64,000 nt of DNA, taken from NCBI GenBank assembly GCA_036770365.1, contig DAIPJH010000002.1, forward strand, positions 33,014 to 97,013, given 5' to 3'. The notes under the pieces were generated by a model. It worked only from the letters and a program-made list of their open reading frames with translations, had not been told where the DNA came from and did not search any database. The position numbers were made by a program, and so were the translations under genes. The DNA is from Rickettsiales bacterium. GTDB taxonomy: Bacteria > Pseudomonadota > Alphaproteobacteria > Rickettsiales > UBA998. This document shows positions 1-64,000 of this stretch, in pieces (positions within the stretch are counted from its first letter, which is position 1; every line of letters starts with the position of its first letter).

Positions 1-416
1 CGATCAAAATCAATTGTATTATTGGGAAAGAATCTATTTCTGCACATTAACTCCGACTTTAAATCTTCCCATGCATTTAATGACTCTATGTCTTCATGCA
101 AAGCAGAATAACTTTTTCTTACAATGTCACCATTGTCTAGCACCTCACCTAAAAGTATTTGAGCTTTAGCTTCATTAATCATGTCACTAGGAAATAATGA
201 CCAATCATACATCAAACATTTTATTAATGGCCTACCACTACTGTCTATTTTATAGACACCTAACAAGAGCTCAAAGTAATCAATCAAATCTTTGGGATTA
301 ATTAAAGGCTGATTATCTGAATCACAAAAATTACATTTTCCACTTTCCTTAGATAATAAGGGGAAAATCTCCTTCTTCAGACCCTTATCGCCAAAACAAT
401 TAGGACAACATTTCAT
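1..416 (-). CDS. 5' part of a CDS running off the left edge: CxxC...CxxC zinc-ribbon N-terminal domain protein of the kind I recall fused to RES (NAD+-targeting) or HEPN effector domains
   Basis: Not in the supplied track because there is no stop inside the window. My own translation of the minus strand from ATG 416-414 gives MKCCPNCFGDKGLKKEIFPLLSKESGKCNFCDSDNQPLINPKDLIDYFELLLGVYKIDSSGRPL...WEDLKSELMCRNRFFPNNTIDFD, 138 codons without a stop. The ATG overlaps the TGA of the upstream gene (TGATG). Confidence 0.6.
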   Translation of the reverse strand, partial: MKCCPNCFGDKGLKKEIFPLLSKESGKCNFCDSDNQPLINPKDLIDYFELLLGVYKIDSSGRPLIKCLMYDWSLFPSDMINEAKAQILLGEVLDNGDIVRKSYSALHEDIESLNAWEDLKSELMCRNRFFPNNTIDFD

Positions 417-1291
417 CAGTCAACTCTCTGAGCAGACAAAAATCTAGCCATTGTTTCAATATGATGACGCATTGAGAGCTTTTTAACATACCCAAGGCCA
501 GGGAAATGTCGTCTTTCATATAAGCTTTTGAATTCCCTAATGGCACCAGTGTCATCAATCTTATTTTGTGGGCTATTAACACATCCCACCAAGAGATTCA
601 AAGCCTCTGCAAATTTTCCAGCTGGATCAGTTGGTGTGTTTTGCCGAATAGATTTAAAATGATGTATGAACATTACACTATCATTGACTTCATCAATGAA
701 AGTTATGTGAATAACAATGGTATATGCAGGACCACCTGTTTCAGAATAATTATCTCCCACTGTCAGAAAATCACCAAACCCCTGCACTCTCTCTAACTCA
801 TAAGTCACATGTAAGTCAGAAAACAACTCTAAATCAGGATAATCACGCCCCCTTTTTTGTTGAAAACCATCTCTAATTAGAACGGCATTGTTATTTCCCT
901 GAACGTCAAAATGCTTCTGATATAATTTACCGCAATTTTTTTCCAAAAAAATATGTTTGGTTATTTCATATCTGGTACTGATTACTTCTTTTAATTCTTT
1001 TGCTTTTGAGAAGCCTGCATGAACTAAAGCTACTTTTCTTGAAATATGACTATCTAAAAAATGACAAACCTCTCCGATTTCAGTCGTTTCAGATAAATAA
1101 AATCCTAAAATTATATTATTAGATGCTTGATATTTAATATTAATCAAGCCATTTATCTCAGCACCATCATCTCTATGATGACCAATTTGAGGATTCATAA
1201 TAACTATTGTTTCTACATTCTTCTCACACAAAACATCTAATGTTTTTTCTAGACCTGACAGCAGTCCTTTTACAGGCTCAATTATTGGCAC
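416..1291 (-). CDS. Beta-protein (PF14350-like) / sce7725-like family protein; the annotated GTG start is provisional and the true start is probably upstream
   Basis: Track ORF of 291 aa. The frame stays open upstream to the TAA of the preceding gene (1378-1376) and encodes ..SPYFRGKQYELITIRECVDIFACNGF. This looks like the conserved N-terminus I associate with Beta_protein/sce7725-type proteins. The stop TGA (418-416) overlaps the next ATG. No search was run. Confidence 0.55.
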   Translation of the reverse strand: MPIIEPVKGLLSGLEKTLDVLCEKNVETIVIMNPQIGHHRDDGAEINGLINIKYQASNNIILGFYLSETTEIGEVCHFLDSHISRKVALVHAGFSKAKELKEVISTRYEITKHIFLEKNCGKLYQKHFDVQGNNNAVLIRDGFQQKRGRDYPDLELFSDLHVTYELERVQGFGDFLTVGDNYSETGGPAYTIVIHITFIDEVNDSVMFIHHFKSIRQNTPTDPAGKFAEALNLLVGCVNSPQNKIDDTGAIREFKSLYERRHFPGLGYVKKLSMRHHIETMARFLSAQRVD

Positions 1292-1375
1292 AAAACCATT
1301 GCATGCGAAAATATCGACGCATTCTCGAATCGTAATTAATTCATATTGCTTGCCACGAAAATAAGGAGATACATC

Positions 1376-2272
1376 TTATATCCACTTTATTGCATCGCAT
1401 AGGGGAGTATTGATTGCACTCAACAAACGACTTGTTTCTTTCTTCTTCAAATTAGTTGATAATACCATAGGCTGAAGTGACTTGGGAATATCATTCATTA
1501 ATTCCTGTAATGGCATTAGATTTCGCGTTACCTTTAAAGTATTTACCATTGCGCGATGCACATCAACAGATTTTAATTTAATATACGTATTCCTCAACTC
1601 CTCGTACAAACATGTATTCGGAACATCAGGAATATCTAACCCCAATTCCTTAAGAATATTTTTTGCTTCCCGTAATTGCATTGAATCAAGAATAGATAGT
1701 GGGTTGGTGCGCTCAGGACGATTAACAGCAGCTCTTACTGTATTAATAGTAAACCGTTTAGTTAGCTTCATTACTCCCACTTCTTTGGGAACTAAATTCA
1801 ATATCGAATCAATATGATTCTCGCCAGCAATTACATTAACCCTAGCAAAAACATTCATATACGAATGCACTTGCTTTTCTAATCTAGCTAAGGAATCTCT
1901 TTCAGATTTAATTTCATAAGCCGTTGCCGTACCATTCAAAATCACATAATCAACTTTACAAGATTCAGCTCTAAACTCTGTTAGCATAGAAGCAGTTCTT
2001 AAATTATGCTCACCCAGCAATACTTTATGAGTTAATGCCGCTTTATATATATATTCATTACGTGCGTGTTTTACCTTTAAAACATCAAATGCTTTATCAA
2101 ACAAAGCCGCAACATTATCTCGTTCAGGACTTAAACCAAAAAGCCCAGTCTCTTTTATCAACTCAATTAGCAAAGGAGAGCGCCCACCAAAAGCCATCTC
2201 TCTGAATACAGATGCAGAGAAAAACCTTGAAGCAGCAGCAATTTGACCTTCTTGCATTTTTAATGCAATCAT
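1376..2272 (-). CDS. sce7726-like protein with a PD-(D/E)XK nuclease-type motif
   Basis: Track ORF of 298 aa. LTEFRAESCKVDYVILNGTATAYEIKSERDSLARL gives the E...D...ExK arrangement of PD-(D/E)XK nucleases. The overall pattern (NEYIYK ... YEIKSERD) matches my memory of the NCBI 'sce7726 family'. Confidence 0.55.
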   Translation of the reverse strand: MIALKMQEGQIAAASRFFSASVFREMAFGGRSPLLIELIKETGLFGLSPERDNVAALFDKAFDVLKVKHARNEYIYKAALTHKVLLGEHNLRTASMLTEFRAESCKVDYVILNGTATAYEIKSERDSLARLEKQVHSYMNVFARVNVIAGENHIDSILNLVPKEVGVMKLTKRFTINTVRAAVNRPERTNPLSILDSMQLREAKNILKELGLDIPDVPNTCLYEELRNTYIKLKSVDVHRAMVNTLKVTRNLMPLQELMNDIPKSLQPMVLSTNLKKKETSRLLSAINTPLCDAIKWI

Positions 2273-2413
2273 TTAGTAACCCTTCACCAATCATATCCTA
2301 ATTTTAACACTATATCTTTCAACCTTCAAAAGGTATCAAAGAAACCAGGCTTACAAATCATATGCCGTCAAATATTGTCACTCTAAAACCATTGATAACA
2401 GTGAGGAAGCCAG

Positions 2414-3232
2414 CTATTTCTTGGCAATATTTACATTTGAGATTGAAATTGCGTCATCCGACTGTTTAAGGTCTACAATTTCACTTTCCGTTTTATACTC
2501 TTCAACAACATCCTCCTTCACCATAACAATCTCCATGTCGTTCATTCTTTCTTTTAGTCCCATATTCAACCTCCCCAATACTCGCTTAATACCCATATGA
2601 GACAGTTTAGTAGAAAACGCTTCGTTTATCGACTTGGCAATCTTTTTATAGGATAGTCCTTCATCGCGTAATTTGAAAATCTCAGTGATGATTTTTACTT
2701 GCTCTGCATTCTCTTTCAAATACTTCTTCCCATCACTTTCCACAATATCAAAACCAAAAGGAATCAACCCTCCCGTATAACGCCCTTGTGACATAGCAAG
2801 CGCTTTGGATTCGGCAATGCGCTCTGCTATGCGTTCACGTTCAAACTGCGCCACCGCAGAAAGAATGGTAAAGACCATAGCGGCAATGCCATTGCCAGTT
2901 ACTTCACCCATATCTAGCAAAAATAGTTTGATTTTGCGCTTCTTGAACTCTTCTAATTGTTGGACGGCATCTCCAGCACTACGGAACATTCTATCTAACT
3001 TTAAGGCGATTACTTCATCACCATCTTTTAAAGTATCTAAGAGCTTTTTGCCGTTTGACCTGTCAGCTAGTGGTTTTGCACCTGATATGCCTTTATCAAC
3101 AAAAAACTTATCAATACCCTTTAGACCCTTTGATTTTGCTTCGCCTTCGATTCGAGAACGTTGAACCTCTAAACTATTTCCATTATCCACTTGGTCGATT
3201 GTGCTTACTCTGCAATATGCGTAGGTTGCCAT
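2414..3232 (-). CDS. serine recombinase (resolvase/invertase family)
   Basis: 272 aa. It has the N-terminal YAYCRVSTIDQ catalytic-Ser motif, plus GDEVIALKLDRMFRS and AQFERERIAERI from the resolvase catalytic domain. An HTH-like segment (LSYKKIAKSIN) is followed by an acidic tail. Confidence 0.9.
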   Translation of the reverse strand: MATYAYCRVSTIDQVDNGNSLEVQRSRIEGEAKSKGLKGIDKFFVDKGISGAKPLADRSNGKKLLDTLKDGDEVIALKLDRMFRSAGDAVQQLEEFKKRKIKLFLLDMGEVTGNGIAAMVFTILSAVAQFERERIAERIAESKALAMSQGRYTGGLIPFGFDIVESDGKKYLKENAEQVKIITEIFKLRDEGLSYKKIAKSINEAFSTKLSHMGIKRVLGRLNMGLKERMNDMEIVMVKEDVVEEYKTESEIVDLKQSDDAISISNVNIAKK

Positions 3233-3325
3233 AATTTCCTCCTATGATTTGTTGGCAGAACCAATCTTAAGAAAGAAAAGACATCCATCTCAATGAAATC
3301 TTCAAAGATAACATGGTCTTAGAAC

Positions 3326-3390
3326 TTAAACACGCGCACTTGCGCTAGATATGTAATATAAGTCTTCATCATGCAAATGCGTGTTTAAGA
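3326..3390. promoter_or_regulatory. 11-bp perfect inverted repeat pair (CTTAAACACGC ... GCGTGTTTAAG) in the divergent spacer between the recombinase and the 507-aa gene; possible operator or recombination site
   Basis: Read directly: arms at 3326-3336 and 3380-3390, with a nested palindrome GCGCA-CT-TGCGC at 3335-3346. It lies in a 331-bp AT-rich divergent intergenic region. Confidence 0.3.
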
Positions 3391-3563
3391 ATATAAACTA
3401 ACTTCTATTATGATTGGACAAAACAAAAACACAACACATCAAAAGCAATTCGCCTATCCTTCTGATTAAAAAAGGCTAAATTGCTTAGATTTTTATAACA
3501 AAAAAATATACGAGCGTTGTATAGAGAAGATATTATAAATAGAGCAGTGTGACATAAGAACCA

Positions 3564-5087
3564 ATGAAATCATCAGATAACATACTTAATATTGTAAAAC
3601 GTGTTGGCCCTTGCTTAACTTCAGATTTAATACAAGAAATGAGAGCTTTAGGTATTAGTGAGATCACAGCACGAAAACGCATACAACGCGAAAAAGATAT
3701 TATCCGATTAGCGGGCTTAAGATTCGAAAAAAATGCACGATTTGTTTATACTGAAGAGCAATACGGCACAGACCTATTTTGGGAGCGTTTAGAAAAAGCA
3801 TTTCATAAAGCAGGGAACTCCTATTGGTGCACAGTTGTTAGATTAAAATCTAAAGGTGGGATTGTTCCAAAATCAAACTTTTCTTGTATTACAGGAAGCC
3901 CTTTAGCTAGGAAACGCCACCTTTCACCACAACGTATTTTAGATCGGCTCATGGCTATCAATCTATTAGAAGAAACGGGTGACGGTGATGTAAAGTATAT
4001 TCAATTCAAACCAAAAAACTTTGTATACATAAACTTATCAGCAATAGAAGCATTAAACCTTGCTGAAAATATAGCTCTACAAAGCATTAGCAATTGGGCT
4101 CGTCGAATTGGGTTTGGCAGTTACAAAAGCTTTGCACTGCGTGGAGATATAAACCCTCCTCAAGTTTCAGGAATAATATGGGATTTAAGTGCACCGAGCT
4201 ATGTTAGACCTCTTGTGCAAATTACTGAAAATAACGCGCGTCCAGGCTTCATTGTGTGTGATATAAATTTACATACTTCTATTGAAGAAGAAGAAGCTGT
4301 AGCATTCATTCGCAAATGCAATCTTGCAAGTGCACCACCTGGTGTTGCTCCTATAATGCCAATGCTTATAGGGTATTCTTTTTCCTCGCAATCATTCTCT
4401 TTATTAAGGTCAAAAGGCATTCTAGCCATAACTATAGAAAATCTATTTGGCGAAGAAGTTGCAAAAGCACTTAAAGATTTAGTTACAATGCTAACCGATT
4501 TAGGGGCAAAAGCATCCGCAGATCCCAGCTATATTATTAAAGTTATGAATAGCTTATCAAAAATAGTGGGAAACACCGATAACTTACTAGGAGCATTATT
4601 TGAACTTGTTATCGGCTGTATAGTAAAGGATGTGGAGGGTGGTTTCTTACAAACTGGAAAGCGCATTACTAATAAGTCAGGCAAACCAGCAGAAATAGAT
4701 GTATATCTTGATATAACCAATAAAAATGAGATTTTAATCATAGAATGCAAGGCAAAAAACCCTTCCTCATTAGTAAGTGCAGATGATTTAAAGAAATGGT
4801 ATGAAGACAGAGTTCCATTGATATATGAAACTTTATCAAATGAAGGCTCATCATCCAAAAAGTTCAAATTTGAATTATGGACAAACAATGACTTTCACCC
4901 CGAAGCACAAACTTGGTTTAACAGCCAAATAAAAGATTGTGACAATTACTCGGTTGAAATAAAGAATGGCGAAGCGATTAAGGCTTATGCCTTGAAACTA
5001 CAAAACACTTCGCTCAGAGATACCCTTAATGAATTCTATTTTAGAAGCAATCTTCAGAAGGCAATCTCAATAAAGAATAAACCATAA
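3564..5087 (+). CDS. winged-helix + Mrr-like (PD-(D/E)XK) restriction-endonuclease-domain protein
   Basis: 507 aa. N-terminal wHTH-like segments are ILNIVKRVGPCLTSDLIQEMRALGISEITARKRIQR and LSPQRILDRLMAINLLEE. The C-terminal GALFELVIGCIV...GKPAEIDVYLD...ILIIECKAK forms an E/D/ExK core resembling Mrr-type catalytic domains. Confidence 0.5.
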   Translation: MKSSDNILNIVKRVGPCLTSDLIQEMRALGISEITARKRIQREKDIIRLAGLRFEKNARFVYTEEQYGTDLFWERLEKAFHKAGNSYWCTVVRLKSKGGIVPKSNFSCITGSPLARKRHLSPQRILDRLMAINLLEETGDGDVKYIQFKPKNFVYINLSAIEALNLAENIALQSISNWARRIGFGSYKSFALRGDINPPQVSGIIWDLSAPSYVRPLVQITENNARPGFIVCDINLHTSIEEEEAVAFIRKCNLASAPPGVAPIMPMLIGYSFSSQSFSLLRSKGILAITIENLFGEEVAKALKDLVTMLTDLGAKASADPSYIIKVMNSLSKIVGNTDNLLGALFELVIGCIVKDVEGGFLQTGKRITNKSGKPAEIDVYLDITNKNEILIIECKAKNPSSLVSADDLKKWYEDRVPLIYETLSNEGSSSKKFKFELWTNNDFHPEAQTWFNSQIKDCDNYSVEIKNGEAIKAYALKLQNTSLRDTLNEFYFRSNLQKAISIKNKP

Positions 5088-5154
5088 ATTTTTGATACTT
5101 TATCAATCTTGATTTATTTTTTTCTTTTACTTCCCTTTCCACAGACAAATCTAT

Positions 5155-5397
5155 AACATCGCTAGTGGAGCAGCAGTTTGTTGCTCTGGGGCTTAAGAAC
5201 CCCTCACTGAGCGGTCTGACGTGTTGCCGAAACGACATGTCGCTTCCTGCCTTTATGGCCGGGAGGCGGCAGTGTATGTCCATGCCTTACGGCTAAAAGA
5301 TTGTCGCGCCATCTCAGTGTGGTTCTTAACTCCCGGCTACCAGTAGCCAAATTTTCAATGAAACTCTTAATGAGTAATTTGGCTGGGGTTAAGAAGC
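5155..5397 (+). ncRNA. candidate structured RNA / 5' leader of the downstream ORF, with a motif, its complement, and a second motif copy over the ribosome-binding region
   Basis: A GC-richer block of about 190 nt sits inside an AT-rich 310-bp spacer. Hairpin 5218-5226/5233-5241 has two G-U pairs and only pairs on the + strand. Hairpin 5247-5272 is capped by the GNRA loop GGGA. The motif GGGGCTTAAGAACC is at 5188-5201, its complement GGTTCTTAACTCCC at 5321-5334, and a third copy GGGGTTAAGAA at 5385-5395, abutting ATG 5398. Confidence 0.35.
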
Positions 5398-5976
5398 ATG
5401 GCTACAGAGATTTATTATCATCCCAACATCATGCGAAAAAGGGAAGCAAGGTTTGTTAAGGAACTCATCAAAAGGGTTAAACCTGATAAAATTATCCACA
5501 GTAACTTTATTCTCCCTGCTTATTTGCTCCTAGAAAGCGTTGAGACTACCGAAATCATTCATTGGGTGAAACATAGCGCTCTTACACATAAACGCCGTAA
5601 TTCTGCTGTCCAAGAGCTAAATTTATGCCCCTCGACAATTAAAGTGGCTATTCACCCCAATCAAATAAGCTGTGATGTGGTCATTCATAACAACGGAAAG
5701 GCGCATTACATCGAGTTTCACGAAGATCAACACGCTCGACTCACTGTTAAACGCCCTGCGGTCATTTACACCCAAAATGGAGAACCTCTAACTGTTCCTC
5801 GCTACATTCAACGTCTAGTTAGGGATGTATGGCGAGTAAAGTACCTTCGCCCCTATAGTGTAATCTGGGCAGATTGGTTTGAACAAAACGGATTAGACAG
5901 TTTTAATTGTCACGCTTCAGCCTATCAAGAATACGTTTTGCCACAACGATGTAATTTTAAAGAACTCGGAATATAA
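5398..5976 (+). CDS. hypothetical protein, possible DUF559/Vsr-like (restriction-endonuclease fold) nuclease
   Basis: 192 aa. CDVVIHNNGKAHYIEFHEDQH resembles the D-x(n)-IE-x-(D/H)-x-x-H core of DUF559/Vsr-like endonucleases. No other family was recognised. Confidence 0.4.
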   Translation: MATEIYYHPNIMRKREARFVKELIKRVKPDKIIHSNFILPAYLLLESVETTEIIHWVKHSALTHKRRNSAVQELNLCPSTIKVAIHPNQISCDVVIHNNGKAHYIEFHEDQHARLTVKRPAVIYTQNGEPLTVPRYIQRLVRDVWRVKYLRPYSVIWADWFEQNGLDSFNCHASAYQEYVLPQRCNFKELGI

Positions 5977-6129
5977 TAAAGGCGATAACTCTAAAATATA
6001 AAGGTTTTTTGCGTAACCACGACATATTTTCCGTTCGCATAACCTACTATTAATTTATAGGTTCATGCAAAAAGTGTAGAATATGCAAAAAGCTTTTTCC
6101 TTTTTACACAAACTACACATACTGCATGC

Positions 6130-7641
6130 TTATATAAATTCATATAAACGTGGGTTTATCACATAGTTCTTTCGATGACATCCTGGTGTATCTCCTTCAC
6201 GTTCTTGCAATGGATACAGCCATTTGCATTCAATTAAATAATCTATCGCTTTTGCTAATCGCAGTCGTTCCCTTATTGGTGCACCCTGCATCCTATAAAA
6301 TTTTGTAAAGTTTATTTTTTCAGGGCGTTGCTTCAATATATACTTCGCAACTAAACGTGCATCCATCTCTTCAGAAGGAACCGCAAAGCCATAAAATACC
6401 CTTCGTGACATCGGAATAAAATATTCCATGATGAGGGTGATGGCATTTTCAATACTTTCTATGGAAATATATTCAAGTTCTTTTACCCCATCCTTTTCTA
6501 CCCATGACAAATATTCAAGAACTAAAGACAAGCGAAGCACCATACCGGGAGTTTTCCCGATAAAAGAGGTCAGTATGCCATTGGTATCTTTTTCCAATTC
6601 AGGAATTTGCATTTTCCATTCATCGAAGACATTTCTAGCAACATTCCTAAGTTTGATAACCTTACTTATAGGTACATTATTTTCATCAACACCCATCTCC
6701 AACATTCTCAATTTATTGAATGCAGCGAGTATAAAATCATTATCTGGCTTTACATCTGGACGTGGTTGAACTTGGTGGATGGGATTCACCACAAGAAACC
6801 TTGCAAAGAAACCATCATCAGGAGAATGTTTAAGTTCTTCCTCAAGCTTTTCTGGTTGTATGCCACCCAACAATGATACGCTGAAAGAGGGTACATGAAC
6901 GGTATTTTCATACCCCACCCTGTCTGCCGAATATGCGTCGCCATCATATGCGGAAAGATATGCTTCTTTATCTGAGCCACCATAACGCATAAAGTTCTTA
7001 ATCAACCCTGCCAACTCATCTCGCAGCATTAAAACCCCTCTGGGATTATCTGCCAGAACATTTCTGAGGGCTTCCACTGTAAGGTCAATAACAACCAACC
7101 TAGTTCTAGCTGGACGCTTAGGTTTTTCTGCTTCTTTTGGTTTTACTGGCAAGAACTCTTTGCCAGCTTTCAATGCTTTCTTGCATTGCTCCGTCCACGC
7201 GTTGAAATGTAATTCAGATACTTCACAATTAGCTTTCCATTCTTTTAATTGTTCTTCATGAGTGGCTACAAATTCACTTTCAATGCACATCAAAGGTTTT
7301 TTCACAATATCCAAGGCAGGGGATTTATTTGTAGATGGCAGTCCAACATGCATCCCCCATAAAATACATGGTTGCTCAAATCCCTCCCATGCCTGTACAC
7401 GCCTTGCATTTCCTATAACCGAAGCTGCACCAACTAAAATAGAAACCATTGCATAATCTACTGAACACCCCTTCACTTTGGATGAAACATTAATGCTTTG
7501 CTGCCAACGCTTGCTAAAGACTTGTAAGGGCACTTCAGGAGCAGAAGGTCTGTAATCCTCTGTAATCGTCATGTCAGGTTTTTCAAACGCTATATCTAAG
7601 CTAACTTTATTTCTAACTAGACGGATTTTTTGCTTAGCCAT
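6130..7641 (-). CDS. DUF3987 (YfjI-like) ATPase/helicase-like protein of integrative elements
   Basis: 503 aa. ILWGMHVGLPSTNKSPAL is P-loop-like and VLMLRDELAGL is Walker-B-like. The overall pattern matches DUF3987 proteins that accompany primases in P4-type elements. Its start overlaps the toprim gene end by 8 nt. Confidence 0.7.
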   Translation of the reverse strand: MAKQKIRLVRNKVSLDIAFEKPDMTITEDYRPSAPEVPLQVFSKRWQQSINVSSKVKGCSVDYAMVSILVGAASVIGNARRVQAWEGFEQPCILWGMHVGLPSTNKSPALDIVKKPLMCIESEFVATHEEQLKEWKANCEVSELHFNAWTEQCKKALKAGKEFLPVKPKEAEKPKRPARTRLVVIDLTVEALRNVLADNPRGVLMLRDELAGLIKNFMRYGGSDKEAYLSAYDGDAYSADRVGYENTVHVPSFSVSLLGGIQPEKLEEELKHSPDDGFFARFLVVNPIHQVQPRPDVKPDNDFILAAFNKLRMLEMGVDENNVPISKVIKLRNVARNVFDEWKMQIPELEKDTNGILTSFIGKTPGMVLRLSLVLEYLSWVEKDGVKELEYISIESIENAITLIMEYFIPMSRRVFYGFAVPSEEMDARLVAKYILKQRPEKINFTKFYRMQGAPIRERLRLAKAIDYLIECKWLYPLQEREGDTPGCHRKNYVINPRLYEFI

Positions 7642-8590
7642 GATATTTCTCCATCAACATGTCATTAAAATCTTTTCCAACGGTGGGATAAACAATATCG
7701 ACAGCCATGCCCTGCAAAAGCAGCCGTCTACTTAATTCGTTAGCGTAATATTGCCCTGCATTATCATTATCTGCAGCAATGGTTACAGACTCGATATTTT
7801 GGGGTGGAGTAAAATTGAGAATGTTACCACCAGACAAACTCCAGACAGCCCAATTAGGCTTCATACACATAAGCGACAGTGCATCTTCTGGGCCTTCTGT
7901 TACTACGATATGAGATTTTGGCGCAGCCAGACGAATTGCCGCGCCCCTTACATCACCCAAAAGCATCTTATTAGGCTTAACGCTTGCCTTACACAGTCCA
8001 TTTTGAGCCAAATAAATTCTAAGAACACCTGCAAAAACATCATCCTCTAAATCAAGACGAAATAATAGAACTGGAAATTTCTTACTACTCGGTACATGTG
8101 TAAGCGATGGTATAAAACGCATCTTCTTTTGAGCTACAGCAGACGTAGTGTTAATATTTCTAGAGCATAAATAGGTCTGAGCTAGAGTATCACAAATTGG
8201 ATATGCATTTTTCCATAAGCACCTAGCATGCTGGATACGCTTAGTTCGAGCTGATGTGGAAGCTTTTTCCAAAACTGGTGGCATCGTATCGTGCACATTG
8301 TAACTGTTATTTTTTGCCCAATTTAATGCCTCTGGAAAACTGCATTTTAATTGCCATTGGATAAGGGAAAAAACATCCCCGCCAACTTGTTGTTCATGAG
8401 AATACCATTCCCCCTCAAATGTAATGGCAAGGCTTCCTCTATTTCCAACTCGAATCTCATAAGCACTAGTTTCTTTATATTCGTTCGGAAACAACATATG
8501 CACTATGTGCTCAATATTTGAAATCAGCCTATTTTTAATCTCACTAATCAACATCGTATTTTCAAAGTTCAGTGTAATTGTGTTCGTCAT
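7634..8590 (-). CDS. toprim-domain primase-like protein
   Basis: 318 aa. The C-terminal IVVTEGPEDALSL ... VTIAADNDNAGQ gives the Toprim E ... DxD signature. Confidence 0.7.
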   Translation of the reverse strand: MTNTITLNFENTMLISEIKNRLISNIEHIVHMLFPNEYKETSAYEIRVGNRGSLAITFEGEWYSHEQQVGGDVFSLIQWQLKCSFPEALNWAKNNSYNVHDTMPPVLEKASTSARTKRIQHARCLWKNAYPICDTLAQTYLCSRNINTTSAVAQKKMRFIPSLTHVPSSKKFPVLLFRLDLEDDVFAGVLRIYLAQNGLCKASVKPNKMLLGDVRGAAIRLAAPKSHIVVTEGPEDALSLMCMKPNWAVWSLSGGNILNFTPPQNIESVTIAADNDNAGQYYANELSRRLLLQGMAVDIVYPTVGKDFNDMLMEKYHG

Positions 8591-8650
8591 CTTCTTCTCC
8601 TGAAATTAAGATTTGTTTCATATAAAACTCAATGAAATCGTAAACTTAAT

Positions 8651-8845
8651 CTAATAAGAATTAGATTTCTGGCGGTCTACCCATACAAAAAACGCTGCTT
8701 CATCAATCAGCACACGCCGACCTACTCGACGAATGCATTCATGAAATCCGTTGGTTTTTGCATAAAAAATGAGGTGTCTTAGCCCACCAATTGACGGCCA
8801 AGAGTGATGATTGTTCCATTCTGGAACAGGGATGTATTTGGTCAT
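8651..8845 (-). CDS. small HTH DNA-binding protein (excisionase/AlpA-like)
   Basis: 64 aa. RRVGRRVLIDEAAFFVWV is like the HTH_17/excisionase-type proteins of integrative elements. It is positioned between the integrase and the replication genes. Confidence 0.5.
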   Translation of the reverse strand: MTKYIPVPEWNNHHSWPSIGGLRHLIFYAKTNGFHECIRRVGRRVLIDEAAFFVWVDRQKSNSY

Positions 8846-8947
8846 GTGTTTCTCCTTAATATCAAGCTTCAGTGCTTGTGACTAAGGATATGCCCTAAAA
8901 GAACCTCTAAAAAAACGTGCGAAGGTGCGAAGCAAGTAGTTCGCAGG

Positions 8948-9625
8948 TTATGATTTCTTGCTAATTTTCTTTAGCCCACCCCTAGCAGATTCTGGTAATC
9001 GGACAAAAGTAGCCATCAACTTAACTTTATTATCAGCCGCATCTTCAAAATCCCCCCAATTATTTAGAAACCATTCACGAAGAGTATCTGCCTTTGGTTG
9101 ATTTTTATAGTCAATCTTGTTGGCTTTTATTGCAGCCTGCATTAATTCCAAATATGGCGTAGTATATTCATCCGCTGTTTTATCAGGAAGACTTTCGTAG
9201 AATATGTCTAAATCATGCTTACTAATTACAACATCACTTTTTTTAATAATAATTGGTTTTTGTTCCGCATGCCTTTTACGTTTAGAGCGACAGCAATAAG
9301 CTTTTTCCTCTTTTTCCGCATACCATTTAAATCTCGGGTCAACAATTTGATTGTCACGTGAGATAGTATAACCAGCAAACGATGTTAAGTGTAATAATTC
9401 CCTTTCTGAGTAACGAACATCTTCAGACATAAATTGCACATCATGCCCATCAACTTTAATAGGTAGGAAATATTCCAGCCACCATCCTAGGCTTAAAACA
9501 GTTGCTCGTAACTTGGATGTTTCAATGTAATGCCACACATCTTCCTCGGTGCATTTTAATATTTTTGCACATTCAGAAACAGGGTAGTAATTCCTCTCAG
9601 GAAGTTTCTTGTATTTATACTTCAT
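8948..9625 (-). CDS. hypothetical protein with N-terminal HTH-like segment
   Basis: 225 aa. YPVSECAKILKCTEEDVWHYIETSKL is HTH-like. The ORF overlaps the integrase 3' end by 11 nt. No family was recognised. Confidence 0.4.
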   Translation of the reverse strand: MKYKYKKLPERNYYPVSECAKILKCTEEDVWHYIETSKLRATVLSLGWWLEYFLPIKVDGHDVQFMSEDVRYSERELLHLTSFAGYTISRDNQIVDPRFKWYAEKEEKAYCCRSKRKRHAEQKPIIIKKSDVVISKHDLDIFYESLPDKTADEYTTPYLELMQAAIKANKIDYKNQPKADTLREWFLNNWGDFEDAADNKVKLMATFVRLPESARGGLKKISKKS

Positions 9626-10691
9626 GTTTTTTATCCTTAAAAATCTTATCGTTCATGCTTTCAACTACTTTGGACGTATGGCTCTCTGCAAGATGTGCAT
9701 AGCGTTTAACCATTTGAAGGGTTTTGTGCCCCAATACCTCTGCAATCTCTGAGGTACTTGCTCCATTCATAGCCAGATAAGAGGCGGCACAATGGCGTAA
9801 ATCATGGAACCTGAAATCTTCAATCTTTGCTCGTTTTAGTGCTGTTTCCCATGCTCTTTTAATTTCTATGGGCTGGCAGATTTTCTCACTTGGAAAAACA
9901 AAATCACAGTTTGAGTTTCGCTGCTCAAAATGCGCTTTCATTAAATCATACGCATACCCTTTCAAAGGCAATGAACGACGCTCATCATTTTTTGTTTCAT
10001 TCAATGTGACTCTTCCACGCACTAAATCCACATCTTTCCATTTGATATGAAGAATCTCGCTTTTTCTTGCCCCTGTGCTAAGCGCAAGAACAACAATGAC
10101 ATAAAGGTGGGGATTATCACTTTGATGACATGCCACGAGTAAACGCTCACGTTCATCATCATCAAGAAAACGTACTCTCCCTCTATTTTCAGGAAACTTT
10201 GACACCTTTCGAACTGGATTTTCCTGAACCCATTCCCAATCATTGATGGCAATGGTATAAACAGCTCCCAACGCTGTCATGTAGCGATTGGCTGTTGTTG
10301 CCCCTCGCGTGCGCTTGGTATCCGAGGTGCTATCGAATAACTTGCTTCGATGTTCTGCAATCAATGAAGAAGTAATATTAGATAACGAATACTCGCCAAT
10401 TTGATTCTTCCACCAATTCAAATAACCTCTTTGATTGGCGGTACTCTTCTTTTTGGTTGGTAGTATCTCAGAAATGTAGCGATCAATCATATCTGCTACG
10501 GTTTTTTTCTTGGCTTCCGTATTTTTGAAATATCGGCGTTCACGCATAGAGGCTTCAGTTGCCTGCGCCCACTTCTTTGCATCCGTTTTACGTTCAAAAG
10601 TAGCCGTTTCGGCTGGATAACCCTTTATCCTCACCTTAACCTGATAGGTAAGCTCGCCTCGGCTATTTTTGCGCTCAATGATGGTAGCCAT
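9615..10691 (-). CDS. tyrosine-type site-specific integrase
   Basis: 358 aa. ALSTGARKSEIL (Arg box), FRFHDLRHCAASYLAMNG and LGHKTLQMVKRYAHL (HxxR ... Y) give the catalytic signature. The start codon is 76 bp from the tRNA 3' end. Confidence 0.9.
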   Translation of the reverse strand: MATIIERKNSRGELTYQVKVRIKGYPAETATFERKTDAKKWAQATEASMRERRYFKNTEAKKKTVADMIDRYISEILPTKKKSTANQRGYLNWWKNQIGEYSLSNITSSLIAEHRSKLFDSTSDTKRTRGATTANRYMTALGAVYTIAINDWEWVQENPVRKVSKFPENRGRVRFLDDDERERLLVACHQSDNPHLYVIVVLALSTGARKSEILHIKWKDVDLVRGRVTLNETKNDERRSLPLKGYAYDLMKAHFEQRNSNCDFVFPSEKICQPIEIKRAWETALKRAKIEDFRFHDLRHCAASYLAMNGASTSEIAEVLGHKTLQMVKRYAHLAESHTSKVVESMNDKIFKDKKHEV

Positions 10692-10767
10692 TTGTCATTT
10701 ACTGTCCCATGAGTGTCCCATAGAACAAAAATCTAACTCTTATATCTGGCTAAGTCTATGAAAAGTT

Positions 10768-10947
<180 letters not shown>

Positions 10948-11234
10948 AAAGAGTTTAAAAAAAACTCAATGAAACAATAAAAAAGCGTGTTTCTCGCCGA
11001 AACCAACCAGAACATTTAAAAACTAAATAGGTGCTGAATGGAGGGTGTTCATAGCGCAGTCACCCACAATAAGCAAGCTTAAAAGCTTTACATGGTGCTT
11101 TAACTTTACAATTTCCCATTCTTTAAGAAGATTATAAAGTTATAAAGCACTATAAATTCATGAAATTAAGCCGTTTAACTTTTTATAAAACCGCCACTAT
11201 TAAGTTAAGCAACTATATTCTAAAGATATATCTT

Positions 11235-13088
11235 TTAGAAATTCATTGAAGCATTCGCAGATGGCACTTGCACCTGAGAAACAGCAACATTGTGTGCCAC
11301 TACCGTATTTTGTGGTACATTAGACGCCAAGGTTACGCCGTGTTGTTGACATGTTCCTGACACACAACATGGTTTTACTTTTGATGCACCTTGTGCATCC
11401 ACGATCACACGCTGCGCCTCTTCATACGCTTGTTGGTGGATCTGCTGTTCGTTCTGCGCCCGCACACGCAAGGACTGAAGTTCCTCGCGCACATGTGGCA
11501 TATAAATCTGCTCATAAATTGCAGTGGTATTCGGCACAATGAATTGCAACATTTCTGGATTATCTTTTAAGCGGACATAACGCAGTTCAGCGTAACGCGA
11601 ATTAATCTCCTGAAAACGACTTTCTGACGAATGATACCCGCCAGTATAGTAGGTTTCACTACCAATTTGCAGCCGTTCATGTGCATGCTGCACCATATTG
11701 AAGAAAGTTTCCATGCTCGCACCTTGCAAAGACTGCGTAAGGGTTTTACCATTTACACTGAATTCTGGAGTGTTAAGCTGCGTGGTGATGCGCTGACGCG
11801 TTGCTTCATCTCCCGTTTTCCACGTATCCATCAAGGATTTTAATACGCCAAGACGCTGTGCTTCAGCCTTTGAAAGTGCATCCACTGTCTCGATTTCTTG
11901 TTTAGTAAACCGATTTGGCAACAGCAAATGATGCGCTTCATGCACCACCACACGCGAAAATTCTTCTGCATCATGCTTTGCCGCGACAAAAATCATATAC
12001 ACACCGTTTACATCATCAGGATTTTGCTTCACGCAACGATGAAATCCATACGCATTGGATTTAGGAGCAAGCGCATCCACTGTGACTTCTGGGGTATAAG
12101 CAAAGTCTGTCTTCAGTAGGTATAATGTTTCCGCAAGTTCGGCTGGCAATAACCGCAACGCCGCGAGCATCTTCTGCTCACATTCCGCGACGTGAGGTGG
12201 CGTTTCTTTGTTGACGGAAGTCGCCATCACAGACTGCCACTTGGCATCCACTCGAGCATCTAACCCCGCAGCGACTCGCTCTGCAACACCTGCCGCTTCC
12301 ATACCTGCCAATGCGCCTCCAGCCTTCCAACTTTGGATCATATTGGCAGAGAAATGGTGATCGGAAAGATAATTAGTCAAACGCGTAACATCACCGAGAT
12401 ACTGTTCACTCACACCAAGTAACCGCCCCACACCAACAACACCCTCTAGCTTTGCGGCTTTTTCAAATTCGGGGGTCGAGACCCCTAATTCCCGCGACAA
12501 ACGCACTACCAACGCATCAGGGGTTTTGGAATCGGCAGCAAATTGATAGGGCTTTTCAGCATAACCACGAAGACGCAATGCCTCTTCTACGATCAAATAC
12601 ATCCCTAAGGCATTTTTTGCCTGTTCCACCATCTCTGGGTGACGACGTGCATCTTTTTTTTCATCCAGATATTTACTGATCACGGCAGCAAACGGCTGAT
12701 CTTGATTTGTTAACTCCTCTTCCACTTCAGGAGAAACACCCTTCGTCTTATGCAGCAAAAGATTAGTCTGCCGACGCGCTACCATCGCAGCTTCTGCTTC
12801 TAAACTAAGCGGCACAAGGCTTCCGAGCAGATTCGCCACGGGTGCTTTATTCGTATCAGCAAAAAAACTCGGATAGTCCATCTTATAGGCCATGCGAATC
12901 TTGTCCGTCACCGCCACGGCATTTTCTGGCTTAATGTCATCGGGGTGAATCAGCAATAAAGGGTCTTTAGGATCAATCAAGGAGTGATGCTGGATATGGA
13001 TATGACGATCACGCAAGATATCAGATACATCAAACCCCTGCACAGGATGAGAATTCATCATTGGTATTTGAGCTATTGTTTGATTCAT
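11235..13088 (-). CDS. hypothetical 617-aa protein with a single HExxH zinc-metalloprotease-type motif
   Basis: Long track ORF. VVVHEAHHLLLP is the only recognisable motif. There is no signal peptide or TM segment obvious by eye, and the C-terminus is Gln/Val-rich. Confidence 0.55.
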   Translation of the reverse strand: MNQTIAQIPMMNSHPVQGFDVSDILRDRHIHIQHHSLIDPKDPLLLIHPDDIKPENAVAVTDKIRMAYKMDYPSFFADTNKAPVANLLGSLVPLSLEAEAAMVARRQTNLLLHKTKGVSPEVEEELTNQDQPFAAVISKYLDEKKDARRHPEMVEQAKNALGMYLIVEEALRLRGYAEKPYQFAADSKTPDALVVRLSRELGVSTPEFEKAAKLEGVVGVGRLLGVSEQYLGDVTRLTNYLSDHHFSANMIQSWKAGGALAGMEAAGVAERVAAGLDARVDAKWQSVMATSVNKETPPHVAECEQKMLAALRLLPAELAETLYLLKTDFAYTPEVTVDALAPKSNAYGFHRCVKQNPDDVNGVYMIFVAAKHDAEEFSRVVVHEAHHLLLPNRFTKQEIETVDALSKAEAQRLGVLKSLMDTWKTGDEATRQRITTQLNTPEFSVNGKTLTQSLQGASMETFFNMVQHAHERLQIGSETYYTGGYHSSESRFQEINSRYAELRYVRLKDNPEMLQFIVPNTTAIYEQIYMPHVREELQSLRVRAQNEQQIHQQAYEEAQRVIVDAQGASKVKPCCVSGTCQQHGVTLASNVPQNTVVAHNVAVSQVQVPSANASMNF

Positions 13089-13182
13089 CTGGCGAACTCC
13101 ACGTCAACTTAAGTGGATACTATAGCATAAAATCGCTCAAGAATTATGACAAGATGATGAAGTTTTATAGCATTATGAAATC

Positions 13183-13206
13183 AAAAAAAAGCCACCCGAA
13201 GGTGGC
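13183..13206 (-). terminator. Rho-independent terminator for the 13217..13795 gene
   Basis: The minus strand reads GCCACC-TTCG-GGTGGC followed by TTTTTTTT, 11 nt after the stop codon. Confidence 0.85.
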
Positions 13207-13216
13207 TTAATTGACT

Positions 13217-13795
13217 TCAGACCGCCTCGCTAAACCAAACATTTGCCGCATCATCCAACAATGGGCGCAAATCTTTTCGTATGTCTTTGCCGGTCATAAC
13301 CACCCTTATTTGAGGAGATATCCACATAAAATACCGTCGAACCAATCCAAAAAACCTTGGGCTAAGCTCTTCCACCTCCACAAGCTGAAGCACGTAGAAC
13401 GCATAACCAAGCTTTGGAATACCCTCAGCACCGTTAATGCGCAACTTGAAAGCTAAGGCATTTAATTGATCACTGTATGCCCACACAAGCCGCTGCAAAC
13501 TACGCACCTCTGCACCACAAGGAACATCACTATTGCGAATGTACCTCATGCCATTTTTTTGTTTAAAAATACCGTCCATTTCTACGCAAGGATGAAGGCT
13601 CAATGTTCCTTTATCGCTTACAACACGACATGAAACCACTCGATCCCCTATCTTCACGTTCAAAAACAGTTTCTTTTCCTTCATGACATAACGTCGATTT
13701 GCCACGACACGCTCCTTAAAATAAGCGCAAGCCAAAAAACCATCACCCGACAAGGTGACGACGAACTCAAAGCGGGAAGCTTCAAGGTATTTCAC
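13217..13795 (-). CDS. hypothetical protein (192 aa, GTG start)
   Basis: Track ORF followed by a clean terminator. No family was recognised. Confidence 0.45.
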   Translation of the reverse strand: MKYLEASRFEFVVTLSGDGFLACAYFKERVVANRRYVMKEKKLFLNVKIGDRVVSCRVVSDKGTLSLHPCVEMDGIFKQKNGMRYIRNSDVPCGAEVRSLQRLVWAYSDQLNALAFKLRINGAEGIPKLGYAFYVLQLVEVEELSPRFFGLVRRYFMWISPQIRVVMTGKDIRKDLRPLLDDAANVWFSEAV

Positions 13796-13905
13796 AATGA
13801 GACACTGAAATCAGTCAACATTGTACAAAAAGGAACAGGACCAATTTAGCATGACAAAAACACAAAAAGTGTGACAGTTTTATGAAAAAATTCTGCACTT
13901 TACAC

Positions 13906-14730
13906 TCACAATTTTACGGGCGATTTCCAACCCGTACAGGTCACCAACTCCACCGTGGCAGTAATGCGCCCTTCCGCGTCGAGGTAATCTTGCTGATAAA
14001 GCTGCGCCGCATACATCAACACATCACGACGCGTCATGGTTTTATGACGCTGCAACAAGGTATTGGTTTCGCCCATACCACGAATTTCTCGCATAAGTGC
14101 GAACATATCGCCGTAACTTATTGTCAAGATCTCACTATCTGCGACAGGCAATTCAAACCCTATTCGCGCCAACAAATCTCCTGCATCACGCACGTCCACA
14201 AAAGGCAACACCCGCGGACTCACCCCACCCGTCACTTCAATTTCAGCACGTGTTAACACATCCCGTAATTCGTGTAACGTTTGACCACCATACAGCACAA
14301 CAAGCATCAGCCCTTCTGGCTTGAGCGCACGTTTGATTTGTGCGAATACACCCGCTACATCATTAGCATGATGTAATCCAAGCGCACTGGTAATAACATC
14401 AATGCTATCATCACGAAGCGGCAACCATTCCTCATCCGAAACAATTTTTGTACATGAAGAATCCACCTGCATTATCATGGCATGACTGCTATCTAATACC
14501 AACCATTCCCGCACTTTTCCAAACAGTGCCGCTTGCGCCATCACCTGCCCATGATGCGCACCAACATCACACCCTAAGTTAAAACTGCGCGTCGTATCTG
14601 CAAGCTTTTCTGCAATATTTTCCGCCGCGATTACCTTAATGAAATCATGCTCCACAAAACGCGCCGCACTACGTGCGCGCTGAACTCTTACGATCTTTTT
14701 ATCAAATAATAGTGGTGTCTGAGCTGTCAT
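13906..14730 (-). CDS. class I SAM-dependent methyltransferase (NDUFAF5/BioC-like, conserved in alphaproteobacteria)
   Basis: 274 aa. It has the motif I-like LGCDVGAHHGQV, plus IDVITSALGLHHANDV and LKPEGLMLVVLYG. Confidence 0.8.
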   Translation of the reverse strand: MTAQTPLLFDKKIVRVQRARSAARFVEHDFIKVIAAENIAEKLADTTRSFNLGCDVGAHHGQVMAQAALFGKVREWLVLDSSHAMIMQVDSSCTKIVSDEEWLPLRDDSIDVITSALGLHHANDVAGVFAQIKRALKPEGLMLVVLYGGQTLHELRDVLTRAEIEVTGGVSPRVLPFVDVRDAGDLLARIGFELPVADSEILTISYGDMFALMREIRGMGETNTLLQRHKTMTRRDVLMYAAQLYQQDYLDAEGRITATVELVTCTGWKSPVKL

Positions 14731-14790
14731 ACCAGAACCATACTCAGAAATTAATACCTTGCAACCCTTATGCTTACCTCATAATCCCTA

Positions 14791-14834
14791 TTGACTTTAT
14801 AGGAATTAAAGCCTATAAGAATTATAGGAATTAA
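14791..14834 (+). promoter_or_regulatory. sigma70-type promoter (TTGACT-17 nt-TATAAG) overlapped by repeats/palindrome; probable Rrf2 autoregulatory operator
   Basis: The -35 is at 14791-14796 and the -10 at 14814-14819. The direct repeat TATAGGAATTAA sits at 14798-14809 and 14823-14834. The palindrome CCTATAA-N3-TTATAGG at 14812-14828 covers the -10. Confidence 0.4.
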
Positions 14835-14861
14835 CGACACTGCGGTAAAGCCATGCTTTCC

Positions 14862-15293
14862 ATGAAGTCTAAATATGCACTGCGCGCCCTCATCGTCATG
14901 GCAACCCATGAGCGCAAAATGTTACAATCCAAAGTAATTGCGCAAGAAGCTGATGTTCCTCCTAAATTTTTAGAAGCCATCCTCACCGAACTACGCAACA
15001 AAGGCATTGTAGATAGTAAGCGCGGCATCTTTGGCGGCTATTTTTTACCTTGCCCACCTTCTGAAATTATTATTGGGGATGTTATTCGCATCCTTGATGG
15101 CACAATCGCACCGCTACGCTGTGCCAGCACATCAGATTACAAGCGATGCGATGATTGTGTAGATGAAGAGGCCTGTGTGATTCGACGGCTCATGCTAACG
15201 GTACGAAGTGCCATCTCCGGCGTGTTGGATGGTCACTCACTTGCCACATTACTCACGCTCTCGCCAAAACAACATCAACATATTTTTTGGTAA
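14862..15293 (+). CDS. Rrf2-family transcriptional regulator (Cys-containing, IscR/NsrR-like)
   Basis: MKSKYALRALIVMA is a typical Rrf2 N-terminus. A Cys cluster reads CASTSDYKRCDDCVDEEAC. The track ORF starts at 14853, and the second ATG (14862) gives the canonical N-terminus. Confidence 0.85.
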   Translation: MKSKYALRALIVMATHERKMLQSKVIAQEADVPPKFLEAILTELRNKGIVDSKRGIFGGYFLPCPPSEIIIGDVIRILDGTIAPLRCASTSDYKRCDDCVDEEACVIRRLMLTVRSAISGVLDGHSLATLLTLSPKQHQHIFW

Positions 15294-15314
15294 TCACCGC
15301 AAGGAGTCTGCACC

Positions 15315-15578
15315 ATGCATTTACTTATTCGCCTTAAACAACTTTTTACAGCTCATCCCGCGTCCATCGAAGAAACATACTTGATCCATTTATGGTTTAC
15401 GTTACAAATGGCAACGCGCTTCTTCCTTATCAGCAGTGCTATTCTTATTCATGGACTTTTCCCCTTTCTGTTCACTACAACTGCTAGCCGCAAGGTCGCG
15501 GAAGCCTTCGATATCATGAAGACTCGTACGCCAAAAAATAATGCAACACCCAACCTCACCACTCCCCATGCGCACTAA
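15315..15578 (+). CDS. small membrane protein (DUF6356-like)
   Basis: 87 aa. HPASIEETYLIHL ... LIHGLFPFLFTTTASRKV matches my recollection of the DUF6356 family. Confidence 0.5.
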   Translation: MHLLIRLKQLFTAHPASIEETYLIHLWFTLQMATRFFLISSAILIHGLFPFLFTTTASRKVAEAFDIMKTRTPKNNATPNLTTPHAH

Positions 15579-17100
15579 CATCCTAGAAAAGCATCTACTA
15601 AAAGACATCGCCATTATCGGTGGAGGCTTTAGCGGCGCGCTCACACTCGCAAATCTCGTACAACAAGCAAACCGCCCCCTAAGTATTGTTTGGTATGAAG
15701 CCTCAACACCAGAAACGTTAGGCAAGGGCGTTGCCTATAACACACCCGACATAGCACATTTACTCAATGTACGCACCTCCCGCATGGGTGCGTTTGCTGA
15801 CGACCCTGAAGGGTTTCTGATATGGCTACAAAGTTCGCAAGGACAAGATGCCATTCAAACACTTTGCCCAACATGGACAGTAGATGGTGAGGCTTATGCC
15901 CCACGTGCGCTATACGGTCTTTACCTACAAGATATTATCACTGAAACCCTTAAACTTGCTGAAAAGAAAAAGATTGCCGTTGAGCGTGTTCACGCCAACA
16001 TTCACGCCATCATCCCCTATACCTCCGATAAAGAACGACCCTGCCTTGCTTTGCTTATGGCAAAAGCAGAACAACATCATGTCCGCATTGCAGCGCTTGC
16101 CACAGGCAATGTTCCGCCTAAACGCTTTGCATTTGAACGAAACTTGATCCGAGGCTACCACCGCTACCTCCCATCGCTCTGGCATCCTAACGCCATAACA
16201 TACCTCTCCGCCATCGAAACCTTAGATGCACAAAGTCATCTGATTATCATCGGCACGGGACTCACGATGGTAGATGCGATCACTAGCCTCTACCAACGCG
16301 GCTTTAAAGGCCATATCACCGCCATCTCGCGTCATGGCTGGCTACCGTGTGAACATAACCACCACGCAAACACGCATGGATATGCATGGACGTGGCAACA
16401 ACAGCCCACACTTGCGCCCCGCACTGCACGGAGCTTGCTACAAGCCATAAGAGTCGAAATCTCTTGCGCATACAATGAGGGCTATGATTGGCGAAGTGTT
16501 ATTGATAGCATACGCCCCATCACACATCTACTCTGGCAACAACTCCCCATACTTGAACAACAACGCTTTATGCGCCATCTCTTCGCATTATGGAGCATTG
16601 TTCGCCATCGTATGCCACCTCATTCAGCATCCCTCTTATCCCGCATGACACAAGAGGGGCAATTAACTATTATTGCGGGGCGTATTCTGGATGTTACCGC
16701 AACAACACGCAACCTTCCCGTACAGGTCACCTACCAAGAACGCGGCGCATTTAATTTCTCACAACAGCACGCCGACTATATTATCAACTGTACTGGCCCA
16801 CATTTTGATATCTCTTTAAACCCACATCCTTTGTGGAAACAAATGATAAAGGACGGAGTGGTAAAACCAGATGCACTCCGCGCAGGCATTGCCACCGTGA
16901 GCGATCACAGCGCAGAGGGACTCGCACAGCACCATCTCTATCCTCTTGGCGCATTGCGCGTCGGATCATTACTAGAATCCATTGCTGTCCCTGAACTACG
17001 AGAACAAGCACAACATACCGCCAAACAAATGCTCTTACGCATACACACATTACACGACCAAGAACGTCGTCATCATCTAATGATGGGTGCGTGGATCTAA
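15568..17100 (+). CDS. FAD/NAD(P)-binding protein (PF13454-like)
   Basis: DIAIIGGGFSGAL is a dinucleotide-binding motif near the N-terminus, and IINCTGP lies near the C-terminal third. The track ORF begins at 15541; I prefer ATG 15568 (MRTNILEK), which gives an 11-nt overlap with the upstream gene. Confidence 0.7.
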   Translation: MRTNILEKHLLKDIAIIGGGFSGALTLANLVQQANRPLSIVWYEASTPETLGKGVAYNTPDIAHLLNVRTSRMGAFADDPEGFLIWLQSSQGQDAIQTLCPTWTVDGEAYAPRALYGLYLQDIITETLKLAEKKKIAVERVHANIHAIIPYTSDKERPCLALLMAKAEQHHVRIAALATGNVPPKRFAFERNLIRGYHRYLPSLWHPNAITYLSAIETLDAQSHLIIIGTGLTMVDAITSLYQRGFKGHITAISRHGWLPCEHNHHANTHGYAWTWQQQPTLAPRTARSLLQAIRVEISCAYNEGYDWRSVIDSIRPITHLLWQQLPILEQQRFMRHLFALWSIVRHRMPPHSASLLSRMTQEGQLTIIAGRILDVTATTRNLPVQVTYQERGAFNFSQQHADYIINCTGPHFDISLNPHPLWKQMIKDGVVKPDALRAGIATVSDHSAEGLAQHHLYPLGALRVGSLLESIAVPELREQAQHTAKQMLLRIHTLHDQERRHHLMMGAWI

Positions 17101-17119
17101 ACCCATACACACTATTTTC

Positions 17120-18244
17120 TTATATATCTACAATAGCACGCCAAAACCGCACAAGCGCAATTACAAAATATATAGCACTGATAATCACCATCGCCACCAT
17201 TCTCGTCCAGACCATATCCCATGTCGCCCCTCGATATAATACTGCCTGTGCAAAGGCCACATAATGAGTCGACGGCACAATCTGCATGATGATCTGCAAC
17301 GCCTCTGGCATACTTTCCATCGGAGTCGTACTGCCTGACAATAAGTTCATGATAATCATAACAGGGATACAAATCAGTCCAAATTGTGCCATAGAAGAAG
17401 TAAGTGTTGCTAACACGATCCCAAGCGCAGTTACCGAACACATATAGAGCGTACTCCCACACATATAAAGCCACAAAGACCCTGCGATAGGAATACCAAG
17501 CATCTTTTCAATCACGATGGAGATCGAAAGTGTTGATGCCACCAGGATGACCAGCGTATTCGTAAGCATTTTGGCAAGCATAATCTGTGATGGAGTTACT
17601 GGCATCACCAGCAAATGCTCCACTGTTCCATGCTCTCGTTCTCGAATCAATGCCGCCCCTGCCAAAATAATCGACAAAATAGTAATATTATTAATCACCT
17701 GCATCACAGAAGTGAACCACAACGATGTTTGGTTCGGATTAAACGCTGTATTAACCACCACCTGCACAGGGGCAACCCCCGCCACATCATATTTTTGCAG
17801 AAATGCTGTCATTTCCTGTAAGATAATCGCTTGGATATAGCCTGCACCATTTCCCGCTTGACTCATTGCCGTCGCGTCAACATTAAGCTGAAGCGTTGGC
17901 TTCTTACGATGCAAGACATCGCGTTCAAAATGTGAAGGCACATGCAATACAAAAACAAAGTCCCCTTTATCAAGCACATCATCCATCTTCCCATATGGTA
18001 TCATGACCGCAGGCTTAAAATAGGGGGGTAAAAAAGATGCTGCTAACTGACGCGATAACGAGGAGTGATCTTCATCTACTACCGCAATGGCAGCATGTTC
18101 AACTTCCATTTTTGCGCCATTTGCCACTGCCAGAATTGCTACAGAAAACACATAAACAATCAACACCATCATTACAGGGTCAGCAAGTAAACTACGTAAT
18201 TCTTTGCCACATAAACATCTAATGTTTCTAAAAAAAACTTTCAT
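17120..18244 (-). CDS. ABC-2 type transporter permease (YhhJ-like)
   Basis: 374 aa. It has an N-terminal TM segment, a large periplasmic loop, then five C-terminal TM segments. It lies immediately downstream of the rbbA-like gene. Confidence 0.8.
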   Translation of the reverse strand: MKVFFRNIRCLCGKELRSLLADPVMMVLIVYVFSVAILAVANGAKMEVEHAAIAVVDEDHSSLSRQLAASFLPPYFKPAVMIPYGKMDDVLDKGDFVFVLHVPSHFERDVLHRKKPTLQLNVDATAMSQAGNGAGYIQAIILQEMTAFLQKYDVAGVAPVQVVVNTAFNPNQTSLWFTSVMQVINNITILSIILAGAALIREREHGTVEHLLVMPVTPSQIMLAKMLTNTLVILVASTLSISIVIEKMLGIPIAGSLWLYMCGSTLYMCSVTALGIVLATLTSSMAQFGLICIPVMIIMNLLSGSTTPMESMPEALQIIMQIVPSTHYVAFAQAVLYRGATWDMVWTRMVAMVIISAIYFVIALVRFWRAIVDI

Positions 18245-18245
18245 C

Positions 18246-20987
18246 TTATCGCTCCTGTTTTCTCAGCAGGCACGCCGCTAGTATAACGAATACCACAAAA
18301 AACAACGCGAGCATCACATGATAATGCCACAACAAAGCCATTCCCAACCCCTTAGAAAACGTCCCTAGACTGATCTGTTGAAACCATGCCGATGGAAACG
18401 TCAATCCCATGACCCGCGCAGAACCTGTTAACGCCGACACAGGTACAAGTAATCCTGAAAAATTCACAGCAGGAATCATTGAGATGATGGACGCCGCAAA
18501 TAAGGCTGCAATTTGAGTTTTGGTAAAACAAGAAACCAATAACCCAAACCCAGTCGTTGCACCAAGGTACAACAACACGCCAACCACTAAGGCAACCCAT
18601 GAACCTTTAACTTGTAATCCAAATAACCAAAGTGCTGTCATCATCAACAGTACAAAACTGGTCATAAAAATAGCGAGGTAAGGTATTTGCTTGCCAAGTA
18701 AGAACTCTAACTGCGTGGTGGGCGTTGCACGAAAATTAGTAATCGACCCTGTTTCTTTCTCCCGCGTAACGGCTACCGCCGTCATGATCGCAGGAATCAT
18801 CACCAAAATAATTGTCAGCACACTAGGAATCATCGCATTCACACTCTTAAACGATGGATTATAACGAAAACGCGGCTCTAATGTATAAAACCGAGAGGCA
18901 GGCGCAATCACATCTTGCTGAACCATCATCCCCTGCACGTAACCACGTATCGTCTCCGCACGAAAGGGCATTGCACCATCTAGCCATATACCCACTTCAG
19001 GATGATGCCCCCCTAAAAGTTCTCGCCCAAATCCTGCTGGAATTTCGATAGCCATAGCAATATCTGCTCGCCGAAGCCGTGCAGCGACCTCTTCTCTCGC
19101 ATACATTTCAGGCATTTCCTTGAAATAACGAGACCCACGAAACGACTCTAAAAATCGCTGGCTCTGCACGGTTCTATCTTGATCCCACACCGCAAAACGA
19201 ATGTTCTCCACATCCAGCGAAATGCCATATCCAAACGTAATCATCAGCACCAACGGCCCAAGTAGAGCAAACAATAACCTTAACGGATCACGAAAAATCT
19301 CTTTGGTTTCACGCAGTGTGTAAGCGAAACAACGCTGACGTGAAAACCATCGATTTTGGTTCATCACAGTAAGCATCTCTTTAGATTGATTTTCCCTTAC
19401 ACCGCTCGCATCACCATGATCATCAACTATTTCTTCACCTTGTGCTTGTGTCAAATAAGCAATAAAAGCTTCTTCAAGATTTGTGCTGCCCTTCGAATTA
19501 ATAATTTCTATAGGCGAGCCTGCGGCTAACACTTTCCCTGCGTGCATTAATGAAATGCGATCACATCGCATCGCTTCATTCATAAAATGGGTAGAAATAA
19601 AAATGGTTACTCCCTTATTCCGAGAAAGATCAATCAGATATTGCCAAAAATGATCACGCGCCACAGGATCAACTCCTGACGTTGGTTCATCCAAGATGAG
19701 TAATTCTGGTGCGTGGATAAGTGCGACAGCAAGCTGTAATCGTTGTTTAATACCGAGCGGCAAGGCATCAGGTGACTGATGTGCAACCTCGCTCAAATCG
19801 AACTCTTCCAACATTTCCTGCACACGACGTACCACCAAAGCAGGTGCAAGCTGATAAAGCCGTGCATGAAGCTCTAAATTTTGACGTACACTTAACTCTG
19901 TATAGAGCGAAAAGGACTGTGACATGTAACCCACGCGCATCCGCGCATCCTCACTTTGAGTCGCAAGAGGTTTTCCAAAAAGCTGCACCTCCCCCTCACT
20001 ACTAGCAAGTAAACCCGTCAACATTTTCATAGTCGTGGTCTTGCCACAACCATTCGACCCCAAAAATCCGAAAATTTCGCCCCGCCGTATTCGAAAATCT
20101 ACATGATCTACCGCCGTAAAATCACCAAAGCAACACGTTAATCCCTTTGCTTCAATCGCTATATCATTATGATGTGCTTGATACGGCGGCAAAATCACAG
20201 GTTTATGCCCTTTGGTTGCTTCAAAGGGCAACATAGCTAAAAAGGCTGATTCTAAATCTTGGCAGTGGGTTTTTTCTAATAAATACTCTGGTGTGCCTGT
20301 TGCCACCACCTTCCCATCATACATTGCCGCCAACCACTCACATTGCCGTGCCTCTTCCATATAGGCCGTAGCAACCAACACACTCATCTGAGGATTGCGC
20401 CGACGCATTTCGGCTAATAATTCCCAGAATTGCCTGCGTGACAAAGGATCAACCCCTGTCGTCGGTTCGTCTAACAACAACAATTCAGGTGCATGCATCA
20501 ATGCACAGCATAAACCTAACTTTTGCTTCATTCCGCCAGAAAGTTTACCCGCAGGGCGATCCAAAAATGAATACAGCCCCGTCGCATGCGTTAGTTCCAT
20601 CATCATGGCATAACGTTGCTGGACATTCTGTCCAAAGAGCCGCCCAAAAAAGTCTAGGTTTTCTTCAACACTCAACGTCGGATATAAATTCTTACCTAAA
20701 CCTTGAGGCATATACGCAATGCGATGCTGACATGCTTTACGGTGTGCATTGTCATGCACCGAACCACCCAATACGAAGACATCTCCTTGCTGCAACTGCC
20801 GCACGCCAGCAATAATGGATAATAATGTTGACTTCCCTACACCATCAGGACCAATCAACCCAACCAAACACCCTTGCGGAATCTGTATATGCGCATCATT
20901 CAGTGCGTACACATTCTTATAACGCTGCGTCACCGCCTCAACCAACACCACACCATTATGAGGGCTATGTGCATGACCTACTGTCAT
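18246..20987 (-). CDS. rbbA: fused double ABC ATPase + ABC-2 permease (RbbA-like)
   Basis: 913 aa. It has two Walker A motifs (GPDGVGKST, GSNGCGKTT), two LSGG-type signatures (LSGGMKQK, LPLGIKQR) and a C-terminal ABC-2 membrane domain. Confidence 0.85.
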   Translation of the reverse strand: MTVGHAHSPHNGVVLVEAVTQRYKNVYALNDAHIQIPQGCLVGLIGPDGVGKSTLLSIIAGVRQLQQGDVFVLGGSVHDNAHRKACQHRIAYMPQGLGKNLYPTLSVEENLDFFGRLFGQNVQQRYAMMMELTHATGLYSFLDRPAGKLSGGMKQKLGLCCALMHAPELLLLDEPTTGVDPLSRRQFWELLAEMRRRNPQMSVLVATAYMEEARQCEWLAAMYDGKVVATGTPEYLLEKTHCQDLESAFLAMLPFEATKGHKPVILPPYQAHHNDIAIEAKGLTCCFGDFTAVDHVDFRIRRGEIFGFLGSNGCGKTTTMKMLTGLLASSEGEVQLFGKPLATQSEDARMRVGYMSQSFSLYTELSVRQNLELHARLYQLAPALVVRRVQEMLEEFDLSEVAHQSPDALPLGIKQRLQLAVALIHAPELLILDEPTSGVDPVARDHFWQYLIDLSRNKGVTIFISTHFMNEAMRCDRISLMHAGKVLAAGSPIEIINSKGSTNLEEAFIAYLTQAQGEEIVDDHGDASGVRENQSKEMLTVMNQNRWFSRQRCFAYTLRETKEIFRDPLRLLFALLGPLVLMITFGYGISLDVENIRFAVWDQDRTVQSQRFLESFRGSRYFKEMPEMYAREEVAARLRRADIAMAIEIPAGFGRELLGGHHPEVGIWLDGAMPFRAETIRGYVQGMMVQQDVIAPASRFYTLEPRFRYNPSFKSVNAMIPSVLTIILVMIPAIMTAVAVTREKETGSITNFRATPTTQLEFLLGKQIPYLAIFMTSFVLLMMTALWLFGLQVKGSWVALVVGVLLYLGATTGFGLLVSCFTKTQIAALFAASIISMIPAVNFSGLLVPVSALTGSARVMGLTFPSAWFQQISLGTFSKGLGMALLWHYHVMLALFFVVFVILAACLLRKQER

Positions 20988-21886
20988 TGTGGCACTTTAA
21001 CCGCCAAATGTTCTGGCCATATTGCCATTTTATCAACCATAAGGTACGCTACACCGCGTACGCCGGTTTTGACCTTCTCAGCATGCTTTTCAAGCAATGC
21101 CCTAGGAATATTAACCTTCACGCGAAACATCAACTTGCTACGTTCATCCTTGGTTTCAACAGTCTTTGGGGTAAATTGTGCTTCTGACGCAACGTATGTG
21201 ATTGTAGCAGGAATCACATACTCTGGCACGGGATCAAGAATCAACCGCGCCTCGCCGCCCATCGCAAGCTTCCCTGCAATCGCAGCATCCACGAATATCA
21301 CCATGTACACATCTTTTACATCAAGAACCGTAACAACCGTTGCTCCTGCGGCGGCCATTTCTCCCGTATGCAACAAGCGGTACTCCACGCGACCATCCAC
21401 GGGAGATGTTAAGGTCATGTCACCTAAATTGGATTCCAAACTTGCGACATTTGCCTTCGCCGCGTCTAGCCCTGCCTTTGCAGAATTAAGCTGCGCAGCT
21501 CGCTGATCCACCACTTCGGTCGTAGCAAATCCTTTGTGATGTAACGTCTTGCTACGCTTAAACTCGCTCTGCGCCAATGCCATATCACTCTCTCGCTGTG
21601 CCACCAACGCCTTCGCTTGCCGTATTTGCGCTTGTAACTCGGCATCGTCTAGCGTTGCGACAACATCCCCTGCATGAACCATCTGTCCTTCTTCAACAAA
21701 TACTTTAGCAAGCTTACCTGAAAATTTAGCTGAAATATTCACCTGTTCCGCTTCAATACGTCCATTGCCTGACCACAAATATGCTGGCAACCTCTGAGAT
21801 TGCACGACATGCCAATAATGATAGCCGCCATAAACACTTGCACATACCATTAAAAATAACAGATACTTCAACCACCACTTCATCAC
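20984..21886 (-). CDS. HlyD-family secretion/periplasmic adaptor protein
   Basis: 300 aa. It has an N-terminal TM segment, a lipoyl-like GRIEAEQVNISAKFSGKL, and a coiled-coil segment. It has a 4-nt overlap with the ABC gene. Confidence 0.85.
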   Translation of the reverse strand: MMKWWLKYLLFLMVCASVYGGYHYWHVVQSQRLPAYLWSGNGRIEAEQVNISAKFSGKLAKVFVEEGQMVHAGDVVATLDDAELQAQIRQAKALVAQRESDMALAQSEFKRSKTLHHKGFATTEVVDQRAAQLNSAKAGLDAAKANVASLESNLGDMTLTSPVDGRVEYRLLHTGEMAAAGATVVTVLDVKDVYMVIFVDAAIAGKLAMGGEARLILDPVPEYVIPATITYVASEAQFTPKTVETKDERSKLMFRVKVNIPRALLEKHAEKVKTGVRGVAYLMVDKMAIWPEHLAVKVPQ

Positions 21887-22030
21887 AAAACCTCATTTTT
21901 TGAGTGCGTATCACTCTTAGCATAGTTTACAAAACCCTACGCAACAAAAGTCAATTATGCTCGCCTTAATTAAAAATTCCCCATAAAATGAAAAAGGTCA
22001 TTTCGTTTCATTTTCTTATCATACCCTTCG

Positions 22031-22774
22031 ATGCAAACAACTCTTCATACAACCAGCCGACTACTTGCAAACCTTGTGTTTCCGCCGCATTGTGCTGTCT
22101 GCGAAGCACCCACCGAACACGCTCCAGCACTTTGTGGTTCTTGTTTTAGTAAGATCACATTTATTAGCGATCCTTACTGCGTTATTTGCGGTTGCCCATT
22201 TGATTATGACATAGGAACAACATCCATCTGTATTCCTTGTCAAACCAATGCCCCGCCCTATGACCGCGCTCGTGCTGCGCTACGTTATGATGACGCATCA
22301 CGCAAACTGATCACTCGTCTTAAATTCAATGATAAAATGTCACTTGCTCCTTTTGCTGCACAATTGATGACAGCCGCGGCCACGGACATACTCGCAAAGT
22401 GCGAAGTTATTATTCCCGTTCCTCTGCATTGGCGCAGACTCTGGACACGCCAATTTAATCAATCTGCACTGATAGCCCACCACATCGCAAAATGTACTCA
22501 CCTGCCCTTCTTACCTCAGGCGTTGAAACGCATACGCCACACCCTTCCCCAAATGGAACTGTCATGGGAGGAACGGCAACGCAATGTCAAAGCCGCGTTT
22601 ACCACTAATCCTCGGTATCTACAGCATATCAAGGGAAAAACCGTCATGTTGATTGATGATGTCTACACAACGGGTGCAACCATTTATGCTTGCACACAGG
22701 CACTCAAAAAATCTGGTGTTTCTCGTGTCTATGTCTTAACATTATCACGTCGCCTTGCGACAGATTCTTCTTAA
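22031..22774 (+). CDS. comF: ComF-family protein (zinc-ribbon + phosphoribosyltransferase domain)
   Basis: It has N-terminal Cys pairs (CAVC...CGSC, CVICG...CIPC) and the C-terminal PRTase motif VMLIDDVYTTGAT. Confidence 0.8.
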   Translation: MQTTLHTTSRLLANLVFPPHCAVCEAPTEHAPALCGSCFSKITFISDPYCVICGCPFDYDIGTTSICIPCQTNAPPYDRARAALRYDDASRKLITRLKFNDKMSLAPFAAQLMTAAATDILAKCEVIIPVPLHWRRLWTRQFNQSALIAHHIAKCTHLPFLPQALKRIRHTLPQMELSWEERQRNVKAAFTTNPRYLQHIKGKTVMLIDDVYTTGATIYACTQALKKSGVSRVYVLTLSRRLATDSS

Positions 22775-22790
22775 AAAGGACACCTCAATC

Positions 22791-23642
22791 ATGACATTCA
22801 TTATCGCATGCGTACAACTCACTAGCACCAATCAACTGGATGAGAATTGCCGTATGGTAGATGCTTACATTCGTGAAGCTGCAGGCAAGGGTGCGCAGCT
22901 TGTCTTGCTACCCGAAAACGTCTTTATGCTACGTGCTTCAGACACAGACGAAGTCTTTCCTTATGAAGAATCCGAACATCCCGGCGTACTACTTTGCCAG
23001 CATTTAGCAAAGTCACTAGGTATATGGATTCTCATTGGATCACTACTCACTCCCTCAGGGACACTCTGCGAACAGGGCAAGGGCAAGTGGTATAATCGCT
23101 CCCTACTCATTAACGCTAATGGTCTGATCGCTGCACGTTATGACAAAATTCATTTGTTTGATGCAATGATCAATGACGGAGTACGTTATTGTGAATCTGC
23201 ACGTATCGAACGGGGCAACCAAATCTGCGTTGCGCAGACACCATGGGGTAGGCTAGGTATGTCCATCTGTTATGATGTACGTTTTCCGCATCTACATCGT
23301 GAAATGGCACAGGCAGGCGCATCCATGATCGCTATACCTGCCGCCTTTGCTGAATATACAGGAAAAGCGCATTGGCATGTCATGGTACGCGCACGCGCCA
23401 TTGAAACGGGATGCTTTGTCTTTGCGCCAGGACAGTCTGGCACACATCCGGGGGGACGCAAGACCTATGGTCATTCTCTCATTGTTGGTCCTTGGGGTGA
23501 AGTGCTAGCAGAAGGTCATGCCACAGAACCATGTATCATCACCGCCGCGGTCGATCTCGACATCGTCAAAAATGTACGCAGCCGCCTGCCATCACTTTAT
23601 CATGATCGGGATTATTTGCCGCTACCTGAATATGATATCTAA
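22791..23642 (+). CDS. carbon-nitrogen hydrolase (nitrilase superfamily, Nit-like)
   Basis: LVLLPE (Glu), YDKIHLF (Lys) and MSICYDVRFP (Cys) form the catalytic triad context. ATG 22791 is preceded by AAAAGGA; the track ORF start at 22755 overlaps comF. Confidence 0.85.
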   Translation: MTFIIACVQLTSTNQLDENCRMVDAYIREAAGKGAQLVLLPENVFMLRASDTDEVFPYEESEHPGVLLCQHLAKSLGIWILIGSLLTPSGTLCEQGKGKWYNRSLLINANGLIAARYDKIHLFDAMINDGVRYCESARIERGNQICVAQTPWGRLGMSICYDVRFPHLHREMAQAGASMIAIPAAFAEYTGKAHWHVMVRARAIETGCFVFAPGQSGTHPGGRKTYGHSLIVGPWGEVLAEGHATEPCIITAAVDLDIVKNVRSRLPSLYHDRDYLPLPEYDI

Positions 23643-24646
23643 AAACCTGAAGGCATAGCTCCACCTTTATCATCACTACGCCAAACCTTATTAGGATCAA
23701 CTTTCAGCTCTTCCACATTGTCTTTCTTGGTCGGAAGCTTCATCTGCATTTTTGGTTTCGGTACACTGAGCAAGGAACGTGGTGCAGCTTGCATTTCGGT
23801 AGGGATGTCTAAATGCGTGCCTTTAAGCAAAATAATGGTAATCCGACGATTACGTGCTGATTTTGGACTCTCAGGTAACAAAAGTTCACGCGAGGAACGC
23901 CCGACAACCTTACCAACGCGTTCATCATTCAACCCAGTAGTCATCAAGAATCTGCGTGCCGCATTCGCCCGCCCAGCAGAAAGCTCCCAGTTGCCATATT
24001 TAGCATCGCCTCCACCAAACGCCTCTATATCCGTATGCCCCGTAATAGAAATATAATTTGGCATACGCGCAATGATGCTCGATAGTTTCTGCAAGATGGT
24101 ACGCCCAAATTGACTCAATTCCTCTCCCCCTGGTTCGAACATCGCCTTTTTGTCTGAATCCAAAACTTCAATCTTGAGGCCCTCAGGCGTCTGCTCAACA
24201 ATAATATTATCTTTCATTTCATTAAGATTGGGGTCTTCTTCAAAAGCTTGCTTTACCGCTTGTTCTGCCTTTTCAAAAAGCTGCGCTTCTTGATCCGACT
24301 CGATCATCGCTTGCTTGTCTGGTGCGTCTGGTGTCTGTCCTGGAGGCGTTTGCCCAGGCACAAGCCCTGGAGGTGCTAAATCTGTTTTTTTAATACCCTT
24401 AGAATTAGGAGTTTCACCGCCATTGAAGCCAATCCCTTGTGAATCCTTAATCCCAACCGTAGGCGTAAAATAATCAGCAACGCCATCTTTCGTCGCTTCA
24501 GATGAGGTTGCCAATAACCACATCAACAAAAAAAACGCCATCATCGCAGTTACAAAGTCAGCATATGCCACTTTCCACGCACCACCGTGATGACCACCCG
24601 CGACTTTCTTGATCTTTTTAATAATAGGCTGCTGCGCTTCCGCCAT
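23639..24646 (-). CDS. motB: flagellar motor stator protein MotB (OmpA-like C-terminal domain)
   Basis: AWKVAYADFVTAMMAFFLLMWLL is the MotB plug/TM region. ITGHTD...NWELSAGRANAARRFL is the OmpA-like peptidoglycan-binding motif. Confidence 0.85.
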   Translation of the reverse strand: MAEAQQPIIKKIKKVAGGHHGGAWKVAYADFVTAMMAFFLLMWLLATSSEATKDGVADYFTPTVGIKDSQGIGFNGGETPNSKGIKKTDLAPPGLVPGQTPPGQTPDAPDKQAMIESDQEAQLFEKAEQAVKQAFEEDPNLNEMKDNIIVEQTPEGLKIEVLDSDKKAMFEPGGEELSQFGRTILQKLSSIIARMPNYISITGHTDIEAFGGGDAKYGNWELSAGRANAARRFLMTTGLNDERVGKVVGRSSRELLLPESPKSARNRRITIILLKGTHLDIPTEMQAAPRSLLSVPKPKMQMKLPTKKDNVEELKVDPNKVWRSDDKGGAMPSGF

Positions 24647-24667
24647 GGACTATCTTTCTTCTCAAGT

Positions 24668-25525
24668 TTAGACGGTTACACTCTGAATAGCAGTTTCAAC
24701 CTCAGCAAAACTTGGCTTCACATAACCTTCCAAGGACATCCGCGCAAACTCAACCGACACAGCAGGTGCCATCCCTTTGATATGTGCCAATAACGCCACT
24801 TTAATACAATCCATATAATTCACCTGTGAATTATACATCGCTCCAATATAACGTGCCATCGGCGCAAGCATCCCATAAGAAACCAATACTCCAAGGAATG
24901 TTCCCACTAATGCCGCACCAATCAACCCACCTAAAACCGCAGGCGGCTCATTAATACTTCCCATCGTAGTAATTACCCCAAGTACCGCCGCCACAATCCC
25001 AAGCGCAGGCATCGCATCCGCAGTATTGTTGATTAAATGTTCCACATGCGCGCCATGCTTACGATGCACGTCCATCTCACGTTCCATCAACTCTTCAAGT
25101 ACGTAAAAATTCTCCACACCCATCGTCATAATACGCAAATAATCACAGAGAAAATCCACCGCATGATGGTCATGTGCAAATTTTGGGCAGCTATTAAACA
25201 ATGAACTATTATGTGGATTTTCAATGTGTTGCTCTATCTCCAACATCCCCTTGCTACGCATCGTTTTAAACACGGCGTATAACATCGCAAGTACATCCAC
25301 ATAATCTTGCTTCTTAAATGGAGGGCCTTTAAATAGCTTTTTAAAGCTTTTCAAGGTTTCTTTTAAATCTGGCCCAGGAGTCCCAAGAATAAAAGACCCT
25401 ATAGCTGAACCAAGAATGATCACTAATTCGTTTGGCTGCCACAACACCTCAAGCTTACCGTGGTGCATCAAATAACCACCGATAACGCACCCAATAACCG
25501 TCAGCATCCCACCGATAAAGTTCAT
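24668..25525 (-). CDS. motA: flagellar motor stator protein MotA
   Basis: 285 aa with four TM segments and a C-terminal MotA/TolQ/ExbB channel motif (ALGIVAAVLGVITTMG...ALVGTFLGVL). It lies directly upstream of motB. Confidence 0.85.
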   Translation of the reverse strand: MNFIGGMLTVIGCVIGGYLMHHGKLEVLWQPNELVIILGSAIGSFILGTPGPDLKETLKSFKKLFKGPPFKKQDYVDVLAMLYAVFKTMRSKGMLEIEQHIENPHNSSLFNSCPKFAHDHHAVDFLCDYLRIMTMGVENFYVLEELMEREMDVHRKHGAHVEHLINNTADAMPALGIVAAVLGVITTMGSINEPPAVLGGLIGAALVGTFLGVLVSYGMLAPMARYIGAMYNSQVNYMDCIKVALLAHIKGMAPAVSVEFARMSLEGYVKPSFAEVETAIQSVTV

Positions 25526-25665
25526 ATCAGCTCACCTATTCATAAAAATCACACGACCGTAGTGTACTGTGTGATTTCATCTAGGCAAGCATAGGCGCAT
25601 CCATCGTGCGCCTTAACAAACAAATAGCTACCCATAAGGTCGCAAAAGCCACACTTAACGACCTA

Positions 25666-26949
25666 TTATTTAGAAATACGCAGATCTATCAGAGCATCTG
25701 CGATAGACTTAAACACCCCCTTCAATTCATCGGCGGTCTCTGGCTCAAAATAATGCCCTGAATTCGTAGATTCTTGCGCACAATCATCACGGAAAATCTT
25801 ACGAATTTTGTCTCCATCCGTATCATGCGGCACATCAAACGCAATCGCATAGATTTCAATGCCTTCTTTTTGGATCTGTCCACAAAGAGCCGTTTGGTCC
25901 TTATCGGCAAGGATATCATGATTTTCATGCCATTTACCACCATGCCACGGATCAAACTCCATATACGTATTACTACCATCGGTGAGGATGACCAAGATTT
26001 TGAAGTTATCAGGATTATTGATTTCCACTGGATGCTTTGTTGTATCTTCATGCGCAGACGTTCCAACAAACCGCCCCACACTCGACTTTCTAAGTGACAG
26101 CCAGCCCCAATATGTACCAATCGCGGTATTTGTCCCGCCTGCATTTTGCATGTTGGCAATGACACCATCAAGATCTGTGACAATCTGCGATCCATCACGG
26201 TGCAACCCTCGTAACGTAGGCAGATAACCTAATGGCAAGAAATATTCCGTGCCAGCAATTTCTGTCCAGAAATCATTATTCACCGCACCATTCAACTTTA
26301 CCGTATGAATAAATGGGACAAAGGAATAATACGCTTCACCGCTACTTTTGCCTGAAGCAGAAATGGCACTTTCTACCGAATCAACCAATACTTTTACAGA
26401 ATCCCGTAACGCTTGCAATTTGCCTTTGCTTGCCGTGCAAGCAGCTTTAGAATAATCACCCGCATTATCAAAACACATAGACGGGGTCACATCCAATGCC
26501 AGTGCTATTTCTAGGTTTTTACTACCAGCTACACGTGTCACTTCTGAATTAAGCCCAAGCTTCACCTCATCAAGTTTAACAAAGTTACCAAAATACGTAG
26601 GAAGTTTAATATCCAAATGACCACCCACCGTACCATTTGCTGTGTTGACGGTCGTTGTTACCTTAGTATCTACGCTACCAAGGAAAGAAGTGGGATAATT
26701 GGCATCAAAATACTGCTGTGCCATTGCCTCAATATCTTCAGGCTTTGCATTCGCATCTGCCATTGCCGCCGCACCCAGCACCCCTGCGTCTAACGCACTC
26801 ATTGCCCGAGAGCGTGCGATCATCACACGCCCCATATCGATGGCAACCCCGACACTGGCGATCAATACAAAGAGCGCAAGCGCAACAAAAATAAAGACTC
26901 CCCCCTGTTGATCCCTTTTAAACCGAGACAGCAACTTCTTATGCATCAT
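25666..26949 (-). CDS. TadG-like pilus-assembly protein with vWA domain
   Basis: The N-terminal QQGGVFIFVALALFVLIASVGVAIDMGR is Tad-type pseudopilin-like. The vWA features are LEIALALDVTPSM ... GGTNT ... ILVILTDG. The start is uncertain (the track ORF runs to 26982). Confidence 0.7.
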   Translation of the reverse strand: MMHKKLLSRFKRDQQGGVFIFVALALFVLIASVGVAIDMGRVMIARSRAMSALDAGVLGAAAMADANAKPEDIEAMAQQYFDANYPTSFLGSVDTKVTTTVNTANGTVGGHLDIKLPTYFGNFVKLDEVKLGLNSEVTRVAGSKNLEIALALDVTPSMCFDNAGDYSKAACTASKGKLQALRDSVKVLVDSVESAISASGKSSGEAYYSFVPFIHTVKLNGAVNNDFWTEIAGTEYFLPLGYLPTLRGLHRDGSQIVTDLDGVIANMQNAGGTNTAIGTYWGWLSLRKSSVGRFVGTSAHEDTTKHPVEINNPDNFKILVILTDGSNTYMEFDPWHGGKWHENHDILADKDQTALCGQIQKEGIEIYAIAFDVPHDTDGDKIRKIFRDDCAQESTNSGHYFEPETADELKGVFKSIADALIDLRISK

Positions 26950-26960
26950 CACTATCTTCA

Positions 26961-27905
26961 TCACGCACCTCCCAAAGAACAAAAGGAAATATCACACGAA
27001 CACGACGAACACGGCACAGGTGCTGGTGGTGGCGACGGAGGTGACGGCGGTGATGGTGGTGATGGGGCAGGCGGCGTCGGCACAGGCCATGGCCCTGGTG
27101 GTGGAGATGGCGGGCTTGGTGGAGATGGAGGAGGTGGTGGAGGCGCGCAAATAGCATCACCCGCATACTCAAATCCCTTCGCAACCAAAGATAAATCACA
27201 TGTTACGCCATATTCACATAAATAATAATCATAATATTCAAGCACGCGCAAATCCACGGCATTCCCTGAACTCGTACAGTATGTACCACAGCAGCCTGAC
27301 GGCTTCCTCGGCGTCTGCTCAATACCTGCTCGCGGCGCACGCGCAGCATCCCAACGATAACGCATCAGTGACTTTGAATAAATTTGTTTGCCATTTAAAC
27401 TTTGAATACCCTCACTCAAGAAACCTACATTACTAAGTATGTTTTTATGCGTGTAATAAAGTTCTAACCCAATTAAAAAATCACCATCTTGCGCTGTAAT
27501 CGTTCCAATATCAGCATTGCCGCCTTCTGCACCTATTTTACTCGCACCACCCACAACACCTTGTGTTTTTTGCCAAGAAACTTTAGGATTAGCATCATCA
27601 GCAGTCTTTGTAATACCTGTCACAATGAATTTTACATCCGCGGTCGCATACGATCCAAGCAATGCATTAAGTGTCGACGTCAAATTCGCATAGGTTATGT
27701 TTTGGGGATCTGGTGTTTGACTGACATAATCAGCGAGCGCATGCGCTGCGTTTTCTACTTTTTGATTCACCAGTACAAAGCGCGTCATTTCGACTGCGCC
27801 CACCACCATTAACAGTAATATAGGTAACATAAGCGCAAATTCTATCAAGGCAACACCGCGATCATCGCGCAAAGACTTCAACCAGAATTTCATACCCGTT
27901 TCCAT
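26961..27905 (-). CDS. TadE-like pseudopilin with Cys-rich, extensin-like Pro-rich C-terminal tail
   Basis: The N-terminal RGVALIEFALMLPILLLMVVGAVEMTR is a TadE-type motif. The C-terminus reads PPPPPPSPPSPPSPPPGPWPVPTPPAPSPPSPPSPPSPPPAPVPCSSCSCDISFC. Confidence 0.65.
   Translation of the reverse strand: METGMKFWLKSLRDDRGVALIEFALMLPILLLMVVGAVEMTRFVLVNQKVENAAHALADYVSQTPDPQNITYANLTSTLNALLGSYATADVKFIVTGITKTADDANPKVSWQKTQGVVGGASKIGAEGGNADIGTITAQDGDFLIGLELYYTHKNILSNVGFLSEGIQSLNGKQIYSKSLMRYRWDAARAPRAGIEQTPRKPSGCCGTYCTSSGNAVDLRVLEYYDYYLCEYGVTCDLSLVAKGFEYAGDAICAPPPPPPSPPSPPSPPPGPWPVPTPPAPSPPSPPSPPSPPPAPVPCSSCSCDISFCSLGGA
27012..27143. repeat. 9-nt-periodic low-complexity coding repeat (SPP units) within the TadE-like gene
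   Basis: On the plus strand, GGTGGCGAC GGAGGTGAC GGCGGTGAT GGTGGTGAT lies at 27028-27063. A second block, GGTGGAGAT GGCGGGCTT GGTGGAGAT GGAGGAGGT, lies at 27100-27135. Confidence 0.7.
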
Positions 27906-27907
27906 TT

Positions 27908-28462
27908 TTAAAACTTCTCATTTTTCACTAACGCTGTAGACCGAATAGGATAAATGGCATCTTTAAAAAATGATGCCACCAAAGGCGTCATAATCTTCCA
28001 GTCACAATCCACATGATATAATACCGTTTCATTGCCCGCACCATAATCAGGGTCTGACCCTTTTCCTGTCGGAGTAACACCCTCAAAATTAGCAAAATTC
28101 TCAGTTGTTATTTTGATATCATCAGACTTGATCAATCCCATCGACAATCTATCAATCGTTGATCTTATATACTCATCACGCGTCATTGTCGTGTCATAAT
28201 TATTACCTGTAATCCCATAGCGTGATGCTGAAGCAGTGGCATTTTCAACTACCCCCGTGGCATACATCACCAGTGAAAACTCAATGATGGCGAATATCAT
28301 TAAAAAAAGAATCGGCGCGATCAAAGCAAATTCGATAATTGTCGCACCGTTTTGATCACGTTGCCACGACTTCTTTATCTGACTATCAGACCTATACTCA
28401 ACCAACTTACGCACATCACTTCCTCTAATTAAAACACTTTTCAAAAAATACACAAATCTCAT
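27908..28462 (-). CDS. TadE-like pseudopilin/pilus assembly protein
   Basis: QNGATIIEFALIAPILFLMIFAIIEFSLVMY is the TadE N-terminal motif. 184 aa. Confidence 0.7.
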   Translation of the reverse strand: MRFVYFLKSVLIRGSDVRKLVEYRSDSQIKKSWQRDQNGATIIEFALIAPILFLMIFAIIEFSLVMYATGVVENATASASRYGITGNNYDTTMTRDEYIRSTIDRLSMGLIKSDDIKITTENFANFEGVTPTGKGSDPDYGAGNETVLYHVDCDWKIMTPLVASFFKDAIYPIRSTALVKNEKF

Positions 28463-28503
28463 CGTATTTACTAATATTTTATTTTAAAAGTATTAAAATA
28501 ATA

Positions 28504-29826
28504 TTAAATTTTTGGCAAATGCAATACCTTCATCAAAGCGGCATGCGCTGTTAAAGCTTCTTCTGCAAACGCAGCGTCGCACAAATCTTCTACACTCAGC
28601 GTATCGCGGTAATGCTGATACACCACATCCCTCACCTGCGCATCGAGTACTTCTGTCCACTTCAAAGCCTGCACGTTCACAGGGAAAGCCTTATCCTCTC
28701 CAACCACACGCAAACGCAAGCATGCTGGCCCGCCACCATTTTTCATACTCTCACGCACATCTGGAAAATGTAACTGCGTAATGGGGTTACTAGTATCCAC
28801 CACCAAAGCCGACAGCACCGAAAATGCAGCGTGATTTTGTTCGCATTCCTTCGGTGCAATGATCGCCATCCCCTGATTGTTAGGCAATGAAAGAAACTGG
28901 CTATTGAAAAAATAGCTACTGACCGCATCACGAAGCGATAGATCTTTTTCTTTAATTTCAATGGCAACCAGCTCTGTTGGTGCGAGCGCATGACGCAGTC
29001 GCGCTAAGAACGCTTCCGTCTCGACATAAGCTTTCTCATGGTAAATAAGAATATTTTGATTACTCATCGCAATCACATCATTATGAAACACTCCCGCATC
29101 AATCGCATCGGGATGCTGCTGCACATAGACCGCTCTTCCTGCATGTACACCATGCAAACGCGCCAATCCCTCACACGCTTCCCTTGTTTGTCGGGAGGGA
29201 TAGTGCTTTGGCAATGCCTCTGCTGACATATCTGATGCGCGCCCATACACAAACACATGCACCCCAACATCACTATGCTGCGCGCATAACCTCATATGAT
29301 TCGCTGCACCTTCATCTGCCATCACCCATGAAGCAGGTAAAGGCGGGTGAATTTGTGCCGCATCACCCCAAAGTGCGCGCAACAACTGATAGTTCCACGC
29401 AGCTTCTTGCGGACGGTGCAAAGTACTCAGTAAATTAGCAGGAGTGAATTGCGGCCTTCCCGAAGCACTGTCCCACGCAGGGACAAAGGTAGCCATATTC
29501 GCAGACCACATACTTGCCGCACTGTAAACAGCAGAAAGCATTTTGACATTTTGTTCTGAGACCGCCTGCAATTGTTCCTTCAACATTCCAACAAACCCCA
29601 ATTGCTCCAACATCGCAAGGTTAGGACGTGGTTGTGGTGGCAAGATATATTGTGGCACACCAAGGCTTGCCACGAGCTTCATTTTATCAAGTCCTTGTAA
29701 AGCTGCTTGCTTTGGACAAGAAACACTGTGAGCGTGAAGCTCAGAAGCAATATTTCCTTGACTCAGACCTGCATAATGATGGGTCGGCCCAATCACTGCG
29801 TCCCACTGCGTTTCAACCACGGTCAT
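28504..29826 (-). CDS. astB: N-succinylarginine dihydrolase
   Basis: VIGPTHHYAGLSQGNIAS ... AALQGLDKMK ... ILPPQPRP is the characteristic AstB N-terminus. 440 aa, in an ast gene context. Confidence 0.9.
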   Translation of the reverse strand: MTVVETQWDAVIGPTHHYAGLSQGNIASELHAHSVSCPKQAALQGLDKMKLVASLGVPQYILPPQPRPNLAMLEQLGFVGMLKEQLQAVSEQNVKMLSAVYSAASMWSANMATFVPAWDSASGRPQFTPANLLSTLHRPQEAAWNYQLLRALWGDAAQIHPPLPASWVMADEGAANHMRLCAQHSDVGVHVFVYGRASDMSAEALPKHYPSRQTREACEGLARLHGVHAGRAVYVQQHPDAIDAGVFHNDVIAMSNQNILIYHEKAYVETEAFLARLRHALAPTELVAIEIKEKDLSLRDAVSSYFFNSQFLSLPNNQGMAIIAPKECEQNHAAFSVLSALVVDTSNPITQLHFPDVRESMKNGGGPACLRLRVVGEDKAFPVNVQALKWTEVLDAQVRDVVYQHYRDTLSVEDLCDAAFAEEALTAHAALMKVLHLPKI

Positions 29827-31322
29827 GACACATTATCCAATCCCATCACTACCGCAGGGGCTACAACTTTCTCACTCATCAAGGATGCCATAGGGTATGC
29901 ACAATAATCTGCTGCATAATAAGCTGAGGGACGGAGATTGCCGCTATGTCCCACCCCTCCAAACGGCATAGCACTGCTTGCCCCCGTCGTTGGACGATTC
30001 CAATTCACTACGCCCGCACGTATCTCATGGCGAAACACATCCCAACGTGTTTTTCTATCAGACAACAACCCCGCAGCAAGGCCATAGGACGTCGCATTGG
30101 CTTCTACCAATGCATTATCCCAATTGGCAACACGACGTAACTGTAAGAAAGGTCCAAAAAACTCCTCATCTGGTATATGTTTTCTTTGTGAAACATCAAC
30201 AAATCCTGCACTTAGGAAAGGCAGACCCTCTTGTAGACGCTTCATAGGACTCAAGATCTTTGCCCCTGCAGCACAATACATTTCCTGAACACCAAGCAAA
30301 TGATCTACCGTACGATTATTGATGAGACATCCCATAAACGGCGCAGGCACTTCAAACGGCTCGCCAACCCGTATTGTTTCCATACGCGCAAGCAATGCCT
30401 CAACGACCGCATCCCCAGCCCGCCCTTGTTCAACGATTAATTTCCGCGCACAGGTGCAACGCTGCCCTGACGACATAAAGGCCGATTGTACGATCAAGGT
30501 CGCTACAGCTTGCACATCATCAACATCCCACACCACAAGCGGATTATTACCACCCATCTCCAAGGCAAGCATCACTTCGGGACGCCCAGCCAGCGCACGG
30601 TGTAAAACTTTCCCCGTGGCATAACTACCCGTAAATAAAACGCCCGCAATCTCCTGGCTTTCAAGCAACGCAGCACCAACCTCACGCCCACCCTGCACCA
30701 AATTGATAACCCCCTCAGGAATTCCTGCATCTTCCCAACACTGCATCATCCATTCGGCCACACACGGGGTTTCATCGCTCGGCTTAAACACTACCGTATT
30801 ACCTGCCAATAATGCGGGAACAATATGCCCATTGGGTAAATGCGCAGGAAAATTATACGGCCCAAGCACTACCATCACACCAAGCGCATGATGTGACAAC
30901 GACTGCGCTATATCTCCCGCAACGTATTTTACACCCGTGCGCTCATGATATGCCTGTACCGATATCGCGATCTTACCTAGCACCGCCGCCACTTCACCTT
31001 CACAGTCCCAAAGCGGCTTTCCCGTCTCTTTAGCAATCAGACGTGCAAGCGTTGCTTTGCCAGCCTCAATTCGCTCGCGGAATGTTTCGACGATCTTGAG
31101 CCGGTCATCAAAACTAACGCGTGACCATGACCCAAATGCCTGATATGCGGCCTTTATCGCCTTCTCAACATCTTCGGACGACGCACCATTACCTTCCCAC
31201 AAAGTCTCTCCCGTAGCAGGATTCAGCGATATCAACAAATCACCATTGCCCAAATGCCACTTACCACCATACCATAATGCACGCGCTTCCGACATTTTTT
31301 CCTCCGCCCCTGAGCTACTCAT
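29823..31322 (-). CDS. astD: succinylglutamate-semialdehyde dehydrogenase
   Basis: Aldehyde dehydrogenase family (FTGSYATGK, LEMGGNNP, GQRCTCARK catalytic Cys). It has 4-nt overlaps with both astA and astB. Confidence 0.85.
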   Translation of the reverse strand: MSSSGAEEKMSEARALWYGGKWHLGNGDLLISLNPATGETLWEGNGASSEDVEKAIKAAYQAFGSWSRVSFDDRLKIVETFRERIEAGKATLARLIAKETGKPLWDCEGEVAAVLGKIAISVQAYHERTGVKYVAGDIAQSLSHHALGVMVVLGPYNFPAHLPNGHIVPALLAGNTVVFKPSDETPCVAEWMMQCWEDAGIPEGVINLVQGGREVGAALLESQEIAGVLFTGSYATGKVLHRALAGRPEVMLALEMGGNNPLVVWDVDDVQAVATLIVQSAFMSSGQRCTCARKLIVEQGRAGDAVVEALLARMETIRVGEPFEVPAPFMGCLINNRTVDHLLGVQEMYCAAGAKILSPMKRLQEGLPFLSAGFVDVSQRKHIPDEEFFGPFLQLRRVANWDNALVEANATSYGLAAGLLSDRKTRWDVFRHEIRAGVVNWNRPTTGASSAMPFGGVGHSGNLRPSAYYAADYCAYPMASLMSEKVVAPAVVMGLDNVS

Positions 31323-32362
31323 GCGCGAACATACCGCAACATAGACCCTACTTCAACGCCCAAACGTTTTGCCGCTGCGGGTGAGATGACAATCACATCA
31401 TGATCTGATTTTTCTATCACGCCTTTTAACAACTCCATACGCCCCAAACGCGCACGAAACCCATCTAACTGTGTGGTAATAAAAATATAGTACGGACTCT
31501 CTTCTTCTATCACCAAATCTCGTACCGCACCCACAACCGCGAGGCGAGATTCCTTAACCGTGCGAATATCATCTCGACGCGCCTCTAATGTCGGTCCACC
31601 ATCAAAAATATCCAAGTAATTATTATAGCGCATACCTTCACGCTCTAGCATCGCTTTCGCAGCTTCGCTTGACGGGAAGGGCTGCCCAATCACGGCACGT
31701 GCTTGCTCCGAAAGCAAACTCACATAAATAGGATATTTCGGCAATAAATCCCCAATAAACTGATTACCTTTGGTCGCGTTCAAATAATCTGCCTTGGCAA
31801 AATCCATTTGGAAAAAGGGCTTCATTACAAAATCATAAAAAGGCGAATTACCTTGACGATCATTGACGCCACGAATTTCTGCAATCACCCGCTCATCGAA
31901 TAAATGCGGAAACTGTGCGATAAACACTAACCGCATCCGCGACAAAAACCGCCCCAACCTATCACGACGATACTCTGGCAGCAAATACAAAGAACTGAGT
32001 TCAGATGCGCCCGTATAATCATTCACCACGCTTAGTACTTCATGGCGGCTAAACACCCCCACCTGCTCAGACGCTTGTGTAATAGTTGACAGTTTATAAG
32101 AATAAAAAGGCTGTTTTAAACCAATATGCGCTTTAATCCCACACGTTCCTGCGACATCGCCTGAATCCGTATCAACCAACACAAACAAAAAAAGTGCGTC
32201 ACCTTCATGCTTGGATTTTCCTGCAAAGCTTAACACTGAACGCTCAATTTTATCTGCCAAGACTTCACCATCAGGCGGCAAAGAGGTCATTCCTATGCCA
32301 GCACGATGTGCCACCTTCAAAATAGCGTCAAAGTCTTCATGGACGACGGGGCGTATCAGCAT
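31319..32362 (-). CDS. astA: arginine N-succinyltransferase
   Basis: MLIRPVVHEDFDAILKVAHRAGIGMTSLPPD is a typical AstA N-terminus. 347 aa. Confidence 0.9.
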   Translation of the reverse strand: MLIRPVVHEDFDAILKVAHRAGIGMTSLPPDGEVLADKIERSVLSFAGKSKHEGDALFLFVLVDTDSGDVAGTCGIKAHIGLKQPFYSYKLSTITQASEQVGVFSRHEVLSVVNDYTGASELSSLYLLPEYRRDRLGRFLSRMRLVFIAQFPHLFDERVIAEIRGVNDRQGNSPFYDFVMKPFFQMDFAKADYLNATKGNQFIGDLLPKYPIYVSLLSEQARAVIGQPFPSSEAAKAMLEREGMRYNNYLDIFDGGPTLEARRDDIRTVKESRLAVVGAVRDLVIEEESPYYIFITTQLDGFRARLGRMELLKGVIEKSDHDVIVISPAAAKRLGVEVGSMLRYVRA

Positions 32363-32387
32363 GGCTTCTCCCTGATTGGGTTACGAC

Positions 32388-33611
32388 TTAACTATGCCAC
32401 AAAACATCGCCTTTTGCGAGTCGCATTAACAGCAAAGCAGAAAGCTGCGCACGTTCCACCAAGGAATCGACGAGCATATATTCCTTATCCGAATGGATAT
32501 TACCACCGCGCACACCGAGCGTATCAATATTAGGCAAGCCATAAAAGGCCAAATTATTACCGTCACAACACCCCCCGCTTGGCTGCCACGTAGCCTTCTG
32601 ACCAAGCATCTGCATCGACTCGCCAACAAAGGCTTGTAGTTTATGCGCAGCATCACCAAATATTTTAGGGGGGCGGGTAAACCCGCCATGAAGTTCTGCT
32701 GAAAAACCCTCTCGTGCGCTTGCAAACTGCGTGATTTCTTGCAAAGCGGTATTCACATGTGCCATATGCTCGCTCGCTGTGATACGTACATTGAAATGCA
32801 CTATCGCCAAATCTGGAACAACATTGACCGCACCACCGCCTTCAATTCGTCCAATGTTGAGCGTGAATCCATCCCATCTTCCATTGAGCGCGTACATTTT
32901 TTGAAGTAACTCTGATAACATCACGATCGCGTTGCGCCCATTATCAAACTCTCTACCTGCATGAGCAGCACGACCTCGCACCACCAGCGTGAAATTACCA
33001 CTTCCTTTACGTTCAGAAACAAGTGACCCATCAGGCAGTGACGGTTCATAAATCAAACCAAGATGATTACGTTTTGCGGCAACTTCCAGCAACCCACATG
33101 AACCCACCGAACCAATTTCTTCATCAGGATTTATCAGCACTTCCCAACCAATATTTTCAGCCCACTCAGATCGCTCTAATGCCTCAAGCGCTTTAAGCAT
33201 GACCACTAAACCACCCTTCAAATCTGCTGCACCGGGTGCATTGAGTGTGTTCTCATCCAAAAAGCATGCATCTTGAAACGGGCTATCCACCCCAAATACC
33301 GTGTCCATATGCCCACCAAGAAACACTTGCAATTTCGCTTGTGGACGTTTTCGGATACGCAACGCTTTGCCCAGCGGTTTTTGAATAACACTACCATCTT
33401 TATCCACCGCCTGAAGCGGCGGTAGATCAAGTACCTCTGCCTCACCGTGCAGCCATAAGAAATTATCCTCTAAAGCATGGCACATCCGCGCCAAACCATC
33501 TAGATTATAACTACCCGAATTAATCCGCGTCCAATCATAGACAAGCTGCGTCATATGCGCTTTTTGCGACATGATAAAGTCAAGGTGAGGTTGATATTCA
33601 TTGAGATTCAT
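32388..33611 (-). CDS. M20-family metallohydrolase (ArgE/DapE/CPG2-like) embedded in the ast operon
   Basis: FLGGHMDTVF (His/Asp), GAADLKGG (Asp), NPDEEIGS (Glu-Glu) and the C-terminal GGNIHSDKE are M20 metal and catalytic motifs. Confidence 0.8.
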   Translation of the reverse strand: MNLNEYQPHLDFIMSQKAHMTQLVYDWTRINSGSYNLDGLARMCHALEDNFLWLHGEAEVLDLPPLQAVDKDGSVIQKPLGKALRIRKRPQAKLQVFLGGHMDTVFGVDSPFQDACFLDENTLNAPGAADLKGGLVVMLKALEALERSEWAENIGWEVLINPDEEIGSVGSCGLLEVAAKRNHLGLIYEPSLPDGSLVSERKGSGNFTLVVRGRAAHAGREFDNGRNAIVMLSELLQKMYALNGRWDGFTLNIGRIEGGGAVNVVPDLAIVHFNVRITASEHMAHVNTALQEITQFASAREGFSAELHGGFTRPPKIFGDAAHKLQAFVGESMQMLGQKATWQPSGGCCDGNNLAFYGLPNIDTLGVRGGNIHSDKEYMLVDSLVERAQLSALLLMRLAKGDVLWHS

Positions 33612-33630
33612 ACATCACCTTTTCTGGTTA

Positions 33631-34890
33631 CTACACCAAAGACTTCAACGCCAAACGCAAACGCGCCAAGCCTTCATCGACCGACACGTCATCAATATTT
33701 AGCGGCGGCAGAAAGCGCAATACATTCGGCCCCGCGATCAGCACTAACACACCGTAACTACGTGCTACTTCCGCCACATCACCTGCTTTACCGTGCCACT
33801 GCGGCACTAGCTCTGCCCCAATCATCAAGCCACGTCCACGAACCTCAGAAAACAACTTCGTTTCCTCGCGTAATACCTCCAGCCCTTCAAAAAAACGACT
33901 GGATTGCTTCTGCACATGCGCCATCATTTCTGGTGTATTGATTTTAGTAAATGCGGCAAGCGCAACCGCACACATTAGCGGATTGCCGCCAAAGGTCGAA
34001 CCATGCGAGCCAAATTGGAAGGTCTCCACCAATTTTTCACCAACCAGCATCGCGCCAATCGGCACACCACAGCCCAAAGCTTTTGCAATCGTCACCACAT
34101 CAGGTTCAACACCCACATCATGCATAAACCCAAATAATTTACCCGTACGCCCCATCCCGCACTGAACTTCATCAAAGAGAAGTAATAAACCATGTTCATC
34201 ACACAGCTTGCGCAATCCTAATAGAAAGCCTTCCTTCGCGGGGACGATACCACCCTCACCTTGAATCGGCTCAATCATGATAGCGAGCGTTTTGTCGGTA
34301 ATCAGCGGTTTTACAGCCTCTAAATCATTGAACTTGTCACAATAAACAAATCCCGCGGGCAGCGGCGCAAAAGGCTCTTGATATTTCGGCTGTGCAGTAG
34401 CGGTCATTGCAGCATAGGTACGCCCATGAAATGAGCCTGCAAAGGTAATGATTTCACGTGCATCCGCAGGACGACCGCTGTCATGCGCATATTTGCGCAC
34501 TAACTTAATCGCTGCCTCAGACGCTTCTGTTCCCGAATTTGAAAAATAAACTCGTTTCGCAAACGGAATAGCATCTATTAATGCCTCAGCTAGACGAATA
34601 GAAGGTTCGGTGAAGAACACATTTGAGGTGTGCCAAATCTTGCGCGATTGCTTATCGAGTGCCGCTAATAAATCGGGGTCTTGATGCCCCAATGAATTCA
34701 CTGCAATCCCAGTGGAAAAATCAATATAGTCATTCCCATCCAAGTCCCATACACGCGCCCCCTCACCGCGATCAATGATCATTTCACGTGGTTTGTAATT
34801 TTTAAGAAATAAATCCTGACCTTTTTTGACTAATTCGCACGATTTTGGATTGCTCGGTGTGTAATAAGGTGTCTGCATTGGTTTTTCCAT
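33631..34890 (-). CDS. argD: acetylornithine/succinylornithine aminotransferase (class III PLP)
   Basis: SNSGTEASEAAIKL, LLLFDEVQCGMGRTG and TIAKALG (PLP Lys) are present. It is the first gene of the ast cluster. Confidence 0.85.
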   Translation of the reverse strand: MEKPMQTPYYTPSNPKSCELVKKGQDLFLKNYKPREMIIDRGEGARVWDLDGNDYIDFSTGIAVNSLGHQDPDLLAALDKQSRKIWHTSNVFFTEPSIRLAEALIDAIPFAKRVYFSNSGTEASEAAIKLVRKYAHDSGRPADAREIITFAGSFHGRTYAAMTATAQPKYQEPFAPLPAGFVYCDKFNDLEAVKPLITDKTLAIMIEPIQGEGGIVPAKEGFLLGLRKLCDEHGLLLLFDEVQCGMGRTGKLFGFMHDVGVEPDVVTIAKALGCGVPIGAMLVGEKLVETFQFGSHGSTFGGNPLMCAVALAAFTKINTPEMMAHVQKQSSRFFEGLEVLREETKLFSEVRGRGLMIGAELVPQWHGKAGDVAEVARSYGVLVLIAGPNVLRFLPPLNIDDVSVDEGLARLRLALKSLV

Positions 34891-35062
34891 TGAGTAGAGT
34901 GATTTTTTCTTGCATTTGCGTACGTTCTCCCTGAAAACTAGAAAGAAGAGAATCTAGGTTTTTACGCTTAAAATTTTACAGTATCAAGCATCTTGCTATG
35001 TAGGCGTCTTTTAGTGTAAAAATAATGCTGTTAGAGTTACATTTTTAGAAAGAATTTGACGC

Positions 35063-36115
35063 ATGTCATGGACAGAAAACATCATGGATACCCCGCCTGA
35101 TGAGGTCTATGCCGCGCTAGATCTTGGCACGAATAATTGTCGCTTGCTGATTGCTTACCCACAATTTCGTCCCTCTCGCAGCGGACAAGCCTTGCGCTCA
35201 GTCGATAGTTTCTCGAGGATTGTTCGACTCGGAGAAGGACTCACCGCCTCTGGTTCTCTCTCAGAAGATGCAATGGTACGCACATTAGATGCGCTTAAGG
35301 CATGTAGACGTAAGCTCGATAAGCACCACGTTGCACGTGGACGTTACGTTGCCACCGAGGCCTGCCGCCAAGCTAGCAATGCCAAAGATTTTATGCTGCG
35401 TGTTTACGAAGAAACAGGGCTTGATGTTGAAATTATTTCTAACGAAGAGGAAGCGCGCCTTGCCCTGCTCGGCTGCTGTTCACTACTCAATCGTGGCACA
35501 CGCCATGCCCTTGCCTTTGATATTGGCGGTGGCAGCACCGAAATCATGTGGGTGGAAATTGAAGACGTCGCAGGAGGAATTTCACCTTTTCCCTTCCGTC
35601 CAATCATCCGTGATTGGGTATCTGTGCCTTACGGTGTGATGAATCTGTCTGAACGTTTTGGTGATGCAGGCTATGCTGAGCTGTATTTTGAAGATGTTGT
35701 CACCCGCGTGGAAAACGCCCTACGACCTTTTGACACACTCCATAAAATGTCAGACTTGGTCGGCGAAGAAAATATCCAACTGATTTCCACTTCAGGTACA
35801 GTAACAACACTTGCGGCAGTACATTTGGGATTACCACGCTATGACCGTAGCAAGGTAGATGGCTCGCGCCTACCCGTTAGCAGCATTCAAGATAGCGCGC
35901 ATCATCTGCTTAACATGCGTCCATCTGAGCGTTTTCATCATCCGTGCATCGGCGCAGATCGCAGTGATTATATTCTCGCAGGCTGCGCGATCTTTGAAGC
36001 AATTGCACGAATCTGGCCATTTTCGCATATCACGATCGCGGATCGCGGTGTACGTGAAGGCATCATCGCCTCACTCATGCTTGACCGTGATTCTGGACAA
36101 GGTCGGTTGTCATGA
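35063..36115 (+). CDS. Ppx/GppA-family phosphatase
   Basis: ALDLGTNNCRLLIA and AFDIGGGSTEI are actin-like ATPase fold motifs typical of Ppx/GppA. Confidence 0.85.
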   Translation: MSWTENIMDTPPDEVYAALDLGTNNCRLLIAYPQFRPSRSGQALRSVDSFSRIVRLGEGLTASGSLSEDAMVRTLDALKACRRKLDKHHVARGRYVATEACRQASNAKDFMLRVYEETGLDVEIISNEEEARLALLGCCSLLNRGTRHALAFDIGGGSTEIMWVEIEDVAGGISPFPFRPIIRDWVSVPYGVMNLSERFGDAGYAELYFEDVVTRVENALRPFDTLHKMSDLVGEENIQLISTSGTVTTLAAVHLGLPRYDRSKVDGSRLPVSSIQDSAHHLLNMRPSERFHHPCIGADRSDYILAGCAIFEAIARIWPFSHITIADRGVREGIIASLMLDRDSGQGRLS

Positions 36116-36831
36116 GTACAAAAAAACATTCTGGCGGCGGCTCCACAGGTGGACAACGCGAACTCACAGTGCGCGTACGCAATGCGCGTGAGCGCAGTAA
36201 TTCCTCCGCACGCTGGCTTGACCGCCAACTCAACGACCCTTACGTTGCACAAGCACGCCGCGATGGTTATCGCTGCCGCGCCGTCTATAAAATCATCGAA
36301 CTCGATGAAAAATTCCATTTCTTCGACAAAGCAAAATTTGTACTCGATTTAGGTGCAGCACCAGGGGGATGGACACAAATCGCGGTAGATCGCCTGAAAT
36401 CCATGCCTGACAACCCGAAGGTCGTGGCAGTCGATATTTTAGAAATGTCACCCCTCGCAGGTGCGGTTGTATTGCAGCTCGATTTTAATGATGACGATGC
36501 GCCAGCACGTATTGAAGAAGTGATGGGCGGTAAAAAAGCAGATGTAGTGATGTCGGATATGGCACCCAACACGATGGGTCACGCCGCGACCGACCATTTG
36601 CGCATTCTCGCATTGTGCGAACTCGCCTATGATTTCGCGCTTAAAGTCCTTGCAGAAGGTGGCACGTTCATCTGCAAAGTCCGTCAAGGCGGCACCGAAG
36701 GTGACCTACTCAAAGACATGAAGCTACGCTTCGCCAAAGTATCCCACGCCAAACCTGCCTCCAGCCGCAAAGAATCTTCAGAAAATTATGTAGTTTGCAC
36801 GGGGTTCAAGGGTTCTGATACTTCAAACTAA
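36112..36831 (+). CDS. rlmE: 23S rRNA (uridine2552-2'-O)-methyltransferase RlmE/FtsJ
   Basis: SSARWLDRQLNDPYV, YRCRAVYKIIELDEKF, VLDLGAAPGGW and VMSDMAPN are present. Confidence 0.9.
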   Translation: MSTKKHSGGGSTGGQRELTVRVRNARERSNSSARWLDRQLNDPYVAQARRDGYRCRAVYKIIELDEKFHFFDKAKFVLDLGAAPGGWTQIAVDRLKSMPDNPKVVAVDILEMSPLAGAVVLQLDFNDDDAPARIEEVMGGKKADVVMSDMAPNTMGHAATDHLRILALCELAYDFALKVLAEGGTFICKVRQGGTEGDLLKDMKLRFAKVSHAKPASSRKESSENYVVCTGFKGSDTSN

Positions 36832-36942
36832 TATCCCTCTTCCGCATCTCACGCACTTACCTTACCTCATTCATATGCCACAGAATGAGGAAAACATACC
36901 CATGAACAAATAAAATTTCATATTTTACTCATAGTAAACAGA

Positions 36943-39135
36943 CTAAAACAACTTCAACCCCTTGAGATTCTCAATCGTATTGCCAATCGCCGCAGGGTCT
37001 TTCAAGTCTTTGATATTTTTGAAATCTTGTTTGAGGGTTTTAACCTGTTCTTTAATTTCACCGCGTTTTTCTTTGGCAAGGTCTTTGAGTGACGCAGCAG
37101 TATCGACTGCGTCGGCAGACTCAGACACGCTGAGACATGGGCTGGTCTGCGCGCTCACATCAAATTTCTGTGAAATAGACTGGCTGATGGCGGCAACATT
37201 TTTGCCCTTGCCACCAATCTCCAACGCTGCCTTAGCGAGCATCGCCACGCTCGCCTGCGCATCAGGCACAACACTTGGCTTGGCAAATGTCCCGACCACC
37301 TTGACAGGTAAAGTAATCGCACTAAGCCCCTGTTTCTTTGCACGCGGATAAAGCTTAAGCGCAAGAGATTCATTGCCAATATTGACATCACCTGTGCCGT
37401 CCACCCGTGCATTACCCGTTTCAAACACCATCCATTCAGGACGCGCCACGCCGCTAACAACGTTCATCTTAGTTGCCAAGCATGAAATCGTGACATCGCT
37501 CGACTGACCCTTACCCGTGAGAAGCTGCAAGAAATTCGCCGATTGTTGCATCGCCGGCCCGCCATGATAGACAGCTTTTTCCATCAACATCACCACAGAT
37601 CCGCTCAAAGTCGGCAGCACATGATACACCGTATCCCCTGCACCTGAGAGCTGCAGATACAGATTGGCTTGACCGCCGTCTAAATTATCTGAAATTTTGA
37701 GGTTTTTCAGCAAAGCACCCAACGCCACATCCTTACCTTCAAACATAGCAGCCACCGCCACACCACTCCCTTGCGGTTTGACCGATAGACTTGATGCAAC
37801 AGGTGCGCCTTGCACCATCAGACGCAGTGGTGCAATCGTCAGCACACCACCGCGAAGTACTATTGCAGCATGTATATCTTTCAACGATACATCACCTGTT
37901 ACCTCTCCAATATCCAACGTAACATCCGCATTGACACCATCCATTGTTGAAATTTTCAATGGCGCATCGGGAATCATCCTCCCTGATGATGTGACACCAC
38001 TATTTTCAGCTTTCTGCGCAGGCTTTGTAACATCAACACGTGTCGTACTGACGCGTGTCACAGTTGGAATCTTCACCTGCGCTTTTATTGCGGGTACTTT
38101 CCCTCCAAGCGCAAGCTGTGCATTTCCTGAGAATCCCATATCGCCGTAGCTACCCTGAACATTCTTAAATTCAATGTTCTGCGGTGTTCCCACTAATGTA
38201 GCACTGATACGCGAAGATTCAATGGTAGGCAGCGGTTCGCCAACAAACGTTGAAAATGCAGATAAAGACTCCGCTTGCGCATCCAATTTGCACAAAAACT
38301 TTTGCGTTTTCATAAAATCACTGAGTGTGCCGTCGAGCTTGATATGTACATCATCACCATCCAGTGCAAGAGAAATATCCGCATTACCCTTCAAAAACGC
38401 CTCTAATGACACGGATGTCACCTGTAACTTGGCGTTTACATCACCCGAAATCATTGAAATATTTGCCACCATATTTTTTTGTATATCAAACGATGCATCA
38501 GAAATTTGTATGGCAACATGCCGCTTAAAGCGCGCATCATCATAACGCAATCTCACATTGGAAAGTTGAAGATGGTTCACCTGCAACGTCAAAGGATTCT
38601 CTGAATTAGGCAAGGGCTTGCTTGGCACGTCACCCTTATCCTCTTTCTCTACAGGAGAAAACTCCCAATTGGACACAGCTTTAGCATTTTTTGCTAATGC
38701 CACATCCATATCATCGAGCAATATTTCTCGAATCTGCACATGCTTGTCCAGCAACGGCATCATATCCACTTTAATCACAACACTCCCTACCGATATCATC
38801 GGATCTTTACCGGCCCATGCAGGGTTCGCTAATGTCACGTGCGATACTGTCAGCGTGGGCGTCATACTCATCACAATACCAACATCACCTTTGATGGTAA
38901 CCTCTCGCCCCAAAGCATCAAAAAGCACCCGCTCTATCTTTGGCTTAAAACCATTCAGATCAAGATTCTGTAGTAAAACAAACCCAATAGCAGGCACGGT
39001 CACCAGCAACATAACTGCCCCGCCGAACAGCCTATATATCCATTTAACCATAGAGGAGTTCGCTTTTTTCATGTTGGACATCATCTCAATCCTCATAATG
39101 CGTATCATACATAAAATAGTGCGAAACACACACAA
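36943..39135 (-). CDS. AsmA-family outer-membrane biogenesis protein
   Basis: 730 aa. An N-terminal TM segment is followed by KPKIERVLFDALGREVTIKGDVG, which is AsmA-type, then a long beta-rich body. The start codon is uncertain. Confidence 0.7.
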   Translation of the reverse strand: MCVFRTILCMIRIMRIEMMSNMKKANSSMVKWIYRLFGGAVMLLVTVPAIGFVLLQNLDLNGFKPKIERVLFDALGREVTIKGDVGIVMSMTPTLTVSHVTLANPAWAGKDPMISVGSVVIKVDMMPLLDKHVQIREILLDDMDVALAKNAKAVSNWEFSPVEKEDKGDVPSKPLPNSENPLTLQVNHLQLSNVRLRYDDARFKRHVAIQISDASFDIQKNMVANISMISGDVNAKLQVTSVSLEAFLKGNADISLALDGDDVHIKLDGTLSDFMKTQKFLCKLDAQAESLSAFSTFVGEPLPTIESSRISATLVGTPQNIEFKNVQGSYGDMGFSGNAQLALGGKVPAIKAQVKIPTVTRVSTTRVDVTKPAQKAENSGVTSSGRMIPDAPLKISTMDGVNADVTLDIGEVTGDVSLKDIHAAIVLRGGVLTIAPLRLMVQGAPVASSLSVKPQGSGVAVAAMFEGKDVALGALLKNLKISDNLDGGQANLYLQLSGAGDTVYHVLPTLSGSVVMLMEKAVYHGGPAMQQSANFLQLLTGKGQSSDVTISCLATKMNVVSGVARPEWMVFETGNARVDGTGDVNIGNESLALKLYPRAKKQGLSAITLPVKVVGTFAKPSVVPDAQASVAMLAKAALEIGGKGKNVAAISQSISQKFDVSAQTSPCLSVSESADAVDTAASLKDLAKEKRGEIKEQVKTLKQDFKNIKDLKDPAAIGNTIENLKGLKLF

Positions 39136-39243
39136 TACAAGTCACAACATAACTCTATATATAGGGGCAAAGACTATCTCTTGCTACTTTTTATTGTTTT
39201 GTAAAAAATACGTGCTTATGTAATCTCGCATGTTCATTTTATC

Positions 39244-39765
39244 ATGGAGTCTATCTTTATGCATCTTACTCGCCATCATTATACCGTATTTGCCCTTACC
39301 TTACTCACATTACCCCACGCCGCTATGGCTGAAAATCATATTCTTGGGTCTATCGGTATGTTTGATATCCGTCATCAAGAACGCTCCACACAATTTGGAT
39401 TAGAATGGCATGGCGACAGTTTTTACAAAAACTTTCTTCCTATTGCGGGTGGCACACTCGATATGGATGGTGATAGCTACGGATTTGGCGGCGTGCAGTA
39501 TGAATACGCACTGAATAATACATGGACAATCACCCCAAGCTTTGCTATCGGCCTATATCATGATGGTGCTGGCAAAGATATGGGTGGTCCATTAGAATTT
39601 CGCTCAAGCCTCGGGATTGATTATCGCCTAGACAATGCTTCTCGTCTAGGTCTAGCAATGAATCATATTTCTAATGCGGGTCTCTATGACCGCAACCCCG
39701 GCGCAGAGAGCGTGGTTATCACATGGAGCTTACCCCTTGAGACATTCTTCTCGGCTAAGCACTAG
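39244..39765 (+). CDS. acyloxyacyl hydrolase (PagL-like lipid A deacylase family)
   Basis: It has a signal peptide, MNHISNAGL (His-x-Ser) and NPGAES motifs. Confidence 0.75.
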   Translation: MESIFMHLTRHHYTVFALTLLTLPHAAMAENHILGSIGMFDIRHQERSTQFGLEWHGDSFYKNFLPIAGGTLDMDGDSYGFGGVQYEYALNNTWTITPSFAIGLYHDGAGKDMGGPLEFRSSLGIDYRLDNASRLGLAMNHISNAGLYDRNPGAESVVITWSLPLETFFSAKH

Positions 39766-42508
39766 ACCCTGCTAAACTCAGTTCAATCGCAGCTAATGAG
39801 TCTTGCTGTGCCTTCTCCAACCTTGAGATGAGATCTATCAACAAGCTATCATCAAGATTCGTTGACTGACGTGTGATATTTTCAATCTCTTTTGCCAATG
39901 CAGAAACCGTCATTGCTCCAACCTGCGCACTGCTTGACTTCAGCGAATGCGCTGAACGCATCACAACGTCAAAATCTTTTGCTTCATATGCACTCACGAT
40001 GGATGCAAACGAAGATTCACTGCCTGTTTTATAGTGATCAATGATCATTGCAAAACTACTACCCACCATATCTTGTAATGTCTGCCATGCCTTTGGACAT
40101 AAAACAGGAATATGCTGCACCATCTCACGTGACATCATATCATCGTGCGTCTGCACGGTCGCCTCGGATACTACTTCTTCCCCGTTTTTGTCTAACCATT
40201 TATGAAGTACCTTCTGGATATCTTCAAAATGAACTGGTTTAGCAACATAGTCATCCATGCCTGCTTCCAAACATTTTTCTCTATCGCCGCGCATCGCATT
40301 AGCTGTGAGCGCAACAATAGGCGCATTGGTCAATTTTTGGGTACGGATCACGTGCGTTGCTTCATAACCGTCCATTTCTGGCATTTGACAATCCATAAAC
40401 ACCATATCAAAAGCTTCTTTTGCAAGAACATTAACGGCCTCCAAGCCATTATTAGCTACCACAACCATACAACCAAGCTTATCCAGCAACCTAAGCGCAA
40501 CTTCCTGATTTACCTTGTTATCTTCTACTAAAAGTACGCGCACCCCCACAAAATGCTTATAGTTGTCTTCCATTTCTTTGGTACGAGATTTACTCATAAT
40601 TGGCATCACACTACCTTGTTGCTGCGCTTGAAGCACATCTGCCAAAGTTTTCATAATATGACGTAAACGGTAAGGCTTCACAAGATACGCGGCAAAACCA
40701 GCTTCCCTAAAGCGTGTAGTGTAAAGTTTACCAACCACTGCGGTCAACATTACTAACGGCAATTTTGCAATCATTGAATTTTCATGCTGAACGATCGCAT
40801 TTGCCAATTCAATACCATCCATCTCTGGCATCATATAATCCAAGATCGCCATATCAAACGGCTCATCATGCAAACATGCCTGATGCAGCAATTGCAATGC
40901 TTCTCTTCCAGAATATGCCGAATATGCCTTAATACCCTGAAGACTAAGTGCCTCACTTAGCATCATCGCGTATTCAGGAACATCATCCACCACCAATACT
41001 TTTCTACCACGAAGCAACTCCGTAACATCCACATCAGGTAACCGCACTTGATTAGACTCAGAAACATTCTTAACCGCCATGGTAAAATGAAACTCTGAAC
41101 CTTTCCCAAGCTCACTTTCAACCCAAATAGATCCACGCATCATAGAGGTTAACTCACGACAAATCGCTAAACCAAGCCCCGTGCCTCCAAATTTTCGCGT
41201 TGTAGACGAATCAGCCTGCGAAAATTTATCAAAAATATAGTGTAGTTTATCTTGTGGAATTCCAATACCTGTATCCTCAACAATAACATGTAAACACGTC
41301 TCATCAGGCGCAATATTGGGGTGTTTTTGTGTATCAACACCTATTGTGACCTTTACATAACCAGACTCAGTAAATTTAATGGCATTCCCCACTAAATTCG
41401 TAAGAATCTGACGAATACGTACGCGGTCACCTATCACCATTACTGGCGTATCTGGCACGTAACGCAAAAACACTTCCAGCTCTCGCTCACGTGCGCGCCC
41501 AGAAAGCATCTCCACCACTTCTTCTGCCATCTCATCTAAGTTAAATTCGGCAGTTTCCAACTCCATCTTTCCTGATTCAATTTTTGAAAAATCAAGAATA
41601 TCATTGATAAGCTCCAACAATGCCTCACTGGAATTCACCAGCGTCCCTACATACTGTTCTTGCTTTGCTGTCATGCTTGTATCTTTAAGCATTTGTGTCA
41701 TGCCTAAAATACCATTCATTGGCGTACGAATTTCATGACTCATCGTTGCCAAAAATTCGCTTTTCAAACGCACCGCCTGTAAAGCACTCTCCCTCGCATC
41801 CAATAATTCAACATTTTGTGTCTCAAGTGCTATAGAACGCGCAATCACTTGCTTCTCTAGTTTATTCGCTGCGCTACGCAGATACACCAGATACCCGAGC
41901 ATATATAATAACAACGCCACAAACGAGGCATACAAAATAATGGTATAACGACGCGCTTCTTGCGACAGCAAGGCATCTAGGTGATTATAATGTGCGCTTA
42001 ATTCAGATAAGCTAGACATTACCCCCATTTCTTCCATATGGGGCAAAAGCAATCCTTCAAGTTTTTCATTCAAGGAGAGCTTATTTGACACATCCTCGTC
42101 TTTTAACGTTGCCAACGTTGCATCGCGTAACACATTGGTCGTTATTTCAATATCTTTCTGTAATTTTGTCAATTCTGCCTGTCGCCCCGAGAGCATCGCA
42201 GGTAAAACCAATTCATTGTAACTCACTACTTTAGCAACAGTATCTAGCACTGGTAAAATTTTAAGAACAACATCTTTCTTCTGCTCAATCTTCTCTAGGC
42301 TGCCTTTATGCTTTTCTAGCACCTCTTCTACTGCAACATCCAGATCAAACAACGCATACTGAAATTTAAACAACGTATCCGTTGCTGTATGCTGGGATTG
42401 TGCAATCGTATTTGACTGCATAAATACAAAGCTTATGATGGCCAGCAAGCTTATACAGACAATGACATTAAACCAGTTCGTTTTCAACATAGATTGTGAC
42501 TTACGCAA
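39755..42508 (-). CDS. hybrid sensor histidine kinase/response regulator (HisKA-HATPase-REC-REC-HPt)
   Basis: It has the MSHEIRTPMNG H-box and the GTGLGLAI G-box. Two receiver domains are present (VLVVDDVPE...DYMMPEMDG and VLLVEDNKVNQ...DCQMPEMDG), plus the C-terminal HPt motif AHSLKSSSAQVGA. Confidence 0.9.
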   Translation of the reverse strand: MRKSQSMLKTNWFNVIVCISLLAIISFVFMQSNTIAQSQHTATDTLFKFQYALFDLDVAVEEVLEKHKGSLEKIEQKKDVVLKILPVLDTVAKVVSYNELVLPAMLSGRQAELTKLQKDIEITTNVLRDATLATLKDEDVSNKLSLNEKLEGLLLPHMEEMGVMSSLSELSAHYNHLDALLSQEARRYTIILYASFVALLLYMLGYLVYLRSAANKLEKQVIARSIALETQNVELLDARESALQAVRLKSEFLATMSHEIRTPMNGILGMTQMLKDTSMTAKQEQYVGTLVNSSEALLELINDILDFSKIESGKMELETAEFNLDEMAEEVVEMLSGRARERELEVFLRYVPDTPVMVIGDRVRIRQILTNLVGNAIKFTESGYVKVTIGVDTQKHPNIAPDETCLHVIVEDTGIGIPQDKLHYIFDKFSQADSSTTRKFGGTGLGLAICRELTSMMRGSIWVESELGKGSEFHFTMAVKNVSESNQVRLPDVDVTELLRGRKVLVVDDVPEYAMMLSEALSLQGIKAYSAYSGREALQLLHQACLHDEPFDMAILDYMMPEMDGIELANAIVQHENSMIAKLPLVMLTAVVGKLYTTRFREAGFAAYLVKPYRLRHIMKTLADVLQAQQQGSVMPIMSKSRTKEMEDNYKHFVGVRVLLVEDNKVNQEVALRLLDKLGCMVVVANNGLEAVNVLAKEAFDMVFMDCQMPEMDGYEATHVIRTQKLTNAPIVALTANAMRGDREKCLEAGMDDYVAKPVHFEDIQKVLHKWLDKNGEEVVSEATVQTHDDMMSREMVQHIPVLCPKAWQTLQDMVGSSFAMIIDHYKTGSESSFASIVSAYEAKDFDVVMRSAHSLKSSSAQVGAMTVSALAKEIENITRQSTNLDDSLLIDLISRLEKAQQDSLAAIELSLAGSSA

Positions 42509-42553
42509 AGATAAATTTATCAGTCTGCGACTCTACAGAAAAGAAGTTAACAA

Positions 42554-43111
42554 ATGATTGCAACCCCTCTAGAAACCTTTATTACGGTTCAGACTGGCGA
42601 CAGCTTTGGTAGCGGCGAACACCCAAGCACTGCCCTTATGGTTGAGCTTCTTCATGATTTACAGGCACATGGACTACATCCACACACTGTTTTAGATATG
42701 GGATGCGGCAGTGGCATTCTTAGCATCATGGCCATAAAAATGTTTGGGTCGCGGGTCATTGCTGCGGATATTTCTCGCAAAGCTCTACATGCTACCCAAA
42801 CAAATGCCCAACTCAATCACGTTGAAGCACACCTAGAAACACTACATTCTGATGGTTTTACCAATGTTGAGATCGCACATCACGCCCCCTATGATCTGAT
42901 TCTTTATAATATTCTTGCCGAGCCAGCTATTCGCCATGCACGTGATGCCCAACATGTCTTAGCTGTAGATGGTCTCCTTATGCTTTCTGGCATTTTACAA
43001 TGGCAAGTGCCTGCGGTAAGTGAAGCGTATCACCTTTTGGGTTTTTCCCTTATCGCACAAGCACGACATGAGCCATGGGAAACGCTTGTGTTTACTCAAA
43101 ACTCTCAGTAA
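42554..43111 (+). CDS. PrmA-like (ribosomal protein L11) methyltransferase, catalytic domain only
   Basis: FGSGEHPSTALMVELL and VLDMGCGSGILSI match the PrmA catalytic domain. It is only 185 aa, and no N-terminal domain is possible because the spacer to the divergent gene is 45 bp. Confidence 0.6.
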   Translation: MIATPLETFITVQTGDSFGSGEHPSTALMVELLHDLQAHGLHPHTVLDMGCGSGILSIMAIKMFGSRVIAADISRKALHATQTNAQLNHVEAHLETLHSDGFTNVEIAHHAPYDLILYNILAEPAIRHARDAQHVLAVDGLLMLSGILQWQVPAVSEAYHLLGFSLIAQARHEPWETLVFTQNSQ

Positions 43112-43152
43112 AAACGATGTTGCTTGTTTGACAGCATCCATCGTGAGGTGTT

Positions 43153-43722
43153 ATGAGTCTTAGCATGCGGACAGAACACCTCAAATTACAGCTTCCAAAT
43201 TGGCTCACCTACAGTCGTATCGTGGTGATCCCATTGATGATTGTTGTATTTTATATTCACGGAAACGTTGGTTTCTGGCTTGCTTCTAGCTTATTTCTCT
43301 ATGCCAGCATCACTGACTTTCTCGATGGGTATTTGGCGCGTGCATGGAATGCCTCAAGTAATCTTGGGCGTTTTCTTGATCCCATTGCGGATAAATTACT
43401 CGTAGCAACCGCGCTTGTTTTACTTGTTGGTGCAGATCGCGCACCTATTTTACCTGCTATTGCGATCTTGGCGCGTGAGATTTTGGTCTCTGGACTCCGT
43501 GAATTTCTGATGGAACTTCGCGTACCACTTCCCGTCTCCACGCTTGCAAAATACAAAACCGCAGTGCAGATGACCGCGATTTATTTGTTATTATTATCCC
43601 ATGGAGGCTTCACATTCATCCCTGTGGATATGATTGGACAAATCATGCTATGGATTGCCGCATTGCTCACATTAATTTCAGGATACGCCTATTTTCGTAC
43701 TGGCCTCAAACATATGGCATAG
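43153..43722 (+). CDS. pgsA: CDP-diacylglycerol--glycerol-3-phosphate 3-phosphatidyltransferase
   Basis: The CDP-alcohol phosphatidyltransferase motif DFLDGYLARAWNASSNLGRFLDPIADK is present. 189 aa with multiple TM segments. Confidence 0.9.
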   Translation: MSLSMRTEHLKLQLPNWLTYSRIVVIPLMIVVFYIHGNVGFWLASSLFLYASITDFLDGYLARAWNASSNLGRFLDPIADKLLVATALVLLVGADRAPILPAIAILAREILVSGLREFLMELRVPLPVSTLAKYKTAVQMTAIYLLLLSHGGFTFIPVDMIGQIMLWIAALLTLISGYAYFRTGLKHMA

Positions 43723-43731
43723 GACTCCCTC

Positions 43732-44409
43732 ATGCGTGATATTCACAATCCCACCCCCACAGCGTATAGCTACACAGACGCATTGTTTGCTGAAGAAGAT
43801 ACCCTTCTACAACAGATTCGCGCTACAGGTGAGCATTTACGTGCAGGTATGATGGTCAGTGCTTATGAAGGTAAAATGCTGCATCTTTTTGCAAAAATGA
43901 TCGGCGCAAAGAACATACTAGAGATCGGTACATTTGTTGGCTATTCCGCCTTATGGCTTGCGCGTGCGTTACCAGAAAACGGCGCACTTATCACCTTAGA
44001 ATTCAACCCTGATCATGCCAAATTGGCTCGTAATTTCTTTGATCAAGACCCGCACGTCTCCACCAAAATTACCCTCATGGAAGGCGCGGCACTGGATACG
44101 CTCGAATACATACACACCTCTCACAACGAACCTTTTGATCTCATCTTCATTGACGCCGCAAAAAGTGAATACGCAAACTACTTAAGACTGTGCGAACCTA
44201 TGCTACGTGTTGGCGGACTTATCATTGGAGATAATAGTTTGTTGTTCGGCGCAATGTATGGTGATGCGCGCCAAAACACCTCCAAAAGTGCCGTTGCGTC
44301 TATGCAGACTTTCAATCAACGTCTTGCAAATAAAACTCTTTTTACCAGTGTCCTCATCCCCACCCCAGAAGGACTGACCGTTGCCCTAAAAAATCCTCAA
44401 AATTATTAA
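43732..44409 (+). CDS. class I SAM-dependent O-methyltransferase (caffeoyl-CoA OMT/YrrM-like)
   Basis: ILEIGTFVGYSALWLA, FDLIFIDAAKSEY and GGLIIGDN are present. Confidence 0.85.
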   Translation: MRDIHNPTPTAYSYTDALFAEEDTLLQQIRATGEHLRAGMMVSAYEGKMLHLFAKMIGAKNILEIGTFVGYSALWLARALPENGALITLEFNPDHAKLARNFFDQDPHVSTKITLMEGAALDTLEYIHTSHNEPFDLIFIDAAKSEYANYLRLCEPMLRVGGLIIGDNSLLFGAMYGDARQNTSKSAVASMQTFNQRLANKTLFTSVLIPTPEGLTVALKNPQNY

Positions 44410-44492
44410 GTCCTGCAACAATTTTGTAACAATTCACCGTTATAGTGAATCTTGGGATTTTACCTCAAAAACACACAAAGAAGCGCGACGCG

Positions 44493-46028
44493 ATGCATTA
44501 TAAATGGCAAGATACAAGCTCACTTGTTCATGATGTGGAATTTTTTGCAGTCCACAAAGACGAAGAAGCTTTAATTTATGCTCCGCAAGGCGCGACCAAA
44601 GAATTGCTACAGCGCATCCCTGAGACCCTAAGAAATCAAGGGTTTACGGCTACCCCCGATATGGTCAAAGGTGAGTATGTATTACGTGTACAGAATTTTA
44701 ACGATCGCAACAACCTGCTCCATGTCCTACAAACCACAGGCTTCACGCGTGGCGCGGCAGAATCGTATCTAAGCGAATATGACCACAAAGACCCGAAAAC
44801 GCTCAAACAACAATTTCAAGATAACATCATGCGTATCTCTGGCGCAGTGTACCTTGCAGGGGACGTATTGCTTATGGGAGCGGGTGCATTGCGTGGTGAC
44901 ATGGCAGAACTTGGCACAGGTGCGATCTGGGGTTCAACAGGTGTTGTTCTTACCGCTTTTGGCAAAAAAGATGCAGATATTCAGTCACAGCAGCTTTACA
45001 GCAAGCTTGGCGATCACCTGAAACAAGAAGGATTTGATTTTACTGATAATAATGAGTTAAGCCTCGACAAACTTGGTGGCAAACATGGTATTGTCAACAA
45101 ACTGCAACGCTTTCTTTATGATCATCCCGTAGAATTTAATAATACCCTACAAGGCGTTGGCGGCGCGATGATGGCAAAGGCAGGTTCTAATCAAGGCAAT
45201 CATTATAAAACAGCGGCAGGCGTCTCTGTCATGGCAGGACAATGGGGTGGCATGCTGGTTGACCCCGTTACACCTGATAAAGACCAACCCAAACCCAAAT
45301 TTCCAAGTGTCAGCTGGTTCTTAGAAAGACCTCTACGCATCACAGGACTTGGCGCAAGCATGAATAACGTCCTCAATGCAATTGGCATTGTACGCGTTGA
45401 TTTCAAAGATAATGCGCGCTACCATTTATTTGATGAAAATGATTCCAAAAAACGTCCCACAGGCGATTTACGTCAACGCTATGAAAACGAATTAAAAATA
45501 AAAGCCGATGAAGGCACTCTCTCTCGTCAAGCATCCTATGAATTCACCGCCCTAGAACATAAAGTTGATGCATTTGAAGGGCGCATACGTGACTCTAAAA
45601 CACGAGAACTCACGGGGAAAATGCATAAGCTTGGCACAAAGGATGCTTGGAAGGCAAACGCTGCCGCCACCGCATGCTACCTCATAGCCAATATCCTGTA
45701 TGGCATGTCCAATAAAGACACCAGCATTGACCTCAAAAGCACAGGTAAGCTAGACGAAATCTACGCAGTAGCAGCACAAGTAATTGGTGCGCAAGACGCA
45801 CAAGTGCAGCCTGAATTAGTACAACGTATCGCTGGATTCTTAGCAGGACAAGCTGACATCAAAGAAACACCTCAAGAAGTCGCAGACCTTTTACAAGAAA
45901 AAATTCGTAACCTTGGCGAGAATCCATGGGCCTCTCCACCAAAACCAAGCAAATCCATTACTGGAGCAATCCATCAAAAATCTGCCACACTAGGTATTCC
46001 TATCCAAGGCTCATTGGCGATACATTAG
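44493..46028 (+). CDS. hypothetical protein with Gly-rich hydrophobic segments
   Basis: The track ORF runs from GTG 44445; the first ATG is at 44493 (MHYKWQD). Putative membrane segments are GAVYLAGDVLLMGAGAL, GAIWGSTGVVLTAF and AAGVSVMAGQWGGMLV. No family was recognised. Confidence 0.5.
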   Translation: MHYKWQDTSSLVHDVEFFAVHKDEEALIYAPQGATKELLQRIPETLRNQGFTATPDMVKGEYVLRVQNFNDRNNLLHVLQTTGFTRGAAESYLSEYDHKDPKTLKQQFQDNIMRISGAVYLAGDVLLMGAGALRGDMAELGTGAIWGSTGVVLTAFGKKDADIQSQQLYSKLGDHLKQEGFDFTDNNELSLDKLGGKHGIVNKLQRFLYDHPVEFNNTLQGVGGAMMAKAGSNQGNHYKTAAGVSVMAGQWGGMLVDPVTPDKDQPKPKFPSVSWFLERPLRITGLGASMNNVLNAIGIVRVDFKDNARYHLFDENDSKKRPTGDLRQRYENELKIKADEGTLSRQASYEFTALEHKVDAFEGRIRDSKTRELTGKMHKLGTKDAWKANAAATACYLIANILYGMSNKDTSIDLKSTGKLDEIYAVAAQVIGAQDAQVQPELVQRIAGFLAGQADIKETPQEVADLLQEKIRNLGENPWASPPKPSKSITGAIHQKSATLGIPIQGSLAIH

Positions 46029-46113
46029 GCAATTTTTAAGCTCTCATTCAATTTTTATTAAATTTCTTTGATTATAGTAGTGGCATAGGAACGATAATCA
46101 GAAAGATTATACC

Positions 46114-46365
46114 ATGGCACTAAGTGATGACATTGCGAATGCAATCAAAAAAGCTGATAGCAGCTATTTCTTTGAAAATTATACCAAACAAGCGGCAGCG
46201 GTGATAAGTATGCTCGAAAGCAAAGGCTACATCATCGTACCTAAAAAACCCACAGACGAAATGATCTCCGCTGGCGAGAATGGAATTCGCGCAGGTAAAG
46301 TTAAACCCGCTGAACACGTCCAGCACGTTTTCAATGTGATGGCTCTTGCTGGTGCTAAAAAATAA
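46114..46365 (+). CDS. hypothetical small protein (83 aa)
   Basis: Track ORF with an ATG start, non-overlapping. No family was recognised. Confidence 0.35.
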   Translation: MALSDDIANAIKKADSSYFFENYTKQAAAVISMLESKGYIIVPKKPTDEMISAGENGIRAGKVKPAEHVQHVFNVMALAGAKK

Positions 46366-46369
46366 TCAC

Positions 46370-46831
46370 TTACGCGACGTCTGCTGGAGTTCCAACTGCT
46401 TCTTGACGCTTCTGTGCATACATGCGCAAGAAATCAATAGGTTCAAGCATCAACGGGGGAAACCCACCGTCACGCGTCACATCTGACACGACGCGGCGAG
46501 CATAAGGAAACAGCAAAAACGCGCAGTCTACCAACAATATCTGCTCTAAACGCTCTTCAGGAATTCCCGAAATGGTGAAAAGCCCTGCATAGATCAAATC
46601 GACCATGAACAAGGTGCGCTCACCAATAGCGCGAATGTTAAACTGCATACTGAGTTCAAACATGTCTTCAGATAAACGCTGCGCGCCCATATCCACATTC
46701 AAATCTACTTTTGGTGCTTCTTTAAGAGAGAGCAAACTTTGTGGTGCGTGCGGATTTTCAAAGGAAAAATCTTTAATATATTGGCTACGCATTGCCAAAA
46801 AAGGCCCAGATTGGTTTTCTTGTTCGCTCAT
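46370..46831 (-). CDS. secB: protein-export chaperone SecB
   Basis: MRSQYIKDFSFENP ... LFPYARRVVSDVTRDGGFPPLMLEPIDF is the SecB signature. Confidence 0.9.
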   Translation of the reverse strand: MSEQENQSGPFLAMRSQYIKDFSFENPHAPQSLLSLKEAPKVDLNVDMGAQRLSEDMFELSMQFNIRAIGERTLFMVDLIYAGLFTISGIPEERLEQILLVDCAFLLFPYARRVVSDVTRDGGFPPLMLEPIDFLRMYAQKRQEAVGTPADVA

Positions 46832-46966
46832 AAAAATATCCTTAACTTGTCACATTTAGAAAGTCTTTGGCAGCTTCTATAAAGAAAAACTCCATTCTGG
46901 TCACGCAAAATTTGCCATCTCGTAAGACTGGCATATAATAAAGCTCTTTAACATTGGATTATAACC

Positions 46967-47641
46967 ATGCCTGTTGATATTTTAATACTTGCTGCCATTG
47001 CTATTTTTGTTGTTTTACGCCTACGGGGTGTGCTTGGACAAAAGACAGGGCATTTCCCATCACCTGACACGCAAAAACCAGAAGAGCGCGTCGTGCGTTT
47101 AGAGCATCCAACAATCGATGCACAGCAACTTCCTGACAAGAAAGAACTTGCGCATCTGCTTGACGTAAAGGCAGAACCAGACCTTTCACTCATTCCTGAG
47201 TCTTTGCATCATACAATCAAAGACATCGTTGCCATTGATAAAAGTTTTACCGTTAAAGACTTCTTAGAAGGCGCGCATATTGCCTTTGAAATGGTACTGA
47301 ATGCCTACAGCAAACAAGACCGCACTACACTAAAACCTTTGCTCAACAAAGAAACCTACGACGTGTTTACCCATGAACTGGATGAACAAGCCACACGCGG
47401 TGAAAAACGCATCACCACATTGCTTGCCATCACACACGCAGAGATTCGCGCTGTTGATCTGGTTAAAAACACAGCACGCATCACCCTCCATTTTGTCAGT
47501 GAGCAGAACCATCTCACTCGCAACTCGCAAGGTGACATCATAGAAGGCAACACGTCTGATATTACCATCGTCGAAGATGACTGGACTTTTGAACGTGATC
47601 TTCGCTCCGTCAACCCAAACTGGACACTGGTTGCCACATGA
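46967..47641 (+). CDS. Tim44-like domain protein
   Basis: An N-terminal TM segment is followed by the C-terminal Tim44-type domain (FLEGAHIAFEMVLNAYSKQD ... WTFERDL). It shows the conserved alphaproteobacterial adjacency to secB and mltA. Confidence 0.85.
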   Translation: MPVDILILAAIAIFVVLRLRGVLGQKTGHFPSPDTQKPEERVVRLEHPTIDAQQLPDKKELAHLLDVKAEPDLSLIPESLHHTIKDIVAIDKSFTVKDFLEGAHIAFEMVLNAYSKQDRTTLKPLLNKETYDVFTHELDEQATRGEKRITTLLAITHAEIRAVDLVKNTARITLHFVSEQNHLTRNSQGDIIEGNTSDITIVEDDWTFERDLRSVNPNWTLVAT

Positions 47642-48762
47642 TATTTACTCGTCTTTATGCCTTTCGTTTACTTGGTTTTTCATTGCTATTACTGGCAGGT
47701 GCGTGTGCTAGCAAAGGTCCTGAGCATCTTAGTCTATCTAAAGCATCGTACGATGATTTAACCAGCTGGCACAGCGACCAGCATCGCTTCGCACTCATCT
47801 CTTTTCTTCAATCTTGTCAGGCAAAAGTACCCGCCTGGACATCAACAGACAACACTGATTTACCCGCACTGCCTGATGCATCGCGCTGGCACGATCTTTG
47901 CGTTGAGGCGTCACAAGCAAGTAGTTCAGACGAGACGGCCAAAGCATTCTTCGAGCGCAATTTTCAACCCTACCACGTCGCAAGCTCGCTAGACAGTAAG
48001 GGTCTTTTTACAGGGTATTATGCTCCCATTTTACGTGGATCTCGTACCCAAACAGAGCTGTTCAAATACCCTGTCTATGGTCTCCCCCCTGAAGTCAGTG
48101 CCTCTGGTGCAGGCGCACGCATGTTATCACGTGCAGAAATAGATAATGGCGCACTAGCAGGTCGTGGGCTAGAAATTATGTGGGTTGATGACCATATCAT
48201 GCGTTTTTTCTTAGAAATACAAGGTTCAGGACTGGTTCAATTACCTGATGGCACGCTCACCCGTTTACAGTATGCAGGCAAGAACGGACACCCCTATCGT
48301 TCGATTGGAAAAATTTTGATAGAGCGCGGTGAAATTGCCAAAGAGGATATGAGTATGCCTGTACTGCGCAATTGGCTTTATGAACACCCATTTCAAGCAA
48401 CCAAGCTCATGCAGGAAAACCCTTCTTACGTTTTCTTCCGTGAAGACTCCAACACAAACCATGTTATCGGTGCGCAGGGTGTACCTCTCACACCGATGCG
48501 TTCACTCGCAGTTGACCCCACCCATATCCCTTATGGCTTACCACTCTTTTTACGTACTACCTTGCCTGCGGGCGCAACAGCAGATGGCACACCTGCAGCT
48601 TTTGAACATACATTAATTGCTCAAGATACAGGCGGAGCAATTCGCGGTGTAGTGCGTGGCGATATTTTCTTTGGATTTGGCGCAGATGCCGAAAAACCCG
48701 CAGGGCTAATGCAATCCACGGGTGCTTTGACCTTACTCATCCCAAAAACCAATGCCGAATGA
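47638..48762 (+). CDS. mltA: murein transglycosylase A
   Basis: It has a lipoprotein-like signal (LLLLAGACAS). FFLEIQGSG and the 3D-domain LIAQDTGGAIRG...DIFFG are present. Confidence 0.85.
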   Translation: MIFTRLYAFRLLGFSLLLLAGACASKGPEHLSLSKASYDDLTSWHSDQHRFALISFLQSCQAKVPAWTSTDNTDLPALPDASRWHDLCVEASQASSSDETAKAFFERNFQPYHVASSLDSKGLFTGYYAPILRGSRTQTELFKYPVYGLPPEVSASGAGARMLSRAEIDNGALAGRGLEIMWVDDHIMRFFLEIQGSGLVQLPDGTLTRLQYAGKNGHPYRSIGKILIERGEIAKEDMSMPVLRNWLYEHPFQATKLMQENPSYVFFREDSNTNHVIGAQGVPLTPMRSLAVDPTHIPYGLPLFLRTTLPAGATADGTPAAFEHTLIAQDTGGAIRGVVRGDIFFGFGADAEKPAGLMQSTGALTLLIPKTNAE

Positions 48763-49336
48763 CACACCACAGAACCCCCATGATCTTCCAGATATGCCTG
48801 AAATATGGTCATATGTGACACATGACGTGTTGCCACTAACCACAAAAACAATACACATTCATCCAGAGCATCCCCAGACACATCTCGGCGAAATTAAACG
48901 CGCCGTCCGCCGCAAACGGGAGCAAGAAGCATGCTTCATGTCCTCACCTCATAACACACATGTCCCGCTCCACCACAACCACACCTGTTTGCTAGACAAC
49001 CGCTTAAAAAAACGCATTGCCAAGGGCAAGGAAAAGATTGATGCAAGCTTTGACCTGCACGGCATGACGCTTGCTACTGCCCATACACAACTTCAACATT
49101 TTCTACAAAATGCCTACCATATGCGCCTACGAACATTGCTTATCATAACAGGCAAAGGTAAAGATGGTGAGGGTATCCTACGCAAAACAGTACCTCTATG
49201 GCTTGACCATGCGGCACGTCAACATATCGTTCAAAATTATGATACTGCCACCACCATCCATGGTGGTGATGGCGCATTTTATGTAAGACTTCGTCAGCTA
49301 AACCCAATAGTAGGAGGCACAGATGAACTTTTTTGA
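48752..49336 (+). CDS. Smr-domain protein
   Basis: The C-terminal LDLHGMTLATAHTQL ... LLIITGKG is the Smr motif. Confidence 0.8.
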   Translation: MPNDTPQNPHDLPDMPEIWSYVTHDVLPLTTKTIHIHPEHPQTHLGEIKRAVRRKREQEACFMSSPHNTHVPLHHNHTCLLDNRLKKRIAKGKEKIDASFDLHGMTLATAHTQLQHFLQNAYHMRLRTLLIITGKGKDGEGILRKTVPLWLDHAARQHIVQNYDTATTIHGGDGAFYVRLRQLNPIVGGTDELF

Positions 49337-50048
49337 GTGTGACCTCCCTGCCCTTTCCTCTCCTGATGTTCCACATATTTTGGTGGTAGATGATGATGAA
49401 CGCCTACGTGAACTACTACGCACCTACCTTTCGAAGCAAGACTGGATGGTGAGCGTAGCACAAGATACTACCGAAGCACGCAATCTGCTACATTACATCC
49501 ACTGTGACGTGATGATTTTAGATGTGATGATGCCAGGAGAATCAGGAATAGCCTACGCTCAATCACTCAATCTACCCAACAATCAGCAGCATCCTCCCAT
49601 TCTCATGCTCACGGCGATGAATGAACCAGATGACCGTATTTCTGGTCTAGAAACAGGCATTGATGACTACCTCACCAAACCCTTTGAACCACGAGAATTG
49701 GTCTTACGTATCCAAGCCATTTTACGACGCACAAAACAAGACAGACACGCAGTATCAACCTTGCAATTCGGTGATTTTATACTTGATATGGATCACAAGA
49801 TTCTCACACAACATGGAAAGCCCATTCACCTTACCGATGCTGAAATGAATACTTTGTTCACCCTTGCTCACCACGCGGGCAACACCGTATCCCGCGAGCA
49901 ATTAATGTCAAGTGATGCGAGTGGAACAAGCGGTGAACGCAGCGTAGATGTACAAATTACCCGCCTGCGCAAACGTATTGAGGAAGATCCTTCCCGTCCT
50001 CGTTTTATCCAGACCCTACGCGGGGCTGGCTATGTTTTGAAAGTATAG
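49323..50048 (+). CDS. OmpR-family response regulator (ChvI-like)
   Basis: It has a receiver domain (ILVVDDDERLRELL ... MILDVMMPGESG ... KPF) and a winged-helix output (VDVQITRLRKRIE ... IQTLRGAGY). Confidence 0.9.
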   Translation: MNFFECDLPALSSPDVPHILVVDDDERLRELLRTYLSKQDWMVSVAQDTTEARNLLHYIHCDVMILDVMMPGESGIAYAQSLNLPNNQQHPPILMLTAMNEPDDRISGLETGIDDYLTKPFEPRELVLRIQAILRRTKQDRHAVSTLQFGDFILDMDHKILTQHGKPIHLTDAEMNTLFTLAHHAGNTVSREQLMSSDASGTSGERSVDVQITRLRKRIEEDPSRPRFIQTLRGAGYVLKV

Positions 50049-50054
50049 GTTCTT

Positions 50055-51428
50055 ATGGCAACCCCGCAGGATAACAGCCCATTTCCACGTAAAGGACTAA
50101 GAAGATTTATCCCCTCTAGCCTTTTTGGTCGCGCACTCCTCATTTTAGTTGTCCCCACGATTATCGTTCAATTACTTGCTCTTTATATGTTCTATGAACG
50201 CCATTGGGCGAGCGTAGCACGTAATATGTCTGCAACCCTTGCTAATGATGTCGCCCTCCTCGTACAAGAAACACGTTATGGTAATGTTGACGACCGTGAA
50301 GCATGGCGTGTTAAAGCACGCCATACGTTGGGTATCATTGTCAGCTACGGCCCTATCCCCAAAAACTTTCAACCTGATACCCAAAGAGATACGCCTTATC
50401 CTGATTTTTACACCCAACTACATCTGCGGCTTGCTTTACCCTTTAATCTCATCATAAACCCCAAAGAAGATACTATGACTGTACGTATCAAGCTGCGCGA
50501 TAGCCTAATGCGCCTTGATGTCTCACGTAAACGCCTCATGAACCCAACCACCTCTATCTTTACCTTATGGATTTTTAGTACGACCAGCTTATTACTGGCT
50601 ATTTCAACTATCTTTTTACGTAACCAGATCCGCCCGATCACACGCCTCGCACGCGCCGCAGAAGCCTTTGGGACAGGACGTGATGACCCCGAATTTTCTC
50701 CCAGAGGCGCAAAAGAAATACGTCAAGCTGGTCACGCCTTCCTACGCATGCGAAACCGCGTCCAACGCCAAATTGCCACACGCTCTGCTATGCTCTCTGG
50801 CATTTCTCATGACCTGCGTACCCCACTCACGCGCATGAAGCTACAGCTTGCCATGCTCAGTGACACCAAAGCTGCCGCTGCGCTGGATGCTGACATCGCC
50901 ACCATGCAGCATATGATCCAAGAATATCTTGACTATGCACGTGGCTCTGGTGGTGAAGATACCACACTTATTGACGTACGTGATATTGTACGTGACCTCG
51001 CCTCACGCCATAGGCAAGCAGGCTCACCTGTTACCTTAGAAGAAGAAACCGAAACTCCTGTCATTTTGCCACTACGCCGTCTCGCTATTGTGCGCACGAT
51101 TGATAATCTCATTAGCAACGCCCTGCGTTATGGCAAACGCTGCCGCATTTACCTGCATGAAGATGAGCATTATGTCTATATCATGGTTGAGGACGATGGC
51201 ACTGGCATCGCTGAAACTGACCACGAACTGGTTTTTGCACCCTTTAGACGCTTGGAAGGCTCACGCAACAGCGCAACAGGCGGAGTTGGACTCGGACTCA
51301 CCATCGCACGCGACATCGCACAAGGTCACGGTGGCGATATCTATCTCAGCAACCGCACAGATGCAGCGGGTAGCATATTTGGACTCAGCGTATGCATCAA
51401 GTTACCCAAACAGTCGTATGCTAGTTGA
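50055..51428 (+). CDS. sensor histidine kinase (two TM, HAMP, HisKA, HATPase)
   Basis: It has the ISHDLRTPLTRM H-box, the NLISNALRYG N-box and the GGVGLGLTIARDI G-box. Confidence 0.9.
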   Translation: MATPQDNSPFPRKGLRRFIPSSLFGRALLILVVPTIIVQLLALYMFYERHWASVARNMSATLANDVALLVQETRYGNVDDREAWRVKARHTLGIIVSYGPIPKNFQPDTQRDTPYPDFYTQLHLRLALPFNLIINPKEDTMTVRIKLRDSLMRLDVSRKRLMNPTTSIFTLWIFSTTSLLLAISTIFLRNQIRPITRLARAAEAFGTGRDDPEFSPRGAKEIRQAGHAFLRMRNRVQRQIATRSAMLSGISHDLRTPLTRMKLQLAMLSDTKAAAALDADIATMQHMIQEYLDYARGSGGEDTTLIDVRDIVRDLASRHRQAGSPVTLEEETETPVILPLRRLAIVRTIDNLISNALRYGKRCRIYLHEDEHYVYIMVEDDGTGIAETDHELVFAPFRRLEGSRNSATGGVGLGLTIARDIAQGHGGDIYLSNRTDAAGSIFGLSVCIKLPKQSYAS

Positions 51429-53433
51429 TATGCTTGGCATAAAACTCTGAAAAATCAAGCGCACTACGACGTATCGTGGCTTGTTGCGCATCTTTACATG
51501 CTTGGCTACCAAGCCTTGCCCGCAAAGTCGTATCATCAATTAAACGTTTCGCTGCATTAAAACACGCATCCTCATCTTTGGTATCAATCTGAAGGATATT
51601 GTCGCCATCACGCCCAAAGTCTTTCACGCCACCCGCAAGCGGCGCAACCACTGCCGCACCACAAGCCATCGCTTCAAGTGCTGGACGACCAAATGCCTGA
51701 AAATCTGAATAATCAAGAAATATATCCGCATTACGCATCAACATCGCCACTTCTGGACGACCTAGAATCTCATAATTATGGTACTCAAAGCCCTGCTCTA
51801 CCTCAGACGCAGCAACAGCATCATCTTTTGAACCAAAAATACAGATATTTATGCGATCAGCATAGATCGCTTTAAGGCGTTTAAGCACCTTCATCGTCAT
51901 CACTGTGCCACGCCACGGTGTATTCACCCGCACCATCGCTACAACATTGATCCGCTCTTCACTCTTGCTACGTGTGAAATCAGGATAAAATAGTTTTGTA
52001 TCTAAACAACCTGCAATCTTATGTACCGTGATCCCATGTTTCTCTGTGATCACCTCACACACCCACGGGCTAATCGCAAACAACATCATATCCTTGATCA
52101 AGCCATAACTTGCCAATGCCCCCTTATATTCATTAGGGTGTCTACCATCTTGATAGAAATAAGGCTCATAATCCTGCACGAAATATGCTGCTTTTAAGTC
52201 TTCATGTTGCGTCATCAGATCTTTGACGGTCTGCACTGTATTCCACATCGTCGCCACGGCGACACGGTATGGCGCACACAAGACAGAGAGCTGTTGCTCA
52301 TTATCATAAAAGGCAAAAAGATTCGCTTTATCCGCAAAGAAACGTAGATAATCACCCTTCACTGAGCTATGTGCGGCAATCAACACTTTCGCACCAAGTT
52401 GTTGTAAACCCTGTGCAAGTTCGACTACCATTTGTGTCCCACCCGCTTTGGCTTCGCAATTTGACGTCAAAAATACTAGCGAAATAGCTTCATTCGAAGG
52501 CGCAAAATCTTTAATAACAGAACGCCCCGTTTTGCGTCCGAAATAAAGTCCTTCTGACTGCGCACTGCGCACACGTTCACGCACTGCATCCATCTCAGGG
52601 TGATTGCGAAGCGCAGCATCAACTTTACTTAAACGCTCATCACCATGCTTGGTACGAATCGCCTGATGCGCTGACCCAGTGAGGTTCTCACGCTGCTTCA
52701 CACCAAAGCTTTTGGACGTTGCATGGTACACATACACATCATCCGCAATCGCAATTTCAAAACCAGCATCGCTTGCGCGCAAGCAATAATCATTTTCTTC
52801 ACCGTAACCACGAGGAAAAGTCACTTCATCTAAATACCCTATCGCATCCATCACATGTCGACAGACCATGAAACAAAACCCATTTGCCACTGGCACGCGT
52901 GGATAAGCACGCCACGATACTTTCCCTACCATGCGCGCATATGCTGCTACTGTGACATCTTTAGGCAATTCGTTTTGTTTCCACTGCCCAAACTCATCAA
53001 AGACAAACGGTACAGATTGATATGTTGCCGCATTGGATAGCGCGCCGACAACCCCTATCTTACTATCACTTTTCGCGCAGGCAATCATACGTTCTGCCCA
53101 CGCAGGCGATGCGACCGTATCGCTATTAAGCAAAATACTATAAGTCGCTTTGCTCGCACGAAGCCCTTTGTTGGCAGCACAGGTATAGCCCTGCGCCTGC
53201 TCATTTTTCAGCAAGGTGACGTGCTTAAATTCTTGTGCATAATATTCAAGGAGCTTGCTGGTTTCAACCTTTGAGCCATCATTGACAATGATCAGTTGAT
53301 AGGGCATCTCAGTATGACGCAGTACCGACTCTAGGCACGCACGCGTATAATCTGGTGCGTTATGCACACACACAATCACAGCCAATTCAGGGGTATTTTT
53401 AGTCACGGGTGAGTTTCCAATGGTCGCAGACAT
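51421..53433 (-). CDS. fused glycosyltransferase (N-terminal GT2-like, C-terminal GT1/GT4-like)
   Basis: AVIVCVHNAPDYTRACLESV ... LIIVNDGS is GT2-like. The C-terminal FGRPALEAMACGAAVVAP is GT4-like. The track ORF extends to 53454; I prefer ATG 53433 (MSATIG). Confidence 0.75.
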   Translation of the reverse strand: MSATIGNSPVTKNTPELAVIVCVHNAPDYTRACLESVLRHTEMPYQLIIVNDGSKVETSKLLEYYAQEFKHVTLLKNEQAQGYTCAANKGLRASKATYSILLNSDTVASPAWAERMIACAKSDSKIGVVGALSNAATYQSVPFVFDEFGQWKQNELPKDVTVAAYARMVGKVSWRAYPRVPVANGFCFMVCRHVMDAIGYLDEVTFPRGYGEENDYCLRASDAGFEIAIADDVYVYHATSKSFGVKQRENLTGSAHQAIRTKHGDERLSKVDAALRNHPEMDAVRERVRSAQSEGLYFGRKTGRSVIKDFAPSNEAISLVFLTSNCEAKAGGTQMVVELAQGLQQLGAKVLIAAHSSVKGDYLRFFADKANLFAFYDNEQQLSVLCAPYRVAVATMWNTVQTVKDLMTQHEDLKAAYFVQDYEPYFYQDGRHPNEYKGALASYGLIKDMMLFAISPWVCEVITEKHGITVHKIAGCLDTKLFYPDFTRSKSEERINVVAMVRVNTPWRGTVMTMKVLKRLKAIYADRINICIFGSKDDAVAASEVEQGFEYHNYEILGRPEVAMLMRNADIFLDYSDFQAFGRPALEAMACGAAVVAPLAGGVKDFGRDGDNILQIDTKDEDACFNAAKRLIDDTTLRARLGSQACKDAQQATIRRSALDFSEFYAKHIN

Positions 53434-53779
53434 CAAAGACACTTTCACAATCATCTAACGCGGATCTTCCGCAAGGTTTTCCTAGAAGTTTTAAGCGCAA
53501 CCGCGCAATCAACCACCCCATACGCCATGCCGTACTAGACTTGGTTGCATGAATATAATGACGTAAACGCTCGATTAAATCGGTAACATAGTTTAAGTCA
53601 CGGTTCACCGACTCTAACAGCAAGAGTAATTTTCGATTATCAACAAAAATCTGATAAACTCTTTCAATCGCCTTAGGGTCATTGAAATCTGCATCCGCAC
53701 CCAAACCGAAAGCTTCTTGCAAAATTTCAAGCTTTTCCTGATGTTCTAACGTTTCCATGGCATCCTCTAAAAATCGCAC
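53399..53779 (-). CDS. hypothetical helical protein (126 aa) overlapping the glycosyltransferase start
   Basis: Track ORF with an ATG start. It looks predominantly helical by eye and has no recognised family. It overlaps the downstream gene by about 35 nt. Confidence 0.35.
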   Translation of the reverse strand: MRFLEDAMETLEHQEKLEILQEAFGLGADADFNDPKAIERVYQIFVDNRKLLLLLESVNRDLNYVTDLIERLRHYIHATKSSTAWRMGWLIARLRLKLLGKPCGRSALDDCESVFDVCDHWKLTRD

Positions 53780-53822
53780 CTAGCAGTAAATTGCCGCCAG
53801 TAAAATTGCAATAAAAAACACT

Positions 53823-54770
53823 CTAGAAATGCGTATATCCTACACGCGCATAATGTAGATGGCATGCATGAACATCCTGTATATCAACACCTTCTCCTGC
53901 CACCACCTCACCTATAAGGGTGAGTCCTTGTGGCACGAAAGTATCAGCGGGCAGCGTCACTAACAACTCATAATCATCGCCACCTGCTACAATAGTCTGC
54001 CACGCAGCGTCACCCTCCAACGCCAACACTGCTTTTGCCGCCTGTGATAGTGGAATTTTTTCTTGGTGAATCACTAGTTTTACGCCAGATGCCCGTGCTA
54101 AATGCCCTGCGTCTTGTAACAACCCATCGGAAATATCCATTGCGCTAGAGGCTTTACCGAGCAGCTCCTGCCCCATAAAAATACGCGGACGGGGCAACAC
54201 ATAACGATCTTTCAAATAAGCTTGATGGGAAGCCTCTAATATTTGCAATTCACCGCGCATCACCCGCAGTCCTAGCACACTATCGCCAAGCGTTCCCGAC
54301 AGATAAAGCTTATCACCTAGTTTCGCCCTGCTTCGTGTGAGTGCGCTGCCATGTGGGACAAACCCTAGTGCCGTAAGTGAAAGACTCACATGTGACTTCG
54401 TGCGCGAGGTGTCGCCGCCCAACACATGTACACCATAATATGTATTATCCTCTTGTAATCCTGCTGCAAAATCAGCCAACCAGTTCTGCCCAATATGCGC
54501 CGGCAAACCAAGCCCAAGCAAATAGCCATACGGCTTTGCACCCATCGCGGCAAGGTCTGAAAGGTTGGTTCTAAGTAACTTCTTAGCAATCGATCGCGCT
54601 GGTTCATACCCGAAAAAATGCACCCCTTCATGCATTACATCCTTCGTCAGCACTAATTCCATACCCTCAGGCACGCACATCACCGCTGCGTCATCACGCA
54701 AACCGAGCGCATCCGCATACCCACCCGCGAGCGGTCGCATATAACGTGCGATGAAATCAAACTCGTGCAT
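53823..54770 (-). CDS. thiL: thiamine-monophosphate kinase
   Basis: MHEFDFIARY ... GLRDDAAV ... LTKDVMHEGVHF, together with the GGD and ISDGL motifs. Confidence 0.9.
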   Translation of the reverse strand: MHEFDFIARYMRPLAGGYADALGLRDDAAVMCVPEGMELVLTKDVMHEGVHFFGYEPARSIAKKLLRTNLSDLAAMGAKPYGYLLGLGLPAHIGQNWLADFAAGLQEDNTYYGVHVLGGDTSRTKSHVSLSLTALGFVPHGSALTRSRAKLGDKLYLSGTLGDSVLGLRVMRGELQILEASHQAYLKDRYVLPRPRIFMGQELLGKASSAMDISDGLLQDAGHLARASGVKLVIHQEKIPLSQAAKAVLALEGDAAWQTIVAGGDDYELLVTLPADTFVPQGLTLIGEVVAGEGVDIQDVHACHLHYARVGYTHF

Positions 54771-54787
54771 AATTAAACACCTAGCAA

Positions 54788-55270
54788 TTAAGCGTGTGGA
54801 CGCACCTTGCCAACCACTTCTTGCAGCAGCCCATTGATAAGTCCCAGTTCAGGATTATCATAGAAACTTGCGCTGAGATCGACATATTCATTAAGTAAGA
54901 TTTTGGTGTTTGTTTGTGGATGAAAGATGAGTTCATAGGTGGCAGCGCGGAGGATAGCACGTTGTAGTTCGGTCATGCGTTCACCTTCCCAACGCGAGGT
55001 CAGGGTTTCGCTCAGTGTTTCATCCAAACGCTGCATTTGTGATAACGACCCCGAAACAATCCCTATAAATGTTGGCCTATGTGGCTTTTCTTGCAGCACA
55101 AATTCATCCATTTCTTCGGTCTTTTCATCCTCTAACATCGACAGCATTCGCCCAACGAGCGCATCCGCCTCTGGCAATATATCTTCATAGCTGGCAAGAT
55201 AGAGGGCTTGCACCGCTAGCATTCGCGCTGCGCTTTTCGCTTGAAGAGATTTATTAGGAACTTGCGCCAT
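54788..55270 (-). CDS. nusB: transcription antitermination factor NusB
   Basis: SAARMLAVQALY ... ILRAATYEL ... INEYVDL. It shows the conserved position between ribH and thiL. Confidence 0.9.
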   Translation of the reverse strand: MAQVPNKSLQAKSAARMLAVQALYLASYEDILPEADALVGRMLSMLEDEKTEEMDEFVLQEKPHRPTFIGIVSGSLSQMQRLDETLSETLTSRWEGERMTELQRAILRAATYELIFHPQTNTKILLNEYVDLSASFYDNPELGLINGLLQEVVGKVRPHA

Positions 55271-55272
55271 GA

Positions 55273-55698
55273 TTAACCTTTGAACCTCTCATGAAGTGCC
55301 ATCAGCGCGAGGCATGCACGCGCCGCATCAGCACCTTTATTTTTCTGCTTCACATCGGCGCGAACCCATGCTTGCTCATCATTTTCCACCGTCAAAATGC
55401 CATTACCAACTGCCAAGCCACCAAGCGTGGTCAAATCCATCAGCGCACGTGCGCTCTCATTACACACAGTTTCATAATGAGTGGTTTCACCGCGAATCAC
55501 GCAGCCAAGAGCCACATAACCTGCATATTCTTCTGCGCTTGCGGCAATCGCAATCGCCGCAGGAATCTCCAGCGCACCTGGTACGGTCACCACTTCGGCT
55601 TCATGCCCTGCTTCATTGATAACTTGCGACGCACCGTCAATTAAACTTTCCGCGTAGTTTTCATAAAAAGTTGCTGCTACCAGCGCAATTTTAACCAT
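55273..55698 (-). CDS. ribH: 6,7-dimethyl-8-ribityllumazine synthase
   Basis: MVKIALVAATFYE ... VPGALEIP ... GCVIRGETTHYE ... GILT. The track ORF start at 55770 reads through a palindromic repeat; ATG 55698 gives the canonical length of 141 aa. Confidence 0.9.
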   Translation of the reverse strand: MVKIALVAATFYENYAESLIDGASQVINEAGHEAEVVTVPGALEIPAAIAIAASAEEYAGYVALGCVIRGETTHYETVCNESARALMDLTTLGGLAVGNGILTVENDEQAWVRADVKQKNKGADAARACLALMALHERFKG

Positions 55699-55720
55699 AT
55701 TCTTTTTCCCTATTTTCCTT

Positions 55721-55778
55721 GTCACTCCGGCGTAAGCTGGAGTCCAAACAATTCCTCCACTAGACTCCAAGCTTACGC
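55721..55778. repeat. REP-like palindromic element in the ribBA-ribH spacer
   Basis: GCGTAAGCTGGAGTC (55730-55744) pairs with GACTCCAAGCTTACGC (55763-55778). The flanking GTCACTCCGGCGTAAGCTGGAGT translates as ..WTPAYAGVT.., the hallmark pseudo-peptide of a small palindromic repeat family I recall from Rickettsiales/Legionellales-type genomes. Confidence 0.55.
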
Positions 55779-55830
55779 TGAAATAACAAGAGGAGGCTTC
55801 GCCATATCAGGCTTCGCCTAAAAAAACCAT

Positions 55831-56937
55831 CTATAAAATCTTCTCATAACGCACGATGTTCAACCCATACCCTTCAATCCCGACCACAGGGCGCGGATTA
55901 TTCGTCAGTAACACCATGTCTTTAACGCCCAAATCAAGCAAGATTTGCGCACCAATACCGTAATCACGCAGGTCAGGCTGCGGCGCACTGCGTGCTTCTA
56001 TACGTGCTTGCAGCTTACCTGAAAGTGCGTCCTTCATCGGCACACGTAGCAACACGATAACGCCACGCCCAAACTCACCAATATGGCTCATGGCACGCTG
56101 TAGCTCACCTGTTTTTGGGTTATTCAAATCCCCTAGTACATCCGTCAAAGGATCAAGTGTGTGCATACGCACTGGTACGGGGTCACTGCCTGATATATCA
56201 CCCTTGACCAAAACAATATGCTCGGCGTAGGTGATGCGACTAGTATAAAGCATCAAAGTAAACACACCACCATGCGCCGAACCAAAAGAAATTTCTGCGG
56301 TGCGTTCCACCAGTTTTTCACTGCGGCGACGATACGCAATCAAATCAGCAATCGTCGCAATCTTGATACCATGTTCTTTGGCAAATACGACAAGTTCAGG
56401 CAAACGCGCCATCGTGCCATCATCATTCATAATCTCACAGATCACCCCCGCAGGATTTAGGTCTGCCAAACGCGAAATATCCACCGCCGCTTCGGTATGC
56501 CCTGCACGCTCCAACACACCACCATCACGCGCCATCAGCGGGAATACATGGCCTGGAGAAGCAATGTCTTGTGCATTTTTTGTAGGGTCAATCGCCACTG
56601 CTACAGTACGCGCCCTATCTGCTGCAGAAATACCTGTGGTCACACCTTCACGTGCTTCGATGGAAATCGTAAAAGCAGTTTGGTGGCGTGATTGGTTATA
56701 TTGATTCATCAGCGGCAGCCCGAGCGTATGAATGCGGTCTTTGGTCATCGCCAAACAAATCAGACCACGCCCATATTTTGCCATGAAATTGATGGCTGCC
56801 GTATCAGCAAACTGCGCAGGAATTATCAAATCCCCTTCATTCTCGCGATCTTCATCATCAACCAAAATGAACATGCGCCCCGCTCGCGCATCCGCAATGA
56901 TGTCTTCAATCGGAGAGAGAAAAGCAGCAGGAGACAT
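55831..56937 (-). CDS. ribBA: bifunctional 3,4-dihydroxy-2-butanone-4-phosphate synthase / GTP cyclohydrolase II
   Basis: The N-terminal [13 protein letters not shown] (RibB) is followed by a C-terminal RibA-like half. 368 aa. Confidence 0.9.
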
Positions 56938-57074
56938 GATAAACCCTATGCATAGTATTTCTATTTTTTTATGAAACAGTGGGCGAAAACTTTATTTTCC
57001 GAGAACCACAGCGCAGTGTACATAGCCATACATCAGCAGCGGAATACCATAAAAATAAAGTTTGCAGCGGTGTA

Positions 57075-57680
57075 TCATAAAAAAGTAGAATTACTATAAA
57101 AATCATTCAGACGTTTGACATAGCGCGCAAGCACATCAATTTCAAGGTTTAGCTTATCGCCCACACGTTTTGTTCCCCACGTTGTTACTTGTAGTGTATG
57201 CGGAATAAGTGCAAGCCCGAACTCGCAGCCCTCTATATCTGTCACGGTCAACGAAACCCCATCTAGCGTAACCGAACCCTTTTCAGCAATGAATCCTGCA
57301 AGTTCTTTTGGTGCGCGAAGTCGAAAGCGCATAGATTCGCCCTCCAACGCAAGAGAAATAATCTCCGCTACACCGTCCACATGCCCTGTGACGATATGCC
57401 CTCCCAGTTCATCACCCATTTTGAGCGCACGTTCTAAATTGATTTTTTTACCGACTTGCCATGTGCCAAGAGTCGTGACCTGCTGGGTTTGCTGGGATGC
57501 AACGACTTTATAACAATCTATGCCTTTTTCCATCACAGTCAGGCAAACGCCATCATGCGCAATAGAAGCACCCAAATTTATGCTTGCGACATCATAAGAG
57601 GTCACAATCGTGAGCGTCACGTCGGTCGCTTTTTCAAGGGCGCGCACTTCGCCAATATCGCTGATGATACCTGTGAACAT
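57075..57680 (-). CDS. ribE: riboflavin synthase (alpha subunit)
   Basis: It has the MFTGIISDIGEV N-terminus and the duplicated lumazine-binding repeats GASIAHDGVCLTV and GSVTLDGVSLTV. Confidence 0.9.
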   Translation of the reverse strand: MFTGIISDIGEVRALEKATDVTLTIVTSYDVASINLGASIAHDGVCLTVMEKGIDCYKVVASQQTQQVTTLGTWQVGKKINLERALKMGDELGGHIVTGHVDGVAEIISLALEGESMRFRLRAPKELAGFIAEKGSVTLDGVSLTVTDIEGCEFGLALIPHTLQVTTWGTKRVGDKLNLEIDVLARYVKRLNDFYSNSTFL

Positions 57681-57689
57681 AGAGACCTC

Positions 57690-58817
57690 TTACCCTAGCC
57701 CTCTCCCACAATGAGCAAGAGGATTAACTGTGTACTCCTCTAACATATCTACACCTAGTTTTCTTGTAGAAAGATGCAAAAAACGCTGCATTTCCTGCAA
57801 AGACCGCCCACCATCTAGAAGAAAAGCTAGCTTTGCGCCTGCACCCATCACTAGTGGCGCACGAAACCAATAAAGCGTATCCACGAATCCTGATTCTAGC
57901 ATTGCTGTTGAAAGGATCGCCCCTGCTTCAACCAGCACAGAGGACACACCCTGAGACGCTAACCAACGCAAGACATCTTCACAGCTTGGTTTTTCTGTAG
58001 TTACGTGGTGTATAACTACACCCATTTCACGCAATCTATCCGCCTTCGCTTTATCATATTCCGCACCCGTAACAATCCACAATGGATAGAGATCAACCCC
58101 CTTCAACAACACAGAATCTTCCATTATTTTTAGATGAGAATCCATCACTACACGTACAGGTGACGCCGCGTCCAGCCCTGCAATACGACAGGTCAAGCTA
58201 GGATCATCTGCTAATACCGTCCCGATACCTGTAAGGATGACTTCATGGGTAGCACGTAAATGATGGCCGAAGTTACGTGCAGGCTCTCCAGTTATCCATT
58301 GGCTCTCACCTTTAGCATTAGCAACGCAGCCATCAAGCGAGGTCGCAACTTTCAGGCACACCCACGGCAGCCCTATACGTTCACGCTTAAAAAAGCCGCG
58401 ATGCTGCTGCGCCGCCTGCGCTTCACATAATCCAACATGCACGTCAATGCCTGCCTCGCGTAGCATGTGTATACCCGCACCATTGACTTGAGTATAAGGA
58501 TCACCACAGGCAATCACCACTCTTACAATACCACCATCAATGAGTGCCTGCGCACAAGGCGAAGTTTTGCCTAGATGCGCACAAGGTTCTAAGGTCACAT
58601 ACGCCGTTGCACCGCGCGCTGCTTCGCCTGCTTGTTCTAATGCTTGCGATTCAGCGTGAGGTCGACCGCCGTGCGCAGTATACGCCGCTGCAATCAAGAG
58701 ATTATCTTTGACAATGACACAGCCCACCGCAGGATTGGGCATAGTTCGCCCCTTTGCCCGTGCGCCATAAGCAAGGGCAACGTGCATCCAGTGGGAATCT
58801 TGCTCGTATAATGTCAT
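57690..58817 (-). CDS. ribD: bifunctional diaminohydroxyphosphoribosylaminopyrimidine deaminase / 5-amino-6-(5-phosphoribosylamino)uracil reductase
   Basis: The deaminase zinc motifs HAE...PCAHLGKTSPC are followed by a C-terminal reductase domain. Confidence 0.9.
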   Translation of the reverse strand: MTLYEQDSHWMHVALAYGARAKGRTMPNPAVGCVIVKDNLLIAAAYTAHGGRPHAESQALEQAGEAARGATAYVTLEPCAHLGKTSPCAQALIDGGIVRVVIACGDPYTQVNGAGIHMLREAGIDVHVGLCEAQAAQQHRGFFKRERIGLPWVCLKVATSLDGCVANAKGESQWITGEPARNFGHHLRATHEVILTGIGTVLADDPSLTCRIAGLDAASPVRVVMDSHLKIMEDSVLLKGVDLYPLWIVTGAEYDKAKADRLREMGVVIHHVTTEKPSCEDVLRWLASQGVSSVLVEAGAILSTAMLESGFVDTLYWFRAPLVMGAGAKLAFLLDGGRSLQEMQRFLHLSTRKLGVDMLEEYTVNPLAHCGRGLG

Positions 58818-58923
58818 ATATATGGATTCTCACGTCGTATTGTCTTGTTATACAAGACAATACTCCTCAGAATGACAAAACCTTCGGTCTTGTAGCTAAA
58901 AACTCAGACCTAACTACTAACCG

Positions 58924-59376
58924 CTACTTCTTCCCAAGTTCTTTAATAATCGTATTAAAGTCCGCTGCTTCTTCGAAGTCACGGTATACGGATGCGTAAC
59001 GAATATAGGCAACATGATCAAGTTTGCGTAGTGCTTCGACGACCAACTCACCAATTTTACCTGACTCAATTTCAGACTCACCAGATGTTTCCAACGCTTT
59101 CACAATACCATTAATAGCTTGCTCAACCGCCTCAGCATCCACATGACGTTTACGCAGAGCAAGTGCCATTGACCGTGCAATCTTATCGCGATCAAATACG
59201 CGCTTCTCTCCATTCTTCTTCACCACAGTCAATTCACGCAGTTGAATACGCTCAAAGGTGGTAAAACGAGAATCGCACTCAGGGCAAAAACGCCGTCTAC
59301 GAATCGTACCACCATCTTCACTCGGACGGGAATCCTTCACTTGGGTGTCGTGATGACCACAAAACGGACAGCGCAT
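58924..59376 (-). CDS. nrdR: transcriptional repressor NrdR
   Basis: [17 protein letters not shown] ... [17 protein letters not shown] is the zinc ribbon, followed by an ATP-cone. Confidence 0.95.
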
Positions 59377-59394
59377 AAAGCCCTCTTACCTTGT

Positions 59395-60744
59395 TTAACC
59401 TTGAACCAAACCAGTATAAATGGGGAAGCGTGCGCATAAATCCGCGACGGCCTTACGCGTTTTTGCTTCTGCTGCACTGTTATCGTCTGCATTTACGGCA
59501 AGACCATCCAGCACATCCCCAATCAAATGACCAATATGTTTAAACTCTTCGACACCGAAACCGCGTGTTGTTCCAGCAGGCGTACCAAGACGCACACCTG
59601 AAGTGACCATCGGTGGCTGCGGATCAAATGGAATCGCGTTTTTGTTACAGGTCAACCCTGCACGTTCCATAGATTCTTCGGTTTGTTTACCCGTTAGACC
59701 TTTTGGACGTAAATCAACAAGTACAAGGTGATTGTCCGTACCACCTGATACAATATTCACACCGCGCTCCACCAGCACTGCCGCTAGGGCGCGTGCATTA
59801 TCAATCACCGCATGACCATACGCCTTAAACGAAGGCTGTAATGCTTCACCGTATGCCACCGCTTTGCCTGCAATCACATGCACAAGCGGCCCACCCTGAA
59901 TACCAGGGAAAATTGCAGAGTTAATCGCAGCCGACAGCGTCACATCTTTACCAGATGGGGTTTTACGTACTACAATTTCGCCGTCCTTTGCTAAAATCAT
60001 TCCGCCTCGAGGCCCACGAAGGGTTTTATGGGTAGTGGTGGTGACAACATGCGCATGCGGCACAGGGCTTGGGTATGAACCCGCAGCCACCAACCCTGCA
60101 ATATGTGCCATATCAACCATAAAGAACGCACCGACTTTATCGGCAATCTTGCGAAAACGCGCCCAATCAATCACGCGTGGATAGGCAGAAAAACCAGCGA
60201 TAATCAATTTTGGCTTGCACTCAAGCGCGACGCGCTCAATTTCTTCGTAATCGAGTAACTGCGTATCTTCACGCACACCATACTGCACAGCTTTGAACCA
60301 TTTACCAGATTGATTCACACTTGCGCCGTGCGTCAAATGACCACCTGTTGCAAGCGACTGCCCCATAATGGTGTCACCTGGTTGCAAGAGTGCATTAAAT
60401 ACACCCTGATTCGCTTGTGAACCGGAATTGGGCTGTACATTGACAAACTCTGCGCCAAAAATCTGTTGTGCGCGGTCGATTGCGAGTGATTCAATCACAT
60501 CGGCAAATTCACAGCCGCCGTAATAACGTTTCCCTGGATAACCTTCAGCATATTTATTGGTAAGTACCGAGCCTTGTGCGTCAAGCACAGCGCGGCTGAC
60601 GATATTTTCAGAGGCAATCAACTCGATCTGCGTCTGTTGGCGATTTAGCTCGCCTTGAATTGCATTAAATACCGCTGAGTCTGCTTGACCCAAACGTGCG
60701 GTAAAATATCCGTCTTCTGCCACTGCCAATTTTTTAGCCAACAT
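59395..60744 (-). CDS. glyA: serine hydroxymethyltransferase
   Basis: [22 protein letters not shown] and [14 protein letters not shown] (PLP Lys) are present. Confidence 0.95.
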
Positions 60745-60904
60745 GTTTAGTAAATCCTATAGATAAAGTTACATTGAAATAGTCAAGATTACACAAAAAA
60801 GCCACTGAATATGGCGTTTACTGAACAATCATATATCTAAATATGGCGCGGTTATGCCATAAAAGCACAGTTTATGCTAGAAAAATTGTTCTGTTTGTGG
60901 TGCG

Positions 60905-61339
60905 TTAGCCCAGTTTTTTCACTCTCAGCGCATGCCGTCCGCCTTCAAACTCTGCACTTAAGAACTGCACCATACAATCTTTGGCGACTTCCACACCAAT
61001 GATGCGCGCACCGAGCGCAAGAACATTCGCATCATTATGCTGACGCGCTAATTTCGCCATTAAGCCATTATGACAAAGCGCGGCACGAATGCCTACGTGA
61101 CGATTAGCTGCGATGGAGATACCTACGCCTGAACCGCAGATAATCACCGCCACATCCGCCTTACCTTCCAACACCGCTTTTGCCGCTGCGTCACCATAAT
61201 CAGGGTAATCAACAGATGATGTACCATCCGCTCCTAAATCGAGCGCGACATAACCCGCCATCTGCGCAAGCACTATTTGTAATTCTTGCTTAAGTGCATA
61301 CCCTGCATGATCTGATGCGAATGCCACTGTGACTGCCAT
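60905..61339 (-). CDS. rpiB: ribose 5-phosphate isomerase B
   Basis: VAFASDHAGYALK ... ICGSGVGISIAANR ... HNDANVLALGAR. Confidence 0.9.
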   Translation of the reverse strand: MAVTVAFASDHAGYALKQELQIVLAQMAGYVALDLGADGTSSVDYPDYGDAAAKAVLEGKADVAVIICGSGVGISIAANRHVGIRAALCHNGLMAKLARQHNDANVLALGARIIGVEVAKDCMVQFLSAEFEGGRHALRVKKLG

Positions 61340-61427
61340 ACCATAACCTTTGATGAAATCTTATCTGAAGCCCTTTACCTAGCAAAGAAAAGAGGATTTG
61401 TTAAGATGAATCGCATAATGCTTGATC

Positions 61428-62225
61428 ATGCAGATATTCGCGTACCCTTTTTTTCTTACTTTTCTCGTGGCATGTATCGGCGCGTCATTAGGTAGCTTCA
61501 TTACACTGTTAAGCTATCGACTGCCACGCGATCAGCCAATTGGCATGACCCGCTCCCGCTGCCCATCATGCAAAACCAACCTTGGCGTTCCAGATCTTTT
61601 TCCCATTTTCAGTTGGCTATGGCAGCGCGGAAAATGCCGTCATTGCAAAACCAATGTCCATTGGCGTTATCCCCTCACAGAAATCATTAGCTCTGCCATT
61701 TTCATCCTCATATGGCTACAATACGACATTAGCTATCACAGCCTTGCCTTTATGCTGCTTGCAACACTACTTCTTACCCTCATTATCATTGATTTTGAAC
61801 ATTATATCATTCCTGATGAACTCCAAGTTGCCCTCGCGCTGCTTGGCATCACCTACCGCCTCACACTCACTCCCACCCATGCCATAGACCTCGTTCCAAG
61901 CGTCGCCCTCGGACTTGGCATAGGCTGGCTACTTCACTACGGATATTTTTTCCTGAGAAAAAAACACGGACTCGGCATGGGGGATGTTAAATTTCTTGCG
62001 GTGGCGGGACTATGGCTTCAACCACAAGATTTGATCTCCTTTTTTATTATCTCTGGCGTCCTTGGTGTTCTTACAGGCATGGCATGGCAGATTTGTGGCC
62101 TCGGCAAAAAATTTCCCTTTGGTCCTGCGCTTGCAGTAACGCTGTTTTTGCAATTACTTTTTCCTGAAACAACTAATATGCAACATTGGATAGACAGTTA
62201 TTTATATGCGACATCTATGCCCTAA
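61428..62225 (+). CDS. type IV prepilin peptidase (A24 family, PilD-like with N-terminal Cys-rich domain)
   Basis: CPSCKTNL...CRHCKTNV is the zinc-binding segment. The catalytic-Asp contexts are IIDFEHYIIPDE and GMGDVKFLA. The track ORF starts at TTG 61422; the first ATG is 61428. Confidence 0.85.
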   Translation: MQIFAYPFFLTFLVACIGASLGSFITLLSYRLPRDQPIGMTRSRCPSCKTNLGVPDLFPIFSWLWQRGKCRHCKTNVHWRYPLTEIISSAIFILIWLQYDISYHSLAFMLLATLLLTLIIIDFEHYIIPDELQVALALLGITYRLTLTPTHAIDLVPSVALGLGIGWLLHYGYFFLRKKHGLGMGDVKFLAVAGLWLQPQDLISFFIISGVLGVLTGMAWQICGLGKKFPFGPALAVTLFLQLLFPETTNMQHWIDSYLYATSMP

Positions 62226-62360
62226 AATCCACACTCAGCAACATAAATAAGCGGATTGACATTTCCCATTTGCACCGCACTCATAATCTGCTAAAAGCGA
62301 AATGTAGAGGTTTATTTTTACTAATGTACTATTAGTAGTAGGTCACAAACAAGGGGTTCT

Positions 62361-64000
62361 ATGCGTTTTAGCATAAAAAACATACTATTGACGGCATGCA
62401 TGGCGACGTACCTCACCGCCTGCGCTGGCACTGGCGGTCTCCTTGATACAGAAAAATTTGACAAGATTGATGGCGACAAAAACTTAAGTCGCAAAGACTA
62501 TAAAAATATCACTAAGCCCAATTTTGGAAAAACGGACTCCGAAATAGAAATTTCGGCTAAGGCTAAAGCTCCGCCGATTCCTGATGTTGCCTCCATTCTT
62601 GCTGCACCGCGCCCGCCCAAAGTTGGTCAGTCTCGTTTGGTATCGCTTGCAGTCACCGATGACGTCCCCCTCAAGGACGTGCTTATCGAGTTGGCGCGAC
62701 TTGCAGATGTTGATGTAGAAATTGATGCAGGCATTAAAGGTGGCATTAGCTTTCGCGCTAAAGATCGTCCGTTCAATGAAGTCATTGAGCGGATCGCTAA
62801 TCTAGCAGGTCTACGCTACAACATGAAAGGCGGCGTACTGCGCATTGAACGCGACGTTCCTTATATTCAAAATTATAGCCTAGACTTCCTTAACGTTGTC
62901 CGCAGTAGTGAAAGCAGCACGAGTATCTCTACCGATGTACTTGCACTCAGCAACTCCGCAAGCGGAGGAGAAGGTGGCGGTGGTGGCGGCGGAAGCGGCA
63001 TAAGTACAGGTTCATCCTCTTCAATTACGGCCAAAGGTGAAGATGATTTTTGGAAATCTCTAGAAGGTGGAGTTAATCAAATTCTTCTTTATACTCCAAC
63101 ATCAAAGCTTTCTGAGGAAGATGTTGACGACACCGCAAAAGCGGCTACTCCCGCCGCTGCTGCCGCTGGCACAAAAGATGATTCCAAGCTGGTAATCAAC
63201 CGCCGCGCTGGGGTGCTTTCGGTCAATGCTACAGCCAAACAACATGAATTAATTAAATCTTACCTTGATAAGTTAGAAACATCTTCCTCGGCGCAAGTAC
63301 TTATTGAAGCAAAAATCGTTGAAGTTTCACTCAATGATGAATTTAGTAGTGGGATTGACTGGAGTGCCACAAAGCAGTTTGCCACACTTAACGTCAAAGA
63401 AAGTGTTCAAAATTCTGAAGATAATTTGACCACGCTTGCCTTAGGCAGTAACAATCTATTCGGGATTGACCTCAACGCTGCAGTTCAGCTTACTGAAAAT
63501 TTTGGGACAACGCGTACCTTATCCAGCCCACGCCTCCACGCCATTAATAATCAACAAGCCGTGCTTACTTTTGCTGAAAACCGTATTTTCTTTGAAGTAC
63601 AGATCAAAACAACACCCGCAACCATCGTCAATGGTGAGGTCGTTGAAAAAGCTTCAACAGAAACAGAAGTAAAAAGAAGATCCGTTCCCATTGGGATCAT
63701 TCTTAATATTCTTCCTTCTATTAACTTAAAAAACAATGAAGTCACCCTGAACGTTCGTCCGACCTTATCACGCCAAGTATCCAGTGTTGTTGACCCAGGT
63801 TCTGCGATCGCCAACCAAAAAGCTCTGGCAGAAGACCCGAACGCACCAACGTTTGTTAATGAAGTGCCAGTGGTAGAGGTTCGTGAACTTGACTCTGTAC
63901 TGAAAATAAAAAGTGGTCAAGTCATGGTCATTGGTGGTCTAATGGAAGAAACGGCGGGCAATGATGAAAAGGGTATCCCTGGAGCATCACGCGTGCCGTG
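62361..64000 (+). CDS. secretin-family lipoprotein (PilQ/MshL-like), 5' partial, runs off the right edge
   Basis: Not in the track because there is no stop in the window. My translation from ATG 62361 gives MRFSIKNILLTACMATYLTACAG (lipobox) ... VLIEAKIVEVSLNDEFSSGIDW ... LSSPRLHAINNQQAVL ... VPVVEVRELDSVLKIKSGQVMVIGGL ... GIPGASRVP. These are typical secretin motifs, and 546 codons are open. Confidence 0.8.
   Translation, partial: MRFSIKNILLTACMATYLTACAGTGGLLDTEKFDKIDGDKNLSRKDYKNITKPNFGKTDSEIEISAKAKAPPIPDVASILAAPRPPKVGQSRLVSLAVTDDVPLKDVLIELARLADVDVEIDAGIKGGISFRAKDRPFNEVIERIANLAGLRYNMKGGVLRIERDVPYIQNYSLDFLNVVRSSESSTSISTDVLALSNSASGGEGGGGGGGSGISTGSSSSITAKGEDDFWKSLEGGVNQILLYTPTSKLSEEDVDDTAKAATPAAAAAGTKDDSKLVINRRAGVLSVNATAKQHELIKSYLDKLETSSSAQVLIEAKIVEVSLNDEFSSGIDWSATKQFATLNVKESVQNSEDNLTTLALGSNNLFGIDLNAAVQLTENFGTTRTLSSPRLHAINNQQAVLTFAENRIFFEVQIKTTPATIVNGEVVEKASTETEVKRRSVPIGIILNILPSINLKNNEVTLNVRPTLSRQVSSVVDPGSAIANQKALAEDPNAPTFVNEVPVVEVRELDSVLKIKSGQVMVIGGLMEETAGNDEKGIPGASRVP

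Follow-up and report, generated by a model that had tools for sequence, protein, structure and literature searches.

Three abutting open reading frames (ORFs) at the left edge of a 64,000-nucleotide stretch of Rickettsiales DNA (hereafter the window) raise the question of whether they form a single conflict system and, if so, of what kind. A sequence-only reading had described them as packed, co-directional minus-strand genes, and the ORFs were found where it had placed them, in the order g1 > g2 > g3: g1 at 1376..2272 (298 aa), g2 in its conserved frame at 416..1375 (gene callers begin it at a GTG at 1291, giving 416..1291 and 291 aa), and g3 at 1..416, of which 138 codons precede the window edge. 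The ATG of g3 overlaps the stop codon of g2 by one base (gttgacTGATGaaa, position 416), as had been noted earlier, and the TAA of g1 (1378..1376) is separated by a gap of one base from an ATG at 1374. Judged by their family HMM scores and by relatives numbering in the thousands, g1 to g3 are genuine genes and not chance ORFs. Upstream of g1 lies a gap of 141 nt, in which a minus-strand consensus match to a sigma-70-like promoter (TTGAAG-17-TAAAAT with TG, 2301..2329) is a possible operon promoter, the count of such matches in this region being not above that in shuffled sequence.

The first gene was assigned to the sce7726 family, as the sequence-only reading had proposed, on a score of 171.8 bits (E = 1.4e-50) against the NCBIfam profile sce7726_fam NF033832, above the 70-bit cut-off. 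In addition, g1 matched the PADLOC model 'cll' (E = 4.6e-20), which is a model of satellite-phage P4 cII as evidenced by the fact that P4 cII itself scored E = 3e-113 on it; BLASTP aligned g1 directly with P4 cII (26% identity, E = 1e-10), the precomputed Pfam match for g1 was PF26915 Phage_P4_cII, and the RefSeq name for P4 cII is 'sce7726 family protein'. By these comparisons g1 is homologous to P4 cII. The sce7725/sce7726 pair, described earlier as lacking an assigned function, does have a functional context, because the sce7726-family protein cII belongs to the P4 gop-beta-cII system, which was shown experimentally to be anti-phage and protects against lambda and P1 (PMC9122126); a phage gene triggers this system to kill the cell (10.1101/2023.04.06.535777), the trigger being orf184. 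The E..D..ExK nuclease motif read earlier in g1 proved to be a PD-(D/E)xK signature (E99, D108, E120, K122) that is 99-100% conserved among 84 family sequences, P4 cII included, and is common to both branches of the g1 family. These conserved residues mark g1 as a putative PD-(D/E)xK nuclease; a PDB sequence search with g1 returned no relative.

The second gene is a member of the sce7725 family, again in agreement with the earlier assignment: the frame 416..1375 scored 316.4 bits (E = 2.7e-94; cut-off 60 bits) against NCBIfam sce7725_fam NF033831 over profile positions 3-312 of 312, and the YFRGKQYEL-type N-terminus was present. Its proposed kinship with the Beta_protein family of phage T4 needed amending in two respects. 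Beta belongs to the satellite phage P4, 'T4 beta protein' being a misnomer in some UniRef cluster names, and the kinship held as remote homology and shared fold but not as a match to the Pfam model. Beta_protein PF14350 (gathering threshold 27 bits), on which P4 Beta itself scored 191 bits, gave no match to g2 at E <= 0.1 and matched one of 53 g2 homologues (E = 0.038). Likewise, the PADLOC 'beta' model did not match g2, BLASTP of g2 against P4 Beta returned nothing, and a shallow 53-sequence sce7725 profile detected neither P4 Beta alone nor 46 Beta homologues, the addition of secondary structure bringing no benefit. The similarity became significant only with a deeper profile of 183 sce7725 sequences, which hhalign aligned with the Beta profile over 216 columns at a probability of 88-93% (E = 2.8e-6, against 0.01-0.85 for controls), the alignment beginning at a common Y-x-P-x-[FL]-R-x-[KR]-x-x-E motif; weak reciprocal HMM matches also linked the two families. 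AF2 models of g2 (pLDDT 91) and P4 Beta (pLDDT 90.6) agree in how their secondary-structure elements are ordered, and for each model the sole BFVD match at E <= 0.001 was the Gordonia phage Powerball protein A0A5J6TRS2. Profiles and predicted models together make g2 a remote relative of P4 Beta that shares its TIM-barrel-like fold, and the conserved residues suggest that it is probably an enzyme; a Foldseek search of the PDB with the g2 model gave generic TIM-barrel matches only (best E = 5e-3) and no specific enzyme family. Two further candidates were set aside, namely HSP90-N matches in the PDB sequence search (E = 0.2-0.9), which were taken as noise and left g2 with no relative there, and a Csm6 match at chance level (E = 0.012), the only PADLOC match to g2.

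The sequence-only reading had overlooked a frameshift in g2. Homologues at 70 loci begin ATG TAY NNY CCN TAY TTY CGN, with CAY, TAY or TTY as the third codon (MY[HYF]PYFRGKQ), whereas the window has ATG TAT C-T CCT TAT TTT CGT on the minus strand (1367..1374), where codon 3 is short by 1 nt. This deletion, between 1368 and 1367, puts the family-type ATG (1374..1372) in a different frame from the rest of g2, whose conserved N-terminus has no ATG, GTG or TTG ahead of it. Thus, g2 is probably defective in this copy and the module probably impaired. Two ways around the lesion were considered and rejected for want of supporting evidence: a g1-g2 fusion by stop-codon read-through, which is in frame solely owing to the deletion, and programmed -1 frameshifting, for which the slippery heptamer is absent at ATG TAT CTC C. 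Whatever the family does elsewhere, the chances are about even that the window copy is a remnant in decay that no longer functions. Any canonical g2 translation product would lack the start and 28 conserved residues at the N-terminus. The deletion is present in two assemblies, the second being the Logan assembly L001, but both may stem from the same reads. Furthermore, g1 and g3 are full length and keep all family-invariant residues, and the rest of the g2 frame is open over 319 codons with no other lesion, which suggests that the mutation is recent, is an assembly error or is bypassed.

The L001 contig, which is identical to the window across 5119 nt, supplied the entire 339-aa g3 and so settled whether a RES or a HEPN domain follows its N-terminal part, a choice that the sequence-only reading had left open. 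Full-length g3 matched Pfam RES PF08808 at 51.2 bits (E = 1.8e-13; gathering threshold 23.2 bits), the RES domain occupying residues 171-321, beyond the window edge. Within the window, the double CxxC ribbon and NRFFP segment reported earlier were both recovered, the four ribbon cysteines (C4, C7, C28 and C31) being invariant in the family. The proposal that this ribbon accompanies a HEPN/RES-NTD1 domain, an architecture described by Anantharaman et al. 2013 (PMC3710099), was borne out at the family level: g3 itself scored 15.4 bits (E = 0.024) against Pfam HEPN_RES_NTD1 PF18870, below the gathering threshold of 27.4 bits, while 28 of 36 family members matched PF18870 at E <= 0.1 (best E = 1.4e-5), some homologues have a precomputed PF18870 match, and all 36 matched RES. 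In the conserved RES motif (GRANPxGxPxLY...E...S), the family shows no variation at G186, Y195, E208 and S303 and hardly any at R187. As far as profiles and residues tell, g3 combines a Zn ribbon, a HEPN/RES-NTD1-like region and a RES domain whose catalytic-type residues are intact. BLASTP of g3 against P4 Gop returned nothing and there was no Gop-like protein in the cassette; PADLOC models did not match g3, and a PDB sequence search with it found no relative.

To judge whether the three genes belong together, we turn to their distribution. The co-occurrence that the sequence-only reading had supposed was observed in 80/80 related genome loci from many phyla, all with the order g1 > g2 > g3, and in 51/80 distant metagenome loci. 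The 80 genome loci were drawn from at least 570 matching species-representative genomes, whose carriers comprise Proteobacteria, Nitrospinota, Thermodesulfobacteriota, Planctomycetota, Acidobacteriota, Bacteroidota and Actinomycetota. The triad persisted at one locus (L093) at which g2 identity had fallen to 27%, and an intact triad with 46% identity in g2 is found in Salmonella enterica subsp. houtenae ATCC BAA-1581 (SEHO0A_04578-04580, locus L094). The sce7725 profile covered 1458 clusters at 50% identity, and viral contigs seldom carried the triad (13 loci in IMG/VR). That g3 is instead a stand-alone aRES protein adjoining a separate g1-g2 pair, in which the g1 nuclease is the effector, seems to us quite improbable. 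Such an arrangement would be in keeping with the reported ability of aRES proteins to act alone (10.64898/2026.01.28.702374) and with the g1-g2 pairs without RES at 22 metagenome loci and at locus L092. Against it stand the fixed order with an overlap or gap of 1 nt or a few nt in the 80/80 genome and 51 metagenome loci across phyla, the presence of g2 and g3 homologues on the same contigs at parallel identity levels, and the entry of the cassette as a single unit into neighbourhoods unrelated to each other (an ICE, a relaxase- and IS-rich element and, at several loci, housekeeping genes).

In the window the neighbourhood is a low-GC integrative island (2414..10844; GC 34-40% versus 45-49% in the rest of the window), so the mobile-island location given by the sequence-only reading was upheld. 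Pfam matches identified a serine resolvase (2414..3232), a DUF3987 protein (6130..7641), a Toprim/DUF7146 primase-like protein (7634..8590) and a tyrosine integrase (9615..10691); an unknown 507-aa ORF (3564..5087) and a 192-aa ORF (5398..5976) lie on the plus strand, and a tRNA-Met occupies 10768..10844. The cassette could alternatively be a tripartite toxin-antitoxin or addiction module whose main role is to stabilise the element that bears it or to induce persistence, with the RES protein as toxin, g2 as Beta-like antitoxin and g1 as regulator, phage defence not being its purpose. We regard this explanation as unlikely. It has in its favour that RES toxins are classic TA toxins, that Gop/Beta was first described as toxin-antitoxin-like (PMC9122126), and that the cassette lies on the island here and, at other loci, on an ICE and on an element with a relaxase. 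However, many of the loci have ordinary chromosomal surroundings, the cassette contains no HTH/Xre-type antitoxin or DNA-binding gene, and g2, a 315-aa protein with ~60 invariant residues, does not resemble a labile antitoxin. In addition, the intact g3 beside the broken g2 is a hint that RES does not need g2 as a simple antitoxin to keep it harmless, and a RES architecture of this type acts as a defence protein in aRES (10.64898/2026.01.28.702374).

We therefore favour, with moderate confidence, the reading of the triad as a single, self-contained cassette for anti-phage conflict or abortive infection and as an effector-swapped relative of gop-beta-cII. Since g1 resembles cII, g2 resembles Beta and g3 has an aRES-like architecture, the module would correspond to a gop-beta-cII core in which an aRES-type effector replaces Gop. 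In such a cassette, g1, with its PD-(D/E)xK signature, and the strongly conserved, TIM-barrel-like g2 would form the sensing and regulating core, and g3 would be the effector, released or activated during infection. By analogy with Xre-RES toxins and aRES, g3 may phosphorolyse NAD+ to ADPR-1''-phosphate and nicotinamide, and the resulting loss of NAD+ would stop growth of the infected cell. In P4 this core would work with Gop, a small toxin; in a Firmicute-like clade, which has only g1-g2, it occurs without RES.

A broader version of this proposal, which we advance as a doubtful extension, is that the pair of cII-like nuclease and Beta-like TIM-barrel protein may be an ancient, portable infection-sensing core that acquires its effectors by lineage (Gop in P4-like satellites, the aRES-type NADase here, and possibly none or a GNAT in the Firmicute clade), the Beta-like enzyme making or destroying a small-molecule or nucleic-acid signal that gates the effector and not serving as a passive antitoxin. 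If this were true, the triad would offer a tractable route to the mechanism of gop-beta-cII, and its RES protein would be the first aRES-type effector under the control of a separate sensor.

The effector-swapped reading has consequences of its own. The link to gop-beta-cII and aRES would give two orphan NCBIfam families a testable function, and gop-beta-cII would then be a minor offshoot of a far larger superfamily whose effectors can be exchanged. Of the genes in this common cassette, PADLOC v2 models recognise the cII-like one alone. The triad also puts in question that NTD1-RES proteins always act alone, and if NAD+ depletion were confirmed, estimates of how many bacteria defend themselves by that means would rise.

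Among known systems, gop-beta-cII of P4 is the nearest on the core side. Both g1 and P4 cII belong to the sce7726 family and share the E-D-ExK signature, and PADLOC cll matches g1; g2 and P4 Beta share a fold and an N-terminal motif as remote homologues; and in both cases three genes form a cassette on a mobile island. The P4 system (Ghisotti 1990; Rousset 2022) carries the name 'gop_beta_cll' in DefenseFinder and PADLOC. The differences are equally clear. The cassette has a 339-aa RES protein in place of the Gop toxin; the effector is downstream of the Beta-like gene, whereas in P4 it is upstream; the cII-like gene comes first and is co-directional, whereas cII is convergent in P4; the PADLOC and Pfam Beta models miss g2; and the triad is taxonomically much more widespread. 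Consequently, the PADLOC/DefenseFinder definition of gop-beta-cII does not capture the locus, with cll matched (4.6e-20) and neither beta nor gop; of the PADLOC comparison that the sequence-only reading had suggested, the outcome was positive for g1, and g2 and g3 had no meaningful match.

On the effector side, the closest counterpart is aRES (Osterman et al., 10.64898/2026.01.28.702374), a stand-alone antiphage RES protein that depletes NAD+ on infection and is defined as having 300-600 aa with RES and PF18870, by the authors' HHsearch criterion of >80% probability. Compared by architecture, g3 agrees with aRES in its RES domain, in its length of 339 aa and in its conserved RES catalytic-type residues; its HEPN/RES-NTD1-like region scores below the PF18870 threshold in g3 itself, although most relatives match that model, and its additional N-terminal Zn ribbon is a difference. 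Because aRES proteins are described as acting alone, g3 might not need g1 or g2. Yet aRES genes are reported as not operonically linked to others (10.64898/2026.01.28.702374), whereas in every triad locus examined two conserved genes lie upstream of g3 and are translationally coupled to it. The Xre-RES type II TA systems (PrsT/MbcT/NatT) share with g3 the RES NAD+-degrading toxin domain, but the cassette contains no Xre/HTH or COG5642-type antitoxin, g3 is extended by a ZnR and an NTD1-like region, and its gene partners are of quite another kind (g2, with no Pfam domain, and g1, with PF26915). PD-Lambda-2, which consists of three genes in E. coli and has a Beta-like component C, is another defence system containing a Beta-type protein; P4 Beta matched the PADLOC PD-Lambda-2_C models at 8e-14 and one sce7725 member did so weakly (0.0048), g2 itself giving no match. 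We found no paper that treats the triad as a system, literature searches on sce7725/sce7726, PF26915 and NF03383x yielding genome-annotation mentions at most. Of the earlier claim that the system is undescribed, the three-part combination therefore stands, while its parts are known, as relatives of cII and Beta on the one hand and, on the other, as an architecture like that of aRES, which was reported in 2026.

The first 2272 bases of the window were found to contain three minus-strand genes with spacing near zero, g1 (1376..2272, 298 aa), g2 (frame 416..1375) and g3 (starting at 416 and open for 138 codons up to the window edge). The stop of g2 overlaps the ATG of g3 by one base (TGATG), and an ATG at 1374 lies 1 base beyond the g1 stop; the coordinates and junctions of this packed, co-directional arrangement agreed with those of the sequence-only reading, as did the family assignments, with NCBIfam HMM scores of 171.8 bits for g1 in sce7726_fam (cut-off 70) and 316.4 bits for g2 in sce7725_fam (cut-off 60). 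PADLOC returned a single match for g1, 'cll' (4.6e-20); this model represents cII of the satellite phage P4, and P4 cII itself scores 3e-113 against it. P4 cII carries the RefSeq name 'sce7726 family protein', shares 26% identity with g1 (BLASTP, E 1e-10), and gives its name to the precomputed Pfam label on g1 and its relatives (PF26915 Phage_P4_cII). In an alignment of 84 sequences comprising triad g1 proteins, P4 cII and cII homologues of Pseudomonas, Methylibium and Acinetobacter, residues E99, D108, E120, K122, D126 and G166 were conserved in 99-100%; the nuclease motif noticed earlier in g1 is the classical PD-(D/E)xK signature.

A complete g3 was recovered from the Logan assembly of SRR3571354 (L001), which is identical to the window across the shared 5119 nt. 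Residues 171-321 of the full protein (339 aa) matched Pfam RES (E 1.8e-13), which decides in favor of RES a choice between RES and HEPN domains previously left open. Its N-terminus forms a four-cysteine ribbon (C4, C7, C28 and C31, all invariant); the region that follows gave a weak HEPN/RES-NTD1 match in g3 (E 0.024) and was matched in 28 of 36 relatives (best E 1.4e-5). RES comes last and was matched in 36/36 relatives. NTD1-RES fusions with an additional N-terminal Zn ribbon were noted by Anantharaman et al. 2013 (PMC3710099). Stand-alone NTD1+RES proteins, termed aRES, protect E. coli by converting NAD+ to ADPR-1''-P and nicotinamide (2026 preprint, 10.64898/2026.01.28.702374).

The relationship of g2 to P4 Beta was considerably more remote. 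A Pfam search of g2 matched nothing, Beta_protein (PF14350) included, and shallow profile comparisons of sce7725 with Beta gave no significant similarity. When the sce7725 profile was deepened with 130 representatives from a 50%-identity library (183 sequences, Neff 5.3) and aligned by hhalign to 117 Beta sequences, the probability was 88% (93% with secondary structure added) and E was 2.8e-6 over 216 aligned columns, compared with E 0.2-0.85 for unrelated profiles and 0.01 for reversed Beta. The alignment opens at a common N-terminal motif, YfPylRGKQfEL in sce7725 and YYPaLRTRsAEl in Beta, and also matches GFGDF to iYGDH; reciprocal HMM matches were weak and pointed in the same direction. An AF2 model of g2 built from 53 homologues (pLDDT 91, pTM 0.91) resembled at most a generic TIM-like beta/alpha barrel among solved structures (best E 5e-3), and among predicted viral structures (BFVD) it had exactly one significant match, to a protein of Gordonia phage Powerball (E 2e-7, TM 0.64). 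Beta was modelled through a homologue with 96% identity to the P4 protein (pLDDT 90.6), and the Powerball protein was again the sole significant match (E 2.8e-12, TM 0.70); the order of secondary-structure elements agrees end to end between the g2 and Beta models. We conclude that sce7725 and P4 Beta are remote homologues, although sce7725 lies outside formal PF14350 membership; the proposed Beta link of g2 stands for the N-terminal motif and the profile alignment but not as a Pfam match, and the label 'T4' is a misnomer that occurs in some UniRef cluster names, Beta being a protein of P4. The Powerball protein (A0A5J6TRS2, 379 aa) is an uncharacterised actinophage protein and probably represents a third Beta-superfamily branch, on a phage. 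Pfam DacZ_T ('probable sensor domain') was matched by 5 of the 53 sce7725 proteins (best E 9.4e-5), some family members carry the NCBI name 'ATP-binding protein', and the comparison of the sce7725 profile with the HSP90 N-domain was at chance level (E 0.2-0.9).

The window copy of g2 proved to carry a lesion absent from the sequence-only reading. All sce7725 homologues are 311-320 aa long with the N-terminus MY[HYF]PYFRGKQ[YF]EL, encoded in 70 related loci as ATG TAY NNY CCN TAY TTY CGN, while the window (1367..1374, minus strand) reads ATG TAT CT CCT TAT TTT CGT, leaving codon 3 short by 1 nt. The family ATG is consequently out of frame and leads into a 12-codon dead end, and that the g1 stop is in frame with g2 is only a side effect of the deletion. 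No ATG, GTG or TTG was found in the conserved frame upstream of GTG 1291, the start used in both the NCBI and Logan gene calls (P0001, 291 aa), which costs g2 28 residues, among them P4, G8, E12, L13, R17 and F28, all invariant in the family. The deletion lies outside any homopolymer and is present in both assemblies, and is probably real, though the same reads may underlie both. All family-invariant residues are retained in g1 and g3. Because g2 has about 60 invariant residues, with many His, Asp, Lys or Arg among them, it is more likely, judging by conservation, to be an enzyme or elaborate regulator than a labile antitoxin. The presence of an intact g3 beside a broken g2 fits this, and also agrees with the finding that aRES proteins are harmless until infection (10.64898/2026.01.28.702374); alternatively, since g3 is coupled to g2, it may simply be untranslated in this genome. 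At a few related genome loci (L019, L020 and L070) the RES ORF has become shorter or is displaced with respect to g2, which suggests that the RES effector gene also decays occasionally.

A genome scan with the sce7725 profile, using one genome per species, yielded at least 570 confirmed loci. Among the best 80 of these, spanning at least 8 phyla, g1, g2 and g3 abutted in an unchanged order on one strand in every case (80/80, phmmer), a result that bears out the suggested co-occurrence; g2 and g3 homologues also showed parallel identity ranges on the same contigs. The loci examined had mutually unrelated neighborhoods: Salmonella houtenae carries the triad on an ICE, a Rhizobiaceae genome has it in a region with relaxase, resolvase, Fic, ArdA and IS110 as well as a group II intron, and at two further loci it lies among ordinary metabolic genes. 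The triad was rare on viral contigs (13 loci). A second, metagenome scan seeded with a distant Firmicute-type homologue (~27% identical to the window g2) recovered 51 triads and 22 loci with g1-g2 alone although downstream room was present. In the two-gene Firmicute-like clade lacking RES, a GNAT acetyltransferase gene is frequent directly after g2 (5992..6504 in L092; also in L110-L117, L124, L126, L128 and L129), sometimes overlapping the end of g2, and is kept over g2 identities of 50-100% despite differing upstream genes. GNAT toxins exist, and this gene could be an alternative effector or a mere conserved neighbor.

A low-GC island (34-40% versus 45-49% GC elsewhere in the window) integrated at tRNA-Met (10768..10844) has the cassette at its far end, and the left end of the island lies beyond the window. 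The island context (2414..10844) includes a serine resolvase (2414..3232), a DUF3987 gene (6130..7641), a Toprim/DUF7146 primase-like gene (7634..8590), a tyrosine integrase (9615..10691) and 2-3 unknown ORFs, and its combination of integrase and primase is reminiscent of satellite-like or mobilisable islands. A 507-aa ORF (3564..5087, plus strand), which separates the resolvase from the replication genes, has a D...ExK-like stretch in its C-terminal part (EIDVYLD...ILIIECKAK); it could be a second PD-(D/E)xK nuclease and may represent additional cargo or a defense gene. Neither this ORF nor those of 192 aa (5398..5976, plus), 225 aa (8948..9625, minus) and 617 aa (11235..13088, minus; beyond the tRNA, just outside the island) matched Pfam, NCBIfam or PADLOC.

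The homologies, conserved signatures and tight linkage were observed directly, and the overall explanation that we favor, with moderate confidence, is a cassette in which g3 would be the effector, depleting NAD+, and g1 and g2 would constitute a conserved sensing and regulating core that in P4 would be coupled to Gop. Our literature search found no paper treating the triad, and PADLOC v2 recognised only its cII-like gene. The triad is widespread and mechanistically informative, yet made of known pieces, and in the window copy g3 is cut by the window edge and g2 is frameshifted. Each part of the triad falls within one of two defense systems that have experimental support. The anti-phage system gop-beta-cII protects against lambda and P1, and Gop without Beta is toxic (PMC9122126); orf184 of a coliphage sets off cell death via this system (10.1101/2023.04.06.535777). 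In P4, and in its relatives from Pseudomonas, Methylibium and Acinetobacter, Beta comes after a small ORF (gop, 109-161 aa) and cII is convergent, whereas in the window the cII-like gene is first, the Beta-like gene second and the RES gene third, all co-directional, and similarity searches found no Gop-like protein in the cassette. By sequence comparison, then, the triad is a re-ordered, putatively effector-swapped relative of gop-beta-cII with an aRES-type effector.
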